Shown: positions 1 through 64,000 of the stretch, in pieces
Layout: every line of letters begins with the position of its first letter
How positions within the stretch are numbered: the stretch's first letter is position 1
Source of the DNA: Anthoceros angustus
Taxonomy: Eukaryota; Plantae; Anthocerotophyta
DNA: 64,000 bases
Reading direction: 5' to 3'
Assembly: GCA_010909165.1 (NCBI GenBank)
Contig: VJWM01000135.1
Coordinates: forward strand, 186,001 to 250,000
Made by a program: the position numbers and the translations under genes
Notes under the pieces: generated by a model
What the model saw: only the letters and a program-made list of their open reading frames with translations
Databases searched by the model: none
What the model was told of the DNA's origin: nothing

Positions 1-3000
1 AGCACCTTGAATATCCCCTGCATACAGATTTCACCTCAGAGAACCTGGCAGATCTATCTCCTCTATTTCACCCAATACAGATTGGAGCAACAGTAAAGCC
101 CATCTAAGTGAGATTCTGTAAAAGAGTTACCTTGATGCTTCGTCCATTCAGACATAACAAACGCCAGTGAATTGTCAAAGCCTTTAGCAGGAACACTGAC
201 AAGCAAGTCGATAAATTGCTCCACATTTGGTGCACTCATATGTATCTGCTTCCATGTGACAAGTGTGAACATGAGCCTGCCAACAGATTGAACTAGATGG
301 CACTGTGTAGCCTTGTCCCCAAGCAGAATTAATGCTTCTCTCTCGCACGTTGGGGCTTACCAGCCTGGCAAATACTAACAGCAATGAGCTCTTCAGGCCC
401 ACGAGTTGAGCAGTCTCCATACGTGCTACAAGAGCGGAGATCAGCTCCCGAACATGAGGCGCCATTTGAGCAGAGAGGTGCTGTACAAGGGACGTTACCA
501 AACTTCCAACAAAAAGCGATGCTGAGTTCTCCATCTCTGGATTCAGTAACCTGTCAACCCCACCAAACTTTGAGATTACTAGTAGGTGTCATAGTATCAC
601 TCCGACACCGGCAGGAACATATGTAAAGCACAGACACCTAGCAGCGGCATCCAAAAGAAGCCTCATGGACCGATCAGCATCCCCACTCCAACCCAGCAAA
701 GCTTCTCTGCCACCATTGATGAACGCAGCAAGACACTCCGTGGCATTCTGCAGAAATTCCCTGAAATCCCATTAGTCATCAAAAGTTGCCTGCTAGCTCA
801 GCACGCTTTCCCATCCAAGCAAGTCATCATCACATGCTTAGCCCCTGCAAGTAGATAAAAATGTACTATCATCCATGATCTTTATGAGAAACAAAGAAGC
901 TGAAGCTCATTACCTGTATCACTGAATGGTCATCGCTAACCACAACAAGATTGCAGATAGCAGGAAATGTTGCATCATGCACAGCCCGGATGATCTCAAG
1001 TGGTGCATCCTGCAGCGAAACGATCATGCATACTTACACGTCTGAGCTTTTGACATGATCCCTTCGGATCATTTCCCACAATGACCAGCTGTCTACACAG
1101 AGAGAACCATCTGAAGCACCCTGCCTAACAGTGGAGTGCTGGGTGCAGAGTCAAGAAACAAGGCACGGCTGTTCATACCTTCAAAAGCATTGTTATCAAG
1201 TCCAATGCTCCTGCTACCAAGCCTTCGGATGAAGGTCGGGGCTGTCCCGGAATTCAAACACAAGGTGAGTAAATACTACAACCACAGCACAATATGGGGG
1301 CAGACCATGGCATGGAAGCAGGAAGAGAATGGGAAGCAACCCACATTGGCCAGAACGGGAGACAGGACAAGCAATGCACGATGTGTCAGAGGCTCCCGAC
1401 ATCCAGGAACTTGACTAATACCCTGAATTCACAACAATGAACTTCAGTCTGTCTTCAAATGATTAAGCAATACGCTGAGAAGACATTTCAATGGCCAGAC
1501 GACCTCAAGTATCTCCAATGCATCAATAGAAATCACTGGATCTTGAACATTTTGTGCCCAAATATTGAGAACCAAAGGTGAAATTATGGATTCCACAGCT
1601 GCTGTTGCCTGCTCATCTGCATAGGTTTTCATGGACAAGTGCTACAATTCAGCTGAAGTCAAACAAAGATTGTCATGAAAGCCTGTTGTGAACAGAGTAA
1701 CAACACACCTACACTCACAGCACACTGTAAGGTCTCCAGCACCAAGTGCAGAGTTTCATCTGATGCCTGCGCGGCACAGACACGATCAGCATAGTCATGT
1801 GCTAAACACGATGCGCGATCCAAATTGCCTAGGAAGTGGAGATCCTATCTCTTATACCAACTTGTACATCACCCTGCTCTATATATAACCTAGCCAGAAG
1901 AGACAGACGTACGTAGCTGCAGTGTTCCTGTCGTAGAAGACAAAAAGCTTAAAGATAGGCTGACTGACCTGTTGCAAAAGTTTTCCAAGAGCATTGAACA
2001 CACTCCCCAATTGTGGTCTTAGGAATGCCAACTCAACTCGAGGAAACAATTCTGCTAGAGCTCGACAGGAACCCACCTTGATAGGTGCTGGTCTGCAGGT
2101 ATGACCATGGTCAAGCCGTTTAGCATTGTAAAGACTGATGAGCAAAAAGCATTCAACGCACAAAAACTTACGCTTCAGAGTTTAAACCCTCCATAGCAGA
2201 GAACAGAAACTGTTGAGACCTCTCCACCTTTATCTGTTAGTGAAATTTGGTGAAGATTTGCTGGGGCAGGGTTGAACTCAAACTGCTTCATTGCACATTG
2301 TCTGGAAATCTGTGAGGGAAAACACTTACAAGAGACGCAAATTTTGCGGCTGCCCATAATCCTCGGCCACGAAGAAAGGGGCACTGTGCCATACCTGCAA
2401 AGACGAGGGAGAACATGGCTGTTAGTTGGATCAACATTTACCAGCAATCCGTCACTAGCACGCATCGTGGTCCTATCAATTACATCAATCATTGTAACTC
2501 CAGTTCCAAAGAAGTTGACAACACGACATGTACCCTCCAAACGTGAGTGTTACAGAGTTACAGAGGGTTGAATGTTCAGACGAACCTGCACCTCCTAAGT
2601 CCTCAATGAGAACACTTTCGAGAAATGCTTCCAACTGCAATTCACCAGATCCTGCCTCTTCCTGGACGAACAATGACAAGTTGTCAGCTCCAACAGTGAT
2701 GTAGTTCAACACCGGCCTCCAAAAAAGATATAAGAATCCTTGTGTTCATGCTAAGAATCTACCTGTGCTTCAAGGAGGGCATCTGCAACGCTTCCAAAAG
2801 CCAAAATTGACGCCTCCCTCAACTGTTTCATAAAAATTGATATAAAAAATGGCACACAAGAGGCTGTGAACAAGCTGGCCAGTTGACCTGACTTTGGATC
2901 TGCGTCAGAAGATACTTCACACACCACAAGTGCCCCAAACGCAGGCCCACCAAAATGGTAAAAAAACGACAGGTCTTGAGCACACCTTCCACCAAGCTGT

Positions 3001-5864
3001 CTGCCCCAAAGCCTTAGCTTTGCTAGATTCCTCAAGCCGTTGTTTAACAACATCAGAAATTGATTGTAAAGCTTTCTCACCAAAGGCTTGTACTAGCTCC
3101 TCCAGCAGCAAAATCCCTGATCCATCCTTGCACAGTTGCAAAGTCAGTCAAAACCAACTTTAGTACATCAGTACTGAAACGCATTATGCAGAAGGGCGTG
3201 ACTGTTTAACCTGAAACTCTGCAGCTGTACGTCACATCATCTTCATCTGCCACATACTGATTTGGGTCCGTGGACCAGGTTTGCACCTGCAACCAAAGCA
3301 TCAGGTCAGTTTCTTCCAAGACAGTGAAACAGAACAACAGCAGTGCACAGCTAGGTCTCCAAATGCAATGAGGTGACCACACAGCCCTTGGCCTGATAAT
3401 AGGTGTACTTCCAAGACCAGGCAGATAAAAAATGCCAAGAACTTGCAAAACCTTGCCTGATCCTCAGTCATTTGCATATACCCAATTGTATAGTAAACGA
3501 GGTTGGCAATGTGCTCATATACCACCTGCAACAACAGAATTCTGTCTATGAAACTGTGAATTGCAGGTTATGAAGCGACAGAAAGCAGCCAATGGATCAT
3601 GAAATAAGCCTGAAAATGCCAAATGTCAAATGTGACCCATACCCTGCTAAAACGAGGGCTCCCAACCAAGGCCAGGAGAAACTCAAAAAGCTACATCCAA
3701 GATCAAAAGTCATTTAGACACCAAAGCGTCAAAATCGTGAGGTACAGATGAAATTGAGAGATGCAAAACAGGTATTGTGTGTCCTATCGCCAAAACACGG
3801 CTCCAATCACCTGGATTATTAGAGTCTCTAAGCTCTGATCACTGCCATCTGAATCAGCATCATCTGCAAATGACTCTCTCGCTTGGTGAATGCAGGCTAT
3901 CTCGTAGACCTGAAGGCCCGACACAACAGTCTGCCACAAAGGTCCAAGCACCACTGGACATCACCAGCACACTACATTTAGCCATGTTCCAAGTAATCAG
4001 TTGCATTCATATGTCAACCAATGCACTAGCTTTTACCTGGCAGCTCTGCCGCTGCTAATCTTGGGAAATTGTGCACAATGTGGAGCAGACACTTCAGAGT
4101 CTGCAAAAGAGAGATGCTTTGTTTTAGACGACTGCATACCATTTGAGCAACTGTCGATGCAAGACAGACATTAAAGACATAAAGTACAACTTCACCTCGA
4201 CTCTCAGACACCAATCTTTAGGATCTTCTAGCGGAACCGGTGGAGAGAGGATGAGAGCAAATTGTTCCATCCAAGACTTGAGCATGGGTGCCATTAAATT
4301 CCTCGTTTCTAACTGCAGGACATCAGACATCCTTAAGAGATCCCCAAGCTGCTTTCAACAACTGGATATAGATAACAAGGAAATAAGAATGTGAGATAGC
4401 TAGCAGAGCCCAAGACCTGAGCTTGGAAAGGAAACCAAAACAGACAAACCCCACTAGTGAAAACTCACGATATAAGCCCCACTCATCACCCCAAGAGTAG
4501 CTATGCAGCTGTGAAGGACTATGAGAGCTCGGCGCGTCATCCCAGAGTCATATTCCTGAAGATGTCGAACAAAGATTGTGTCACGTACTTGTCAAATTTC
4601 TAGGGCCTATCCAAAAACAGAGAGAAGACAAAGAAACTCACTTTCGAAGATATTATGTCATAGAGGACAGGAAAGAGAACGGGTACAAGGGAAGGCACTT
4701 GTGAGTCATCCAAATCACAGGCGAATAGAGAAAGACACCTCAGTGCTCCATGGACTGCACAACATGAACACCGGTGCACACTTTGACCAAAGTTTGAAAG
4801 CAATACAATCAAGAACTACAATTTGAACAACTGTAGAAATACAGGAGTTGCCTTGACCACGGCCTGCAAACTTGCATATGAGTGCATTTGCATGTGATCA
4901 AAAGACCCCTGTTTCTGACACACCTCTGTTCTGATCACCTTTGGCACTGATAAACGCCACAAGGTAATGCATAAGATCAGGCCATTCCTCTGGCCAGTCA
5001 TGGACTGCAATAGCAGCAATTGCCATCCCAACTGCGGTTCGTATTTTCCCGGTTGGATCTTCTAAAGCTGGTGGCAGAAGACTACGAATGGCTGCCTGCA
5101 ACACCGGATTTGTCATGGGTAGAGCTGCCTGTTACAATGCTCTGAGGGTCGTATACATTGACTGGCAGCAATGGCAGCAACATTCAGTGGCTTCATCTGA
5201 TGGGGAAGTTGACTGGTAGCAATGGCGGCAATGTTCAGTGGCTTCATCTGATGGGAAAGTGAGCGTACCTTATCCTCAGCTGATGCTACAGGTGGCACAT
5301 AGTTAGTATCATCTTCCTGCCAATGCTGCTTGACGAACTGTTTCAATAGCACTGCAGCTAAGTGGGACAGTTATGGATGCAATGTCATGAAAGTGAGCAC
5401 TCCCTACGGCTTGAAACACTCCCCCAGACAGACATCACATCTGCATCACACAGAAAGACCAACCGGGAACAGCAAGACATAGCACCGTATCTGCGTCTCA
5501 TAAAAGACCTTCTGCCAAGGATATCTGCCTCAGGCCCAATTGTACTTCCTTATTCACAGTGACTTTGGCAAGGGCCACTCCATAACCTGAGACAAAGCCA
5601 AGCAACTCCTCAAAGCCAAGGATAAAAAAGTTACTGTATCACCCTGGACTGTCCGGGGTCCAGGATGATACAGTGAGCAGAAAGCCTAAGAGCCTGTGCT
5701 GTATCTCAGCAGGAGATGATCCACAAGATCACACCTGGCTGCGTCGCTGCTTGCTTCAGCGCTTCCTCAGCAGCCCATCGTGTCTCCAAGCCGGGGTCCA
5801 GGGAGGCACTGAGGCAGTTTATCAGCCACAACTGGCCTTCATCCACATTGACAAGAGTATTCAT
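1..5864 (-). CDS. IPO9: Importin-9 (importin-beta family, HEAT/ARM repeats); multi-exon, 3' end beyond the window start
   Basis: ATG at 5864 gives MNTLVNVDEGQLWLINCLSASLDPGLETRWAAEEALKQAATQPG. Later exons read LLKQFVKQHWQED, KIRTAVGMAIAAIAVHDWPEEWPDL, VHGALRCLSLFACDLDDSQVPSLVPVLFP and HMSAPNVEQFIDLLVSVPAKGFDNSLAFVMSEWTKHQG, all matching plant importin-9. GT-AG introns. Confidence 0.92.
5160..5262. repeat. 51-bp imperfect tandem duplication in an IPO9 intron
   Basis: gactggcagcaatggcagcaacattcagtggcttcatctgatggggaagtt is followed by gactggtagcaatggcggcaatgttcagtggcttcatctgatgggaaagtg. Confidence 0.85.
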
Positions 5865-6737
5865 TGTCCCTCTCTGACTCTCCGCTTCACCCTGTGCAGC
5901 GAGTCAAGGTCCCGCTTCTACAAATTTGAGCTAACATAATCGGCCCCGACACTACGAAGACACCCCTCACCACTCTAGCCTGGGCGGGCGATCAATTTCA
6001 CACCAGCAGCAAATCCTCCTCCTAAAATCACTGTGCACCCAATCCAGCCCAAGACCGACGCAGCTGGATTCCACGAATTACAAGAATCCCCTCAATTCCA
6101 ACGCCTGAGGCGCAGAAGCAATCCTCGTAACGTCCAGAAATTTCCGACCGCTTGCAGCAAGAATTGATCGCCCACGAAGTGACACCGAGCTCCGGCGATC
6201 TTGCATTTAGCGCTCGCCTACGACCACGACTGGATGGCCATCGATGAAGTTGCGAACGCTTAAACCCCAGGCTGGAGCGAGGGAAGAGTGGCGGCGCAAC
6301 TGGCGCATTCCGCCGCCCGCTTGCGCCCGAGGTTGTTACCCGGCGGAACCCGGGCGAGCCTCGCGGGCTGTCCTGCATCCCCTTTCGCCAGACCAGCGTC
6401 CCCGTTTTGCCGCAAGAATTGCGTCTTTTCAGCTTCCGGGGAATGAACCGTTGGGCAGGGACAATGTGAAACACGGGTCCGGTTACCGAAACCCCTGGTT
6501 GCAGCTCCGCAGGCAAGCAACCACGCTATGCGGTGCCAAACGGTGAGAGGATCCGCGTTGGAAAGCGGGCCCGTGTAGAGCTGTCGCCTGGCCTGACGCG
6601 CGTAGCCCGCAGAGATCGAGGCGGGGAACGCTGCGCAGGTTTTCGCGCTGCCGGTGCCGCGATTTCTGAGTCGTGCATGCTAGTGTGATTCAGCTGACAG
6701 TGCTCATCGGCCCGTGGAAGCAGAGGCGGCGAGCAAA

Positions 6738-7966
6738 ATGCAGTGCTTTCGCAACATGTTGCGCGATTTGCAGGTCCTGCGATCCATATGGTTTGCCAAA
6801 ATCGAAGGGGAGTCGCACAAGGAGCGGCTGGAGTCGTTCTACGGGCCTCAAGCGGACGCCTGTGAGTGCCTGCCTGATCACGGCCGCGGCCTGGTGCGAT
6901 TCGCATGATTTTGGCAGGGTTTTGATGGAGTTTTGGATTGCCGTGCAGACGATCACTTCAGGTCTAGGTTTCTCCATGGCAGGACTGGCCTGCTCAAGTC
7001 CTGCGCTCTCCGGTTGCAGGCGCTGGCTGACCGAGGGGGCCTGGTTTGGGTGGACCTCGGCGGCGGCACGGCTGAGAATGTGGAGATGATGGGACGCTAT
7101 TTCGATCTGAACAAGTTCGAGAAGATTTACGTCGTGGACATCTGCGGCCCTCTGTGCGATGTTGCCCGCAGGAAGGCTCAGGTCCGGGGTTGGACCAATG
7201 TGGAGGTTGTGGAGGCGGACGTGTGCTCGTTCGAACCGGAGCTGGGGCCGGCTAAGCTCGTCACTTTCTCCTACTCGCTTTCCAGTTAAGTTGTGATCAC
7301 ATCAGATTCTGTGATGCAAGTCTGTCAATTTGCTTCCTACTCAGTTTCCAGTTATGTTGTCTATGATCAGATTTGCAGAAGCTAGGTCTGCATGTTATGG
7401 AGCTTCGCGAGGAACGTTTCCACCTTGCTTGTCCTCCTTCCTTCCTGCTGACCTGGCCGTTTCTCTGCAGTGATTCCTCCTTTTATGGACGCTGTTGATA
7501 AAGCAGCATCGTACTTGGACCAGGAAGACGGCATCCTTGGAGTTGCAGACTTCTACACTTCGCAGAAGTTCGACTCCGCGGACAGGCAGCACGGCTATCT
7601 CACTCGGTGGTTTTGGAGCACTGTTTTCGACTTGGACGGCATCGACTTAGCTCCTTCTCGGAGGCTTTACCTGGACCATCAGTTTCAGCAAGGCGAGTAA
7701 CTCGAACCTCACTCAACTCCTTCACTCACTCACTCATTTCCTTCCCTTTCTCGGTGGATCGTCTCCATCCACCTGGTCACCTTCCCTGTTGCTCGTGTGC
7801 TTCTGGACTGTGACCCGACCTCATCACCTTCTCCCGCACTGCAGTGTACGAGAGCAACTCTTCCGGCGGCATCCCTTATGTGCCGCTGCTGAAGGTGCCC
7901 TACTACATCTGGCTGGGCAAGAAAAGGTCGGCCACTGTGATGAACGGCAGCGGCAATCATCTGTAG
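6738..7966 (+). CDS. BTA1: Betaine lipid (DGTS) synthase BTA1-like; only the N-terminal BtaB-like SAM methyltransferase domain
   Basis: Exons 6738-6861, 6949-7284, 7471-7692 and 7845-7966 give ...LRSIWFAKIEGESHKERLESFYGPQADAYDHFRSRFLHGR...VWVDLGGGTAENVEMM...VTFSYSLSMIPPF...GVADFYTSQKFD...VYESNSSGGIPYVPLLKVPYYIWLGKKRSATVMNGSGNHL*. This closely parallels the N-terminal half of Chlamydomonas BTA1. Confidence 0.9.
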
Positions 7967-9950
7967 AGGTCAAATCGGCGAGGCAGTGTGCACCACTTCC
8001 GGCCACCCCTCCACTCCACCGCACAGTGCACTGAGATGCGAGGGAGACTGCCACTGCCTAGGCAATCCGACACGATCTGCGGTAACCGGACTCACAGCAG
8101 GCACTCGGACGCAGGTAGCGGGGTAGGCGGCCTGTCGGCGTGGAGAGCGGAGAACCACTTGTTTCTTCACGTCCTGCTGCAGAGGGTTGTTTTACTTTGC
8201 CCCAGCTGCCACAAGAGATGCCGGGAGCAAGGGGAGCAGCAGTGCAGTAAGTAGCCATGCTATGATCCCCCCCGTTGTGCGCACTGCTGTTTATGCGCCT
8301 TCGCTCACGGCGATGGCATGCCGCGTGCAAGAGGGATGGTAGGTGAAGTTTGTAATGGGAATTGGGATTGGGATAGGGATGAGAGTATGTTTTGCATCCG
8401 TAGACTATGTTATGTACATACATATGTTCATGCGCAGTACGGGTGTAACGGTGCAGCACTCGTACCGGTCAACGCCAACAGGATGCCGGGTACCTAAGCG
8501 GCGAAACGGAGAAACGAGAGGCATGCGCGCGAGAGCGAGAGCCAGGGGGGTTGGGAAGCCACTTGTAAAAACGGCGCAGGAGCAGGTTTTGCGGCTCGGG
8601 AGCTCATCCCATGGAATACTGGCGGGCCAATCATGTCCAGGCGAGGTATGCATGGCTGCATTTAACGTTGCTTGGTATATTTTATGAATGAGCAGGTTAG
8701 AATTGGTGACCTGTGATGGTGGTGGGCCCGTGGTGGTGGTGGGGCCTGCAGTGTGCTTGCGCCGGGAAGGGGTTTCGCCCGCCTCGTCGGCAGGAGGAGG
8801 GGAGACGGCGAGTAGATATCGAGGAAGAAGCAGAAGCGGAAGAACGGGAGAGCGGGGACGGAGGCAAGAGAGTCCGGCAGGAAGACGAGCTCGAGGCGTG
8901 ACCAGATCCGATCGGGAAAAGGCGAGGTGGAGCAATCGCGTCGGCTCGGCAGGGGAGGGAGGCGGGAGGGAGGGGTGGAGTGGCCCGGCCTGGCCTGTGA
9001 TTGGGCGGGTGGGCGGTGCGGAATTGCAGTGTGGTGAAGAGGAGCTGGAGCCTGCCAGGTCCTCGGGCCATGGCACATTGGAGCCCCGCGGCAGCTGTAG
9101 CGTCCTATCAGCGCTTCATCGGGCCCTCCTCCGTCTCGCTCTCCGCCTCCCACGTCTCCGGATTCTCGCTCGCCTCCGCGCTCCGCAGCTCGGTGGGCCT
9201 CTTCCCCCAGCCTCGTGTTGAGCCAGCCGCATTTTGGCCTGGAATGCGGGGTGCGGGATGGAGGGAGATGGTGGCGTGTGTGTGGGGTGTGACAATTTTG
9301 CCCATCCCGTGGTTCTTGTCCCTGTGGGTCGGTGGAGTGGGACTGTGGGTTTTGGGGGTTGCTGTCCGTGTTTCGAGACCATTACCTCTGCACTTGTAGG
9401 CTGAGTGAGCCGAGGTGTTGTCGGTAGCAGCGTAACGCCTTGGCTGTTTGAAGAGATTGCGTCTTGGCTATGTCGGTTTGATTTTGTTGTTTGCCTGTCA
9501 TGCCTTTCTTTCTCACCCCGTCCCCTCGTGGGTGAGCCTCTCCCGGCCTATGCTCTTGGTGGGACAGGGGGTCGAAAGAATCCGGCCACAAGTCTATGAT
9601 GATGGCTAGGGTGTTGCAAGGCTGTAGGTGATGTGCGCTGCAGCTCGCAGTTCTGATCCATGGCAATGGCGCTGTTGCTTAATTTCGTTCTTCTCGGGTG
9701 TACAAGATAGGGTTCATCCAGCCAGGATTGTCCCGAATTACGTACCTACCTTGCAGGAGGTTGATGTTGGCTGTTCCGCATTTTTGCAGTTGGTGAGCTT
9801 CACTGCTGCCAGCGTGGTGGCACAACAGGGTTCAATGAACTTTCCACCTGCTCAGGTTCCTGATCAGTAAGCTGTCTGAACTTGGCCCCGTTCCGTTCTT
9901 TGTCCTTCTCTTTATGTTGGCTCTTTTCTAGCTGAAGGGCATGTTGATGC

Positions 9951-10980
9951 ATGGGCGGAGTATCCAATTGGATGAAAGGACTCGGTGGGGGTGCGGCTCG
10001 TAACGTTGCTTATGTAACTTTGTCGTCTTGTTGCCTTGTCAACTTCAGACCTAGCCCATGGAGGTTTGTACGGTGGCGTAAAGCACAGGAAAGGCAAAAA
10101 CCTGTCGCGCCCTCTAAGAAATGTACGTCTGTGCTTTGTTTCCAAAGCCACTGTCTAGAGTCGTGTACTTTCCCTCTCTTCCCCTGCACACATCTCTGTA
10201 TGGAGAAAAAGTTGAGCGTTTGCACGTTGATGGTGGTGTGCAGCTGAACAGAAGCAAGGGAACTTTGTGTACAAAGTCGTCCCTGGTGAAGATCTTGCGG
10301 ATGTTGCGGCTAAGTTCAACACTTATGTTGAGGTCCTCTTGGAGGTATGGCCCACAGTTTGCGTCCTGTGGTGATTCTTACTTCAGCAGAAGGATGCTGA
10401 ACGTCCTGTGTGCATGACTGCAGGCAAACCGTATTCTCAATCCAGAAAATGTTGCGCCTGGCCAGCTTCTTTGGGTTCCTCTGACCTATCAGATTAAATG
10501 GGTAAGTAAGACAGGCCGACTTGCACCGGAATTCTCGTCAAACTGCATCTTGCCTGCAGTGCCCATGGATCTCACATCACCTTCTTCCTTGCAGGGAGAT
10601 ACCCTATGGTCTCTGTCCCGAAGATTTGGAGTACAGATCGAAACAATTCAGGCAGCTAACGGCATCCAAGACAGGAACTTGATATTCGCTGGTAAGGGAG
10701 GGCGCTGTTATCCTAGTCAGTCCATTCAGCATTCTCCTGACTTCGCATGGGTCATCAGCATGCATCCCCCTAGATCATACCCAGAATCTGAAATTTCTCA
10801 TGGCATCTGGTGGCAGGTGACATTATGGTTATCCCAGACGAGCCACTGGCCGCCTATTGATGCCCGGCTCCTCGTCTTGATTCTAACATGATTGCTATTT
10901 GGCTATGGCATCATGTGGCAGGTGATATCATCGTCATCCCAGACGAGGCCCACATTGACGAGGTTGGGATGATCGATTAG
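9951..10980 (+). CDS. Small protein with two LysM motifs; N-terminus uncertain; two alternative terminal exons
   Basis: Exons 10244-10344, 10424-10501 and 10595-10691, then 10817-10860 or 10922-10980, give FVYKVVPGEDLADVAAKFNTYVEVLLE-ANRILNPENVAPGQLLWVP and TYQIKW-GDTLWSLSRRFGVQIETIQAANGIQDRNLIFA-GDI(M/I)VIP. An upstream in-frame exon probably starts at ATG 9951. Confidence 0.8.
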
Positions 10981-11757
10981 AACTACAGACAGGGTGGGGT
11001 ACAAGTTGCTTGCCCTTTGTACATTCCGATCGTGCCACATCCACCGACACCTAGCTACTCCCCAGTTCCCATTCCCCGCAGATTGCAAACCACGTTTTGA
11101 GTGTCCAGCTGCGAACCCCATCGATTCTGGTGTTTGTTGTACATGTTCAATCCTCGTAGTCAGTAATTGGATCCCAGTGAAGTAAGCCTTGACAATATCT
11201 TGTTTGAGTCATTGTTGCAAACAATCCGCGTATTGAATTGTAGCACTCCACTGTCCGCTGTGCCGGATGCCTTTACTGATGTGTAATCCATCCGTGCCAC
11301 GAGGCAAGTGTCCAGTAGACTGTTGGCGCGTTGCCCCTGCGTTTCGTCATGCACACATGGAATCCGGAACCCGAGTTAGGCCAGGTGGTTTTGGGTAGCC
11401 TTTCTTTGACGTCCTTCTCCCGGCGACCTTCCTGTCGAGCTTCCTTCTTGCAGCATGCTGCTCCTTTTTTTTTCTTCTTGGCTTCCAAAATCGAGCGAAC
11501 TGCAATGTGCGAGCTGCTGCTCTCTGACATCTCTGGATCGCTTACGCTGGGGAAGCAACAACTGCAATTTCGCTTGCAGGAGCGAGGGTTTTTCTTGGCT
11601 TTGAAAGGATTTTCGTTTCTGCTTGGAGAGCGTCACATTTCTTGATCAGGGAGTGCGGAATCCGCTGACGGGAGTCAAAATTGCGTGCTGAGGAAACGCG
11701 CGGGAAGAGGAGGAGAGGCTGGAGGAGGCGCAGGTGGTGTAGCATTCGGGAATCAGG

Positions 11758-14000
11758 ATGGTCGGGCACAAGGATGGCAGCGATCCTAACACCCTGGGCC
11801 GCCATATTGCACGCCGGCTGGTGGAAGTGGGAGTGAAAGATTTCTTCAGCGTGCCGGGGGACTTTAATCTGGTGCTGCTGGACAATCTGATAGCAGATCC
11901 GGGCCTGCGTATGATCGGCTGCTGCAACGAGCTCAATGCCGGCTACGCAGCGGATGGCTACGCCCGGGCCATGGGAGTCGGCTGCGTGGTGGTCACCTTC
12001 ACCGTGGGAGGCCTCAGCGTCATCAACGCCATCGCCGGCGCGTACAGTGAGAACTTGCCTGTGATTTGCATCGTAGGGGGCCCCAATTCTAACGATTTCG
12101 GTACCAATCGGATTCTGCACCACACCATCGGCACTGCAGATTTCTCCCAGGAGCTGCAGTGCTTCCGGCAAGTTACGTGCTACCAGGTGCGCTGATTTCC
12201 TGCATGCAGATTTGACTCAGGCTTGCTGGCAGAATGCAGGTGCTGACCTGGACCTGGTGATGGCTTTTTTTCAGGCCGTGGTGCAGAGCCTGGATGAGGG
12301 ACACGAGCTTGTGGACCGGGCTATCTCGACTGCCATCAATGAGAGCAAGCCAGTCTACATCAGCATCAGCTGCAATTTAGCGGGGCTGCCTCATGCCACC
12401 TTCGTCACGGACCCTGTGCCTTACGCGCTGACGAGAAGGTGCGATTCGGGAGCTTGTGACCCACAAAAAGCAGGCGATTGCTGGATTCGACCTGCGGCTT
12501 GCCTGCTCATGTACTTGGTTGACGCGCAGGACTAGCAACGCACTGAGCTTGCAGGTGGCGACTGATGCCGCGGCAGAGTTCTTGAATGGAGCCGTCAAGC
12601 CGGTGCTGGTCGGGGGCCCCAAATTGCGTGTTGCCAAGGCAGGGAAGGGATTTGAAGAGCTTGCTACTGCTTGCGGGTACCCGGTGGCTGTGATGCCGTC
12701 TGCCAAAGGACAGTTTGATGAGGAGCACCCGCATTTTATCGGCACGTACTGGGGAGCCGTGAGCTCGCCGTATTGCTTGGAAATTGTGGAATCTGCGGAT
12801 GCCTACCTATTTGCAGGACCAATCTTCAATGACTATAGTTCTGTCGGATACTCGCTCTTGTTCAAGAAGGACAAGGCGATCATTGTCCAACCTGATCGGG
12901 TCTTCATTGGAAATGGACCTGCATATGGATGCGTTCTCATGAAGGAGTTTCTGCCTTTGCTTGCCCAGAAGCTGAAGAAAAACACCACAGCTTTTGACAA
13001 CTTCAGGCGCATTTACATTCCTCCCGGGTTGCCTCTGTCGGCAGAGAAGGATGGCCCGTTGCGGGTTAATGTCATGTTCAAACATATCCAGGTTGGTCTT
13101 GAGAAAAGCAATTCTGGCTGCCATATGCATGTCCCCGCACATGAGTCTTATCCCAAGTGTGATACTTCTCCGTTTTGCAGCAAATGCTCACCGGAGACAC
13201 AGCAGTGATAGCCGAAACGGGAGACTCATGGTTCAACTGTCAGAAGCTGAAGCTGCCACATGGATGTGGGTGAGTTACATTTCCCTCAAAATTGTGGTTC
13301 ACATAAATTACCACTGGTCATGTAGGGTTCTAAGCTGCACTACAGGTATGAGTTCCAAATGCAGTATGGATCCATAGGGTGGTCGGTGGGTGCGACCTTG
13401 GGATATGCTCAAGCGGCTACGGAGAAGCGAATCATTGCGTGCATTGGAGATGGAAGTTTCCAGGTGTGCTTTAGAATGATTTCGCTCTTCCAGATTATGG
13501 TGTCCCTGTATTTTCCAACTACTCATGCTTTGGGTTTCATCACCTGCAGGTGACTGCACAGGATGTGTCGACCATGATCCGGTATGGGCAGAAAAGCATT
13601 ATTTTTTTGATCAACAACGGAGGTTACACGATTGAAGTGGAGATTCACGATGGACCATATAATGTTATAAAAAACTGGGATTACACTGGTGTTATCAATG
13701 CCTTTGTGAATGGGGAAGGCAATTGTTGGACCACCAAGGTAGAATGCTGCACCAAATGGCGTCTGTTGATTGTGTATTGCGTTGATTGTTAGTAGCAAAA
13801 GTCCTAATAATCAACTTCCAAATGGGTGTCAGGTTCAAACCGAGGAGGAACTGGTTGAAGCGATACACACAGCACACGAGAAAGACGATCATTTGTGTTT
13901 CATAGAGGTGATTGTCCACAAAGATGACACCAGCAAGGAGCTGCTGGAATGGGGATCACGAGTTTCCTCGGCCAACAGCAGACCACCAAATCCACAGTGA
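11758..14000 (+). CDS. PDC: Pyruvate decarboxylase (TPP-dependent), 7 exons
   Basis: [83 protein letters not shown] motif IGDGSFQ...[18 protein letters not shown] and C-terminal [20 protein letters not shown]. Confidence 0.97.
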
Positions 14001-15118
14001 TAAGCGCCGGAGTGGGCTGGACATGATTTTGTCAAGCAAGTGTCTGCCTGATTCCAAACCTCGGGCTGGTGAGGGCGCAGGTAGCTCCAATATGACAACA
14101 TTGGAATTGCTCTTTCTTCCTCTATAGGTCTTTGTTTGCAATTTGTAAGTGTATACCTTCGCCCCAATTTGCGTGGCGCACTAGGTACTTCGGATAACCT
14201 GTCTATTGCGGCACACAATTCTAAATTGTCCAAAAATTCAAACTTCGAAAGACCGGAAAGATCGTTTACGGGACAGTTCACCAACAAAACAGAGACACGT
14301 ATTACGTCGATGCGCTTGTATGATGCGGGAAAGAGAAATGGGAATGAATCGTCCCTTGAATTGAATGGAACTGAGCACCCAGCAACAGCGCAAGGATTGA
14401 CAGGGTGCAAGAAATTTCTCTCAAAATTGAAGTGGTACAAGCTAGCCCGCCCACCAACTGAGTGCTGGACCAAAGGACGCAGGCATATACGAGGATGACA
14501 AGAAACCCAACCGTCTTTTGTGAACCAGTCTCAACCTTCTCCAGCTGAATATTGATCTGATTTGCTGTCAGATTATTCTACAAGGACAGTTCCACCGGTG
14601 CTCAACTTCAGGATGAGCCAAATCTGCCGTGACAACTGCATCATAAACAAAGTCAGTTCTGTCACTACATTTCCCAAAACCGACACTCGTGCAACACACA
14701 AGCTTGGAACACACACACACAAACGTCACACCCAAACTTGCCATGTCTCTGTACTTCTTAAGATTGTTCATTCCCTTCAGGACTGTTTCACCTTTGGTAG
14801 AGCAACAAAGAGAAGTTATTCCTAAGAGAAGCCCTGACGGTTTCTGGAATCACCTAACACCCGCCGAACCATGCGTAGCCCCCAGCTGCAAACAACCAGG
14901 AGCAAAAATGTAGCCTTTCAAAAAGGGCAGTCCGGTTACAGAGAGAGAAAGTGGGCATGTGTTGGCAAGCTCCGATGACAACCTGGTGGCCGCTTTACAG
15001 TCACTGCACAGTACAGGACGATACGGAATGTAAGGGTTACAAATCTTGGGACGTGTAAACTAAGTTTATCTGAGTTGAAACGAGGCTCCCTTAGCCATCA
15101 GCAGTCACACAGAGGCAC

Positions 15119-16107
15119 CTGAACACCAGGAGGCATTGACCCCATAGCTCCCTCCCTTTTCCCAGATGACTGATCCCCTCCGCCTTGCTTACTTACAGAC
15201 CCCTTGTCGCCCTAACACCGGAAGGTAGGGGCCATCAGAAAATGAGTCGGTAACGCAGGATTAAGTGACACAGAAAGAAAAGACACACCATCGAGATAAA
15301 TGCTCACCTCAGTCTTCAGGAATCACATCGCGGTTGGAACGCACATCCCACACCACAGAAGAACAGTATAATCAGCAACCGAGGATCCAAAACCTAACTT
15401 CACCAGCACCAGCCCTGCCGCAAACCTTAACTTCTGGCATAGAATACCTCTCTATACTTGTGCAGGTAGATTTTCAGAGGCTCCACGTAGTCCTCAAACC
15501 CTAAGGTGCTCATAGCCCAGAGCAGGTCATCACCATTGATGGTTTTTCTTCTTTCCCTTTGACACTTATCACTCGCTCTGCCGGAACCGAGTCAAGCCAC
15601 ACCCTTCTCAAGCGCCAACCTCCCGCCCCCCCTCACACCCTAAACCCACACATGCAGCAGCACCCGCCCACCCTAAACTAGAGCCCCGGAAAGGATACTC
15701 GCTGGTAATGAAACTGATGAACTCGGACACGCACTCCTGCACCGTCTCCTTAGCGTCCTTGGCGATCTTGGCGTTGGCAGGCAGCACCCGCTTCATAATC
15801 CGACTGACGTTGGCAATGGGCAGGAACCGGTCCTGCTCCCGCACATTGTGGTTGTCCTCGCCCCCGTGGTGGTTGCCATAGTCCTCCCCGGAGTCCTGGC
15901 TCCCGGCACTGATGTCATCTGCCAGGGCGCCGCCTGCAGCGGCCCTCTCAGCACAAACTCCCACTCATATCCAGCCCTTGCACCCCAGGCGACACAAAAC
16001 AACGACGTACCTAGCCCCGAAATTGGAGGGTCCAGGCTGGTCCGGGCCTTCTTCGAGGGCACGCGCATGTCGGGGTCCTCTGCAGCTCCTTCCGGCTTCC
16101 TCATCAT
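15119..16107 (-). CDS. NF-YB: Nuclear factor Y subunit B (HAP3, histone fold); last coding exon(s) below 15119 not resolved
   Basis: [91 protein letters not shown]. An upstream exon starting at ATG 16107 (MMRKPEG...ISGLG) splices in frame to GALADDIS. Confidence 0.92.
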
Positions 16108-16316
16108 CCTGGCTGCGAGGCGGGGGGCAGGCGGGGGCCGGCCTCCCGGAAGCACAAGGCGGGAGACAAGGGAATGGGCGGCAGGCGAGGCGAGACGAGG
16201 CGAGGCTGGGAGAGAAAAGGCAGAAATGATGCCAACTAGCAGGAGAATCAGTTACTGGCAGCGCAAGCGAGCTGCAAGCTGCACGCTGGGCTGCGCGGTA
16301 GGCAGGCAAAGAGTGT

Positions 16317-16436
16317 TCAGAGTGAGGAAAGAGAGAGATCCTGGTGGGCGGAGGCGGACGCGGAAGCAGAGGCAGAGACAGAGGCAGAGGCAGACGCCGA
16401 CGCCGAGGCAGAGGCTGCAGGCGCCGGCATAGCCAT
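16317..16436 (-). other. 39-codon (Ser-Ala)n upstream ORF / hexamer microsatellite 5' of NF-YB
   Basis: ATG 16436: MAMPAPAASASASASASASVSASASASASAHQDLSLSSL*, built on tctgcc-like repeats. Confidence 0.4.
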
Positions 16437-18059
16437 GGATGCTGCGCAGGGCATGGATGGCGGGGGCTCGCTTTTCCTCGTCGCCGTTGGATGTGCTCTC
16501 GCTTGTACCGCTGCTTTTCAGCCCTGCACAAGCCAATCCACCGTCAACACAGTCAAATCGCCACCAATAACCCCTCCAATTTTTCACCTCGCTCTTTGCC
16601 CCTCCAAACTTCTCCACCTTCTGCAATACCGTACTTAGAAGGACCTAGAAGGAGAACAAGACTATATTATGCAGAAGTAGTCCACCTAGAACAACAAGAA
16701 GAAGAAGAAGAATTTTATGTAAGTCCACTAAGGACGGATTTCCGTCATGGGACTTGGTACTAAACGACTTGTACCATGGTTGCCTAAGCTACTTGCACCA
16801 AGGGCATCCACTCCCTTTAGGCACCCATCTAAGTACCGATCCAAGCTCAGGATGCTTAATCACGGCGTTCTTATACATGTGTGTCCATTTGGCCTAAGCC
16901 ATTTGGATAAGTCTATACCTACTTCATAATGTACCTTGGTAGTTGTTAGCCACCTAAAAACTTTTTTTATTATAATTAAATCAAAACCATTCAAGATTTA
17001 CAAAAGCCATAAAAAGATATCTCTCATAACCCCATAAGCCATGAGAAAGTAGAAATCCATAAAAACTCCATGCGAAGCTGAAGCTAGATTGGAAGCCAAG
17101 GAAATTTGCCGAAGTGTAAGCAGTATTAAAATTCCATTTGCTTCCCCAAAATTGAGAATATATTGTAGTTGAGAAAGCTATTAGGCACCCCACTACCTAA
17201 TGGATTATTATTTTCTTGGCTAGGCCATTAGGTAAAATAAAATTAATTAATAAATTTAGGTACTTAAAAATATGTATAATTATGTATATACCTACAACAT
17301 ATGATTTCCAATGCCATAATTTTTGAGAATTTTGGAAAGGGACAAGATAATATCCATATTATTAGGTAACTAAGAAAACAGTATTTTCTGTCGAATGGAT
17401 ATATCAACTACCGTAACTTGGGGTCTATGCAATTCTAGAACAACCTTGCCCGAGCAACTTCAACTTCAAGAGTACGGAGGGTTTTTTCTCCTTTTGTTGA
17501 TGTAGTCCCCTTCACTGTTCTTTGGTTTTCTTTTCTTTTATTTTGCCTGTAGTCTCCTAATTGTTCTTTGATATTATTTGTTATTTGATCAAACAATGGA
17601 CGCAACCAGCATTGGCGTGAGAACCGCAACCATAGCACAAAGGTAGATTGATATCGTGGAACAAAGGATGAAAGGTTGGGAGATAAAGAGAAAGAAACAC
17701 CGCTGGGACGCTTGCAAGTTGAGTCTAGACTAGTTATGGCATTTGTGATAAAAGACGTAACCGATCTTTTGAGGCTTGTGAGGCAAATATCCGAAAGGGT
17801 TATTATACTGTAGTTGGATTTGGAAGAAGGTGAAACGGACCTAGACACTCAGGAAGCTGGTAATCTTCCAGGCCCAGCTCCCACATTTGTTGTGACAAGA
17901 GGCCAAGGGCGATGCTCACGAAGAAATAGTAGCAACTTTTTAAGTGACACAAGTTCATTCCTTGATGTGGACAATATGCCCTTCTAGAAAGGGCAGCTTT
18001 GGAGGCTTGGTATTGAGTTTGTCACTTTCTTCCCCATTCCGTGCCGCCATCTTAACAGG

Positions 18060-18480
18060 AACCTCGCTCTCTCTCTCACCAACTCACCCTCATAATGACA
18101 CCCTCTCTCTCACAAACATTGTTTATGATGTCCCTGGCTCTCTCTCTTACCAACTCAGGCTCATAATTACACCCCCTCTCTCACAAACATTGTTTATGAT
18201 TTCCTACATGCAATATGACGTAAGAAAAGAGCCCCCTCTCTCTCCTCTATCATTCTCCCCTCTTTATTATACCCGCTTCGGAGAACTATTGTTTACCCTG
18301 CCCTTTTAATTACACCCTCTCTTAGCAACTATTTGTTTACGTTGCCCAAACCAAGGAGGCCCCTCTCTCTCCCCTATCATCCTCCCCTTTATTACACTCC
18401 CTTTGGAGAACTATTTGTTTACCCTACTCTCTTCATTACACCCTCTCTTGGCAACTATTTGTTTAGTTGCCCACACCAGA
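18060..18480. repeat. Degenerate pyrimidine-rich tandem repeats
   Basis: Recurring cores acaccctctctctcacaaacattgtttatgat (x2) and ttattacaccc...gagaactattgtttaccct (several copies). Confidence 0.65.
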
Positions 18481-21349
18481 ATATCACAACATGGATTAGC
18501 AACTCTCACATTTCCCTCCTACCTCATAACTTCACTATTGCTTTATCAATATTTTTACTTGACCATAGCTATTCATGGGTTGAAGACTATATTTTTTTTT
18601 GGCTTCAACCAATCCTACAATGATAATAAATGTGCACCCTTCCATTGTGCACTTATATCTATGATAAAGTACAGGATATGTCCATACTTATATATAGATA
18701 AATATAGGGGATATGTATATGTATTTAAATATATATATTATTGTGATATGATTAGATATAAATTATATTAATTACATATTATATTAAGGTATAAATTACT
18801 TATCAATCGGACTATCATTAAAATTTAGTACCCACCAATACTAACTACTAGTGTAGTCCGAGATCAAACCGTGAACTTCCAAGTTCTAAAAAATATGCTT
18901 TCACCAACCAATTAAAAAATATGCTTTCACCAACCAATTATACACTACTTTGGTTGCCTATGTCTGGGTTCGTGGTGGGGTCTCATGTACATGTACAACT
19001 GCAAGCACCTACAAGGTGAGGCCAAGACCCATTCCAACCTGCGATTTCCTATCTCAAAATTTTCGTTGATGCGTAACCAGATTGTGATGTAACGTTAGAG
19101 AAGGCGATGGTAATAGGGCGGGGTCTCGTACAAGAGAGGGAGCACAAGTTATTCTAGAGCATCTTAACGTTCACCAGGCAGGCATAGTTTCAGATGCTGT
19201 TTCTGCAACCGGAGCAAACCAATATAACCAATAACTAAATAAAAGTAACTACTTCTAGCCCTAAGAATTAAATAATGTTTAATTCTACGGATTTCCCCAC
19301 TTTGCATTTCCTTGCTGGGAGATTGCTCCGGCTTTGGGTCAGCGGATTTTGGGGGTCCCCTTCGGCTCCCCTGACTTGATTGGGAGCTTCCTGGACCAGG
19401 CTCTCGCGGAGGACCTGTCCCCATGTCGAGGACCTCCCCCTGTTGGGGGAAGCTCATGTGGCCTTTGGAATTCTTTCCTCCTGCTTTGCTAGGCGCCCTG
19501 GTTACCTTATTCGCATGCTCCCCTCGACTCCTCTCATGTCTCGACTTCAAGGGTTTGACAGGAAGATAATGGATACTCTTGGTGACATCATGGGCCCAGG
19601 GGCTTTTGAGTGCCCTGCGGGTGATTTGCCCCGCTGGCAATGTACAGTTGCAAATAGCTTCAAGGTGAGGCACACAGCTGCAAATTTTTAGAATGTGTGG
19701 GTTTGTATATATATATACATATTTGTAGAATGTGTGGGTTTATATATATATGTACATTATACGGTGACGTATATAATCCTATGATACATGGATGACGTAT
19801 AAAATACCATAAAATAAGGCACAAAAGTATTCAAGTGAAATACGTAGAAGACCACGTATAAGTATTGGAATAATCACCTCGGAAAACTACGGTAAGGAAA
19901 GTAGACATAAAATACGTGTACAACCCTATAGACGTATTACAATAATGATACTAGTAAAATATGGGAGTAAAAGCAACAAGGATTAAGGTAGATGGGGAGG
20001 ACGCTCGGTACCAAGCCTGCAAAACTGTAACAAGAGGCCATGTTTGTATAAGAATGTGAAGGCAGGAAGTAAGAGAGGAGCTCAAGCTCCTAACTTGGCG
20101 GATTCAGACACAATGCAAGTTATGCCTCATGCATGGAGCAATAGGCTCAAGTCACACAACAATATATGGAGGAGCAACAGGGGGAAACGTCCCACCACCT
20201 GGAGTCAGAACATAAAGAGACATATTTTTCATAAACTTTTGCCTGCAAATGATATAGAACTCATAGCTTGGTAGATTATTAGCTGAAAATCTTCACCTTC
20301 GTCATCGTCTCATCAACATCCAAGGAAGAGGTAAGTCTATTTTTGGGCTTCATACCTACCTCTAGTCTTGGAGCAAACATGAGTTCATTGCATACTATCA
20401 TAGTGACTAGAATGCAAAGATTAATGATAAAGAAAATGAATAGCCTCATACTCTCTCCATGTAAGATTACAGTAGGAAGGATGGAAGCAATGTCATTGGG
20501 GCTCAGATTGGGAATTGCAACCACCATCTCGTCAGCAGCGAGAACCTTAGAAAAACGTGTTGTCCCCATAATAACATGATCCAAAAGAGGTGAATCTGAT
20601 CAAAAGTTTTCAGGTATGAACCTGATCAAAAACTTGGTGGTTCCCAACCATGACTGTTTTGGATGGGAAGGTCAACCATGAGTCCGTTCAGGTCCTTGGT
20701 ATCAGTTGTATAATAATTTTCAAAGACTAGTAGTCATGATCAAGGATATTGTATTCTCTTTTTGTTAAATAAGTTGCAAACCACGTTCCCGCGTGGGTAG
20801 GCTTTCTTTGAGAACAAACCTACATCGCTAACATACCAGTCTAGGATATGCTTTGTTAAAATGTTGTTTCATTGATACATAGCCCAAAGGCAGGTTCAAC
20901 AGGGTATTGTGGAAATAATTATTTTTTGAAAAAAATTAAGTTCAACACCTATAACTTGATTTCTTAAAATTTCAACATCCTCTAGAAATAATTTTATCAG
21001 AATTTAATATTTATTAAAATATGTAATTACTAAGAATCAAGCATATATATCCTTAATAAGCCTTAATTTCGGATTGGTCCCGCTTATCTCACTTGGAATT
21101 GAACTCCATTTGGAAGATGTGCTGTATGTTTCTTTTGTGTCAAAGAACCTTCTTTTTGTTCGTGCTCTAACCACCACGTGAAATATCAATTTCATGTTCA
21201 CTAAGGAGGGGTGTAAATTGAGGGAAAAGCCCCATGCATTGTTGTGGGTACAGCTCAAGCCGGACTATATGTCTTGCAGCTTACACTAGTAGCAGCAACT
21301 GGACAGCTTGTGACATGTGATGTAGCACTCATTCCATCTGATGTTCCTA

Positions 21350-21620
21350 TCCAAACGCTCTTGTGGCACAAGCATTATGGTTGTACATGAACCTCCATAA
21401 ATTGTTGGGGCACACACACGGTGACTACTTTAGGGCAAGTGAAGGACTTCCAAAATTGGGGAAGCGGATGACAATATGCGAATCTTGTGTTACTGGTAAG
21501 CACAAGCAGCTCCCCTTTACCAACAATAACCCTTCAAGAGCAACCAGCTTGTTCGAACTGTTATATGCAAATATCTTCTGGGTGGAGCAGAGTTTTACCC
21601 AGTCATAGTCAATGACTTCA
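21350..21620 (+). mobile_element. Degenerate Ty1/copia GAG-pre-integrase/integrase remnant
   Basis: LWH...LG followed by GLPKLGKRMTICESCVTGKHKQLPF...SRATSLFELLYANI, matching the copia HHCC zinc finger and integrase start. Frameshifted, in AT-rich context. Confidence 0.7.
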
Positions 21621-22777
21621 ATTTTGTATTCATAATTAGCTGAGTAACATTTGAGTTTCAACTCATCGCAAATAGCCAGACACTCTCGTTGTCCTTTTCA
21701 TACGCTAATGGCAAAAGCAGGACTATGATATAAGTTTCTATTTCTATGAAATCCAACGACGAAATTTTGTAAGATGCTATCTTGTAATCTTAAAATGATT
21801 CTTCTGTACAATTCTGGGTGACTACTTATGTGAAAGATATTTTTTGTTGATTTAGTTATATAGATCCTTTGAATAAGCTATCACAAATTGTCCAAGGTTG
21901 GGCGACAGCTAGAGCGACGACATCCAAGGTCACTTAGAATGAGGGAATGCAAGTAGGCCACCTCTGCATCCACTTGCCTTCAAAATACGTAGGGCGTTGG
22001 CTAAGAACCTTATAAAAATATATCAATTTATCATGCACGAAGACATATACATGGAGCGGGTCTATCTCTCTCCTGTTTTAGCTCGGCATTTTTTCTGCTG
22101 TGAGCATCCATTACTTCTACAGGACACAACTAGAGATATAGTTTATCAATCCTTGATATGCCTCCATATGCGCTATTTAAATGTAGAACTTAATTACTCT
22201 TTCCATTGGTATCCTTGGGGTCTCATATATGTCCTATGCTATATGGGTTCACCCTACCTTCCTTCTCTCAATGGAGTGCAGTTTATCAATTACATGTATA
22301 TAATATGTGCAGGAGAATGCACAGATCCACGATTTAGATAGGATGTGTCTCCTTGTATGAAACAAGCCTGCAAGAGGTTTTTTTGAGGTGAAAAAACCAT
22401 GGGAAGAGCCCATCGAGAATGGGACAACCAAAGTATGAAACAAGTATCACGTCTTCTTCTGAAGAACTTAGTTGCAGCCTGAAAATTCATGGATTCCTTG
22501 GCCGACACAGCAGTCCACGCCCGAGAGTTGTCCCTCCTGGCTGCGGGACACATCCAGAGTTGTTCCTCAGGCTACCGGGCACAAGAAGTAATGTGCGACC
22601 GAGGGGGAGGCCGCAAGAAAGCGGGTGCTTCACCCGGGAGCAGATGTGGTGCCCAGCCTTCTGCGAATCCTGTAACCGAGTGCAGCGGCGAGGCGGTGCC
22701 AGGAGGGACCACGGGATCCTGACTTGCAAGACCGTTAGCTGATATTTCGAGCAGCTGTAGCATACATATTGCATGCC

Positions 22778-25700
22778 ATGAGAGACTGGCCATCCACCGG
22801 TCGCCGGGCTGCATCCAGCTGCTCGTCGCCGACAAATTCGTGTATGGGAAGTGGACCGAGGAATCGAATTGTGGGCTTGTTGGCGCGCGGGTTGGCATTG
22901 TGCAGCCGCACCGAGGCGCCCTCGGCTCACCTTGATTTGGGGACCCAACGGCTGGCAGGCGAAGAAGGGTTGAGGGGAAGCGGTGTAAGGAGCCCAGCAC
23001 TTCCCGGAACACCTTTTGCCGGGGAAGGAGTTTCCAGCGATGGCCGGCGCCAGGAGCAGGAGCTCTTGTGGCGGCAATTTTTTCTGGACCCTAGCCTGTG
23101 GTGGGATAACAGGCGGGGGAAGAGGAGCCCCAGTGCTCCTGACTTCCGGCGTAAGGGCTCCGGCGAGGTCCTCTGGTTGGACAGCTTTTCCAAGCCGGCT
23201 TGGGTGGATGAGCAGCTGGTTGCTTTGGATATCCAGACAGGGCGTGGTGCATCTTCTTCCAAGTCTAGCTTTCCGGATATGCCAGCCTGCGTAACAACTG
23301 GGATGGTGAACACGTTATGTCAGGAGGGGAAGCTCATTGAGGCAGTGGGAGCCCTGGAATTTTTGGTGCATACAGAGTGTCCTATCTCTCAGACTCTGTT
23401 TTATAATGTGCTGAAGCTGTGTGCCGCTAAGAAGGATCTAGTTGCGGGTCGACGAGTTCATGATCTGACTCTGAAGCTTGGGTATGAGTCGAATACATAC
23501 TTGGGGAACCATATCTTGCGCATGTATGCATCTGGAGGCCGGTTAGAAGAGGCCATGGATGTGTTCACCAGCGTGGGCAAAGCAGATACCTTCATGTGGT
23601 CTTCCATAATCTCTGCACATGCTAAACATGGGAAACCTGATGAGGCTATTGAACTGTACCATAAGATGCGGAGCTCGGATGTGAAGGCAGATGCTCACGT
23701 CTATATAGCTGCTCTTCAAGCGTGTTCTTTCGCTGCCGATTTGGAATCTGGCAGAAAGGTGCACTCTGATGTGTTGCACAGTGGTATTCAGTCTAACATG
23801 TTTATCGGGAACAGCTTGGTGGACATGTATGCAAAATGTGGCGAACTGGAAGCTGCACGCCGGGTTTTTGACAGCTTGGCCACAAAGAATGTGGTGACAT
23901 GGACTGCGCTTATAGCTGGGTATGCAGATCATGGGCTGGGTTCGGAGGCGCTTGCGTTGTATGGAGAAATGGAGCGAGAGGGTCTGGTTCTGGCTAACCA
24001 TGTTACTTTTACTTGCCTGTTGAAGGCATGTACAGCAACTGGTGCTTTACATGAGGGCAGGCAGTTACACTTGCAGATAGTGGAAAGAGGACAGCTGCAA
24101 AGCGACTTAGTGGTGGGCAACTGCCTTGTGGACATGTATGCCAAATGTGGCCAACTAGAGGAAGCACGCCAGGTTTTTGACAGCTTGGAAAGAAAGGATG
24201 TGGTGACATGGACGGCCCTTATAGCTGGGTATGCACAGCAAGGGCTGTGTCAAGAGGCTCTTGTTGTGTATGGCCAAATGGAGCAGGAGGGCCTGGTGTT
24301 GGCTAACCATGTCACTTTTGCTTGCCTTCTGAAGGCGTGTGCCAGCACTGGTGCTTTACAAGAGGGCAGGCAGCTGCACTCGCAGATTCTGAAAGGAGGA
24401 CAGCTACAAAGAGACATTCTGGTGGGCAACTGCCTGGTGGACATGTATGCCAAATGTGGCGAACTCCAAGATGCACGGAAGGTCTTTGATAGTTTGGCTT
24501 CAAAGGATGTGGTGACATGGACGTCCCTGATAGGTGGGTATGCTCAGAAAGGGCATTGTCAAGAAGCTCTTGATCTGTATGCTCGAATGGAGCAGGACGG
24601 CCTGGTTTTGGCTAACCAGGTTACTTTTGCCTGCCTCCTCAAGGCCTGTGGGAGTACTGGTGCCTTACGAGAGGGCAGGCAGCTGCACTCACAGATTGTA
24701 GAAAGAGGACAGGTAGAAAATGACACGCTGGTGGGCAACTGCCTGGTGGACATGTATGCCAAATGTGGCGAACTGGAAGATGCACGTCAGGTCTTTGACA
24801 GTTTGGCCCTAAAAGATGTTGGGTCGTGGAATGCCCTGATAGCAGGGTATGCACAGCAAGGACTGTGCCAAGAGGCGCTTGACCTGTGTGGACAAATGGA
24901 GCAGGAGGGCCTGATTTTGGCTGACCGCTGTACTTTTGCTGGCCTGTTGAAGGCCTGTGGAAGCGGCGGTGCCATACAGCTAGGGAGGCAGCTGCACTCA
25001 GAGCTCGCGGGGAGAGGAGAGCTAGAAAATGACATACTGCTGGGTAACTGCCTGGTGGACATGTATGCGAAATGTGGTGAAATGGAAGATGCCCGCAGGG
25101 TCTTTGACAGTTTGTCCACAAAGACTGTGGCGACATGGACAGCCCTGATATCCGGGTTTGGCTCTTGTGGGGAAGGTCACAAAGCCCTGGGTTGCTTTGA
25201 GGAGATGCTAGCAGCCGGTATTGAGCCCGATGATGCCACGTTTGTTTGCCTTCTAATAGCATGCAGTCATGACTGCCTGGTGGACGAAGGTCGCAAGTAC
25301 TTCGAAGCCATGGTTGCACAACACGGCATCAAACCTACCGTTGCCCATTACAATTGCATGGTTGATCTCTTCGGGCGTGCAGGCCATTTAGCTGAGGCAG
25401 AGAAGATGCTACTATCGTGTGAAAGCCAAGACAATGACGTGGGCTTGACATCTCTGCTGAATGCTTGCAAAAGCCACGGGGACACCGAGAGGGCGACCCG
25501 GTGTTTTGAAAGCCTGGTCAGCTTGGACCCCCAGCAGGCGTCCGCATATGTCCTCATGGCCAATGTGTACGCAGACGCAGGTCGGTGGACAGACGTAGAA
25601 AGGATAGAAACTCGGAGAATAGCAGCAGGAGCCAATAAGAAACTTGCAGTAGCAGGCATCGAGATCAAGAACGAGGTACATACATTCATGGTGGGAGAAA

Positions 25701-26041
25701 CCAGGGACGATATTTCCCTCAAACTAGCGAGCATGAACCTCAGCCTGCAGCAGGAAGGGGGCCACACACCACACACTCAACTGGTGCTGAAGCCACTGTC
25801 TGAGAAGGAAAAGAACGACATGCTTTGTGGGCATGCTGAGAAGCTAGCTCTGGCCTACGGTCTCTTGCACACTCCGAGTGGCACACCTCTGCTGGTCACC
25901 AAGAACTTACGCATGTGCAGTGACTGCCACAGCTCCACCGAGGTCTTGTCCAGGGTTGAGAAGAGAGACATTGTTGTGAGGGATGCCCACCGTGTGCATC
26001 GATTTGCAGCTGGCTTCTGCAGCTGTAAAGGCCGACCCTGA
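22778..26041 (+). CDS. Intronless PLS-class PPR protein with E1-E2 and DYW:KP ('GRP') domain, a putative U-to-C RNA editing factor, with an N-terminal OSB-type PDF motif
   Basis: About 20 P/L/S motifs (e.g. KDVVTWTALIAGYAQQG / ANHVTFACLLKAC / VGNCLVDMYAKCG), then P2-L2-S2-E1-E2. The C-terminus reads KKLAVAGIEI...LCGHAEKLALAYGL...KNLRMCSDCH...HRFAAGFCSCKGRP*. First ATG is 22778. Confidence 0.95.
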   Translation: MRDWPSTGRRAASSCSSPTNSCMGSGPRNRIVGLLARGLALCSRTEAPSAHLDLGTQRLAGEEGLRGSGVRSPALPGTPFAGEGVSSDGRRQEQELLWRQFFLDPSLWWDNRRGKRSPSAPDFRRKGSGEVLWLDSFSKPAWVDEQLVALDIQTGRGASSSKSSFPDMPACVTTGMVNTLCQEGKLIEAVGALEFLVHTECPISQTLFYNVLKLCAAKKDLVAGRRVHDLTLKLGYESNTYLGNHILRMYASGGRLEEAMDVFTSVGKADTFMWSSIISAHAKHGKPDEAIELYHKMRSSDVKADAHVYIAALQACSFAADLESGRKVHSDVLHSGIQSNMFIGNSLVDMYAKCGELEAARRVFDSLATKNVVTWTALIAGYADHGLGSEALALYGEMEREGLVLANHVTFTCLLKACTATGALHEGRQLHLQIVERGQLQSDLVVGNCLVDMYAKCGQLEEARQVFDSLERKDVVTWTALIAGYAQQGLCQEALVVYGQMEQEGLVLANHVTFACLLKACASTGALQEGRQLHSQILKGGQLQRDILVGNCLVDMYAKCGELQDARKVFDSLASKDVVTWTSLIGGYAQKGHCQEALDLYARMEQDGLVLANQVTFACLLKACGSTGALREGRQLHSQIVERGQVENDTLVGNCLVDMYAKCGELEDARQVFDSLALKDVGSWNALIAGYAQQGLCQEALDLCGQMEQEGLILADRCTFAGLLKACGSGGAIQLGRQLHSELAGRGELENDILLGNCLVDMYAKCGEMEDARRVFDSLSTKTVATWTALISGFGSCGEGHKALGCFEEMLAAGIEPDDATFVCLLIACSHDCLVDEGRKYFEAMVAQHGIKPTVAHYNCMVDLFGRAGHLAEAEKMLLSCESQDNDVGLTSLLNACKSHGDTERATRCFESLVSLDPQQASAYVLMANVYADAGRWTDVERIETRRIAAGANKKLAVAGIEIKNEVHTFMVGETRDDISLKLASMNLSLQQEGGHTPHTQLVLKPLSEKEKNDMLCGHAEKLALAYGLLHTPSGTPLLVTKNLRMCSDCHSSTEVLSRVEKRDIVVRDAHRVHRFAAGFCSCKGRP

Positions 26042-26196
26042 GATAGAGAAAGTAGCCAGGGTTCAGCTGGTGACCTTGAAAAAGAAAAGGCCAGTGTCTA
26101 GCTGGTAAATTTTTGCCTTTTTATTGATCCTCTCTATTTTATTGGATACTTTAGCGTGTAGTTAATTAACATAACAAAACTCAAAATAGTGTTGGA

Positions 26197-26277
26197 CGTG
26201 GTCGGCAGGATTCGAACCTGCGCGGGCGAACCCACATGATTTCTAGTCATGCCCGATAACCACTCCGGCACGACCAC
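26197..26277 (-). tRNA. trnS-AGA: tRNA-Ser(AGA)
   Basis: GTGGTCGTGCCGGAGTGGTTATCGGGCATGACTAGAAATCATGTGGGTTCGCCCGCGCAGGTTCGAATCCTGCCGACCACG: anticodon arm CATGA-CT AGA AA-TCATG, long variable arm, TTCGAAT T-loop, oligo-T downstream. Confidence 0.96.
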
Positions 26278-26477
26278 TGGGGTATTCTGACGGTGAGAAC
26301 TTTTAGAATTAATACCTTAAAGTTTTCACTTGTAAAATAGCAAAAATAAAAATATCTATGCCCCAGCCAGGAAGATAGTTCCCACACGCGACTCGACGCG
26401 TGTGGGAGCGATGGCGTAGTGCTTTGTAGAGGTGGTGGTGTGGGCATATCGAGCACCTGCAGCAGCGGGAGGGCGCG

Positions 26478-27666
26478 ATGGTGGACAAGGTGGTGATCGT
26501 GGGGGGCGGGCTGGGGCTGGCGGCGGCGCTGCAACTGCGGAGCCAGGGATCGACGCGCATGTCTACGAGCGGAATGAGAGCATTCTGGGAGGGCCGGGGA
26601 CGGGGACCATCGTGTCGCTCTTCCCCAACGGGTGCCGGGCGTTGGCGCAGGCGCAGGCGCAGCTGGTGCGGCGGATGGAGGAGCAGGGGCTGACGGACGG
26701 GGCGTCCCTGGTGGTGAACAACAAGGGGAGCCGATCCCGGGCGGGCTGGGGCTCTCCACCTGGATGTGGCCACCCACGGCTACCCGATGGTGGCCGTTCT
26801 GTGGCGGACGCGCTGCGGGTGCTGGCGGAGGCACTCCCCAGGACTGTCTCCACACGGACCACGAATTCCTGGACGTCACCTCGGGCCCGGACTCCGTCAC
26901 CGCCGTCTTCCGCCATCGCCAGGAGGTTGTCCCGGTGACGGGCGCGCTGGTGGTCGGGGCGGACGGGATCCGGTCCCGCGTCCGGGAGTGCCTCTTCGGG
27001 CCGGTGCAGCCGCGGGACCAGGGCAGGACGATGTGGCGCGCCGTGGTGGACAGGGAGCTCTGCGGGGGGATCCCGGCCGTGCAGGGGCACGCCGGGGCCG
27101 TGGCCGGGGCCGCTGGCGGAAGGACCGTCTTCATCGTCGTCGGGGTGAAGCAGACGCTGTACTGGGCCCTAAGCCTGGCGGACGACTCCTCCGACGGCCG
27201 CGCCAAGGAGCGGTCGCGGGACCAGGAGCACGCCAAGGAGCGGGTCTTGGAGGAGTTCCGGGACTGGAGCTTCGCTGCCGACATTGTGCGGGCTACCGAC
27301 CCCGGGCTCATCCTGGAGCGGCGCGTGATCGACCTGCCTGTGCTGCCGAAATGGTACAAGGGCCGCGTTGTGCTGCTCGGGGACGCCGCGCACGCCGTGC
27401 CGCCGTCCCTCGGCCAGGGCGCTAACCTTGCCTATGAGGACGGGCTGGAGCTGGCCAAGCAGCTGTCGTCCCCCGGGGCCGCCGAGAATGTGGAGGCCGC
27501 GCTCCGCAGGTACGAGCAGGTCCGGATTCCTAGGGTAGAGCGGGTTTCCGACGAGTCGCAGAAATTGTTATCCGCCAGAGCTCAGGATTTCTACGACTGG
27601 CTCTACTCCTACGACACTCTTGCTTCTGCTGCTGCTGCTGCTCCTGCTCCTGCTGCTGCCCCTTGA
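26478..27666 (+). pseudogene. FAD-dependent monooxygenase (salicylate hydroxylase/zeaxanthin epoxidase-like), intronless, with about 5 apparent frameshifts in the first 370 nt; pseudogene or assembly error
   Basis: KVVIVGGGLGLAAAL..G(fs)IDAHVYER, LVVGADGIRSRVR and WYKGRVVLLGDAAHAVPPSLGQGANLAYEDGLELA motifs. The N-terminal part is scattered over three frames at G/C runs. Confidence 0.8.
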
Positions 27667-28919
27667 AGAGAGGAGGTTGAAGGTTTTCTTGAATCTCTGG
27701 TAGGATCGAAAGTTTCTCATCCCTGCTGCACCTGTCATCTTCTCATCAAGCCTCACCAACACCATAGGTTGGTAGTACCTGATACATCACGTCCTCACAC
27801 AATAAAGTGACTTCTAGCTGATGTCATCCGGAAGAAACGCACATAAGCGGCCATCTCACCAGACCTGACGAAGTTGTACCTACATAGCGTTCAGGATGTA
27901 CAGTACCCGCACAAGAGAACAGATGGAACGTTCCCCGGAGAAGCCTACCGGACGATCCACTGCCAGCTTGGAATTCGGATCCCAACCGCAGGCACGGCTC
28001 TTCCTCAGAGACTGGAATTCTGAACCAGGATGAGTGCATTACGGAGCCCTGGCTGGAGGATGTGTCACAATAAGTGCCAACGGTTTCGCTGACGAGAAGT
28101 ACTGAGCTCTCAAGTCTGCTTGCCTCGGCATGAGTGTTCGAGACCGTGGCTTGTCCTAATCTTCCTCGGCCATTGAATATGATACTTAGCGACGTGCTTA
28201 CGACTCATACTGGCAGATTCCTCATCTCATCACACAAGGTACTCCTGGGCAGCCCACACACAAGGTACAGTAAGCCCTCGAATCCAATGATGCAGGCTTC
28301 CGCTCGGCCCGCTTCTCCATGTGCATGTGCTCCAACGCTGTACTTCCGGCTATGGCGGATGGCGAGGTCTGAGGAGGCGCAACAGTTTAAGTTACCAGCC
28401 GAATCAAAATCTTTCACGCCTCGGTTGCTTTCCACTGCCGGGTGATTTCCGGAATGCTTCACCGACAGTCTATGTGGACTAGATGCTGTTAAATAAGAGA
28501 ACGCAAATGCTCATATGACTTGATAATGCACGGATAGTTGGAGTACGAGACCCCGATTCCGGACGGGGAAAGTAAAAACTTTTACAATATTAAATTTAAA
28601 TAAAATAATTTATTAATTTATATATTGATAGATATGATGAGAGTATGAAAATGGAATTGAAAATTCCAAGATATTAATAATGAAATGCTCAACCATGCTT
28701 ATTTAACTTGAACATTGAGGCTCCTAGCAAAGAACTTTCTTGACATAGTAAAACAAGAAAACTTGTCTTTTAAAACCCTACCAAAATCTTCCCTTCTTAA
28801 ATTCAAACCCTCGTTGCTAAAAGCTACTAAGGATCCGAGTTCAATTTCTTGAGTGTGCCAATGTGCTTCCATATGTGATGCCATTACTTCAGTTATGACT
28901 GCTTGGTAATATTGTATAC

Positions 28920-29760
28920 TTGGTTTGGTTGCCTTTTTTTGCAGCCCTCTCTTGTGCCTTTGCTATTTGCTTCTCTTCATACTTGCGTTATCGTTCTAAG
29001 TGCTTTCTCTCCAACTCAATTGCTGCCCTTGCTACTTTGGCCTTAGCCTCCTCCACCTTTCGATTCGCAACCTCAATCTACATCTTCTCCTTCTCAGCCA
29101 GACGATCTAGTCTCTCGTGCTTCTTGCATTCTACTTTGGTATCTTTCATATGTGCAACAATTTCGTTCACCGTTTAAGCTTCCATGTACTTTTCACTCGT
29201 AAGGACCATAAGGTGTTGGAATGCAATACCCTTTTTCCTTGGTTTCGTTTTCTTGCATGCAACCATTCTTCTTCCTAGACTAGCCACATCAAGTTTTTAG
29301 TTGACAACTTGTTTGAAACTCCTTTGAGAATGTCGGTACGCACCATGGGCATTTCCACGAGCTACATATGTTAAGGATTGTTTCACATCAGCTGTGCCAA
29401 CTATGATATCATGACTACCACGAAGACTGAGCACGATAGTGATCTTCCCTTCCAGATTGAGCGTTCGTCTCAGCTTTATTCCCTCCACGATTTGTTGTAA
29501 ACGGCCCATCTAGGTTGTTGTATATGTTGCTCAGCTTGTTGTAGAATGCTACACATATCTAGATTAAGTGCCCTTGCATCAGCAGGCTCTGACCCAATGG
29601 CTTTTCTCTTTAAAAATTAATGTAGCGATATCGACCTTTGTAAGAAGCTTGTGCACCCATGTTTCCTTGGCCTACCATTTGTGAAGCGTGTCTGCCTACC
29701 TTGGACAACAACAATCTTAGCAACAATGTCCTACAATGCTTTCACTGTTGGTGTCTTGTT
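28920..29760 (-). mobile_element. Decayed pogo/Tc1-mariner-like (DDE_1) transposase C-terminal remnant
   Basis: KKTKPRKKGIAFQHLMVLTSEKYMEA*...charged coiled coil (EKEK...EEAKAK...KAQERAAKK) with in-frame stops, plus an upstream LTKVDIATLIF fragment. The pattern resembles the tail of pogo-type transposases. Confidence 0.45.
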
Positions 29761-32700
29761 AAATGAATTGCATGCAAAAGCACCAAGTGACAATCGTTTT
29801 TTTCCCTTTCCATGTTGAACATTATGCCTCCTTTTTTGCTTCTCTTCACTTGATCATTTTTCGAATTCCACAAATTATATGGTTTTACTGATCTTATAAG
29901 TTACCTCACTAAGGGTCATGCTATCCTCCATAGCTACAAGAACATGCCATGCAACCTCCTTTTCCAATCTTATGACTACACCTTGTAGTCCTTAGAAGCC
30001 TCACCTTCCAAGGTGACAGCCCTTCTTGGAGGGCTGATATACTTACTCTCTGTTTCGTTGCGGGCCTTTGTCTGGCCATGTGTGCTTGCTGAAAGAGGAC
30101 AACAACTAATAAACAGCAGCAGCAAGAGGACTCAATAGACAACAAGCAATTAATGGACAGCAAACAAAGATATGAAGAAGCTTACGCATTGCTGCCTGCT
30201 ACTTCTTATTGTGGTATTCACGAGTACATCCTCCTCCTTCTCAACACTATGTCAAACCCTTGAAGAAGGTTGTGGCTCCTCGTTGACTGCTAGGTGTGTT
30301 CTGTTGCCCACGTTTAGAGAGTTTCTGATTCAAACAACAATATGCAAGATAGATCAACTTCCCCCAGTGGCTAGAGAAGCACATAGACATTTCAATATTA
30401 AAACCCCACAATTAAGTGCTTTGTGGGCGGATCAATATTGGGATGGGGTGCCATCCTTTACTCAAGTTGGGATCATGTATGGATATCTTCCCATTAAAGG
30501 GCGTGCTGGCCTCCCATGTGTGAGGTCATAGGTGCGAGATTACCTGTTGAAAAAAATTAAAAAAAAAGTTAAATAGAAATAGGCGAGGGCAAGAGGTATA
30601 GGTTGCTGCAACTCGAGCAAAAATTTCTACGAATAATCGTGAGTCCTCTATAAACGTTTGTTGACAGATACAATGAAAGATGAGAAGAATGACCTATACT
30701 ACTTCTTTGTGCAGATGACATAACCAGAGTGCTGAGAACCACCTTTTCTTTTGTGCATCCTTCTCTTGCAAGATGAAGATTGAGCAAGCAAGATGATGCT
30801 TTGGACGGATTCAGCAAATAAAATGAGTCTTTGGAGGGATTGAGCAAGTCAAGATGATTTGAGGGGAGCCACTTTGGCAGGATTGTTACGCGGTAATTTT
30901 AGGTAGAACTCAAATTTGAGTGTGTAGCACCCATTATCTTGCTAAACTTTTAGTTGTAATGTATGGTTTCATTCATGGTATCTTACCAAAATTCAGTCTC
31001 CAACACTTACAAGAGACAAAAAGTCTTATATGTCACCTAATAGGATTCTAAGTATGATGTTTATGACTGTCATAAGCCTTGTGCATAGCTCTCAACTAAA
31101 TGTCTTGTGTCTTGGCACGCTTGTGTGAGAAGATGGGATGATCCCACTAGGCTTCACAATGTGTGACAAGGCTAGCAACTGCTGCGCAACGTGGACAGTC
31201 AAGATGGCAAGGCACACATACAGTGATCAGCTGTTAGTTAGTAGACATGGGACATGGCACCTCAAAGACAACAGTGACACGGTTAGTCTGCAAGAAAATA
31301 GCAGTGACGAAGCCAGCCAGCCAATACTCAACGAACAATGGAGAAAATGTGTACTTGGAGCCATGCTCCCGTAGGAGCCTTGTTCTCCTTTCATCTTGAG
31401 TTTCACTATTATAGCTCGAATGCATGATTCCCTAGGGTACAATTTGCAGAGCATCAAGGAGCACCTTCATTGAGAGCCCTTCGATCCCTATCCTCTGTCC
31501 CACAGGTAGAAAGGCACTCTCCCAATGTTGCCCCCCCTGCGTTATGCTCCAAATATCTTCCGAACATGATTTTTAAACACCTACCTAACAATACCTTGCT
31601 GCAAAATCCGATATATTTGCAACGAATGCAGACACTCGGATGACAAGTCACGAGGTGCTCAACCACAGCCAAATACATCCTTGGGAGTAGAAATAGCATA
31701 TGCCATGGGGAGCTGGAAGTTGGTTCATAGCTATAAGAAAGATCACATCTCTCCTATCTCGTCCTCCAATGCCGCCGGCCTGATGTTTCCTTCATAACCG
31801 AATCGATCGAATTGTGATTTCTTGGCAGCAGCAACAGGCCTCTGAAGTCGGGGTTTTAATGAACAGTGCTGCCGTGTCCACACAGGAGGGAAATCCCGTT
31901 CGGCATTTCATTAGAATTTTAGACATGGCGGGACAGGTAGCTGCCAGAAGAGCGGCACTGCGGTGGCAAGGACCTTGTGGGCCAATTTGAGCCATCGTGC
32001 GCGACTCGCGAGCGGGATAAAAACCAAGCAGCTTTCCGTTAATAGCAACCCTCGGCTATACAAGCGGCGAAACAGCGAAAAGAGGGCGAAACCTGTGGCT
32101 CACGATCCAACGGGACCCACTCCAGCATTGCGCGTGAAGAAGCGATCATTGGCCAGCCTCGACGTCGCAACGAATTGCCTAGAAAACCGGGTCCCCACCG
32201 TCGCCACCGACAGCTGGCGAAACTCGCGCTCTTTGCTTTCGCGCCCTTGTCGCCTATTCTCACACCGGTCTACTTGGCTGAAGCGAAGCGCTGGAGCTCG
32301 TTAGCCTAACTTCTGAGGCAGCTCGTCTCGACGGGAGCCGCGACTCGCGTCTCAGGCGAGGTCGGGTTCTGACGCAGTCTTCTTCTCTGAAACATCGACG
32401 GGCATTCGGGCGCTGTAGCGCAAGAAAGCATGCGGTTGCTGCATTAATTCCAGTGATATGATCAATTTTGTGATGCATTGCCGACAGAATCCGAGTGTGA
32501 TGTCTACAGGGAGCTCCCATGGTGCTTTAATTTGCTCTCCCTGGCAGAGACTGTGTTCGTTCGCATCCCCGTTTCAACTTGGAAGGACTGTGATCCTTGC
32601 GCCGCCGCTTGATCAAGTCTGAGCAGCTTGAGAGCTTTGCCTGCTTGGTTCCGTCCCGCGGCGCCAAATTGAATTGATTGCCATGTTTTTCAGCATCATC

Positions 32701-33060
32701 TTTCTTTCCCGCTCATCAAGACCAGTGGACCGGTCGGGAATCTTGATGCTCTTCATCAGCGCCTTCCGAGTGTCGCCGTCGAATGTTCCCCGCATCTGGT
32801 CTCGTCAGCTGTAGCGTTGTGGACTGGGAGCAGGAAGAAAGTGGATCGGAAGATTTCCAATTACTGCGCTCGGAGGTTTGCTACGAGATGGCGCCTCCGG
32901 AGCTCGATGTGCAACAGTTTTGAAGGCTCAGAAAGCCGTCACCAGGGAGAGATTTTGTGAGCTGCAGGATCCTGCCTGCGGACGCAGTTCCTGCTCTTGT
33001 TGTGTGGATATGCCGTTTCTCTGTTCCCATGCCTTTTGCTTCAAGCGGCCTCCTGGAACA

Positions 33061-35328
33061 ATGCACGGCCCCAAGGTTATCTGCTCCTTCCTTCTCGTCC
33101 TCGCTCTATGTTTGAAGGGGAGTGCTGTTGCTGCTCCTTGCCAGTCCAGCTGTGGAGGGAAAACCGTGTCGTATCCGTTTTCCCTGAGTCCTGGCTGCGG
33201 GCATCCTAATTTTCAAGGCCTGCTGGCATGCAACTCCGGGGCTTTGAATATGACAACACAATCTGGATCTTACTCTGTACAGTCTCTCAACTATTCTAGC
33301 CGCACGGTGGTGATCAGTGACTCCTTCCTCACCAACGGCAGGGGCTGCTATAAGGACATCTCTGATCGGAACTTCGCTGTGAACTCCAGCGGGCCACTCC
33401 AACTCTTCAACACAGTCTTTCTCTTCACAGGTTGTGACAGCAGCAACGGACCGTTTTTGACAGGTTCGCGAAACTATTACTGCAACTTTACCAGCGATGC
33501 TTGCAAGGCATATGAGAAATGTGGAGCTGGTCCGCCCCTTCGATTTCCTGGCTGCTGCACTCATAAAGCAAATCCAGTGGACAGCATCAATCTGCAGGCG
33601 CTGAATTGTTCCTCTAATGGTCCTACCTTGGGCTACACCTCGGTGGTTAACCTTAGTCCGGGGGACAACGCTTTAAATTGGGTGCACGGATATCAGATGC
33701 AATGGGATGCAGTTCAAACAACCAGCAGGCAATGCGCCACTTGCGCAGCAAGTAACGGTGCTTGTGGCTATGACCAGTCGTCCAAGGATTTTCTCTGTTA
33801 CTGCAGTGCTGGCTTGATACAGAACGCAACTTGTCCTCTTGGGGATTCAGCACCAGCACCGGACACTCCTGGCTCCCCTTCTCAGCCCTTGTCTCCCCCC
33901 TCCGCAGGTAAGCAGCTCAAAAGGAGTTGCCACCAATGGTTTGTGAGGTCAGGTTTGCCTTGTGACTGGTGTTGACCGGGTTGCTTTGTGCACAACCTGC
34001 AGGCTCTCCGAACCTCAAGAAGCGGGCGAGCTCTGTTCTGCCGATTGTGATAGGTAAGTTTGCATCTTCTTTTTCATCTATTGTTACCACCATTTATGCA
34101 GTAACCCGGGGCAGGAAGGTTGTTCTTGTTGACGCCTAACACATAAAATGCTGTATTGGCAGGCATTCTAGTTCCTCTAGGAATACTTGTTGGGGGCCTT
34201 GTTGGGTGCTTGCTGTGGAGACGCCGTCGCCCTACGGACAATGGGTTGGAAGGGAAGTTTGAAGGTTTTACACTTGATGATGTTGTCATGGAAGCAACAC
34301 TGCGGTTTACCTACAAGGAGCTAGTGGCCGCTACGAACAATTTCCGTGAAGAATTGGGCAAGGGAGGTTTTGGAGTGGTTCATAAAGGGGTGCTTGTCAC
34401 TGGAGAGACGGTCGCAGTGAAGCAGCTGCAAGGATCGAGGCAGGGGGAGAAAGAATTCCGCGCAGAGATGGCTGCTTTGGGGAGTATCCAACACAACAAT
34501 TTGGTGAGGTTGTTAGGATACTGTTTCGAGGGATCGCATAGGTTACTTGTGTATGAGTACCTGGTAAATGGTTCTCTAGACAAGTATATATTCCGCTCTG
34601 GCAATCCAAACAAGAAGCTGCCAGCCCTTCAGTGGATCCAGAGATTCAGGATTGCAGTAGACGCGACAAGGGGGTTGCATCATCTGCATGAAGGTTGCTC
34701 CAGGCAGATCATCCATTATGGCATCAAGCCTGCCAACATTCTGCTGGACAGCAGCTTTAAAGCTAAGGTAACTGACTATGGACTGACCAAACTCATGGAC
34801 AGTGATCAGGGCTCTCTCGTGTCTACCTTGCGTGGTACCCACGGGTATCTGCCCCCAGAGTGGACGATGGGAGAACGGTTCATTACCCAGAAGAGTGATG
34901 TTTACAGCTGGGGAATGGTGCTTCTGGAGATGGTTAGTGGGAGGTGGAACGTTGATCCTGACATCGTGGATGACGCAAAAATGTGCTATCCAGAATGGGT
35001 GCATCAGCAATTAGAGACGGGAGACATTGTGGAACTACTCGACAAGGATCTGCAGATCGAAAGGCACATGAGCAGGACTGTTGACCTGGAACAGGTGAAG
35101 CTGGTGTGCCGGATTGCTCTATGGTGTATTCAAGAAGATGTGTCGCTCAGGCCGACCATGAGGCTTGTGCTGCAAATGCTGGAGGGGATTGTCCCAGTGG
35201 AGAGCCCTCCATTTTCGTACCAGTCTAGAAGCGGCCTGTGCTCCACTTCCGGGGATCTCTGGGGCGAGCACAGCAACACGACCTCGCTCAGCAGCGTCAG
35301 CTTCGACTCAAGAACCCTCGTGAGGTGA
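33061..35328 (+). CDS. Receptor-like kinase with a GUB_WAK_bind/WAK_assoc Cys-rich ectodomain, TM helix and SD-2/LRK10L-like kinase domain; likely pseudokinase
   Basis: Exons 33061-33907, 34003-34053, 34163-35328. Signal peptide MHGPKVICSFLLVLALCLKGSAVA, CQSSCGGKTVSYPFSLSPGCGHP, CATCAASNGACGYD...FLCYC, TM VLPIVIGILVPLGILVGGLVGCLLW, LGKGGFG, VAVK, HYGIKPANILLD, DYG, GTHGYLPPEW. Confidence 0.93.
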
Positions 35329-35820
35329 CGCAATTTTGGGAGCGAGAATTGCCGTGCTAACAACACTAGGGTGTCGCTGATCGTAGTCAGTTGCCGTTGC
35401 CTGAAGCAGCGAGCGTTTCTCTGTTTCACCTCCATCGTCAAGGTGACGCACGATAGACGCATGTTCTCGACTCGGGAACAGCGCATTCGATGAGTGAACA
35501 GAAACTCTTTCCGCTTAAAAACTGCTGCCAAGTCGGACACATACCTACCTACACCTACACGAAACTACCACAAAAAATTGCTACCCACCTATTAATATGG
35601 TACTAGGGCCTGACGGAGGATGACATATGGATACAGTTGTTACCAACCAACTGATAGAGACCGACGTACGACAAAATCCTGACAAAAATGAATGCCAAAA
35701 ACTGTTTGGGGAGAGCAAAAGGTCGCGTGTACAGAAATTAACAGCTTATCATAAGAATTGATGTACATGGGAAATCCACCTAGTAAGGACGTTTTCTAGA
35801 CAAGCCCCTGACATGCACCT

Positions 35821-37299
35821 TTAGGACTCGAACGTCAAAGCTGCAGCACCACTTCTCACTCTCTGTTTGAACACAAGGCCTTCCAGAATACCATCTGAGC
35901 CAAAAGTTCCAGTGAACTGGCTGGGTTCGACTGGTCCAGGCAGGTAGAATGATACCGTGAATTGTCCCGGGGGACACAGATACTGACTTTGCATCTTGAA
36001 TACTCTTGCATCCCTCACAATTCTAGCCTCTCCAGTTGTAGTAGTGCCCTTGATCGTCACCTTCCCGTCAAATTCCACTTCACAATGGAAATCACCTGCT
36101 TGTCAACAGTAGAATGAACATGAACGTCTGGTCTGAGATCACGTCAGAATGAAAACAAAATTGCAAAATCTCACAGCAACAGACAAAACACGAGTGTGCA
36201 CACCTTCCTTCTTCACTCCTGGTAAGGCAGAACGGAACAAATAAGCGTCCTCACAGTCCCCAATGTCAACCAGTCCAACCAAAGGACCAGTTTGGCGAGC
36301 TGCTGCAGTTCCAGTGAGTACTATCGATGGCTTTATTGCACCTATTACACTACTCCACTGTTCTGCTGTAGGCACACCAGGAAGAAGTAGCACTGCAGCA
36401 CCAATTTCTGTACGTGGAGCTGTTTGAGCTGTTTCCGCATGCGGTGCCACCTGTGGACTCTGAGGGAGTGTGGTCTCCACCTCCCCTTTTTTCCTCCTCC
36501 TTTTCACACGACCATTGGGCTCACCAGCATCAACTCCACCTTGACTCTTCAAACCATGGGCATGAACTTCCATAAGACGGGCCTGCCTTTCGTCGTCCCT
36601 GTCTGCCCTTTGACCATGCGGGTATGACCGTGCTGCGTTTCTGTCGACTGCAAGGTCACTCAGCCCACTAAGATGTTTGAACCTGCTAATGTCCTCCAGC
36701 TTCATGAACGACACATCTGGGTCATCAATAAAAACGATGCTTTCCACAACTTTGTAAGTGCCTTTGTACCTAGATTGCTTGTGCAACAGTGTTGGAAAGA
36801 GATCCGGGAACTGCCGATCATCATCCAAGGTCTCCCTGACAGGAGGTGTCAAATGGCCATGTAAGAACTTGTACAACGACTGAAGCTTCACTCTTGCACT
36901 TGGGTGCGACTTCCGGAGCAAATAATAGTATATGCTCTCGATTTCAGAGAGCTTGAACACAGAACCACCCAGCAGATCTGCTGTGTACATAGGTGTGTGC
37001 ATAGCCTTTCTTTGCAGAGCAGACTTTTGATTTGTGTCATTTCGTAAGTCTGGTCCAAAATAGCCTCCCAGGATAAACACAAGAAGGAATCTCTGATCAT
37101 TTGTCGACAGCCCACCTCGGCTTCTTGAGGGCGGAGGAGCCCTGTGTATGCTGGTCGTAGCCTCCTGCTCAAACACCGGATGTGAAACAGTTGGTTGATC
37201 CATCAGCTCTGCTTGAAATCCCCCATCCATGGTGTCGTCCTCCTCAGCATCAGGCATTTTCTGATCTTCTACAGCTGCAGGAACTATGCACTGCCACAT
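35821..37299 (-). CDS. Alpha-crystallin-domain (HSP20-like) protein of the IDM2/IDM3 (ROS5) family; start codon uncertain (37299 or 37257)
   Basis: DQRFLLVFILGGYFGPDL...SALQR...KLSEIESIYYYLLRK and ACD VLTGTA...[45 protein letters not shown]...LCPPGQFTVSFYLPGPVEP. Intron 36096-36203. Confidence 0.85.
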
Positions 37300-38663
37300 G
37301 GCAATCTCTTCAGAAGCAACGACCTGGTCCTGGTATTCCAAATGAACAATCGAGATCAGATCACAACTCGAAAAAATATTCAACACTGCCAGGCCAACCA
37401 GATTATGGTCAGTGGGCAGGCCTGTCTAGGAGGTAAACCAAATGGCACACCAGCCAGCCAAGCCAGCTTCAATAATGCTAGCAGAATCACAACTCCTGAC
37501 TTCAGGAGCAGTGAGTCACACACCAGAATGAATGTGTGACGGTTAACACTCACTACTACATCTTCTCCGAACTTCCACACATGACTTTCAGCTTCAAATT
37601 GGTAGTTTAGCGCCAGTTGAACAGTGAAGACGGAAATCAGGCAGCCAAACCAAACGGGCTACAGAGTGCACACAGCCATCGGAAGATTGCTCACCGCATC
37701 ACCCTGATGAACAGAAATTCCCACCAGCGTCCACAGATTGAAGGCCCCGTTTAAGACAGTGACAAAACCTCAGCTCTTGAAGATGCCCCTCCTCTTTGCC
37801 AATTCACGCCAGACCTGTCCTTCGTCCCTGCCACTCTGCCTCTCCAGTACGACCTACTGCGTAGAAAGGCCACGACGTGCAAATCCATGTCCCAACGTCC
37901 CTGCCCCCCGGCACCCATTCAGCCCCCTTCAAGAGCTGACATTTTCTTCCAAACTGATGTAGGGTTACAGTCCAATTCTTTGAGCTGCGCGCACAGCTAT
38001 CCTCTGGCTTGTCCCTTCCGCCGCAATGTCAGGTTTCAGAACTCAAGCAAGCTTGACCAGGAGACGCAGAGAATCCCACCATAATTAACAGCCATTCGCT
38101 CCTGCAGGTACGTCGAAGCAGATGCAGATACATGGTCGCTGTGTCGAACCCACCTCCGCCTCTGTGTCCTTCAGGTAGCTGCAGCTTGCATCTTCTTTTG
38201 CACAGCCTTGAAACTCACACACGCACTGTGCTCCTGCTTTGTCTGATTTTCGCGACAGGCTGTTTACACAGAGAACTTCGGCAGACGGGCACTGAGGAAA
38301 GCTACTTTGCCGACTTGTACTGCTATATAAGTGATACGGTTTCCACAACGTCATTGACGCCATACAGGTTTGGAGAAGCTTGTCGGATTGCCCTGGATCA
38401 GGCAGGGTTCGTCGTGTGGCTGATTTGTAGTCGGTAAACAATTTCGCCGAGCCGGGGCCGTGCATACTGCGCGGCTTTGCAGCGTTGCAGGATCGACGCG
38501 CAGTTTCTAGGGTTTGGGTCCGGATCGTCTTCGAATCTAGGTGTGGAGGGGATGGATTGGATTTCTTGTCGGTTTTGGTCGATCCTATCGGTATCCTGGG
38601 CTTACCATTCGCGTTATTTTCAGTGTGTGCATCCCAGCAGCTTGGAATTGAAACAGCGGCAAG

Positions 38664-39237
38664 ATGTCTGGCAGAGGTTTCCTCGCTAGGGTCATGCAGT
38701 ATGTGGTGAACGAGATGCTGGTAGATCGGCTTGCTAACAAGTATGTCTTCCTGCAAGAATTCCACAAATCTGTTGTTGGTAACTTTCTGCAAGGGTATTT
38801 GGCAGAAGGAATGTTTTTCGAGGGTGACAGTGAGAGATTGATTTGAATAGTTGGTGGGATGTGCAGTCCTTCATTTCAACGGTTTGCTGTGCAGTCCTCG
38901 AAGAAGCTTGAAGAGCTTGCACTGAAAGGTTAGCTTAGCTTCAAAGGGGAATTATCTTTCACGAAGATAGCAAAGGCATGGAGTCTTCTGGCTATTTGTA
39001 ATATGCTAGCTCGGTGGCTAACCGCGATGTCTATTCTGATGCCTTGTGACAGGCCAAGAAACTAAAGCGGACGTGGCCGAGCAAGTGAAGAAGATTTCTG
39101 AAAGCTTCAGGGCAGAGGTCAGTGTGATCACAATCGTAACCTGAGACCTCACCTTCTCCTGTCAGAGGCTTAAGTTTGTGCTTTCACTGGACGTGCAGGT
39201 CTCTAGAAGCTTTAGGGATTCGGACAGACGCTTGTGA
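38664..39237 (+). CDS. Small conserved plant protein (NCBP2-AS2-like family), about 80 aa, 4 exons; missed by the ORF track
   Basis: Exons 38664-38740, 38867-38928, 39053-39117 and about 39199-39237 give MSGRGFLARVMQYVVNEMLVDRLANNPSFQRFAVQSSKKLEELALKGQETKADVAEQVKKISESFRAE..., matching the 'LANNPAFQRFAV' plant family. The last exon is less certain. Confidence 0.75.
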
Positions 39238-39351
39238 TGAGATACCATACATCCTATTCCTTCGCAGAAATCGTCAAAAATATTATACTTGTGCACCTGC
39301 CAACGTCTGTCCTATGATGAGAAGAGCCACTCATGTGCTCAGGGACATGAG

Positions 39352-40027
39352 TTACTTATGTTTTTTCTTCCGTTTGCTTGAAGCTTGTGGGGCATCTGGC
39401 TGAAGGATGGTGTGGGGTAAAAATTGGCTCCTTCGCTTAAAGGCAGAGGATCTGCTTTCCAGGCCTTCATCGCCGGAACCATCATCGACCTTGTCGTCCT
39501 CATCCGATAAATATCTCTTTTTGCTGTGCGCTTGCCCGTGATGGCCGCCATTTGTAGCCGGGATTTTCAATTTGGCCCTAAGTTTCTTCTCAAGGGGGCT
39601 CGGAGTTGCAACCTGTTTCTGCGGCAAATATTTGGCTCCTAATCCCACCCTGAGGCCAGCATCAGCAGACATGCGTTAGATGCCGTTTCCGGTTCTTCTA
39701 CAGCAGCCTTTACGCCATTCCACTCACAAACCTGGGAGGCCGAGAAGCAGGCTGCAAGGATGCCGGCTGAGCCTCTTCTTCGGAGTCATTGTCTGCACCC
39801 CCGCTCGTGTTTTTCATCCAGCTGACGACCTGCGACACCAGAACCCTGCCCGGGTCAGCTCATGCTCCGGCAAGGGCAACAGCGACGTGGGAAGCAAGCA
39901 AGAAGTACAAGCTTTTCACCAGGTCCCACGCGTTTGTGAGCACCACGACGTCCTCGATCACATGGTCCTTGTTATCCTCCCTGGAACTAGCAGCCTGTGC
40001 AGACCCTCTCTGCATCTTCACGTCCAT
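39352..40027 (-). CDS. Conserved small nuclear protein of unknown function ('RPxRxGLGAK' family), 3 exons
   Basis: MDVKMQRG...LTNAWDL|VVSWMKNTSGGADNDSEEE...SRPPR|VGLGAKYLP...LEKKLRAKL...DEGLESRSSAFKRR...KRKKKHK*, joined in frame by GT-AG introns, with a basic C-terminal NLS-like tail. Confidence 0.65.
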
Positions 40028-40914
40028 GACCTACGCAGATTTCGGGAACGCCTTTCTTCGTCGGGCTCAGCCTTCAAGGGCGGTTTTCTTAAGCCTTCAG
40101 TGAACAATGTAGGGTTTATCAGTCTTCGGTCTCGTTCGCTGGAAGTGAGCGACCGCTTTTCTCTTTGCGGAAGGCATACAGGTTTCGTACCTTTCTGAAC
40201 CCGTATTCCCGTCGCTGAGCACCTTTCACCACATGCTATGTACGTCCCCCACTGAACTTCGTCGCATGAGCTGTCTCTTAGTCATCACAATGGAGACTTT
40301 ATTAAAAGAGAAGAGATATGTCGTACACACTGCCTATTTCTAACTCCATATATGTAGGCAAATTGATAATTAGTCCAAAAAAGAAAGCCTGAGAGACTAT
40401 GAGTTTTTCTCAAGGAAAAAAAAGAGCATAGTTATTACCTGCGTTTCAAGTTACCCAAAGTTTCTAGACTTCATAACTAGATTCGAATTAAGAAATGAGA
40501 TAAGTTAGTTAAATAATTAGATTAATTATTAAATAATACAGAAAAACTAACCTAAGCATATTGATTGAACAACATGAAAAGAGTGGCTCATTATAATGTC
40601 ATGGGAAAACAATCTTCTCTAGGGTATAGGTTGTTTACAAACATTCTAAGTTATCCCACAAGACTGGAGCTTACTGTTTCAAGAGACACTTGAACTCACA
40701 ACTCGTGACTGAAATCATGCAAAGCGTCAGCTCCTCATATAGAAACAAACCCGAGGAGTCTGTCTTGCAGCGAGCAGCATAGGTGTTTGCTCGTCCTCTT
40801 TCTCCCACTCACCATAAAGTCGATAACGGACCTAAAAACGAAGAGTGAGGATTCTGTGGAAAACAAGTCCAAACTTTGACATGATGCCTTGTAAATGACG
40901 CTGAGAACTGAGGT

Positions 40915-41891
40915 TTATGCCTCCTGCAGCATTGATCCAACCTGGTACGGCAGAGGACTCATAACTTCCCAGATTTCCAGCCCAACTACTAGCTGCAGAG
41001 ACGGAAGAAGACAAGAGCCTAAAGCTTCTTCAACTCTGATCCTAGCCTCCTTCAATGCTAGTCGCTTCCGCTCCATGTCTCCACTTTCATTCACATTCGC
41101 ACTTGGAATATAAACTTGAACAGCAGCCAGAGCTGCAGAGTAATATGCTCTTAGCACACGACAAACCTGGTAAAAGCAATGACAGCCACAGTTGTAAAGT
41201 GGACCAGGGTAATCCTGCACTACAATAACTACGCAGACTTACTTTTTAGAGCAAAATCGCATCTCGATGAAGGTAAGCACCAATGCAGGATAACATCTGG
41301 AAGACTTCCTTGCCGATATTCAATGGACCCCTCCTCCTCAGATCAACATTTCCAATAACTTGCATAGCCAGTAGACTTCCCTGTAAAGGTTGACGGGGGT
41401 AGGACAATAAGGAGCTATTGCCTTCCGAGTTCCATCATGAAAGCCAGATGACTGTACGGATGAAAACCAGAAAAAATCGTCAAGAAACACTGACCTCCTA
41501 ACCCATGTGGGCAATGGTGCCAGCAAAAAGCGATGCAGTGTCATCCCTTACGATGACAGTCGCATGATCTACTGCATCCAGAGCTAGTCGAGATTCTGAT
41601 GAGGGCCATCCCCCTCCCCTCGAACCTGTGAGCCATGAAGACCTTACTCAGCAAAACCTCGGCTGCATTAGGCGTTAGCAGCATCCACACTACGGAATGA
41701 TAGCATCTATAAAAGTGGACAAGGGCACAGGGATTCCTCACTACTGCCCAGCAAAGCTCGTATTCGAGTCGAGCAGGAGACGCAGTCAGCTGAAGTTTTC
41801 GGAGACTGTTTGACGCCTTCAACTCCTTGACGCACTCGGCCGTGAGGAACTTGCACCCCATCCCAACAAGTGCGATGCGACTGACTCCCAT
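40915..41891 (-). pseudogene. THO2: Truncated, internally deleted THO complex subunit 2 fragment
   Basis: CKFLTAECVKELKASNSL...RLEYELCWAVVR (THO2 N-terminus) and EVFQMLSCIGAYLHRDAILL*K|VCRVLRAYYSAAL...LKEARIRVEEALGSCLLPSLQL--VVGLEIWEVMSPLPYQV. It has an in-frame stop, lacks the IPANPA motif, retains an intron and covers only a small part of the protein. Confidence 0.8.
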
Positions 41892-42380
41892 GATAGCAGG
41901 TCTGCTTCACTATACGACTGTGCATTCATCGATAGCCGCTGGTAACCAGCTCCATGCCTGTGCTTGCCCTGCTCCCCGGCGTTTTGCCAGGCCCACGTCA
42001 TACCAGGCCCCACACCCGCGAGACAATCGCAATTCAGGTGAAGCGCAAAAATTGGAAGCGTGCAACGCACCGTGTGAGGCTCCGGAGTGATAGGACCTGT
42101 ACCACTCTCTACCGGGAGAGCGCGCATGGGAGGAGAGCTATGGAGAGGCATGCAACCACTTACCATTACTGCAAAAGCAAGAATACACGCTGTATACGAT
42201 ACGACGTACCTACCTAGGTATGCACATGCCTCGTTAAATAAATGGTGACGAGGACAAGAAGGCAGACATCTTGGTGGAGGGAGTGGCGACAATTGTCACT
42301 GCCTTGCTCTTGGCGTAACGAGGAGGAGTCCTTGGCGATTTTGATTTTTGGTGGCTTCTTTCACATTCGAGCGTCCCGTG

Positions 42381-42407
42381 CTGCAGCAGCAGCAGCAGCA
42401 GCAGCAG
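42381..42407. repeat. (CAG)n microsatellite immediately upstream of the LPAT2 start
   Basis: ctgcagcagcagcagcagcagcagcag. Confidence 0.85.
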
Positions 42408-42409
42408 GC

Positions 42410-44644
42410 ATGGGGACTGCCTCCAGCATCATAGCCCTGCCCCTGGGCATCACGTTCCTCTTTTCTGGCTTCTTCATCAACATCTTGCAAGTGCGCGCCT
42501 TACTGTACAATTGGTGTTGCTTGCTTGGTCGTTCTGGCCCATTTCTTCTTCGCGGTGTGGCATGGATGCTGATTGTGCTGGGCAGGTGTGCACTCTCCTT
42601 TTCTTGCGACCTGTATCCCGGAAGGCCTACAGGCTGGCGAATATGTACATGATGGACGCTCTCTGGTCGCAGCTGGTTTGGCTGGTTGATTGGTGGGCGG
42701 GTGTAGAGGTTTTCTTGCTGGCTTCACCTTCCACCTTCGGATCACTTCATTGTTGTTTTCTCTGTGCGTTGTGCTTGAATTGGCTGCCTTCTTGATTTTG
42801 GATCTCAATTGCGGGTGCACGCTTGTCTGATCTTTGCTAGGTGCGAGTTTATTCTGAAGCCGAGACAATCAAACGCTTGGGTACCTGTCTTTGCCTTCAC
42901 TGCACTTGAATTCCGCATGGCATCAAGGATTGCAGAGTTTTTCCGCGTCTGTCGCTATTAGAGCCGGGGGTTCAGGGTGCACGTTTGCAGGAAAATCTTC
43001 TGATCGTCCATGTCTTCCTTTGCAGGCAAGGAGCATGCCCTTCTGATTTGCAATCACCGGAGTGATGTTGACTGGCTTGTTGGGTGGGTACTTGCTCAGG
43101 TAGCTTCAAGGCTCTTGATTGTAGTACCTTGTCAGGCTGCAGGAGTGTCTGTCTACTTTGTTTGCTTGTATCTGGCTTTTAATGCCGTTGGCACCGTATC
43201 GTTGCAGCGATTTGGATGTCTTGGAAGTACCCGAGCTGTTATGAAGAAGTCAATACAGTTCTTGCCGGTGCGTCCCTCTCCACGATATTGATCTCGACTG
43301 ATCAATATTTGGTTGAGGGGATATCGATGTTTGTTTGGTGGGAATCATCTGGCTGCAGGCAATTGGCTGGTCTATGTGGTTCTCAGAGTATGTGTTCCTA
43401 GCAAGGAACTGGGCACAAGATGAGGCTACCCTGAAGGTAATGATCGGCTATCATAATCCTAAGCTTGTTCCCCTTGCACAGGCTGTTGCCTCGACCAGTC
43501 TCATTCATATGCCGCCAAAACTTGCAGGAAGGCTTCCAGAGGCTGAAGGGCTTCCCTCACGCACTGTGGATTGCGCTTTTCGTCGAGGGCACAAGGTTTA
43601 CCGAGGCCAAGTTGCTAGCAGCTCAGGAATACGCTGCACTGTCTGGCATCCCCATACCCCGTAACGTACTAATTCCTCGTACAAAGGTAACTTCACTGAC
43701 TGGAACAGCAAGCATGTTGTTTGCACACCATTGGCTTCATGACTTCCCTGTAAAGGCCTTATTGCATTTGCATTTTTTCACATCTGCATGTCGTCACACA
43801 CCTTTGTGCAGGGGTTTGTTTGTGCTGTTCAAAATCTTCGCTCATTTGTACCTGCTATTTACGATATGACCGTTACAATTCCCAAAGACACGCCAGCACC
43901 CACTATGTTGGGGATACTGAGGGGTCAGCCTTCAGTGGTAAGTAGAACCAGACAGACCTGTGTTCATGTGTTGAAGTCACCTGCACTTTTTCGGTATTGT
44001 AAATTGAATTCTTGTCTCTATTGCAGTTCATGGTGATATGTCAGAGGCTGTGCTCCTGTACCAGGTTCATGTGCATGTAAGAAGGGTGGGCCTGGACAGT
44101 CTTCCTACAACAGATGAAGAAATCGCATCCTGGTGTCGTGAGGCTTTTCATGTTAAGGTGCTTGGCTTCGATCAACCCAATTCTGAAGAGTCTGGTCTGC
44201 TCGCCAAGAGCAAGGAAAAATTGTTTGGCCGTCGCTTACCAGATTTGCTATCGCAGGACGACCTGCTGGACAAGCACAATAAGGACAACACTTTCGGAGA
44301 GGACCTCTACCAGCCTGTTCCACGGCCTCTAAAGCCTATGTTGGTAAGCCATCCGCCATTGATGTTACTCTCCTCTCCACGCATACCAACTCTGACTTCC
44401 TGATGGCGGCGTGCAGATCGCCAGCGGCTGGGCTGTTGCGATTGTGATAGCATCAGCGTGGCTGCTAGACGCTGTGCTTTCCTCGTCGAGAGGCAGACTC
44501 TGGATAACATGCATATTGGCAGTTGTGACTGGTATGATCGCGTTGCTTTTACGATCCAGCCAAGCTGAAAGAGGCACTCCTCCTAAGCCCTTGTGCAGGC
44601 CACTACCTCGCCCTTCGACGGCCGATGGGAAACAAGCGGAATAG
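42410..44644 (+). CDS. LPAT2: 1-acyl-sn-glycerol-3-phosphate acyltransferase (ER LPAAT, LPAT2 type), about 11 exons
   Basis: [39 protein letters not shown] (NHxxxxD), [62 protein letters not shown]. Confidence 0.95.
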
Positions 44645-44854
44645 AAGAGCTACAGGGCGTGCATTGATAGAACTCTAACCTATTACATCCTCCTTGTGTC
44701 TCGTTCTGATTGGAGTGAGGCACTTATTTCTAACCCTTAAAAATTGAACCTTGGAGAAAGGAAAACATACCATGGTAAGCTTCCTGTCACCACTCGTTCT
44801 AATGCTAATACTAGGAGGGATCACTCTACACAAAATCATCTAAAAGACATGGTC

Positions 44855-45783
44855 CTATGCTTCGGCCTTGTACAAGAAGGGCGTCCACCACTCGCCTTGG
44901 TACTTGGGGTATGGCGCAGTCCACTTCTGAGGCTGATCGAACTGGAGCTCGACAGAGTTGCCTGTGAGAGCCTCCTCAGCGCTTTCCGTCTCGAACGAGC
45001 CCTTCAGGACACGATCTAGCCGTAATTTCATGAACCTGCAAAAAATACAATAATACATAGGTATTCCCACTCCGATCCCACGCAGAGGTAAGGCACATGC
45101 AATACAGAGATAGGAAGCCTAGTCCTAACCCCTGAGGTTTAGGCTGGCACCGACGAGAGCTGCACTCACGTGATCCAGACGGCATCAGTCGAAACCAGGG
45201 CCACCGCAGGCCGGCTCAGCCGCTGCTTGTAGTCGGGGAATTCCTGCAGAAACTTAGGCTCGATGACGAGCCAGAAATCCTGCTTCCGGCCGTCCTCCCC
45301 GAATTTGCGGAGCCGCTCCTTGAGCAACTCTTGAAAATGCTCCTCCTCATCCAGCATGAATTTGGCGTTGGCAATGAGAAAATGGTAGGATGTCTTGGCG
45401 GCTGCCGCACTCGAATCCTGCTCCTCCTGCTTCACGGCCTCCTGCACAGACGAGCATCCTCAACACCGGCAAGGGCTGGTTGTAGGCTAGTGGCAAGGGC
45501 TGGTTGTAGGCTAGTAGCAAGGGCGGCTCCTCACCTCTGCCTGGCTGGCCACCACGGCCGAGAGCGGCCAGGGGGAGCGTGACGACCGGCGGCTTGTTAC
45601 GCCGCCGAATCGCCGCCTGAGCAGCGAGCATTCCTGCCGGTGCCGGAGCCGCTGCGGCGGCGGCTGCGAGAGGACGAGGTGCTGCTCGCCCGCCGCTCTC
45701 ACGCGCTCCCCAACATTGTCCGCCGGCCTCACGGCTGATACCGTTCCCAGAGCCGAGAGGGCCCCGGCCACCGCCGCTGTCAT
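44855..45783 (-). CDS. YCF54: YCF54 (Mg-protoporphyrin IX monomethyl ester cyclase accessory subunit) with plastid transit peptide
   Basis: Transit-like MTAAVAGALSALG..., then YHFLIANAKFMLDEEEHFQELLKERLR...QDFWLVIEPKFL...RPAVALVSTDAVWIT|FMKLRLDRVL...KWTAPYPKYQGEWWTPFL. Confidence 0.93.
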
Positions 45784-46127
45784 GGCGCTACCTCAACTCT
45801 ATCCTTCCAAAGGCGCACCTTCTGCAGAGTGGGATTCCCAAGCCACTTACCAGCACATTACACTCTGCATTGTTACCGCTTCAGGCATGCGTTGAAAGAT
45901 GCCCACGATATGGATATGAACATATTGGATGAGACAGCATGTGGAAAAGTGATTTTTAAGAGCGTTTTGAATAAAGCACTTCACAGCATATCTGCTGTGT
46001 CTTGCCTTGCCATCGGGGTATAGTTGTTAGTTACCAAGTCCCAACGGAAAGGAAAAATTCTTGCAATAAACTATAATAAACTTTTTAGTTTATATACTGT
46101 AATTTTGGGACCTCGGTAGGCACCCAT

Positions 46128-46199
46128 GGAGGTATAGCTCAGTGGTAGAGCAATCGGCTGCAGTCCGATAGGTCATCAGTTCAAACCTGGTTGCCTCCT
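46128..46199 (+). tRNA. trnC-GCA: tRNA-Cys(GCA)
   Basis: GGAGGTATAGCTCAGTGGTAGAGCAATCGGCTGCAGTCCGATAGGTCATCAGTTCAAACCTGGTTGCCTCCT: 7-bp acceptor stem, ATCGG-CT GCA GT-CCGAT anticodon arm, TTCAAAC T-loop, U discriminator. Confidence 0.88.
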
Positions 46200-47123
46200 C
46201 ATCCACTGCAGAACAGGTAGAGAGAGGGCATTTTGAAACTAGTGCGGCATGTTTTGTAGGCGGGTGGATACTCTGGGCCCTGGATTCTAGGGAGAGATTC
46301 CCTCCGACGACACGCACAAGACCTATCCGCGCCTTCTGTTCGTCCCATGGTGTCGCTCCCTTCGAGCTCATGCAGTGTAGCTCGACCAAATTCTGGAACG
46401 TACAGTGTGCAGCTGCCTAGGTCTGTGCGGTTAGATCGTAGAGGTTCGAAGGTTTGAATGTATACCTGCTTGGCAAAGGTCAAAGCGCATCCTGAACTTC
46501 GGAAGGGCTCACGTCTCATCTCTCTTCACCCCTTCACCGGGACCTTCAATCCTTCAATCTTTGGGTGCTGGCCGGACTTTGAAATTCTATTCGTCAGTGG
46601 ATGCGGTGAGACGTTTTGCTAAAGCAGTTTGCACTCAGTGGCTGGTTTGGGTTGGGTGTCCCACTCTCGGACTGATCTCCAATTCGAAGCTGCAAGATGT
46701 CGTGCATATTCATTCTGCTGTGTCAACTCACTGGTTGCCGAGCTGTACTCGTACTTGCTGCAGCTACCAGATTCTTTATTCTTCCCCCCGCTGTAACAAT
46801 TCAGGGTTTCCGATTGCGATAATCAGGCAGCGCACGCCAAAAGGGATTCGGAGTGCTCGGAGCCTCCGGCAGGGACGCAGTTTCTGCGGTTTGCTCGTGC
46901 GATTTTTGTGATACCAACCTGGCTCCAAGCCATTCCTTTGGCAGGTCTCCTAGGCGCGTCAGGGATGCTGAAAGCCACTTGTGATGAGCAAGATGCTGGG
47001 AGGAGAGCGGACGTGCTAGGAAACGCACGCCGTGGGGATTGGACCACCACGCGCTTGTAATGTATTAAGCAAAAGGGGATACTGGTTTCGAAAACACACG
47101 GAATACATCACGATAGGTGATCC

Positions 47124-50100
47124 TCAAGCACGAGTTCTCCTTGACTTGGCATGAACAGCCTTCGAATGAACAGCCTTCGAATGAACAGCATTGGCACGAC
47201 CGACCTTCGCAGGAACAACCTTTGGAGAGGTTTGGATAGACTTGCCAGCTTTGGCAGGTGGCATGTTGTATTTAATTGGTTCGATATGCACTCCCGCGCT
47301 CTTCACCTCCTGGAGTATGGTCAGCGTGGAATGATTAAATAGGCATCACATGAGGAGTAGGGTAAACAGCCAATCCGAATTCGAGTTGAAACACTTACCT
47401 TTGGAGCGATCAGATTCCGGAAAGCTTTGTCAGAGTTGAAATCGGGGCCAATGGGCACACGTATGCTTCGTTCATACACCTCTTTCGACTTGAAAGGAAA
47501 AGGTAGGGACTGTGTGCTGAACTTCCGGGCCTGCAAATTTTAGAACGAACGTGAATACCACTGCCCTAAACAGCGCAAACGAAGCATACCTTCTTATCCG
47601 TCAAGAAGCAATTCGACAACGACATTACCTTCTTATCCGTCTTTTCACTGATTATTACGTGCTTGAGTTTTGCATCTTTCCGAGCCTTCATTAATGCCTG
47701 TTTCTTTGCCTGGAGGTCTGCTCGCTCTTTCAAAATCCAGGACGGTAAACCATGGCGTTGCTGGACATCTGTCCACTGTCCCCAGCCCGGTAGGGCAACA
47801 GGGCCTTCTGCAGACGGTAATTCCTCATCCACTGCTTTGGCTTTCTCCTCTTGAAATTCCGCTTCAACATCATCGCCAGCAAAAGCTCGCTTGATCAATT
47901 CTTGCTGAGACTCAAGTCCATTACGCGTCCGACCATCTGTGGCCCCTTCGTCATCTTGATCTTCCTCATCATCACTAAGGAAGGCCATCTGTGAAGGTTC
48001 CGCCAGGGCAGCCGCCCTAGCACCAGTATCAGGTGACTCAACATCATGGGAATCCAGATGAACTTGCTTTTGCTTCTGCGAGGTAGCAAAAAAGACTTCA
48101 GGTGGTTGCAGAGAAGCCGCTTGCCCATTTCTCTCGGAATCTTTCATCATTCCCTGGTCTTTTGGCTTCAAATCATGCTTCTTAACGGACCCATTTGTAG
48201 AAAACAGCCTTGCATGGCCTGTTTTCATGTGCTGTATCCTAGAATCAGATGGCGATGGAGTAGACCCTTCCTCCAGACTGATCTTTTCAGCCAGAGGCTT
48301 ATTTTGGGTACTGGTCTTTACATCAATTGGCCCTATTGCGACTGTTTTGTGATTTGACTTGCCATTCATCTGCAACACCATTCCACATTGTGAGGACAGC
48401 AGGAGCCATCATCGTTCTCTCAGCAGTCAATATCCAATGCACAACAAAAGATGATCACAAGGTGAGTTACTTACCAGTGTTAGCTGTGCCCCTTCCCATC
48501 CAGTAGACTGGGCAGCTGTACCTTCATCCCTGCTACTGGCTTGCTTCACTGCTAGCCCATTTTTACCTTCATCCTCATCACTGTCTTCCCGTTCACTGTC
48601 ACTGCTTCCATCAACCAGCATATCATTCTCCGCGTCTTTTGGAAGTTTTCGCAAGACTTTAGTCTTCCCAAAAGAAAGCCGGCCTGATTGCTCATCTTCT
48701 TTACCTGCCTCCTCAGAGTGATTCTCAACAAAAGAATCACCATTTTCAGCGGAGTTAAGTTGCTTCAAAGCAGCTATTGCATTTTCTTGAGCCTCTTTCC
48801 TCTTTTTCTCGATTGCCCTGGCCTGCAAAGGTATATAGACCAAAAGCCAATCAGTACTTTGCAACATCTAACACGATTCCTCTTGATAAACTCATCCTAA
48901 GAACAGTGCATCTAAGCAAATCTTAGAAAAGCCATCACACAGGCTCACGTAAGCCATACCATGAATGGAAGAGCAAACAATCCTGAAGTTGGGATTTCAG
49001 CCTCCCCATCTCCCTCCAGAGCTTTCAAAGTTGCCACCTTAGCTTTGGCAAGAACCTTGGCCCTGGGCTTTCCTCCAGAATTGTCTTCACCCTTACTGCA
49101 GTCTTCTTCATCATCGCTTGTGCTATCATCATCACTGCTGCTGCTCAGATTAGCAGAATGAATCTTCTTAGTCAGAAGAGCATGGCTGCGAAGTTGTTCA
49201 GCAATTGCATCTCGCACACCATCATCTGCATGGGCTTGCAATCCTCGTTTCAAGATTCTCTTTGCCCATCGAGAGGTATTTTTGTGCTTCAAAGTCATCC
49301 TTTCCTGGAAGTACAGTGCTTTGTCAGAAAAATAACCTACACAAACAGATTCTACAAAAGGCCAAATGAGCAGATGGTCAATGACTGTGATCAACAAATG
49401 CACAACAGTACCTGAGCTCGCTTGAACTCTTGTCTCAACACAGCTTCTTTTCCAGCCTCCGGATCAGCTTCAGTAAGAGCTGACTCAGAATCAGCCTTCT
49501 TCTTCTGTGTCTTCAGAAGCAGGCGATGAAAGGTTTTAGACTTGATCTTCTTGATGCGTTTGGCTGCTAATTCATGCTTAAACAGAAGACTCCGCATCTT
49601 TGATAGTTTCTCCTGCCGCTCCTTAACTTCTTCAACAGAGAACTGCAGAAATCAGGCAACATAAGCACCAGAGGAAAAACTACTCCTGAAGATTGCAGCC
49701 GTTTCAGCCCCAGAGATGCAACGACAACAAAGACCTCTCCCGAGTACCTTGTTCAAAGCAAGTGCTTCAGCTGCTTGCACGGTACTCCCATGAGTTGATC
49801 CACTGTCCTGAAGCAAATTAGCTATATCCTTCTCCAGTTGATTTTTTGGTTGGAACTTTGCTGCAAGGGAAGCGGTGGACATAGCTGGAAGCTCTGGTTT
49901 TTTGTTGAAAACAAGACATGGCGCCTCTCGGTTGGCTTTCACCAAGGGCTGCCACTTTGTAATGTCTTCCTTGGTGTTTTCATACGCAGCCAACCTTTCC
50001 ACCTTCTCCTGTATCACTTTCCGCAGGGGCGGTTGTAGCCGAGTAGAACTGCGATTCAATTGCTCCGTACGCTTCCTCAAAGCACCAAGCCTTGGCTTGC

Positions 50101-51168
50101 CTTCCATAGCTGACACAAACTCCTCCCCAGCCAAGGACTGAGAGCCTGGACCTGCTGAAGGGTTCAAATGCATCTCAAGTTCTTCGTGTGCTTCACTGAC
50201 ACCATGCCTCCTCTTCCTCTTTTTTTGACCTGAACAGTCTCCAAGTCATGGACTAGGAACGTAAGTCAACTGACGTAAGTCTCAGGCAGGTCTCTGGACC
50301 AAACGACATCAAACCAGCCATAGAAGACCAGAGATCTCAAACAGAATGTACAGCCCGGACCTAGTATATAGCTTGCATCATTTCCTGTAAAATCACTGAT
50401 CAAATCCAAGTGCCTCTCTTCATCATCTTCCTCCTCGGCAGCATCGTCCTCATCATCCTCATCCATGTCCAGATCATCAGCAGATGACACGTGCTCGTCA
50501 TCTTCGTTCTTCTCATCAGCAAACCCAGCTTCCTCCTCCTCCTTATCAGGATCATCTTCATCTCCGTCCTCTTCGTCTGCATCATCATCCGAGTCCTCTT
50601 CGTCACTGTTGAGATCCACCAAGTGTGGACCCTTTACCTTCAATCTCTTGGGATTCCTTTGGGGAACTTCACCCTCATCATCGTCCCCGAATGCACATTC
50701 TTCAGGAATCTCCTCGTCCTGCATCCCACAAAGCAAGTAAACCCCTTTGCTACCGATAATGAAGAGCAACCGATAAGATCATCCACCGAGTACTCACAAA
50801 CCACTTCCGGCATTGCATCAGACACGGAAATTCACGTCACCGACCTCGAAGTCCGGAGGCAACTCGTATTCCAGCCGATCGATATTATCAAACCGCCGAT
50901 TTTTACCGGATTCTTCGTCTGGTACACCCTCTTCGTACTCGTAAACATCTCCCAAATTCAGTTCATTTTCCTGCTGATCGTCATCCTCAGCTTTTGAATG
51001 CCTCGACAAATTCAGCTCCTTCTGCAGAGCTGCCGGATAGCGAGGGCCGGACTTTTGCTTCCGATTGAGAGATCCTCCATTTTCTTTGAATCTCTTGCTC
51101 GGAGGCTGTCCACCTCGCCTCCTTCCCTTGTCCTTCCCGACATTTCGAGGCCGCTTGTTGGACGGCAT
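47124..51168 (-). CDS. UTP14: U3 snoRNA-associated protein 14 (small-subunit processome), multi-exon
   Basis: DVYEYEEGVPDEESGKNRRFDNI..LEYELP, AAYENTKEDITKWQPLVKANREA, MRSLLFKHELAAKRIKKIKSKTFHRL, ERMTLKHKNTSRWAKRIL, VALPGWGQW, PFPFKSKEVYERSIRVPIGPDFN. Confidence 0.93.
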
Positions 51169-51495
51169 CGCGGTGGCAGAATTCCGGAGCTGGCCAGCGC
51201 CAGACGATTGATTCGGAGAAATCCTCCTTGTCCAAAGAGATCTTTGAATAAAATTCTTCTTCTTCTTCCTTACCTCCTGAAAGTCCAACTCCAAAACCCT
51301 ACATATACCCTAAATCTTATGCCCTAAGACAACATATATAGATACTTATAAATACGACCAAGATCGCCACGCTAGTCATTCTTCCTTCGTTTCGCACTGG
51401 GCAATCCCTCTCCCGTTGCGTCTTGTTTTCGCCGTTGACGGTCCGCTCTTGTGCCGGGATTGTGGTTTTCGCTCTGTTTTGTGTCTGGAATCTTG

Positions 51496-51592
51496 TAGAG
51501 TTGTGTTGCTTCTTGTCGGTAGAGTTGTGTTGCTCCTCATCGTTAGAGTTGTGTCGCTTTCTCATCGGTGGAGTCGTGTTGTTTCTCATCGG
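51496..51592. repeat. Four tandem 24-25 bp units
   Basis: tagagttgtgttgcttcttgtcgg / tagagttgtgttgctcctcatcgt / tagagttgtgtcgctttctcatcgg / tggagtcgtgttgtttctcatcgg. Confidence 0.8.
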
Positions 51593-51893
51593 ATGATGAA
51601 CAGTACAGAATCTTAGGACACCTTCGGACACAGTTTGACAATGCTGTGGATGAGATGGAAACTGTTGCTGACGATATAAATCAGTCCTGTTCTATGGCTT
51701 GGGTTTCTTCTTTTATTACTTTAGCTTCAGTCCTGCCTCTCTCTCGTGATGATCAACACTTTCGTTCTACTGAATGCTCTTGTAGCGATGCGGAAGAACA
51801 ATGGAGACCTGAACTGAAGAGGGTTGCTGTGTGCGTTCTTATCCCAGCTTACGATATGATTCTGCCGTGTTATGACCTTTCTACATCTTTGTC

Positions 51894-52062
51894 GAGCCCC
51901 AGTCTGGCTGACTGCCCTTTCTAACGCTGCAGAGCTCCAGTCTGGCTGACTGCCCTTTCTAACGCTGCAGAGCCCCAGTCTGGCTGACTGCCCTTTCTAA
52001 CGCTGCAGAGCCCCAGTCTGGCTGACTGCCCTTTCAAACGCTGTAGAGCCCTAGCCTGGCTG
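51894..52062. repeat. 38-bp minisatellite, 4 full copies plus a partial one
   Basis: gagccccagtctggctgactgccctttctaacgctgca starts at 51894, 51932, 51970 and 52008, with a partial copy at 52046; no spacers. Confidence 0.92.
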
Positions 52063-53054
52063 GTTGCCTCCAAGGATTGGGTGTGATATGACTGGAAAGT
52101 GAACGCTAAGTGACTCTAGGGTCTAGTCTGCAAGTTAGGGTTAGGTCTTGCTGCGTGTAGTCGAATGTGATCTTCCTTTTGCAAGGGAAGTGAGTTAACG
52201 CCTTGCGTGAGGAAAACAACAGTGTAGTCCGTTGTCCAGGGAGTTACTCTCAGGTAGGTCTCAAAAACAGTGTTTTAAAGTGAGGGGCAGTGTTGGTTCT
52301 CTCACTTTAGGGTGACCGTCCTTAAATCGTCACGGACCTGGCTGTGATGAAGTTCCCAGCTTAAAATCAAGATTGGTTCCCGTGTGCCCACAAGTTCAGA
52401 AGTAACAAAGCACGAACATAGCTGGACCATAGACGACAACCACAGGGAGCTGTCTCGGCGGAGGCAAGTGTTCCGTCGCTACTCCTCGCTTGTGCTACCA
52501 GCGATCTTGAACTAGTGACATGAACTAGAAAAATGAATTACAGCTCTTGGCTTTATCTCGATCTGGTCTGCCCACTCGTACCCCTGCAGTCGACCTCATG
52601 CACTTCCGTGGGGCTTATGCTGTGCATGTGGGCAGTGTGGCAGTGTTCCTAGTATCTTGTTCGCTGTCTTGCACGACGAAAGTAAGCCAACTATGTGTCT
52701 GGTGACTTACACCGGTTCTGGAATCAGAGCCCGCAAGCACACTCGACTCCTGGAGATACTCGTGATGCAGAGCCAGTAAGAACAACCGGATTTTTGAACC
52801 TGGGGATTGTAGGCGTTACTCGAGGGGCACTAAGACTGTATACCTCAAGGGGCCTGTGCGTCCTGTTGCAGGAAGCTTTCAACCGTAAATACCTGGACTT
52901 GCCCTCGGATCGAATCCCTGCCTTGAACAAATGGTCTCGGATTCCTGGTCATTGCAATTGGCAGCGTCGGAGCGATGCTGCACAATCTTAAAACATCGGC
53001 CATTTCAGCCACTTCCTCTTACGCCCACGTTTTCGTTTCGTAATTCAGCGAACG

Positions 53055-56006
53055 ATGCAGCCAAGTGAGCATGATGCAGCCCTTTTAGCACATACTGCTA
53101 GTCGTGTACTCGATGTGCATGTGTTTCTGGTTTACTCAATCAGACATATTCCCAGTGCACCTCATCGGCTTCGCAAGGATATAAGTTCGTTCACGAGAAT
53201 GTCTTTCTGGGAGGAGTGGGGGCCAGGAGGTCTTGTGGCTACGGTCTTCACTGGGCCAAACGTTGGGTTGGGTACCAGGCGACATCGACAGACCTCCCGT
53301 TGCTCGCCTGACTTCCTGCACTGGGAGTCCCAGGAGACCCTCTCGGTGAAAAACTCCAACAGGCCAGGTTGGGTGGTGGCTGCTCTGGGTATGCACATGG
53401 GGCGTCATATCCCGACATGGAGCTTGCCGGATGACCGCCGGTCTGCAGTAACGGCTGAAACTGTGAGCGAATCATGTCAGCACGGCAAGGTCAGGGAAGC
53501 TGTTGAGGCTCTGGGAGTTCTGGTGCAGACGGACTGCCGTATTTCCTCATCTCTGTTTTTTTCTGTCTTGAAAACGTATGGGTGTAGAAAGGATCTGGTT
53601 TTGGGTCGCCGTGTGCATGCTCTCAGTGTGGAGAAAGGGTATGAGTCGGACACGTTTCTGTGCAACCACATCCTGAGAATGTATGCCTCTCATGGCAGGT
53701 TGCAGGAAGCGATGGATGTGTTCACCGTGGTTGCCAATCCAGATGCCTTCATGTGGTCTTCCATAATTACTGCTTACGTGAAACATGGGCAAGCTAAGCA
53801 GGCCATACAGCTCTATCAGCAGATGCGGAGATCGGGTGTGAAGCCAGATGGCCATGTGTTTGTAGGAGCCCTTCAGGCTTGTGCAAGGGCAGGAGACTTG
53901 GAAAGTGGGCAGCAGGTGCATGCTGATGTGCTGGCCAGTGGAGTTGAGCCTGATTTGTTTGTTTGGAATTGCTTGGTGGACATGTATTGCAAGTGTGGGA
54001 GCTTGGAAAATGCTCAAAGGCTGTTTGACGAGCTTCCATGCAAAGATGTGGTGACATGGAACGCCATGATAGCAGGATATTCGCAGCAGGGCATGGGGCA
54101 GGAAGCCCTTTATCTTTTCAGCGCTATGCAGCAAGAAGCCATTGCTGCGCCCGATTCTGTGACATTTGTGTCTTTGCTGCAGGCCTGTGCAAGTGTGGGT
54201 ACTACTGTTTTGGAGAAGGGTAAGCAGCTTCATGCACAAATTGGAGAACAAGGGCTTCACGCAGATGTTCTTTTAGGTAGCTGTCTGGTAAATATGTACG
54301 CAAAGTGTGGCAGCCTTGAGGATGCTCAAGGGGTGTTTGACAGACTTGATCAAAAAAATGTGGTGACGTGGACCTCTCTGATAGGAGGGTATGCCCAGCA
54401 GGGCATGGGCCAGGAAGCACTTCGCCTTTACACTGCTATGCAAGAGGATGGCATTGTTGCGCCCGATTCTGTGACTTTTATGTGCCTCCTGCAAGCATGT
54501 GCAAGTGTGGGCACTTCAGCTCTGGAGCAGGGGAAACAGCTTCATGCACAGATTCGGGGACGGGGGCTTCACACTGATGTGTCTGTGGGCAACAGTTTGG
54601 TGAACATGTATGCAAAGTGTGGCAGCTTGGAAGACGCTCAAGGAGTGTTTGACAGGCTTCCTCTCAAAAATGTAGTGACATGGACTACTCTGATTGCAGG
54701 ATATTCCCAGCAAGGTATGGGCCAGGAAGCCCTTTGTCTCTACAGTGCCATGGAACAAGAAGGCCTCGCTGCACCTGATTCTGTGACATTCGTGTACCTC
54801 CTACAGGCATGTGCAAGTGTGGGTATACCAGCTTTGGAAAAGGGGAAGCAGCTCCATGCACTGATCGGAGAACAAGGGCTTCATGCTGATGTTGCTGTGG
54901 CAAACAGCTTGGTAAACATGTATGTGAAGTGTGGCAGCTTAGACGATGCTCAGGTCGTGTTTGGCAGACTAGGCCACAAAAACGTGGTGACTTGGAATAG
55001 CATGATAGCAGGATACTCTCAGCTGGGCATGGGGCAGGAAGCCATTCATCTTTACCGGGCTATGCAAGAAGAGGGCAATCTTGAGCCTAGTACTGTGACA
55101 TTTGTGTGCCTCCTGCAGGCATGTGCAAATGTGGCAGCGTTGCATCTGGGAAGGCAACTCCATGCACAAATTGAAGAACAAGAGCTGCAAACTGTTCTAG
55201 CCATTGGTTTGATCAATATGTATGCCAAGTGTGGGAGCATGCTTGCTGCACAGCAGGTATTTGAGGCATTGCCCAAAAGAGACATTGTCTCTTGGTCTGC
55301 ACTGATTGCAGGATACAGCCGTCAAGGAGACAGTGAAGTGGTCTTTGACTTAATTCGCAGGTTGGAAGGGGATGGCCTACAGCCAGATGGCGTCATATCA
55401 TTGAGTGTACTGACAGTGTGCAGTCATGCGGGTCTAGTGAAGAAGGGGAGAGAGTACTTTGAATCAATGACAAAAGACAATGGCATCACTCCTACGATGG
55501 AGCACTACGCTTGCATGGTGGATCTCTTGGGACGTGCAGGCGAACTGGACGAGGCACTAGCATTGGTAAGGACAATGCCAGCACTTCCCGATGCTGCAGT
55601 TTGGCGGACACTACTGGGTGCTTGTCAGAAGTGGAGTAACGTGGAGGTTGGACGTTATGCATTTGATGAAGTAGTGAAACTGGACGAAAACGATTCAGCA
55701 CCATATGTGTTGATGTCAAACATCTACACAAGTGTGCAGATGTGGGAGGAGGCCCAGGAGATGCAGGTAAGAAGAAAGGGAAGGGGGGCCTGGAAGCAGC
55801 CAGGCCAGAGCTGGTGGACAGACATGTACGGACTGGTGCATACTTTCGTGGTTGGGGATATAAACCATCAGGAGAGCGAAGGTATATATTCAATGCTGAA
55901 GGATGTAGTCTCAAAACTGAAGGAACAAGATGACGTGCCGCATGTGGACCCGCCATCACAGGACATCATTGGAGAGGACGCATTTGTCCGGGTACAGCTT
56001 CAATGA
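53055..56006 (+). CDS. Intronless PLS-class PPR protein, E1-E2-E+ with WW-type PG box, ending before the deaminase catalytic motif; degenerate N-terminal PDF motif
   Basis: P/L/S triplets (KDVVTWNAMIAGYSQQG / PDSVTFVSLLQAC / GNSLVNMYAKCGSL), E motifs, then KQPGQSWWTDMYGLVHTFVVGD...EDAFVRVQLQ* with no HxE or CxxC. The true start may be a downstream Met. Confidence 0.93.
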   Translation: MQPSEHDAALLAHTASRVLDVHVFLVYSIRHIPSAPHRLRKDISSFTRMSFWEEWGPGGLVATVFTGPNVGLGTRRHRQTSRCSPDFLHWESQETLSVKNSNRPGWVVAALGMHMGRHIPTWSLPDDRRSAVTAETVSESCQHGKVREAVEALGVLVQTDCRISSSLFFSVLKTYGCRKDLVLGRRVHALSVEKGYESDTFLCNHILRMYASHGRLQEAMDVFTVVANPDAFMWSSIITAYVKHGQAKQAIQLYQQMRRSGVKPDGHVFVGALQACARAGDLESGQQVHADVLASGVEPDLFVWNCLVDMYCKCGSLENAQRLFDELPCKDVVTWNAMIAGYSQQGMGQEALYLFSAMQQEAIAAPDSVTFVSLLQACASVGTTVLEKGKQLHAQIGEQGLHADVLLGSCLVNMYAKCGSLEDAQGVFDRLDQKNVVTWTSLIGGYAQQGMGQEALRLYTAMQEDGIVAPDSVTFMCLLQACASVGTSALEQGKQLHAQIRGRGLHTDVSVGNSLVNMYAKCGSLEDAQGVFDRLPLKNVVTWTTLIAGYSQQGMGQEALCLYSAMEQEGLAAPDSVTFVYLLQACASVGIPALEKGKQLHALIGEQGLHADVAVANSLVNMYVKCGSLDDAQVVFGRLGHKNVVTWNSMIAGYSQLGMGQEAIHLYRAMQEEGNLEPSTVTFVCLLQACANVAALHLGRQLHAQIEEQELQTVLAIGLINMYAKCGSMLAAQQVFEALPKRDIVSWSALIAGYSRQGDSEVVFDLIRRLEGDGLQPDGVISLSVLTVCSHAGLVKKGREYFESMTKDNGITPTMEHYACMVDLLGRAGELDEALALVRTMPALPDAAVWRTLLGACQKWSNVEVGRYAFDEVVKLDENDSAPYVLMSNIYTSVQMWEEAQEMQVRRKGRGAWKQPGQSWWTDMYGLVHTFVVGDINHQESEGIYSMLKDVVSKLKEQDDVPHVDPPSQDIIGEDAFVRVQLQ

Positions 56007-56369
56007 ATTGTGAGGGAAGCCCAAGGCTCCCCTTATATAGATTTCATAGGTTATATTCTCTTTTAGTGAATATATCAAGTATTTTATATTCCTCTTAATT
56101 TAGAGGGCCTGTAGGACCTTACAACAATGAAAATATCCAGCTCAAAGGTGCGGAGAGCGAAGTTATACCAGTGGCCTATCGATCCATTGTGCTTGTCAAG
56201 CAGTCCCGAAGAGCCTAACTACTAAGCAAAAAACATATATTAAGCAGTCATGTCTAGGATATCTATCAAGAGCACTCCTGAAGGGGAAAGATAGGATGAC
56301 AGCCCTCAAGGGAAGAGAAAATGAGGAAGAAGAGGATGCACTTCTGGAGGAAGGACAAAATGCGCAACT

Positions 56370-56870
56370 ATTTTGTTTCCCAAATGTAAAGGTTGTGCAC
56401 TTCTTAAGGAAGGAGAAGACATAAGAAGCAACTATTTCGTTTTTCAAGTGTGATTGGCACGTCATTCCTTAAGGAAAGGACAAGACAAAGCGAGCAATGA
56501 TTTTCATTTTCCAGATATGAAGGCTGTGTATTCCTCAAGAAAGGACATGATCAAATGAGCAAAGATTTTTGTTTTCCAAATGTGAAGGCCCTCCTTAAAG
56601 AAGGACAAGACGAAATAAATAACGATTTTTGTTTTCCAAATGTGAAGGCACTCCTTAAGGAAGAACAAGATGAAATGAGAGCTGCATTTCAAATAAGAAG
56701 ACCTTCCTTGATAAGACAAAATGATCGATGATTTTTGTTTTCCAAATGTGATGACACTCCTCAAGGAAGGACAAGGCAAAATGCGCAACGATTTCCAATT
56801 TCCAAATATGAATCTCCTCTTCAAGGAAGGTGAAGTATAAGATAAAATTATGAATTGTTTTGGTTTTCCA
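56370..56870. repeat. Degenerate tandem array of about 60-65 bp units
   Basis: Recurrent tttttgttttccaaatgtgaaggc...ctccttaaggaaggacaag cores at about 56372, 56435, 56501, 56566, 56626, 56732 and 56792. Confidence 0.75.
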
Positions 56871-57387
56871 TGGGCGATGTGAAGTCTTTCTACCCCTAAT
56901 CTTTCTACCCCAAATGCAAAAGTCCTTCACCATGGCATGCAAAGAAGGTCTTCTAATAAGATTGATTAATAGATCAATAAATTAAAATATTATTAATATT
57001 AATATAAAAATTGACTATGAAAAAAAATTCTTTCTGACGTTGGCTGTCTTTGTGGCATCTTGTGAAGACATGACACCAACCAATATGTAGTTAGTTGGTG
57101 GTGGAGGAAGAAGTGTAAATCACACTTGGAGTGCGACGAGGAAGAAAAGTATGGCAAGGAAAACTAGATGTACCTACATACCTAAACACAATCAAATTGG
57201 TAATACAGGAGGTATGCAAGAAGATATGCGGGCATGCGGTCCGGTTAAACCATCACGTGAATAGGTACCGTACATATCACCCGTCTCCATCTGAGCGAAG
57301 CATACAATGGGCGAGCTGCGAGTGTGACCTCTGGAATTCACGACAGGGAAGAGACAGGCAGCAGTGCAGACAGGCGGCAGGCTGCAG

Positions 57388-58774
57388 ATGGGCATGGCGG
57401 ATCTGCTGCGCTTTGCGCAAACCCTGCCGCTCCTGTTGCTCATCACAACTAGCGTCTCCAAGCTGGGTGTGGCTTGCGAGAATGTGGAGGAGAGCGGACG
57501 GCCTCGCCCGGCGCCGCAGGCAAGGAACTCGGACCATCATCCGCTGGGAGGGCTAAATTCGACATCGCCCTCGCAAGATCCGCTGCTGAGCGGGCTTGGG
57601 AGGATACAGGAAAAGGGGAGTAGGGAATATTTGGCTCTGTTCCTGGAGGAGACGCAGTGGTACAATGATCTGGTTCTGGGACCGTGGATGCCCGCCGAAT
57701 GGCGCCAGGCGTTGCCTCATGTGCTCGAGTCTTGGCTGCGGAATTACGTTGCTGGCTTGTTCGTCTACTTCGCAACTGGCGGGTTGTGGTGCCTCTACGT
57801 CTATTACCTGAAGGGGGATGTATATTTCCCGGCTGGTGAGTCGGTTGCATTTTTGCAGAATTTGGTTGCTGTGTGGCGTCGTCGGGAATGCTGGGGTTGG
57901 TGGCGGATGTGGCAAGGAGATTCTGGATGAATGTCGTTTCGGTCAGGTTTTGTTTTCCGTAGTATTCGATGGCCTGGCTTAGGCTTCAAATATTAGGTAT
58001 TTGGAATGGGAAGGAGAGGTTTGAGTTTTTGGAGGTGTTTTGCAGCATGAGTGATGGCAGGAAGTGTTTGTTGTTGTGCAGGTGGGATACCATCAAAGGA
58101 GCCTGTTCTCCTTCAGATTTATGTCACTATGCAGGCCATGCCAATGTATAGTGGTTTGCCTACAGTGTCAGAGTACATGATCGAACAGGGCTGGACACGA
58201 TGCTATGCCCGGGTACAGGAAGTTGGTGTGCTCAGATATGCTGCCTTGTGCGCCGCATACTTGATCTTCATAGAGTTCGGAATTTACTGGATGCACAGGC
58301 TGTTGCATGACATCAAGCCTCTGTACAAAAGCTTACACGCGACTCACCATATTTACAACAAGCAGAATACACTTTCTCCCTTTGCAGGTATGTTTTGCTG
58401 CTTGCCACTTTACTCATCACTTCCGGATGCAACAGGGCTCATCTGTGAATGTTGGATCCACAGGCTTGGCATTCCATCCTCTGGATGGCATATTACAAGC
58501 GGCTCCACATGTGGTTGCACTCTTCATGATTCCGACGCATCTTTTCACACATGAGCTTTTGATGTTTCTGGAAGGAGTGTGGACAACCAACATCCACGAC
58601 TGTATAGATGGGCAGGTGTGGGGAGTGATGGGTGCAGGTTATCACACCATTCATCACACCACCTACAGGCACAATTACGGTCACTACACAGTCTGGATGG
58701 ATTGGATGTTTGGCACTCTGAGGGACCCCATTGAGAGACTGGCACCAGTGCAACAGTCGAAGAAGGCCTTGTAA
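57388..58774 (+). CDS. STE1: Delta7-sterol C5(6)-desaturase, 3 exons, with N-terminal extension
   Basis: Exons 57388-57835, 58082-58387, 58464-58774. [41 protein letters not shown] and His boxes [43 protein letters not shown] and [19 protein letters not shown]. Confidence 0.95.
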
Positions 58775-59137
58775 ACAGCATGGCAGGCACGTTCCTGCTC
58801 AGCGTGTAAAATAGACGAAAGAGAGCACTGAGTTGCGGGGTTTCTTGTGGAGCGAGCTCCTCTGGATGTGGGCAGAATTGCCAAATTCTAGATGGATTAT
58901 TTTTTGGGCTCCTTGCCTTGAGGGGAAGGAATTGCAAGAGGAGGCACAATTGGCGACATGACTTGGTAAGCCTGTCGTTTGGTGTGCACTACACCACTTG
59001 CCTCTTTGTTTCTCAAATCAGTCAAGAATTAAAGCTGAAAAAAACAAGTGAGGGGAGGACGAGGGAGCATTTACACTACTAGAGTACATAGACACACAGA
59101 TGATAGGAAGCAGGACAGAGAGATGTGAAGATGATGA

Positions 59138-61057
59138 TCAGGCTACCTCTGCAGGAATGGGTAGCCCAAGATCAACAAGTCGAAAGCGCACCAGCAGCCT
59201 CACTCCAGTGAGTTCGAAGCCCTTCTTGTCATAGAGCTGCACAGCTCGGTATCCAGGCTTGATCTCGGGCACAGGAATACAAGTCTGGCCTGCAAAATCA
59301 TCCGTATCAGACATGTCATACTCGTGCACCTCCACCCGGAGCAAGGCCAGCTCCGGGGTGGTGAGCGGCAGGTCGAACTCCTCCTCCCACTTGGGGTGCC
59401 AGTCGTCCTCGATTGTTCGCGTTTTCTGCATGTGAGTGTCCGCCTGCACGCCCGCAATCCCCACCCGGGTGTAGAAATCCGGGGGCGAGAAGTTGTCGAA
59501 ATGCGTGCGCCCGAACTTCTCGTACCAGCCGCACCCCAGGTACACCTTCACCTTGAGCAGCAGCCGCGGGGGCCCGGGCTTGCGCGGGTTCCAAACCTCC
59601 GCCTTCCTGCTCAGCAAGAAGTCGGGCTTCTTCACGTAGCCACACCCGCCGTTGGCGCGGAAGAAGCCGTGCACCAGCCACAGCGGGCGGCCATAGCCCT
59701 GCATGTTGAAGGCCACCATCTGCGCGCCGTGCGTCCACGCGATGAGCGGGTTGTAGTTGGAGGAGTTGAACCTGATGCCCATGGGGAAGATCCGCAGCAG
59801 GTTCTTCTGCGTGAACCTGATCACCAGATGCCCGTAGTCCTGCACCGCCTTCTCCAGCTGCGGCTCGCTCAGGCTAACCCTGCGCACCGCGCCCTCCACT
59901 CCCAGCGCGTCCTTCGTCGATCCTCCCTTCTTCTTCCCCGCCCGGATCCCGATGATGTGCTTGTACGCCGGCGCCGCCCCCTGATCCGCATGCGACTGCT
60001 CCTCCAGGCTGGAGATGAGCGCGAATTCAGAAAGCTTCACCCCGGCCTCTTCGGCACCCTCCACCTCCGCGACCTGGCCATCGAAATCCGGCACCTCCTC
60101 CCCCCAGGCCTCCTCATCCTCCTCCTGCTTCCGCTGCCCCTTCTTGCCCTTCCCGGCGTGCCCGTTGGACTGCGGCGGCGGCTGCTGCTGTTGCCCAGAC
60201 GGCTTCTTCTCCGGCTTGGCTACAGAAAGGTACTCCTTCGGGGGCTTGGTGGAGATGAGGATCCGTCCGCGGAGCGACACCGGACTGCCGAACTCCTGGA
60301 AGCTCTCCTCGTCCGGGGGGATGTAGAGCAGGTCCTTGAGGATGGCCGTGGTCTGCTCCGCCGCCTTGGCCTGCAGCTCCGGCGTGAGGTGATCCTCGAA
60401 GGTGATGACAACCGGGAAGTTGGATGCCACAAACGCGTTGTCCCTGATGGCCAAGATGCAGCGCTCGAAATCCACGGGCTTGGTGAGCGTGTTGCCGTGC
60501 AGCACCTGGATCTTAGAGTTGGTGTCGTCCGGCCACAGATCCAGCTCGATGACGCGCACCCCGCGCTTGAGCGCGTTCACGATCGGCACCTCGCTGCAGT
60601 CGCTGTTGAGCTGGTTGCCGGTGAGGTAGCTGTTGTGGCCGGTGTAGATGTAGTAGTGCGACAGCGGGAGCGTCATGTCGTGGTGCACCTGCGCGCCGTA
60701 GGCCCCATTGAGCTGCGGGGAGAGCAGGAACTGCAGGAACTCGTCCAGATTCAGCGCGTGCGCATGCAGCTTGTTCAAGAGCGCCAGGCGGGAGGTGAAG
60801 GACTGCTCCAGCCGATGCTGCGCCTCCTCCAGGCTCACCTCCTCCCGCTGCTCCTCGACCAGGAAGCGCAGCAGGCCAGCCGGCGTAACCACCCCGTTCT
60901 CTGCGTACTTGTCGAAGAGCTGCCGCACCTCCTCGGGCGCTGCCAGGGCTCCCATCTTGAACCGCCGGCTGAAGCAGCCGCACACCTTGAAGTGGTTGAT
61001 GTTGCTCCCGGAGACGCTGGCCGCCGTAGCCTTCTTCTCCTTGCTGCCTGCCGCCAT
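59138..61057 (-). CDS. PLC: Phosphoinositide-specific phospholipase C (EF-like, X, Y, C2 domains), intronless, GC-rich
   Basis: Single 639-aa ORF: HDMTLPLSHYYIYTGHNSYLTGNQL, GVRVIELDLWP, VLHGNTLT, VITFEDHL, RFTQKNLLRIFPMGIRFNSSNYNP, NGGCGYVKKPDFL, C2 domain DFDNFSPPDFY-like...DFAGQTCIPVPEIKPGYRAV. Confidence 0.97.
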   Translation of the reverse strand: MAAGSKEKKATAASVSGSNINHFKVCGCFSRRFKMGALAAPEEVRQLFDKYAENGVVTPAGLLRFLVEEQREEVSLEEAQHRLEQSFTSRLALLNKLHAHALNLDEFLQFLLSPQLNGAYGAQVHHDMTLPLSHYYIYTGHNSYLTGNQLNSDCSEVPIVNALKRGVRVIELDLWPDDTNSKIQVLHGNTLTKPVDFERCILAIRDNAFVASNFPVVITFEDHLTPELQAKAAEQTTAILKDLLYIPPDEESFQEFGSPVSLRGRILISTKPPKEYLSVAKPEKKPSGQQQQPPPQSNGHAGKGKKGQRKQEEDEEAWGEEVPDFDGQVAEVEGAEEAGVKLSEFALISSLEEQSHADQGAAPAYKHIIGIRAGKKKGGSTKDALGVEGAVRRVSLSEPQLEKAVQDYGHLVIRFTQKNLLRIFPMGIRFNSSNYNPLIAWTHGAQMVAFNMQGYGRPLWLVHGFFRANGGCGYVKKPDFLLSRKAEVWNPRKPGPPRLLLKVKVYLGCGWYEKFGRTHFDNFSPPDFYTRVGIAGVQADTHMQKTRTIEDDWHPKWEEEFDLPLTTPELALLRVEVHEYDMSDTDDFAGQTCIPVPEIKPGYRAVQLYDKKGFELTGVRLLVRFRLVDLGLPIPAEVA

Positions 61058-61639
61058 GGCTGGTCCCAGTTGTCAGCTCCCAGACACACCTCTTCCTCCT
61101 GCTCTTTGCTGTTGCTGTTACTGTTGCCGCTGCTGCTATCTATTGATCCTTTCAATCCGGTGATGGAGTCGCTACGGCAACAGCAGCAGCCCTAGAAGGC
61201 GGCGAATCCAGATCACGCGGCCGCATTGGCCGAGCTCGCTGTAGCTTGAGGCTGCTGGCACTGCCAGCCTGCTTCTCCACGATGGCTTGATAAGAAGCTT
61301 CCTTGATGCACACAAAGTAACTTTGTACCATGGCGTAGTATGCATCTACATATAGGACGTAAGCGCGTGTCGGTGTCGGCAATGGGATTTGGATGACGCG
61401 TCTTTGGGGCACAAGATGGCAATGATTGACCGGATGACTCGCAGGTGGGCATCTTCATGTTATTGGTTTAATGGCTGTAACATAATAGAATTGCACCCTA
61501 GTGGACATAAATAAAGTTGTTGGTGCTGTTGTTGTTGGGAGTGCATGGGGTCGACTAGACAATGGTCGAAGGTTCGATCCACGTTCAATTCATACCATGA
61601 GAGTCTTGTCTCATTCCGGCGCGTTTTGAGATAACGCCC

Positions 61640-61885
61640 CGGGTGTAGGGGGTAACCTAATCTCGTTTCGAGTCTCAACTATGGACGGTTCTAGACGCGA
61701 TAGGTGTAGGGGGGTGACGCCCTAGGTGTAGGGGGTAACCTAATCGCCAATGTGTCGAGTCTCAACTATGAGCGGAGAGCGCGGAGGAAGAGATGCGGGG
61801 GGTGACGCGCTAGGTGTAGGGGGTAACCTAATCGCCAATGCCAATGTTTCGAGTCTCAACTATGAGCGGAGAGCTTGGAGGAAGG
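61640..61885. repeat. Three imperfect tandem copies of a roughly 60-90 bp unit
   Basis: ggtgtagggggtaacctaatc...tcgagtctcaactatg recurs at about 61642, 61724 and 61813. Confidence 0.85.
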
Positions 61886-61899
61886 TACTGCTCGCTTGT

Positions 61900-62720
61900 G
61901 GAGGAGGAATCTTTCGGGCCAGAATGTTGCCAATACGCGGGGTCCTAGCCCATGGCCCAAACGTTCACCAGGACGTTGTTTCGGCAGGAACGTGGTAGCC
62001 TCCGACGGTGGTGGCCTCGTTGGTGTAGTGGGGGACGAGGAAGGGCATAGTCGGACGGACCCGCATTGCCTCCTTCATTACGCTCTGCAGGTAGGGCAGA
62101 TTAGCGATGTCGGATTCTTGCAATTCTCTGTCATTGCCTACCACTTCCTGCCGCTCCTGCATGGCCTTCTCGCGCACGGTCGGATGCCGCAGTATCTCCG
62201 ACATGGCCCATTTTGTGGCGAGCGCCACTGTGTCGGATCCGCCTTCCAGCACGTCCTGCCATGAGCGCGCCAGAGAAAGAGGTTTTTCTCTGTCGTAAGG
62301 AATTTGGAGCCACAACGGGACCTTGCACAATTACCGCTTCCGCTTACTTGGATCTGTGAGTTGATGATCTCGTCGGTCATGTCCCCGCCACCTTCGAACG
62401 TGTCGACGTGGAGCAGCGCAGATACGAATCCCGGGATAAGGTTTCGGGATGCGCCTCCTGGAACTCCCGGTGTTCTTGGATGATTCTGGTGAAGATGATG
62501 TCCCTCCCGGCCTTGAGAAGGTACAAGTACTTGTCCAGAAAAGCGAGACATGAAATGGCGTCGCCAATGCCCTTCGTTCTAAGAATCTACATGGATTTGG
62601 CCACCATGTGAACCAACTCATGACCCTGCACCTCTCAAGGCTTGATCCGGCAAGCGGTGACGTAGCATGCTCAAAGTACTCCAGTCTCTTGGATTTTCTG
62701 CGCTTTATGTTTGGGCTGCC
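61900..62720 (-). pseudogene. Cytochrome P450 (CYP71-clan-like) pseudogene fragment
   Basis: I-helix LEGGSDTVALATKWAMSEILRHP, DIANLPYLQSVMKEAMRVRP (ExxR) and VGGYHVPAETT followed by a stop/frameshift. No intact PERF or FxxGxRxC heme motif; the upstream exon is frameshifted. Confidence 0.85.
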
Positions 62721-64000
62721 AAATTCCGGTAGATAACTTAGAATATTAGAGTACATTGAGTCTTCATGTGGAGTGTTAGAACCTTGAACAGTGGATAGCA
62801 AAGAGAAGAACTATGGTACACATCATGGATGACAACTTTACGTACACTCCATGAACACATGTATACTTGTTCTTTTGTTTTTAATTCAACAACTATGACA
62901 AGATCAAACTTGATATCGAATTGTTGGAGATATCCTGCAAATCCTTTTAGATCTCAATTGGTCTTGCCATCAAGACCTCTCAACCCCTAGATGTTGTGCT
63001 TGCAAAGTCCACAGACATATGTCAACCGTTATGACCTGGCTTATAAAATGCACTCGATTTTAATGTGTGCTCTTGTAAGTACCCATCAGACGTGCCCTGT
63101 CCATTGAACGTTCCTCGTGAGTTGGACATCATATAACACCCTGAAGGCAAAGATTTAATCTTAAACTTCTAATTCAGGCAAACCCTAGTACCATATTGCA
63201 ACACCTTCTTCTTCCTCAAAACATGCAACAAAGTTTTCTTTCAAACTCGTTGACTTGACCATCTTATCTAATAAGCTCTTATGACCTTTGGTTATGTACA
63301 TGATGGGCACTCACAATTAGAACCGCTTCTTTCTTTTTCGCTCATCATACACTCCACCATCTATGTTGGGACATACCATATATTAATTCCTTATTAAATA
63401 AATATTAATAAATATTTAAGTTTTAATTCAAGATCCTTAATCCATCTTTACTTAGGCTACTAATACTAGGATATAATTGTTACCCCTTATGAGATTAGTT
63501 TGTCAATATTGTTCTGTCCCTTTTAATGAAAATTTGTGAGCGTGTATTGTTATCCTAAAATATTAAAAATATGCGCTAAAGGTGGGCAATCAATATCAGG
63601 TGATCGAGATCAAATCTAGTTGTTGATACCATGTCACAAAACCTATCCAGATCAAGCCTATGTATCAAGACCATGAAAGCTGACTATATATGTTGTATTT
63701 CACTAAGTAAAATTATATATATCTACTCCATTGTAAGGTTTTTGTATTGTCTAGGTAGCTACTCCTTCTTGGAGAGGTATTTCTTGCCTTCTACTTCCTC
63801 TACAATTTTGTTTGTCAAACTAGAGTGTTGGGAGAGAGAGAGAGGTTGTTATGTTAAGTTTATTGCGATAGAGGTTGGAGGACCTATTGGAAACTACGGA
63901 TTTGGTGGCTGTCGAGAGAGAGAGAAAGGTACGAGAACCTGTGTGAAGCTATGGAGAGAGGTGTGATACAAATAGCGCAGGACCTGTGGGACGCCATTGA

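Follow-up and report, generated by a model that had tools for sequence, protein, structure and literature searches.

The gene at 6738 to 7966 in a 64-kb stretch of Anthoceros angustus DNA (the whole 64,000 nucleotides analyzed are called the window below) was found to be intact, transcribed and correctly spliced, and its product was a BtaB-type class I S-adenosylmethionine (SAM) methyltransferase. Taken as a whole, the locus is probably best explained as an ancient, BTA1-derived, stand-alone BtaB-type N-methyltransferase that would likely serve DGTS methylation in trans. Eukaryotic DGTS synthesis has been described as the work of a single bifunctional BTA1, with separate BtaA and BtaB proteins in bacteria only (PMC10685587, PMC8752610). 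Searches of the searchable literature by locus tag and by the term 'BtaB-like' returned no paper on a stand-alone BtaB-like family, which in streptophytes is apparently undescribed.

Gene structure and transcripts

The gene was delimited from the open reading frame listing, the sequence and RNA contigs. It comprised four exons on the + strand, running from an ATG at 6738 to a TAG at 7964-7966 (Table 1). The spliced coding length computed from the RNA-confirmed exon coordinates was 801 nt, equal to 267 codons, for a product of approximately 267 residues. Exon 1 aligned to the N-terminus of both stand-alone (solo) and fused BtaB domains.

Table 1. Coordinates of the BtaB-like gene in the window. 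X2 and X7 are RNA runs (X7 from a related species); L001 and L002 are loci of solo genes, and L005 is the locus of a fused BtaB-BtaA gene.
Feature	Position	Strand	Evidence
5' UTR, minimum extent	6711..6737	+	X2 RNA contig 10 begins at 6711, X7 contig at 6717
Exon 1, coding part	6738..6861	+	ATG, 41 codons and first base of a split Tyr codon; joint 6861/6949 with GT..AG ends, X2
Intron 1, GT-AG, phase 1	6862..6948	+	Spliced contig; position and phase the same in L001 and fused L005; matching donor in L002
Exon 2, SAM-binding Rossmann core (VDLGGGT, VVD, ADV, TFSYSLS)	6949..7284	+	Pfam and phmmer; 17/18 key positions kept
Intron 2, GT-AG, phase 1, splits the Met of S-M-IPPF	7285..7470	+	Joint 7284/7471 in X2 and X7; conserved in L001, L002 and L005
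Exon 3, BtaB-specific segment (IPPF ... DF ... RQHGYLTRWFW ... FDLDGIDL)	7471..7692	+	tblastn E 1e-10 to 1e-22 to BTA1/BtaB; 8/8 key positions kept
Intron 3, GC-AG, phase 1	7693..7844	+	X2 joint 7690/7843, equivalent through 2 ambiguous letters to 7692/7845
Exon 4, coding part, VYESN...IPYVPLLKVPYYIWLG, 13-codon tail, TAG 7964-7966	7845..7966	+	Sequence, tblastn, comparison of loci
3' UTR, about 470 nt	7967..8436	+	X2 contig 11 unbroken from 7843 to 8436

Public RNA runs were mapped on 5800-11799. One of these, X2, shares its sample with the DNA run X1, and the spliced X2 contigs supported all three introns at the joints given in Table 1. An 877-nt X2 contig was continuous over 7843-8436, so that a candidate internal donor at 7926 and the stop codon were both read through into the 3' UTR. 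The transcript possibly starts further upstream of 6711; X2 depth was zero at 6400-6599. It was again zero at 8600-8999, and the contigs of the next gene started at 9011.

A 1295-nt contig from the related species (X7, mostly 90-99% alike) had an identical exon structure. Among the differences listed between this orthologue and the window, 16 changed codons were synonymous and 15 nonsynonymous. This count would imply a roughly three-fold depletion of nonsynonymous change and suggests moderate purifying selection, the figure being an indicative one taken from the differences listed.

The donor of intron 3 was GCGAGT, as confirmed by spliced contigs; the orthologous introns of L001, L002 and the fused L005 had GT at this position.

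An earlier sequence-only reading of this DNA had placed the end of similarity to BTA1 at PYYIWLG, with the TAG at 7964-7966 following 13 codons on, and this was borne out by tblastn with fused BTA1 proteins, in which all four exons were aligned in order. The gene had also been called a stand-alone, BtaB-only gene, and the X2 contigs agreed, since the mRNA contained no splice to a BtaA exon. The same contigs showed the copy to be expressed, which disposes of the unexpressed truncated paralog that had been named as a finding that would refute the idea.

Search for a BtaA half in the window

A BtaA profile HMM was made from the BtaA halves of 18 fused proteins and run with --max on all stop-to-stop six-frame pieces of the window, where nothing better than E=6 was obtained. 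As a positive control, the same HMM detected exons of 28-46 aligned residues in L005 with E 1e-8 to 1e-19. The window was also searched by tblastn with nine fused BTA1 proteins (word size 2, E up to 10), and only noise was returned for the BtaA part. The tblastn search and the controlled HMM search both confirmed the previous statement that the window holds no BtaA-like segment.

A stretch of 14-15 residues at 32635-32729, resembling the BtaA GVPxxQxxLI motif, was matched by several tblastn queries. The BtaA HMM with --max did not report this stretch, and a WAK-type receptor-kinase ORF lies just downstream of it, so that it was put down to chance. Weak matches to the PYY motif on the minus strand, at 48951-49085, were likewise rejected as chance.

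The BtaB and BtaA (DUF3419/PF11899) domains that make up BTA1 were not found on one polypeptide here, as the frame stopped at 7964-7966, the mRNA ran on into the 3' UTR and the window contained no BtaA match.

A stand-alone BtaB-like family in streptophytes

Exon 2 was searched by phmmer against 1.84 billion representatives, and fused BTA1 proteins of 600-750 aa were returned at 50-63% identity (E 1e-24 to 1e-32). The best matches were short ORF-style calls reading into the intron after FSYSLS, two of them from Sphagnum fallax and Psilotum nudum. For the family search, an alignment containing the window exons as separate rows was used, with P0009 as the frame. The complete proteins recovered were mostly of 250-275 aa, with E 1e-99 to 1e-149, and two shorter models had 214-220 aa; the tier below this solo family consisted of bacterial BtaB at E about 1e-70. 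Solo members were from mosses and liverworts (Sphagnum jensenii, Ceratodon purpureus, Marchantia polymorpha, Riccia sorocarpa and Calypogeia fissa), ferns (Psilotum nudum, Adiantum capillus-veneris and Ceratopteris richardii) and charophyte algae (Mesotaenium endlicherianum, Spirogloea muscicola and Chara braunii). The named solo matches were confined to lineages reported to make DGTS. No solo-clade member from a seed plant, a lycophyte or Physcomitrium was among the named matches, which is a lead and not a demonstration of absence.

The database entries of the solo clade included Marchantia polymorpha MPTK1_8g09310 (P0183), Chara braunii CBR_g8751 (P0195), Ceratodon M758_9G166600 (P0181) and Sphagnum fallax BDL97_02G031900 (P0001, an intron-retaining model). 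These entries resembled the window gene: they were 68-75% identical to its exons, belonged to its length class and ended at an equally early stop. They were annotated merely as hypothetical or methyltransferase-domain proteins, and the window's own species was absent from the named entries. An exact-sequence look-up of the Sphagnum fallax model P0001 matched no contig.

At the genomic level, the same four exons were found in the solo loci L001 and L002-L004, the latter three from a eukaryote in metagenomes. The stop followed PYYIWLG after 13 codons in L001 and after 4 codons in L002. A BtaA profile search found no match anywhere in the 19.4 kb of L002; the fused gene of L005 runs on directly into DUF3419 exons. 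The window gene shared the characteristics of the solo clade, namely a length of approximately 250-275 aa, a stop 4-13 codons past PYYIWLG, four exons, three phase-1 introns and a Val in place of an Ala after the motif-II Asp.

Phylogeny and origin

A maximum-likelihood tree was inferred with IQ-TREE under LG+C20+F+G4 (a quick version was made too) from 65 rows and 255 profile columns, comprising solo proteins, the BtaB halves of fused proteins and a bacterial BtaB outgroup, with window exons 2 and 3 entered as separate rows. The solo clade was recovered with support of 99/88, or 99/94 without Chara. The land-plant solo clade (99/98) included window exon 2, and exon 3 fell inside the 99/94 clade. 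The BtaB domains of streptophyte fused BTA1 proteins formed a clade (96/96), and the solo and streptophyte fused clades were sisters with moderate support only (88/70). Bacterial BtaB was the outgroup (100/100), lying outside the eukaryotic BtaB domains among which the window exons were nested. A 250-aa BtaB-only protein of Selaginella (P0197, SELMODRAFT_409019) grouped with the Selaginella fused gene, outside the ancient solo clade, and is therefore a separate event or a partial model.

Three phase-1 intron positions were common to the solo genes (window, L001 and L002) and the fused L005, the intron-1 acceptor of L002 being unread. The first splits the Tyr codon that follows FYGPQA.A, the second the Met codon of S-M-IPPF and the third the Val codon preceding YE.N. 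From the tree and the common intron positions together, we infer that the BtaB-encoding 5' part of fused BTA1 was duplicated at the DNA level in an early streptophyte, and that the family began with this ancient event. The duplication would predate the divergence of Charophyceae, Zygnematophyceae and land plants, and the solo copy would have been retained beside fused BTA1 ever since. Transfer of a bacterial btaB, retroposition and a recent split were each considered as the origin of the gene, and were ruled out by the tree and the introns common with the fused gene.

Fused BTA1 in lineages with the solo gene

Searches with the BtaA half of P0016 and with the Ceratopteris protein returned fused proteins of 620-715 aa. 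Among bryophytes, these were from Marchantia (named betaine lipid synthase), Riccia, Calypogeia, Sphagnum and Ceratodon; among lycophytes and ferns, from Selaginella, Diphasiastrum, Ceratopteris and Adiantum; and among algae, from Mesotaenium, Spirogloea, Closterium, Klebsormidium and Chlorokybus. Fused BtaB-BtaA BTA1 was present in every named lineage with the solo gene. Mosses and ferns carry type B (BtaB-BtaA) BTA1 (PMC8752610, PMC10685587).

The Chara braunii protein CBR_g36906 (P0408, 468 aa, 'DUF3419') was considered as a BtaA-only protein and rejected. It keeps the last 100 residues of the BtaB domain, and so is a 5'-truncated model of a fused gene.

A second X7 contig matched the window at 6816-6865 only and then diverged on both sides into BTA1-like coding sequence (...MWFNSIKG..., ...RFRANFLHGR...). 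This contig is probably the fused BTA1 of that related species.

Residue conservation and fold

Exon 2 scored 28.2 bits against Pfam Methyltransf_25 (cut-off 27), and the class I core motifs VDLGGGT, VVD and (E)AD were all present. Family-specific positions outside the generic SAM fold, in the motifs RL..FY..QA..YD.FR, TFSYSLSMIP, DF, R..FW, FD.D and PYVP..PYY, were kept as well, exons 1 and 4 aligning to the N- and C-terminal motifs. A column counted as conserved when it reached at least 90% in fused BtaB and at least 85% in bacterial BtaB. By this measure, 51/54 columns were kept in at least 90% of solo proteins, and the window kept 39/40 of those covered by exons 2-3, from which the window gene product is probably an active N-methyltransferase. 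Of 27 key positions, 26 were kept in nearly all solo proteins, the sole exception being a clade-wide change of Ala to Val after the motif-II Asp, in the GDA motif.

An AlphaFold2 model of the Marchantia orthologue (74% identical) was made from a 38-row alignment and was confident (pLDDT 91.4, pTM 0.89). In the model a helical segment at the N-terminus precedes the Rossmann core, and a beta-hairpin at the C-terminus carries PYVP..PYY. By fold, the model matched generic class I methyltransferases in the PDB (TM 0.5-0.6, 12-19% identity), among them the amine N-methyltransferases OvoM and NTM1, and the nearest were small-molecule and N-terminal amine methyltransferases. A sequence search of the PDB returned no solved relative, and NCBIfam contained no BtaB model and gave generic UbiE-like matches at most.

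Bacterial BtaB resembles the window gene product in standing alone, in its length of approximately 240-260 aa, in having the same class I core and in having the same family-specific motifs. The planctomycete BtaB proteins listed had 40-45% identity to the first sequence of the family query, and 54 columns were common to bacterial BtaB and BTA1. In Rhodobacter sphaeroides, RSP_0857 is given as BtaB, S-adenosylmethionine:diacylglycerylhomoserine N-methyltransferase (Klug & Benning 2001 and Riekhof 2005, as cited in PMC9892843 and PMC10685587). Unlike bacterial btaB, the window gene is eukaryotic, has three spliceosomal introns in common with BTA1, derives from a fused eukaryotic gene and has no adjacent btaA.

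The BtaB domain of type B BTA1 (Chlamydomonas CrBTA1, Chlorella kessleri CkBTA1 and Marchantia P0299) belongs to the sister clade, at the 50-63% identity to exon 2 given above; intron positions and phases were identical to those of the window gene, and the SAM-binding and BtaB-specific residues were the same but for one. The window gene differs from BTA1 in lacking the BtaA half, its protein ending 13 residues past PYYIWLG. The solo clade as a whole also differs from BTA1 in the signature Ala-to-Val change and in having DICGPLC instead of DLCxSLC.

Decay of the BtaB half in fern fused BTA1

In five fern fused BTA1 proteins (P0324, P0330, P0318, P0335 and P0337, from Ceratopteris, Adiantum and three close relatives) the BtaB half was decayed and the BtaA half normal. 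The BtaA HMM score was about 455, and the BtaB score was approximately 200 instead of approximately 400. The first 50 or so profile positions of the BtaB half were missing, and 16-20 of the 27 key positions were kept. Changes included post-I Asp to Asn (4/5 proteins), motif-II Asp to His, and MIP to R-x-R/G. The Ceratopteris fused protein (P0324) fell below every Pfam methyltransferase threshold and had a branch length of 1.5 in the tree. Among the best 120 matches, no named fern fused copy had an intact BtaB half. The fern solo proteins were intact.

Ferns are reported to contain DGTS (PMC8752610, PMC9892843). The simplest reading of the decay would be relaxed selection on the fern fused BtaB half, the solo enzyme being able to supply the methylation in its place. 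A tentative extension, which we regard as possible but rather doubtful, is that the solo protein is a true diacylglycerylhomoserine N-methyltransferase acting in trans, the sole one in leptosporangiate ferns, where the BtaB half of fused BTA1 no longer has its acidic SAM-binding residues or its N-terminal 50 residues, and a means of separately regulated methylation elsewhere. If so, fern DGTS synthesis would be a functionally split two-protein pathway, reversing the classic BtaB-BtaA fusion.

Neighboring genes in the window

Downstream of the BtaB-like gene, a multi-exon LysM-domain gene (Pfam LysM, E 2e-11) was found at 9011-11165 on the + strand. It was separately spliced, and the RNA contigs showed two alternative acceptors, at 10816 and 10921, after a donor at 10690. 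At 11478-13500 (+) there was a gene for a thiamine-pyrophosphate enzyme (TPP_enzyme_N, E 5e-30), pyruvate decarboxylase-like and highly represented in the RNA run. Upstream, 184-6235 on the - strand contained an apparently multi-exon gene whose first coding ORF (5709-5864) resembled an importin-beta N-terminal motif, unconfirmed by Pfam. This gene would stand head-to-head with the BtaB-like gene, approximately 475 bp apart (6235 to 6711). Further along the window, two long ORFs at 32878-35328 (+) were wall-associated receptor kinase-like, with a Cys-rich extracellular part followed by a kinase domain; a chance BtaA-like 15-mer at 32635-32679 lay directly upstream of them.

Probable function and alternative explanations

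Because almost all residues common to bacterial BtaB and the BtaB domain of BTA1 are kept, the solo protein would be expected to share their DGTS chemistry, binding SAM and methylating diacylglycerylhomoserine stepwise to DGTS. Working in trans on what the BtaA domain of BTA1 produces, it would add to the methylation capacity or place part of it under different regulation. As judged from sequence, the most likely function is to N-methylate diacylglycerylhomoserine in trans with SAM as the donor, a view held with middling confidence. The fern pattern of a decayed fused BtaB half and an intact solo protein fits a methylation role. Some observations speak against a simple DGTS role. Marchantia BTA1 is induced by phosphate starvation (PMC10550880), whereas no P1BS element (GNATATNC) was found between 3482 and 13400, a stretch that includes the promoter of the solo gene. 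Bryophytes have long kept the solo gene together with an intact fused enzyme, which suggests that its role is in part non-redundant. The Val that replaces Ala in the GDA motif throughout the clade could adjust the specificity for substrate or product.

These same observations, namely a coexistence with intact fused BTA1 that predates the divergence of Chara and land plants, the clade-specific Val next to the motif-II Asp and the promoter without P1BS, would also fit a neofunctionalized paralogue, an active N-methyltransferase whose substrate is no longer diacylglycerylhomoserine but another amine, such as the head group of a different lipid or a soluble derivative of an amino acid, and many substrate classes are represented among the nearest solved folds. 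This alternative, the main rival, is possible but on balance unlikely: 51/54 BtaB-family positions are unchanged, those outside the SAM-binding core among them, seed plants and lycophytes were absent from the named solo matches, and redundancy with the solo enzyme is the simplest account of the decay of the fern fused BtaB half. The sequence-only reading had offered a repurposed solo methyltransferase as one of two explanations. Its solo architecture stood, and the near-complete retention of BtaB residues argues against a large change of substrate.

The other explanation offered was a fissioned, two-gene DGTS pathway in this land plant, in which DGTS would be made by this BtaB and an unlinked BtaA in place of a fused enzyme. 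That the 64-kb window holds no BtaA and that the solo gene is expressed on its own would agree with it. It was not sustained and is very unlikely, as the solo gene is an ancient paralogue found from Chara to ferns in a clade separate from the fused one, fused BTA1 occurs in every named solo-bearing lineage (the apparent BtaA-only protein of Chara being a truncated fused model), and the related species X7 expresses a second paralogue with BTA1-like sequence. It is more improbable still that the locus is a truncated dead copy, a decaying and functionless remnant of BTA1 duplication; the missing BtaA half and the nonsynonymous half, or about so, of the listed changed codons might be read that way, but the frame is open over four exons, the spliced transcript was abundant enough to assemble in two species, orthologues from Chara to ferns keep 26/27 key residues, and the 16:15 count is consistent with a depletion of nonsynonymous change of the order given above. 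Least credible of all is a mis-delimited gene, in which AAAAG|GTCGGC at 7926/7927 would serve as a donor within exon 4 and be joined to BtaA exons far away, the product being a normal BTA1. A GT does follow AAAAG just past the PYYIWLG motif, and fused genes splice shortly beyond the same point; against this, X2 and X7 contigs cross 7926/7927 with no joint and continue 470 nt into the UTR (rare isoforms could hide from contigs), no BtaA exon lies within 56 kb downstream, the next gene is the separately transcribed LysM gene, and L001 and L002 stop at the same place.

An ancient stand-alone N-methyltransferase derived from BTA1 therefore remains the preferred explanation. A stand-alone BtaB gene extending from Chara to ferns would be an unrecognized component of the DGTS pathway in non-seed plants, or else a sister enzyme with another amine substrate. 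Such a gene could explain in concrete terms why the methyltransferase half of fern BTA1 has decayed, and Marchantia MPTK1_8g09310 would be an easy genetic target for work on membrane remodeling under phosphate limitation and on the loss of betaine lipids in seed plants.

Follow-up and report, generated by a model that had tools for sequence, protein, structure and literature searches.

A probable vestige of an OSB-type PDF domain in a deaminase-less PLS-class PPR gene of the hornwort Anthoceros angustus

The window analysed here, 64,000 nucleotides of Anthoceros angustus DNA (contig VJWM01000135.1, positions 186,001 to 250,000 of the forward strand), contains a stretch that is probably the decaying vestige of an OSB-type PDF domain, inherited from a common ancestor of hornwort GRP-type DYW:KP genes and an E+ clade. 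It lies at 53232-53387, near the start of a gene on the forward strand (gene 2, 53055..56006), and has its counterpart in an intact PDF domain of a second forward-strand gene in the window (gene 1, 22769..26041). The preliminary description had proposed an eroded PDF motif at this place, and the translation of ORF 53055-56006 (+) proved identical to the one it quoted.

Gene 2 is an uninterrupted 983-codon ORF. The PPR protein that it encodes is of the PLS class and has an E motif, a PG box and a weak match to E+. Pfam searches gave PPR_2 at 2.3e-99, E_motif at 2.7e-14 and no match to DYW_deaminase, and the Eplus match (0.0047, 17.1 bits) was below the cut-off of 24. The PG box reads PGQSWWTD (at 55800), and no HxE or CxxC remnants were found 3' of the stop codon in any frame. 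PPR repeats and an E motif with the DYW deaminase core absent place gene 2 among the E/E+ proteins of the PLS class. Gene 1, about 30 kb away on the same strand with its first ATG at 22778, is the reference paralogue. It encodes a PLS-PPR array, an E motif and a DYW:KP deaminase (DYW_deaminase, 6.5e-34), in whose translation HAEK stands instead of HSE, followed by CSDCH (CxDCH) and a terminal GRP, the features (HAE, CxxC, C-terminal GRP) of the GRP subgroup of DYW:KP proteins (PMC9478123); the PG-box position reads KKLAVA, not KP. From these features gene 1 is a candidate U-to-C editor of the GRP-subgroup DYW:KP type; U-to-C editing itself has been demonstrated in designer KP proteins alone (PMC9478123). 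Gene 1, gene 2 and their relatives have in common a first PPR-like module (..C..G.L.EAV.AL..LV...; 53451..53720 on the forward strand in gene 2), with 63% amino-acid identity between the two genes and an HMM score of 147.5 bits over gene 2 residues 133-222, gene 2 itself being in the training set.

The intact OSB-type PDF domain of gene 1 (23045..23236, forward strand, residues 93-156) scored 81.6 bits against a PDF profile trained on 325 domains from OSB and PPR proteins, with gene 1 and gene 2 both left out. The match covers profile positions 5-69 of 72 and is thus full-length for a domain of roughly 50-60 residues. Used as a phmmer query, the domain retrieved 703 proteins, including named OSB1 and OSB3 from Populus, Euphorbia and Amborella at per-protein E values of 1e-14 to 1e-45; a word-index search of the same region against proteins of 600-1900 aa gave no match, and exhaustive phmmer was required. 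The domain shares the family signature W..F..P..WWDNR..K..P..PDF...LW....P.WV. Across the family (alignment A3), columns W12, D24, R26, K29, P32, P35, D36, L46 and W56 are invariant, and F16, P19, W22, W23, F37, W47, P54, V57 and L61 are near-invariant. An AlphaFold model predicts a helix, two short strands and a helix (pLDDT 92.9), for which no fold neighbours were found (best E 6.2 with Foldseek against PDB and 2.1 against BFVD; best Z 4.1 with VIA-align wide).

As judged from sequence comparison, homology by descent between the gene 2 stretch and this domain was shown in shuffle tests, with an independent profile, by collinearity of the DNA and through matches from distant PDF-PPR proteins. 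The in-frame core of the relic (PNVGLGTRR...SPDF...ETLSV...RPGWV) occupies 53256..53375 on the forward strand. It is short, and only 13 of the 43 motif residues are identical between the genes, as might also arise by chance in a low-complexity N-terminus. However, the motif-only BLOSUM62 local score of 54, in the comparison with shuffled sequence suggested by the preliminary description, exceeded all 5000 shuffles (20.7 ± 4.0, maximum 45). The relic reached 21.6 bits at profile positions 27-64 of 72; gene 2 residues 1-132 gave 22.2 bits unshuffled and at most 7.6 bits in 2000 shuffles. In tblastn searches, Selaginella, Calypogeia and Sphagnum PDF domains matched the same stretch in the same frame. 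The spacing from domain to first PPR module is 21 residues in both genes, in agreement with the earlier claim of a shared position, and every codon pair that had been listed (cct/cca, agc/aac, ctg/gtt, tgg/ggg, tgg/ttg, gat/ggt, aac/acc, agg/agg, cgg/cga) is present in the DNA alignment. With the shuffles, the profile, the spacing and the DNA register test described below (0 of 2645 trials), chance resemblance has a vanishingly small probability and was ruled out.

Only the C-terminal half of the domain (R..PDF..L..P.WV) is recognisable in gene 2, which shows neither the full-length match nor the signature residues of an OSB-type PDF domain. About half of the 19 invariant or near-invariant columns are kept (alignment A3); the relic retains R, L, P19 and, as previously described, PDF and P.WV. 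Six of the 19 are lost, namely W12 (out of frame), W22, W23, D24, P32 and W47, which include four of the six tryptophans and the invariant Asp24. WWDN is replaced by GLGT, and the Trp of LW by Ser. In the fold model of the intact domain, the lost residues map to the predicted helix 1 and strand 1.

The first helix of the gene 1 domain (GRRQEQELLWRQFFLD) has its gene 2 homologue at 53209-53255 on the forward strand, out of frame (GRSGGQEVLWLRSSLG, phase +1 relative to the ORF). In this phase 26 of 40 nucleotides are identical, against 11 of 40 in frame; the best of 21 offsets did not exceed 23 in 2645 null trials, and the remnant is matched by tblastn in phase 1 with 9 of 21 residues identical. 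DNA alignments place a 1-nt gap in gene 2 relative to gene 1 at about 53255. A MAFFT protein alignment setting SFWEEW under LLWRQF with a nine-residue insert was rejected in favour of the 1-nt frameshift because of this register test. Nine nucleotides (three codons of the last helix) are absent after WV. Further upstream, 53142..53219 (forward strand; PSAPH...ISSF...FWEEW) is an uncertain candidate for a second, older PDF-like remnant: it scored 44 against the eroded half of P0002, a value reached by 4 of 5000 shuffles, and gave no match to the PDF profile.

The substitution pattern changes along the gene. In the relic, identities between gene 1 and gene 2 at codon positions 1/2/3 are 0.64/0.46/0.64 (39 codons), compared with the coding-type 0.73/0.76/0.56 of the first PPR module and 0.64/0.81/0.46 over the next 300 residues. 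Over these 39 codons the relic has lost the coding-type pattern, with codon position 2 the least conserved. The linker between relic and PPR array (53376..53450, forward strand; in-frame ATGs at 53391 and 53397, MHMGRH...TWS) differs from that of gene 1 by deletions of 9 and 6 nt and an insertion of 3 nt, with the frame preserved throughout.

These data also bear on whether the stretch has diverged but still works as a PDF-like element, perhaps as half a domain binding nucleic acid or a partner protein. The retained PDF, Leu and P.WV, the indels of 9, 6 and 3 nt that preserve the frame from 53256 into the PPR array, and the open upstream frame would fit such an element; the loss of six conserved columns with most tryptophans and Asp24, the out-of-frame helix 1, a score of 21.6 bits against 75-85 for intact copies, the poor conservation of codon position 2 and sister genes without the domain altogether argue against it, and we consider it improbable. 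For a vestige, the lesions in gene 2 are specific: a 1-nt deletion put the first helix out of frame, substitutions took out both the Trp of LW and the Trp-rich WWD strand, and a 9-nt deletion shortened the last helix. With the frameshift, substitutions and 9-nt deletion, the relic should therefore be unable to form the helix-strand-strand-helix module predicted for gene 1. We infer that it has no PDF function and persists as filler only, within the presequence or linker or, should translation begin at 53391, within the 5' leader. Against a purely vestigial state, PDF, L and P.WV are still present; a residual role in targeting or spacing is possible, and the region may well be translated.

Where translation begins was considered as a variant of this reading, in which the relic lies outside the protein as 5' leader and the start is ATG 53391 or 53397. 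The gene model of P0222 (53% identical), the nearest full relative whose N-terminus differs, starts MHIGTWS, aligned with MHMGRHIPTWS of gene 2, the N-termini of P0253 and P0167 are also short, and the relic lacks a coding substitution pattern. However, Logan gene models are automatic and may merely begin at the first ATG after a stop, and with a start at 53391 the first PPR module would be preceded by only some 20 residues, few for an organellar presequence. The ORF also stays open for 133 codons upstream of ATG 53391, 88 of them upstream of the frameshift in the new frame, with ATGs at 53055 and 53199. The chance of such an open frame is about 1-2%, and the relic region may therefore well be translated. 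Codon-usage log-odds and GC3 were computed on 53055-53390; the pre-PDF region of gene 1 fits the PPR-body model no better. On balance a 5'-leader position is less likely than not.

The age of the fusion was addressed with a tree built on 420 residues from the first PPR module onward. Gene 1 and P0001, both of the KP type (HAE...GRP), are sister to gene 2, P0002, P0253 and P0167, which are of the E+ type with PG box 'SWWTD'; the joint clade has an SH-aLRT of 97, and the E+ clade itself a support of only 86 in a quick search. PDF profile scores are 81.6 bits for gene 1, 74.6 for P0001, 21.6 for gene 2 (second half only) and 13.5 for P0002 (first half only). P0002, from another assembly, has its copy in the same place but eroded in another way: what survives there, at profile positions 10-31, is the opposite half to that in gene 2. 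No PDF signal was found in P0222, P0167 or P0253. Nor was one found in the three nearest outgroups, P0267, P0191 and P0175, which weighs against an inherited vestige, but their gene models possibly start late. The sister relationship and the half-domain of P0002 support the proposal that the fusion is older than the KP/WW split.

The preliminary description had also allowed for spread of the motif between the KP and WW classes, for which we see no need: homology extends collinearly across relic and linker and on into the PPR array, and identity nowhere jumps. Gene conversion or exon shuffling that brought the motif secondarily from a KP gene into the WW/E+ class could draw on the 30-kb proximity of the two genes on one strand and on the expansion of PPR families through local and retro-duplication (PMC13386178). 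Yet identity is lower, not higher, in the relic, homology runs on into the array, P0002 has its own eroded copy in place, and the whole-array tree makes the two classes sisters; such a transfer is very unlikely. In the inheritance that we prefer, the GRP-type DYW:KP editors (gene 1, P0001) and the 'SWWTD' E+ clade (gene 2, P0002, P0222, P0167, P0253) would descend from one ancestor in which the PDF domain stood between targeting sequence and PPR array. The domain would no longer have been maintained in the E+ clade and would have been lost piecemeal, leaving its second half in gene 2, its first half in P0002 and nothing in the three others.

The earlier suggestion of a lineage-wide PDF-PPR architecture is supported and was understated, since the pairing extends well beyond this lineage: Selaginella, Adiantum, Diphasiastrum, Sphagnum and Calypogeia all have proteins with an N-terminal PDF domain and a PLS-PPR array, some of them canonical DYW proteins. 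In a PDF-only tree (182 domains, 64 columns), PPR-linked copies cluster, the label changing 8 times compared with 37 in shuffles; the 'nonPPR' rows may include fragments of PPR genes. So short an alignment cannot establish one origin for the PPR-linked copies; the starred branches permit one. The suggested tie of motif decay to deaminase loss was not upheld, as proteins without a deaminase keep an intact PDF domain. Of the 23 proteins whose domain is intact (at least 60 bits), 8 carry a DYW or DYW:KP core; the other 15 lack one, a count that is soft because some gene models may be cut. Two of the 15 are clear PG-box E/E+ proteins, and for the rest the precomputed Pfam list gives an E motif alone. 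Judged from these annotations, the domain is intact in at least two clear E/E+ proteins that lack a deaminase, and probably in about fifteen.

Comparison with known systems places the two genes as follows. The gene 1 domain carries the OSB signature and the gene 2 relic fits the second half of the profile, but in OSB proteins the PDF domain is C-terminal, after an OB-fold-like domain, whereas here it precedes the PLS-PPR array, and in gene 2 it is broken. No OB or SSB domain was detected by Pfam in either gene, and by domain content neither is an OSB. The PDF motif of OSB1 (AtOSB1) was reported to be sufficient for ssDNA binding (PMC6963530), and a 2026 survey of the OSB family makes no mention of PPR partners (PMC13393729). 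Gene 1 and P0001 share HAE, CxDCH and the C-terminal GRP with hornwort DYW:KP GRP factors (PMC9478123), whereas gene 2 has a PG-type box and no deaminase core; the accessible descriptions of these factors mention no N-terminal PDF domain. Gene 2 resembles E+ PLS-PPR factors in its PLS array, E motif, PG box and a tail that ends shortly before the HxE position, like that of P0182 of Diphasiastrum, but differs in its sub-threshold E+ match and its vestigial N-terminal domain. We know of no such domain in angiosperm E+ proteins, which work with a DYW protein supplied in trans. By analogy, the rest of gene 2 would be an intact PLS-E+ site-recognition factor with the deaminase presumably supplied in trans, although trans-acting deaminases are not established in hornworts.

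In the usual description, a PPR editing factor consists of a targeting peptide, a PLS array and an E/DYW tail. The PDF-PPR fusion, whose N-terminal domain is taken over from organellar ssDNA-binding (OSB) proteins, was not described in the searchable literature, which included the 2026 OSB survey and a kingdom-wide survey, also of 2026, on domain fusions in editing factors; the pairing is apparently undescribed. The relic dates the fusion as older than the split of two hornwort PPR classes, indicates that the PDF domain is dispensable in at least one clade with otherwise intact genes, and speaks against a simple tie of the domain to a cis deaminase or to editing direction, leaving fewer functional hypotheses worth testing on the intact PDF-PPR copies. 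It also serves as a warning for annotation, as N-terminal extensions of seedless-plant PPR proteins may contain real or vestigial domains. A more speculative idea, which we offer tentatively, is that PDF is a working accessory module of PLS-PPR editing factors across seedless land plants, and that its piecemeal loss in the 'SWWTD' E+ clade marks a changed mode of operation. If so, PDF might serve as a single-stranded nucleic-acid clamp or nucleoid tether, the change might be, for example, from self-sufficient editors to specificity subunits inside a complex, and the gene 2 relic and the complementary relic of P0002 would be a fossil record of that transition from editor to subunit.

The 64-kb window holds two large intact open reading frames for PLS-class PPR proteins, both on the plus strand. 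Gene 1 (22769–26041, first ATG at 22778; 1090 codons) encodes, along with PPR repeats and an E motif, a DYW-family deaminase (Pfam, 6.5e-34). Its HAE active site, CSDCH and C-terminal GRP are characteristic of the GRP subgroup of DYW:KP proteins in hornworts (PMC9478123). At its PG-box position (25700–25760) it reads KKLAVAGIEI, where its KP-type relative P0001 has KKPAMAGIEV; the proline behind the name KP is replaced by leucine, with HAE, CxDCH and GRP still intact. Long overlapping GC-rich open reading frames lie directly 3' of gene 1 (26632–27666 on the plus strand, 26247–27359 on the minus strand). Gene 2 (53055–56006; 983 codons) encodes PPR repeats, an E motif, the PG-type box PGQSWWTD and a weak Pfam match to E+. 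Pfam detected no deaminase core in gene 2, and no deaminase remnant was found downstream of it in any frame. Tandem repeats of 60–65 bp (2–3 copies, 71–92% matches) occupy 56381–56676, about 400 bp downstream of its stop codon.

Residues 93–156 of gene 1 form an OSB-type PDF domain. Used as query in an exhaustive phmmer search, they retrieved 703 proteins at E ≤ 0.001, most of them 250–500 residues long with one to many PDF copies near the C-terminus; the named entries are OSB1 and OSB3 from Populus, Euphorbia and Amborella. The PDF motif is defined in the literature as an OSB-protein element of about 50 residues that is sufficient for single-stranded DNA binding in AtOSB1 (PMC6963530). Alignment of 40 copies revealed invariant columns at W12, D24, R26, K29, P32, P35, D36, L46 and W56, and near-invariant columns at F16, P19, W22, W23, F37, W47, P54, V57 and L61. 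From this alignment AlphaFold2 predicted a small fold with confidence (pLDDT 92.9), with helices at 2–17 and 56–68 and strands at 22–24 and 37–39; PDB and BFVD searches returned no structural neighbour of the predicted fold. PDF-like domains also occur in P0045 (1526 residues; PDF at 191–246, kinesin motor domain also present) and P0077 (1063 residues, no Pfam domain), both from models that may be mis-joined.

The preliminary description, made from the sequence alone, had reported a second, eroded PDF in gene 2. The translation of 53232–53387 and the codon pairs quoted for it proved correct, and the motif stretches of the two genes score 54 under BLOSUM62, compared with 20.7 ± 4.0 (maximum 45) for 5000 shuffles. 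A profile was then built from 325 PDF domains among the phmmer matches, with both genes left out. Its scores were 81.6 bits for gene 1, 74.6 for P0001 and 21.6 for gene 2, while shuffled gene 2 N-termini reached at most 7.6. PPR-linked PDF domains from Selaginella, Calypogeia and Sphagnum matched the same nucleotides of gene 2 in the same frame, and the distance between the domain and the first PPR module is 21 residues in gene 1 and gene 2 alike. The second PDF copy is confirmed as real.

This copy is recognised at profile positions 27–64 only (R..PDF..L..P.WV). WWDN is lost, as first described, and reads GLGT in frame; the tryptophan of LW is replaced by serine, and 9 nt (DEQ in gene 1) are deleted from the last helix. 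The first helix persists in the DNA 1 nt out of register: 53209–53255 reads GRSGGQEVLWLRSSLG in phase +1, the gene 1 counterpart being GRRQEQELLWRQFFLD. Over the 40 nt before the gap, identity is 26/40 in phase +1 versus 11/40 in frame, and random stretches reached at most 23 over 21 offsets (2645 trials). In the ancestral phase of this helix, the frame ends at a stop 13 codons upstream. Identity between the genes at codon positions 1/2/3 is 0.64/0.46/0.64 in the relic (39 codons), 0.73/0.76/0.56 in the first PPR module and 0.64/0.81/0.46 in the next 300 residues. Judged from these 39 codons, the signature of protein-level constraint is gone from the relic. The relic is most probably a functionless vestige.

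In-frame ATGs of gene 2 lie at 53055, 53199 and 53391/53397 on the plus strand. Translation may begin after the relic, at 53391, the equivalent of which is the start of the gene model of P0222, a relative of gene 2; however, the 133 codons upstream of it are open. By simple arithmetic, a frame open over all 133 codons is expected by chance at about 0.2%, and one open over the 88 codons that lie in the new frame at about 1.6%. Upstream of the relic, gene 2 residues 30–55 (53142–53219; PSAPH...ISSF...FWEEW) resemble the eroded second half of the PDF of P0002, an E+-type relative, with a score of 44 that 4 of 5000 shuffles reached (four comparisons tried). The PDF profile gave no match at these residues, which may be what is left of another, older PDF in tandem or may resemble it by chance.

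Seven representatives among the phmmer matches listed have a PDF at the N-terminus and PPR repeats after it; the three with names are Selaginella moellendorffii XP_024517303.1, Adiantum capillus-veneris KAI5076972.1 and one Diphasiastrum protein. In a profile search, 21 of gene 2's best 120 relatives carried an intact N-terminal PDF, some in two or three tandem copies. The breadth of the architecture, proposed earlier as lineage-wide, is thus supported across Selaginella, Adiantum, Diphasiastrum, Calypogeia and Sphagnum. A canonical DYW or DSW tail closes six of these 21 proteins, from Diphasiastrum, Calypogeia fissa and Sphagnum jensenii, so the fusion is not confined to KP editors. The Diphasiastrum proteins share the first PPR module of gene 1 and gene 2, with equal spacing from their last PDF. 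Tandem N-terminal PDF domains, two or three, occur in the Diphasiastrum complanatum PLS-PPR proteins P0172, P0208, P0254, P0154 and P0194. An eroded copy lies beside an intact one in P0180 (73–140, 36.6 bits) and P0189 (44–122, 26 bits), and erosion of individual copies is therefore common. In a domain-only tree, PPR-linked PDF copies cluster (8 label changes versus 37 for shuffles), in an alignment too short to prove a single origin.

The suggestion that decay of the motif is tied to loss of the deaminase was not supported. Among 23 intact-PDF proteins sampled, a deaminase core is present in 8 and absent from 15, although some of these 15 models may be truncated; retention of PDF thus needs no deaminase in cis. 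Two of these 15 proteins belong clearly to the PG-box E/E+ type, and most of the others have an E motif only in the precomputed Pfam list.

We found no report of a PDF motif or domain combined with PPR or DYW in the open-access literature searched. A 2026 OSB survey (PMC13393729) does not mention PPR, nor does a 2026 kingdom-wide survey of editing-factor fusions mention OSB or PDF.

The nearest relatives of gene 2 are P0002, found with its N-terminal 260 residues as query, and P0222, P0167 and P0253, added by whole-protein search (46–55% identity, all from Logan assemblies). All four have an SWWTD-type box and no deaminase. P0001, a KP/GRP relative of gene 1, has an intact PDF. In P0002 the first half persists as FLWYEFFSDPTQWWDSRR (profile positions 10–31, 13.5 bits), and PDF itself has been lost; no PDF signal was detected in P0222, P0167 or P0253. 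Residues 1–50 of P0002 form a half-domain complementary to that of gene 2, with helix 1 and WWDSRR intact, PDF changed to PHG and about 8 residues deleted. A quick IQ-TREE analysis of 420 residues counted from the first PPR module grouped gene 1 with P0001 (SH-aLRT 97) and gene 2 with P0002, P0253 and P0167 (86), and united both groups (97). This union of the KP pair with the E+ group supports the earlier proposal that the fusion predates the KP/WW split. The simplest interpretation is that a single ancestral PDF persisted in the KP line and disappeared piece by piece from the E+ line.
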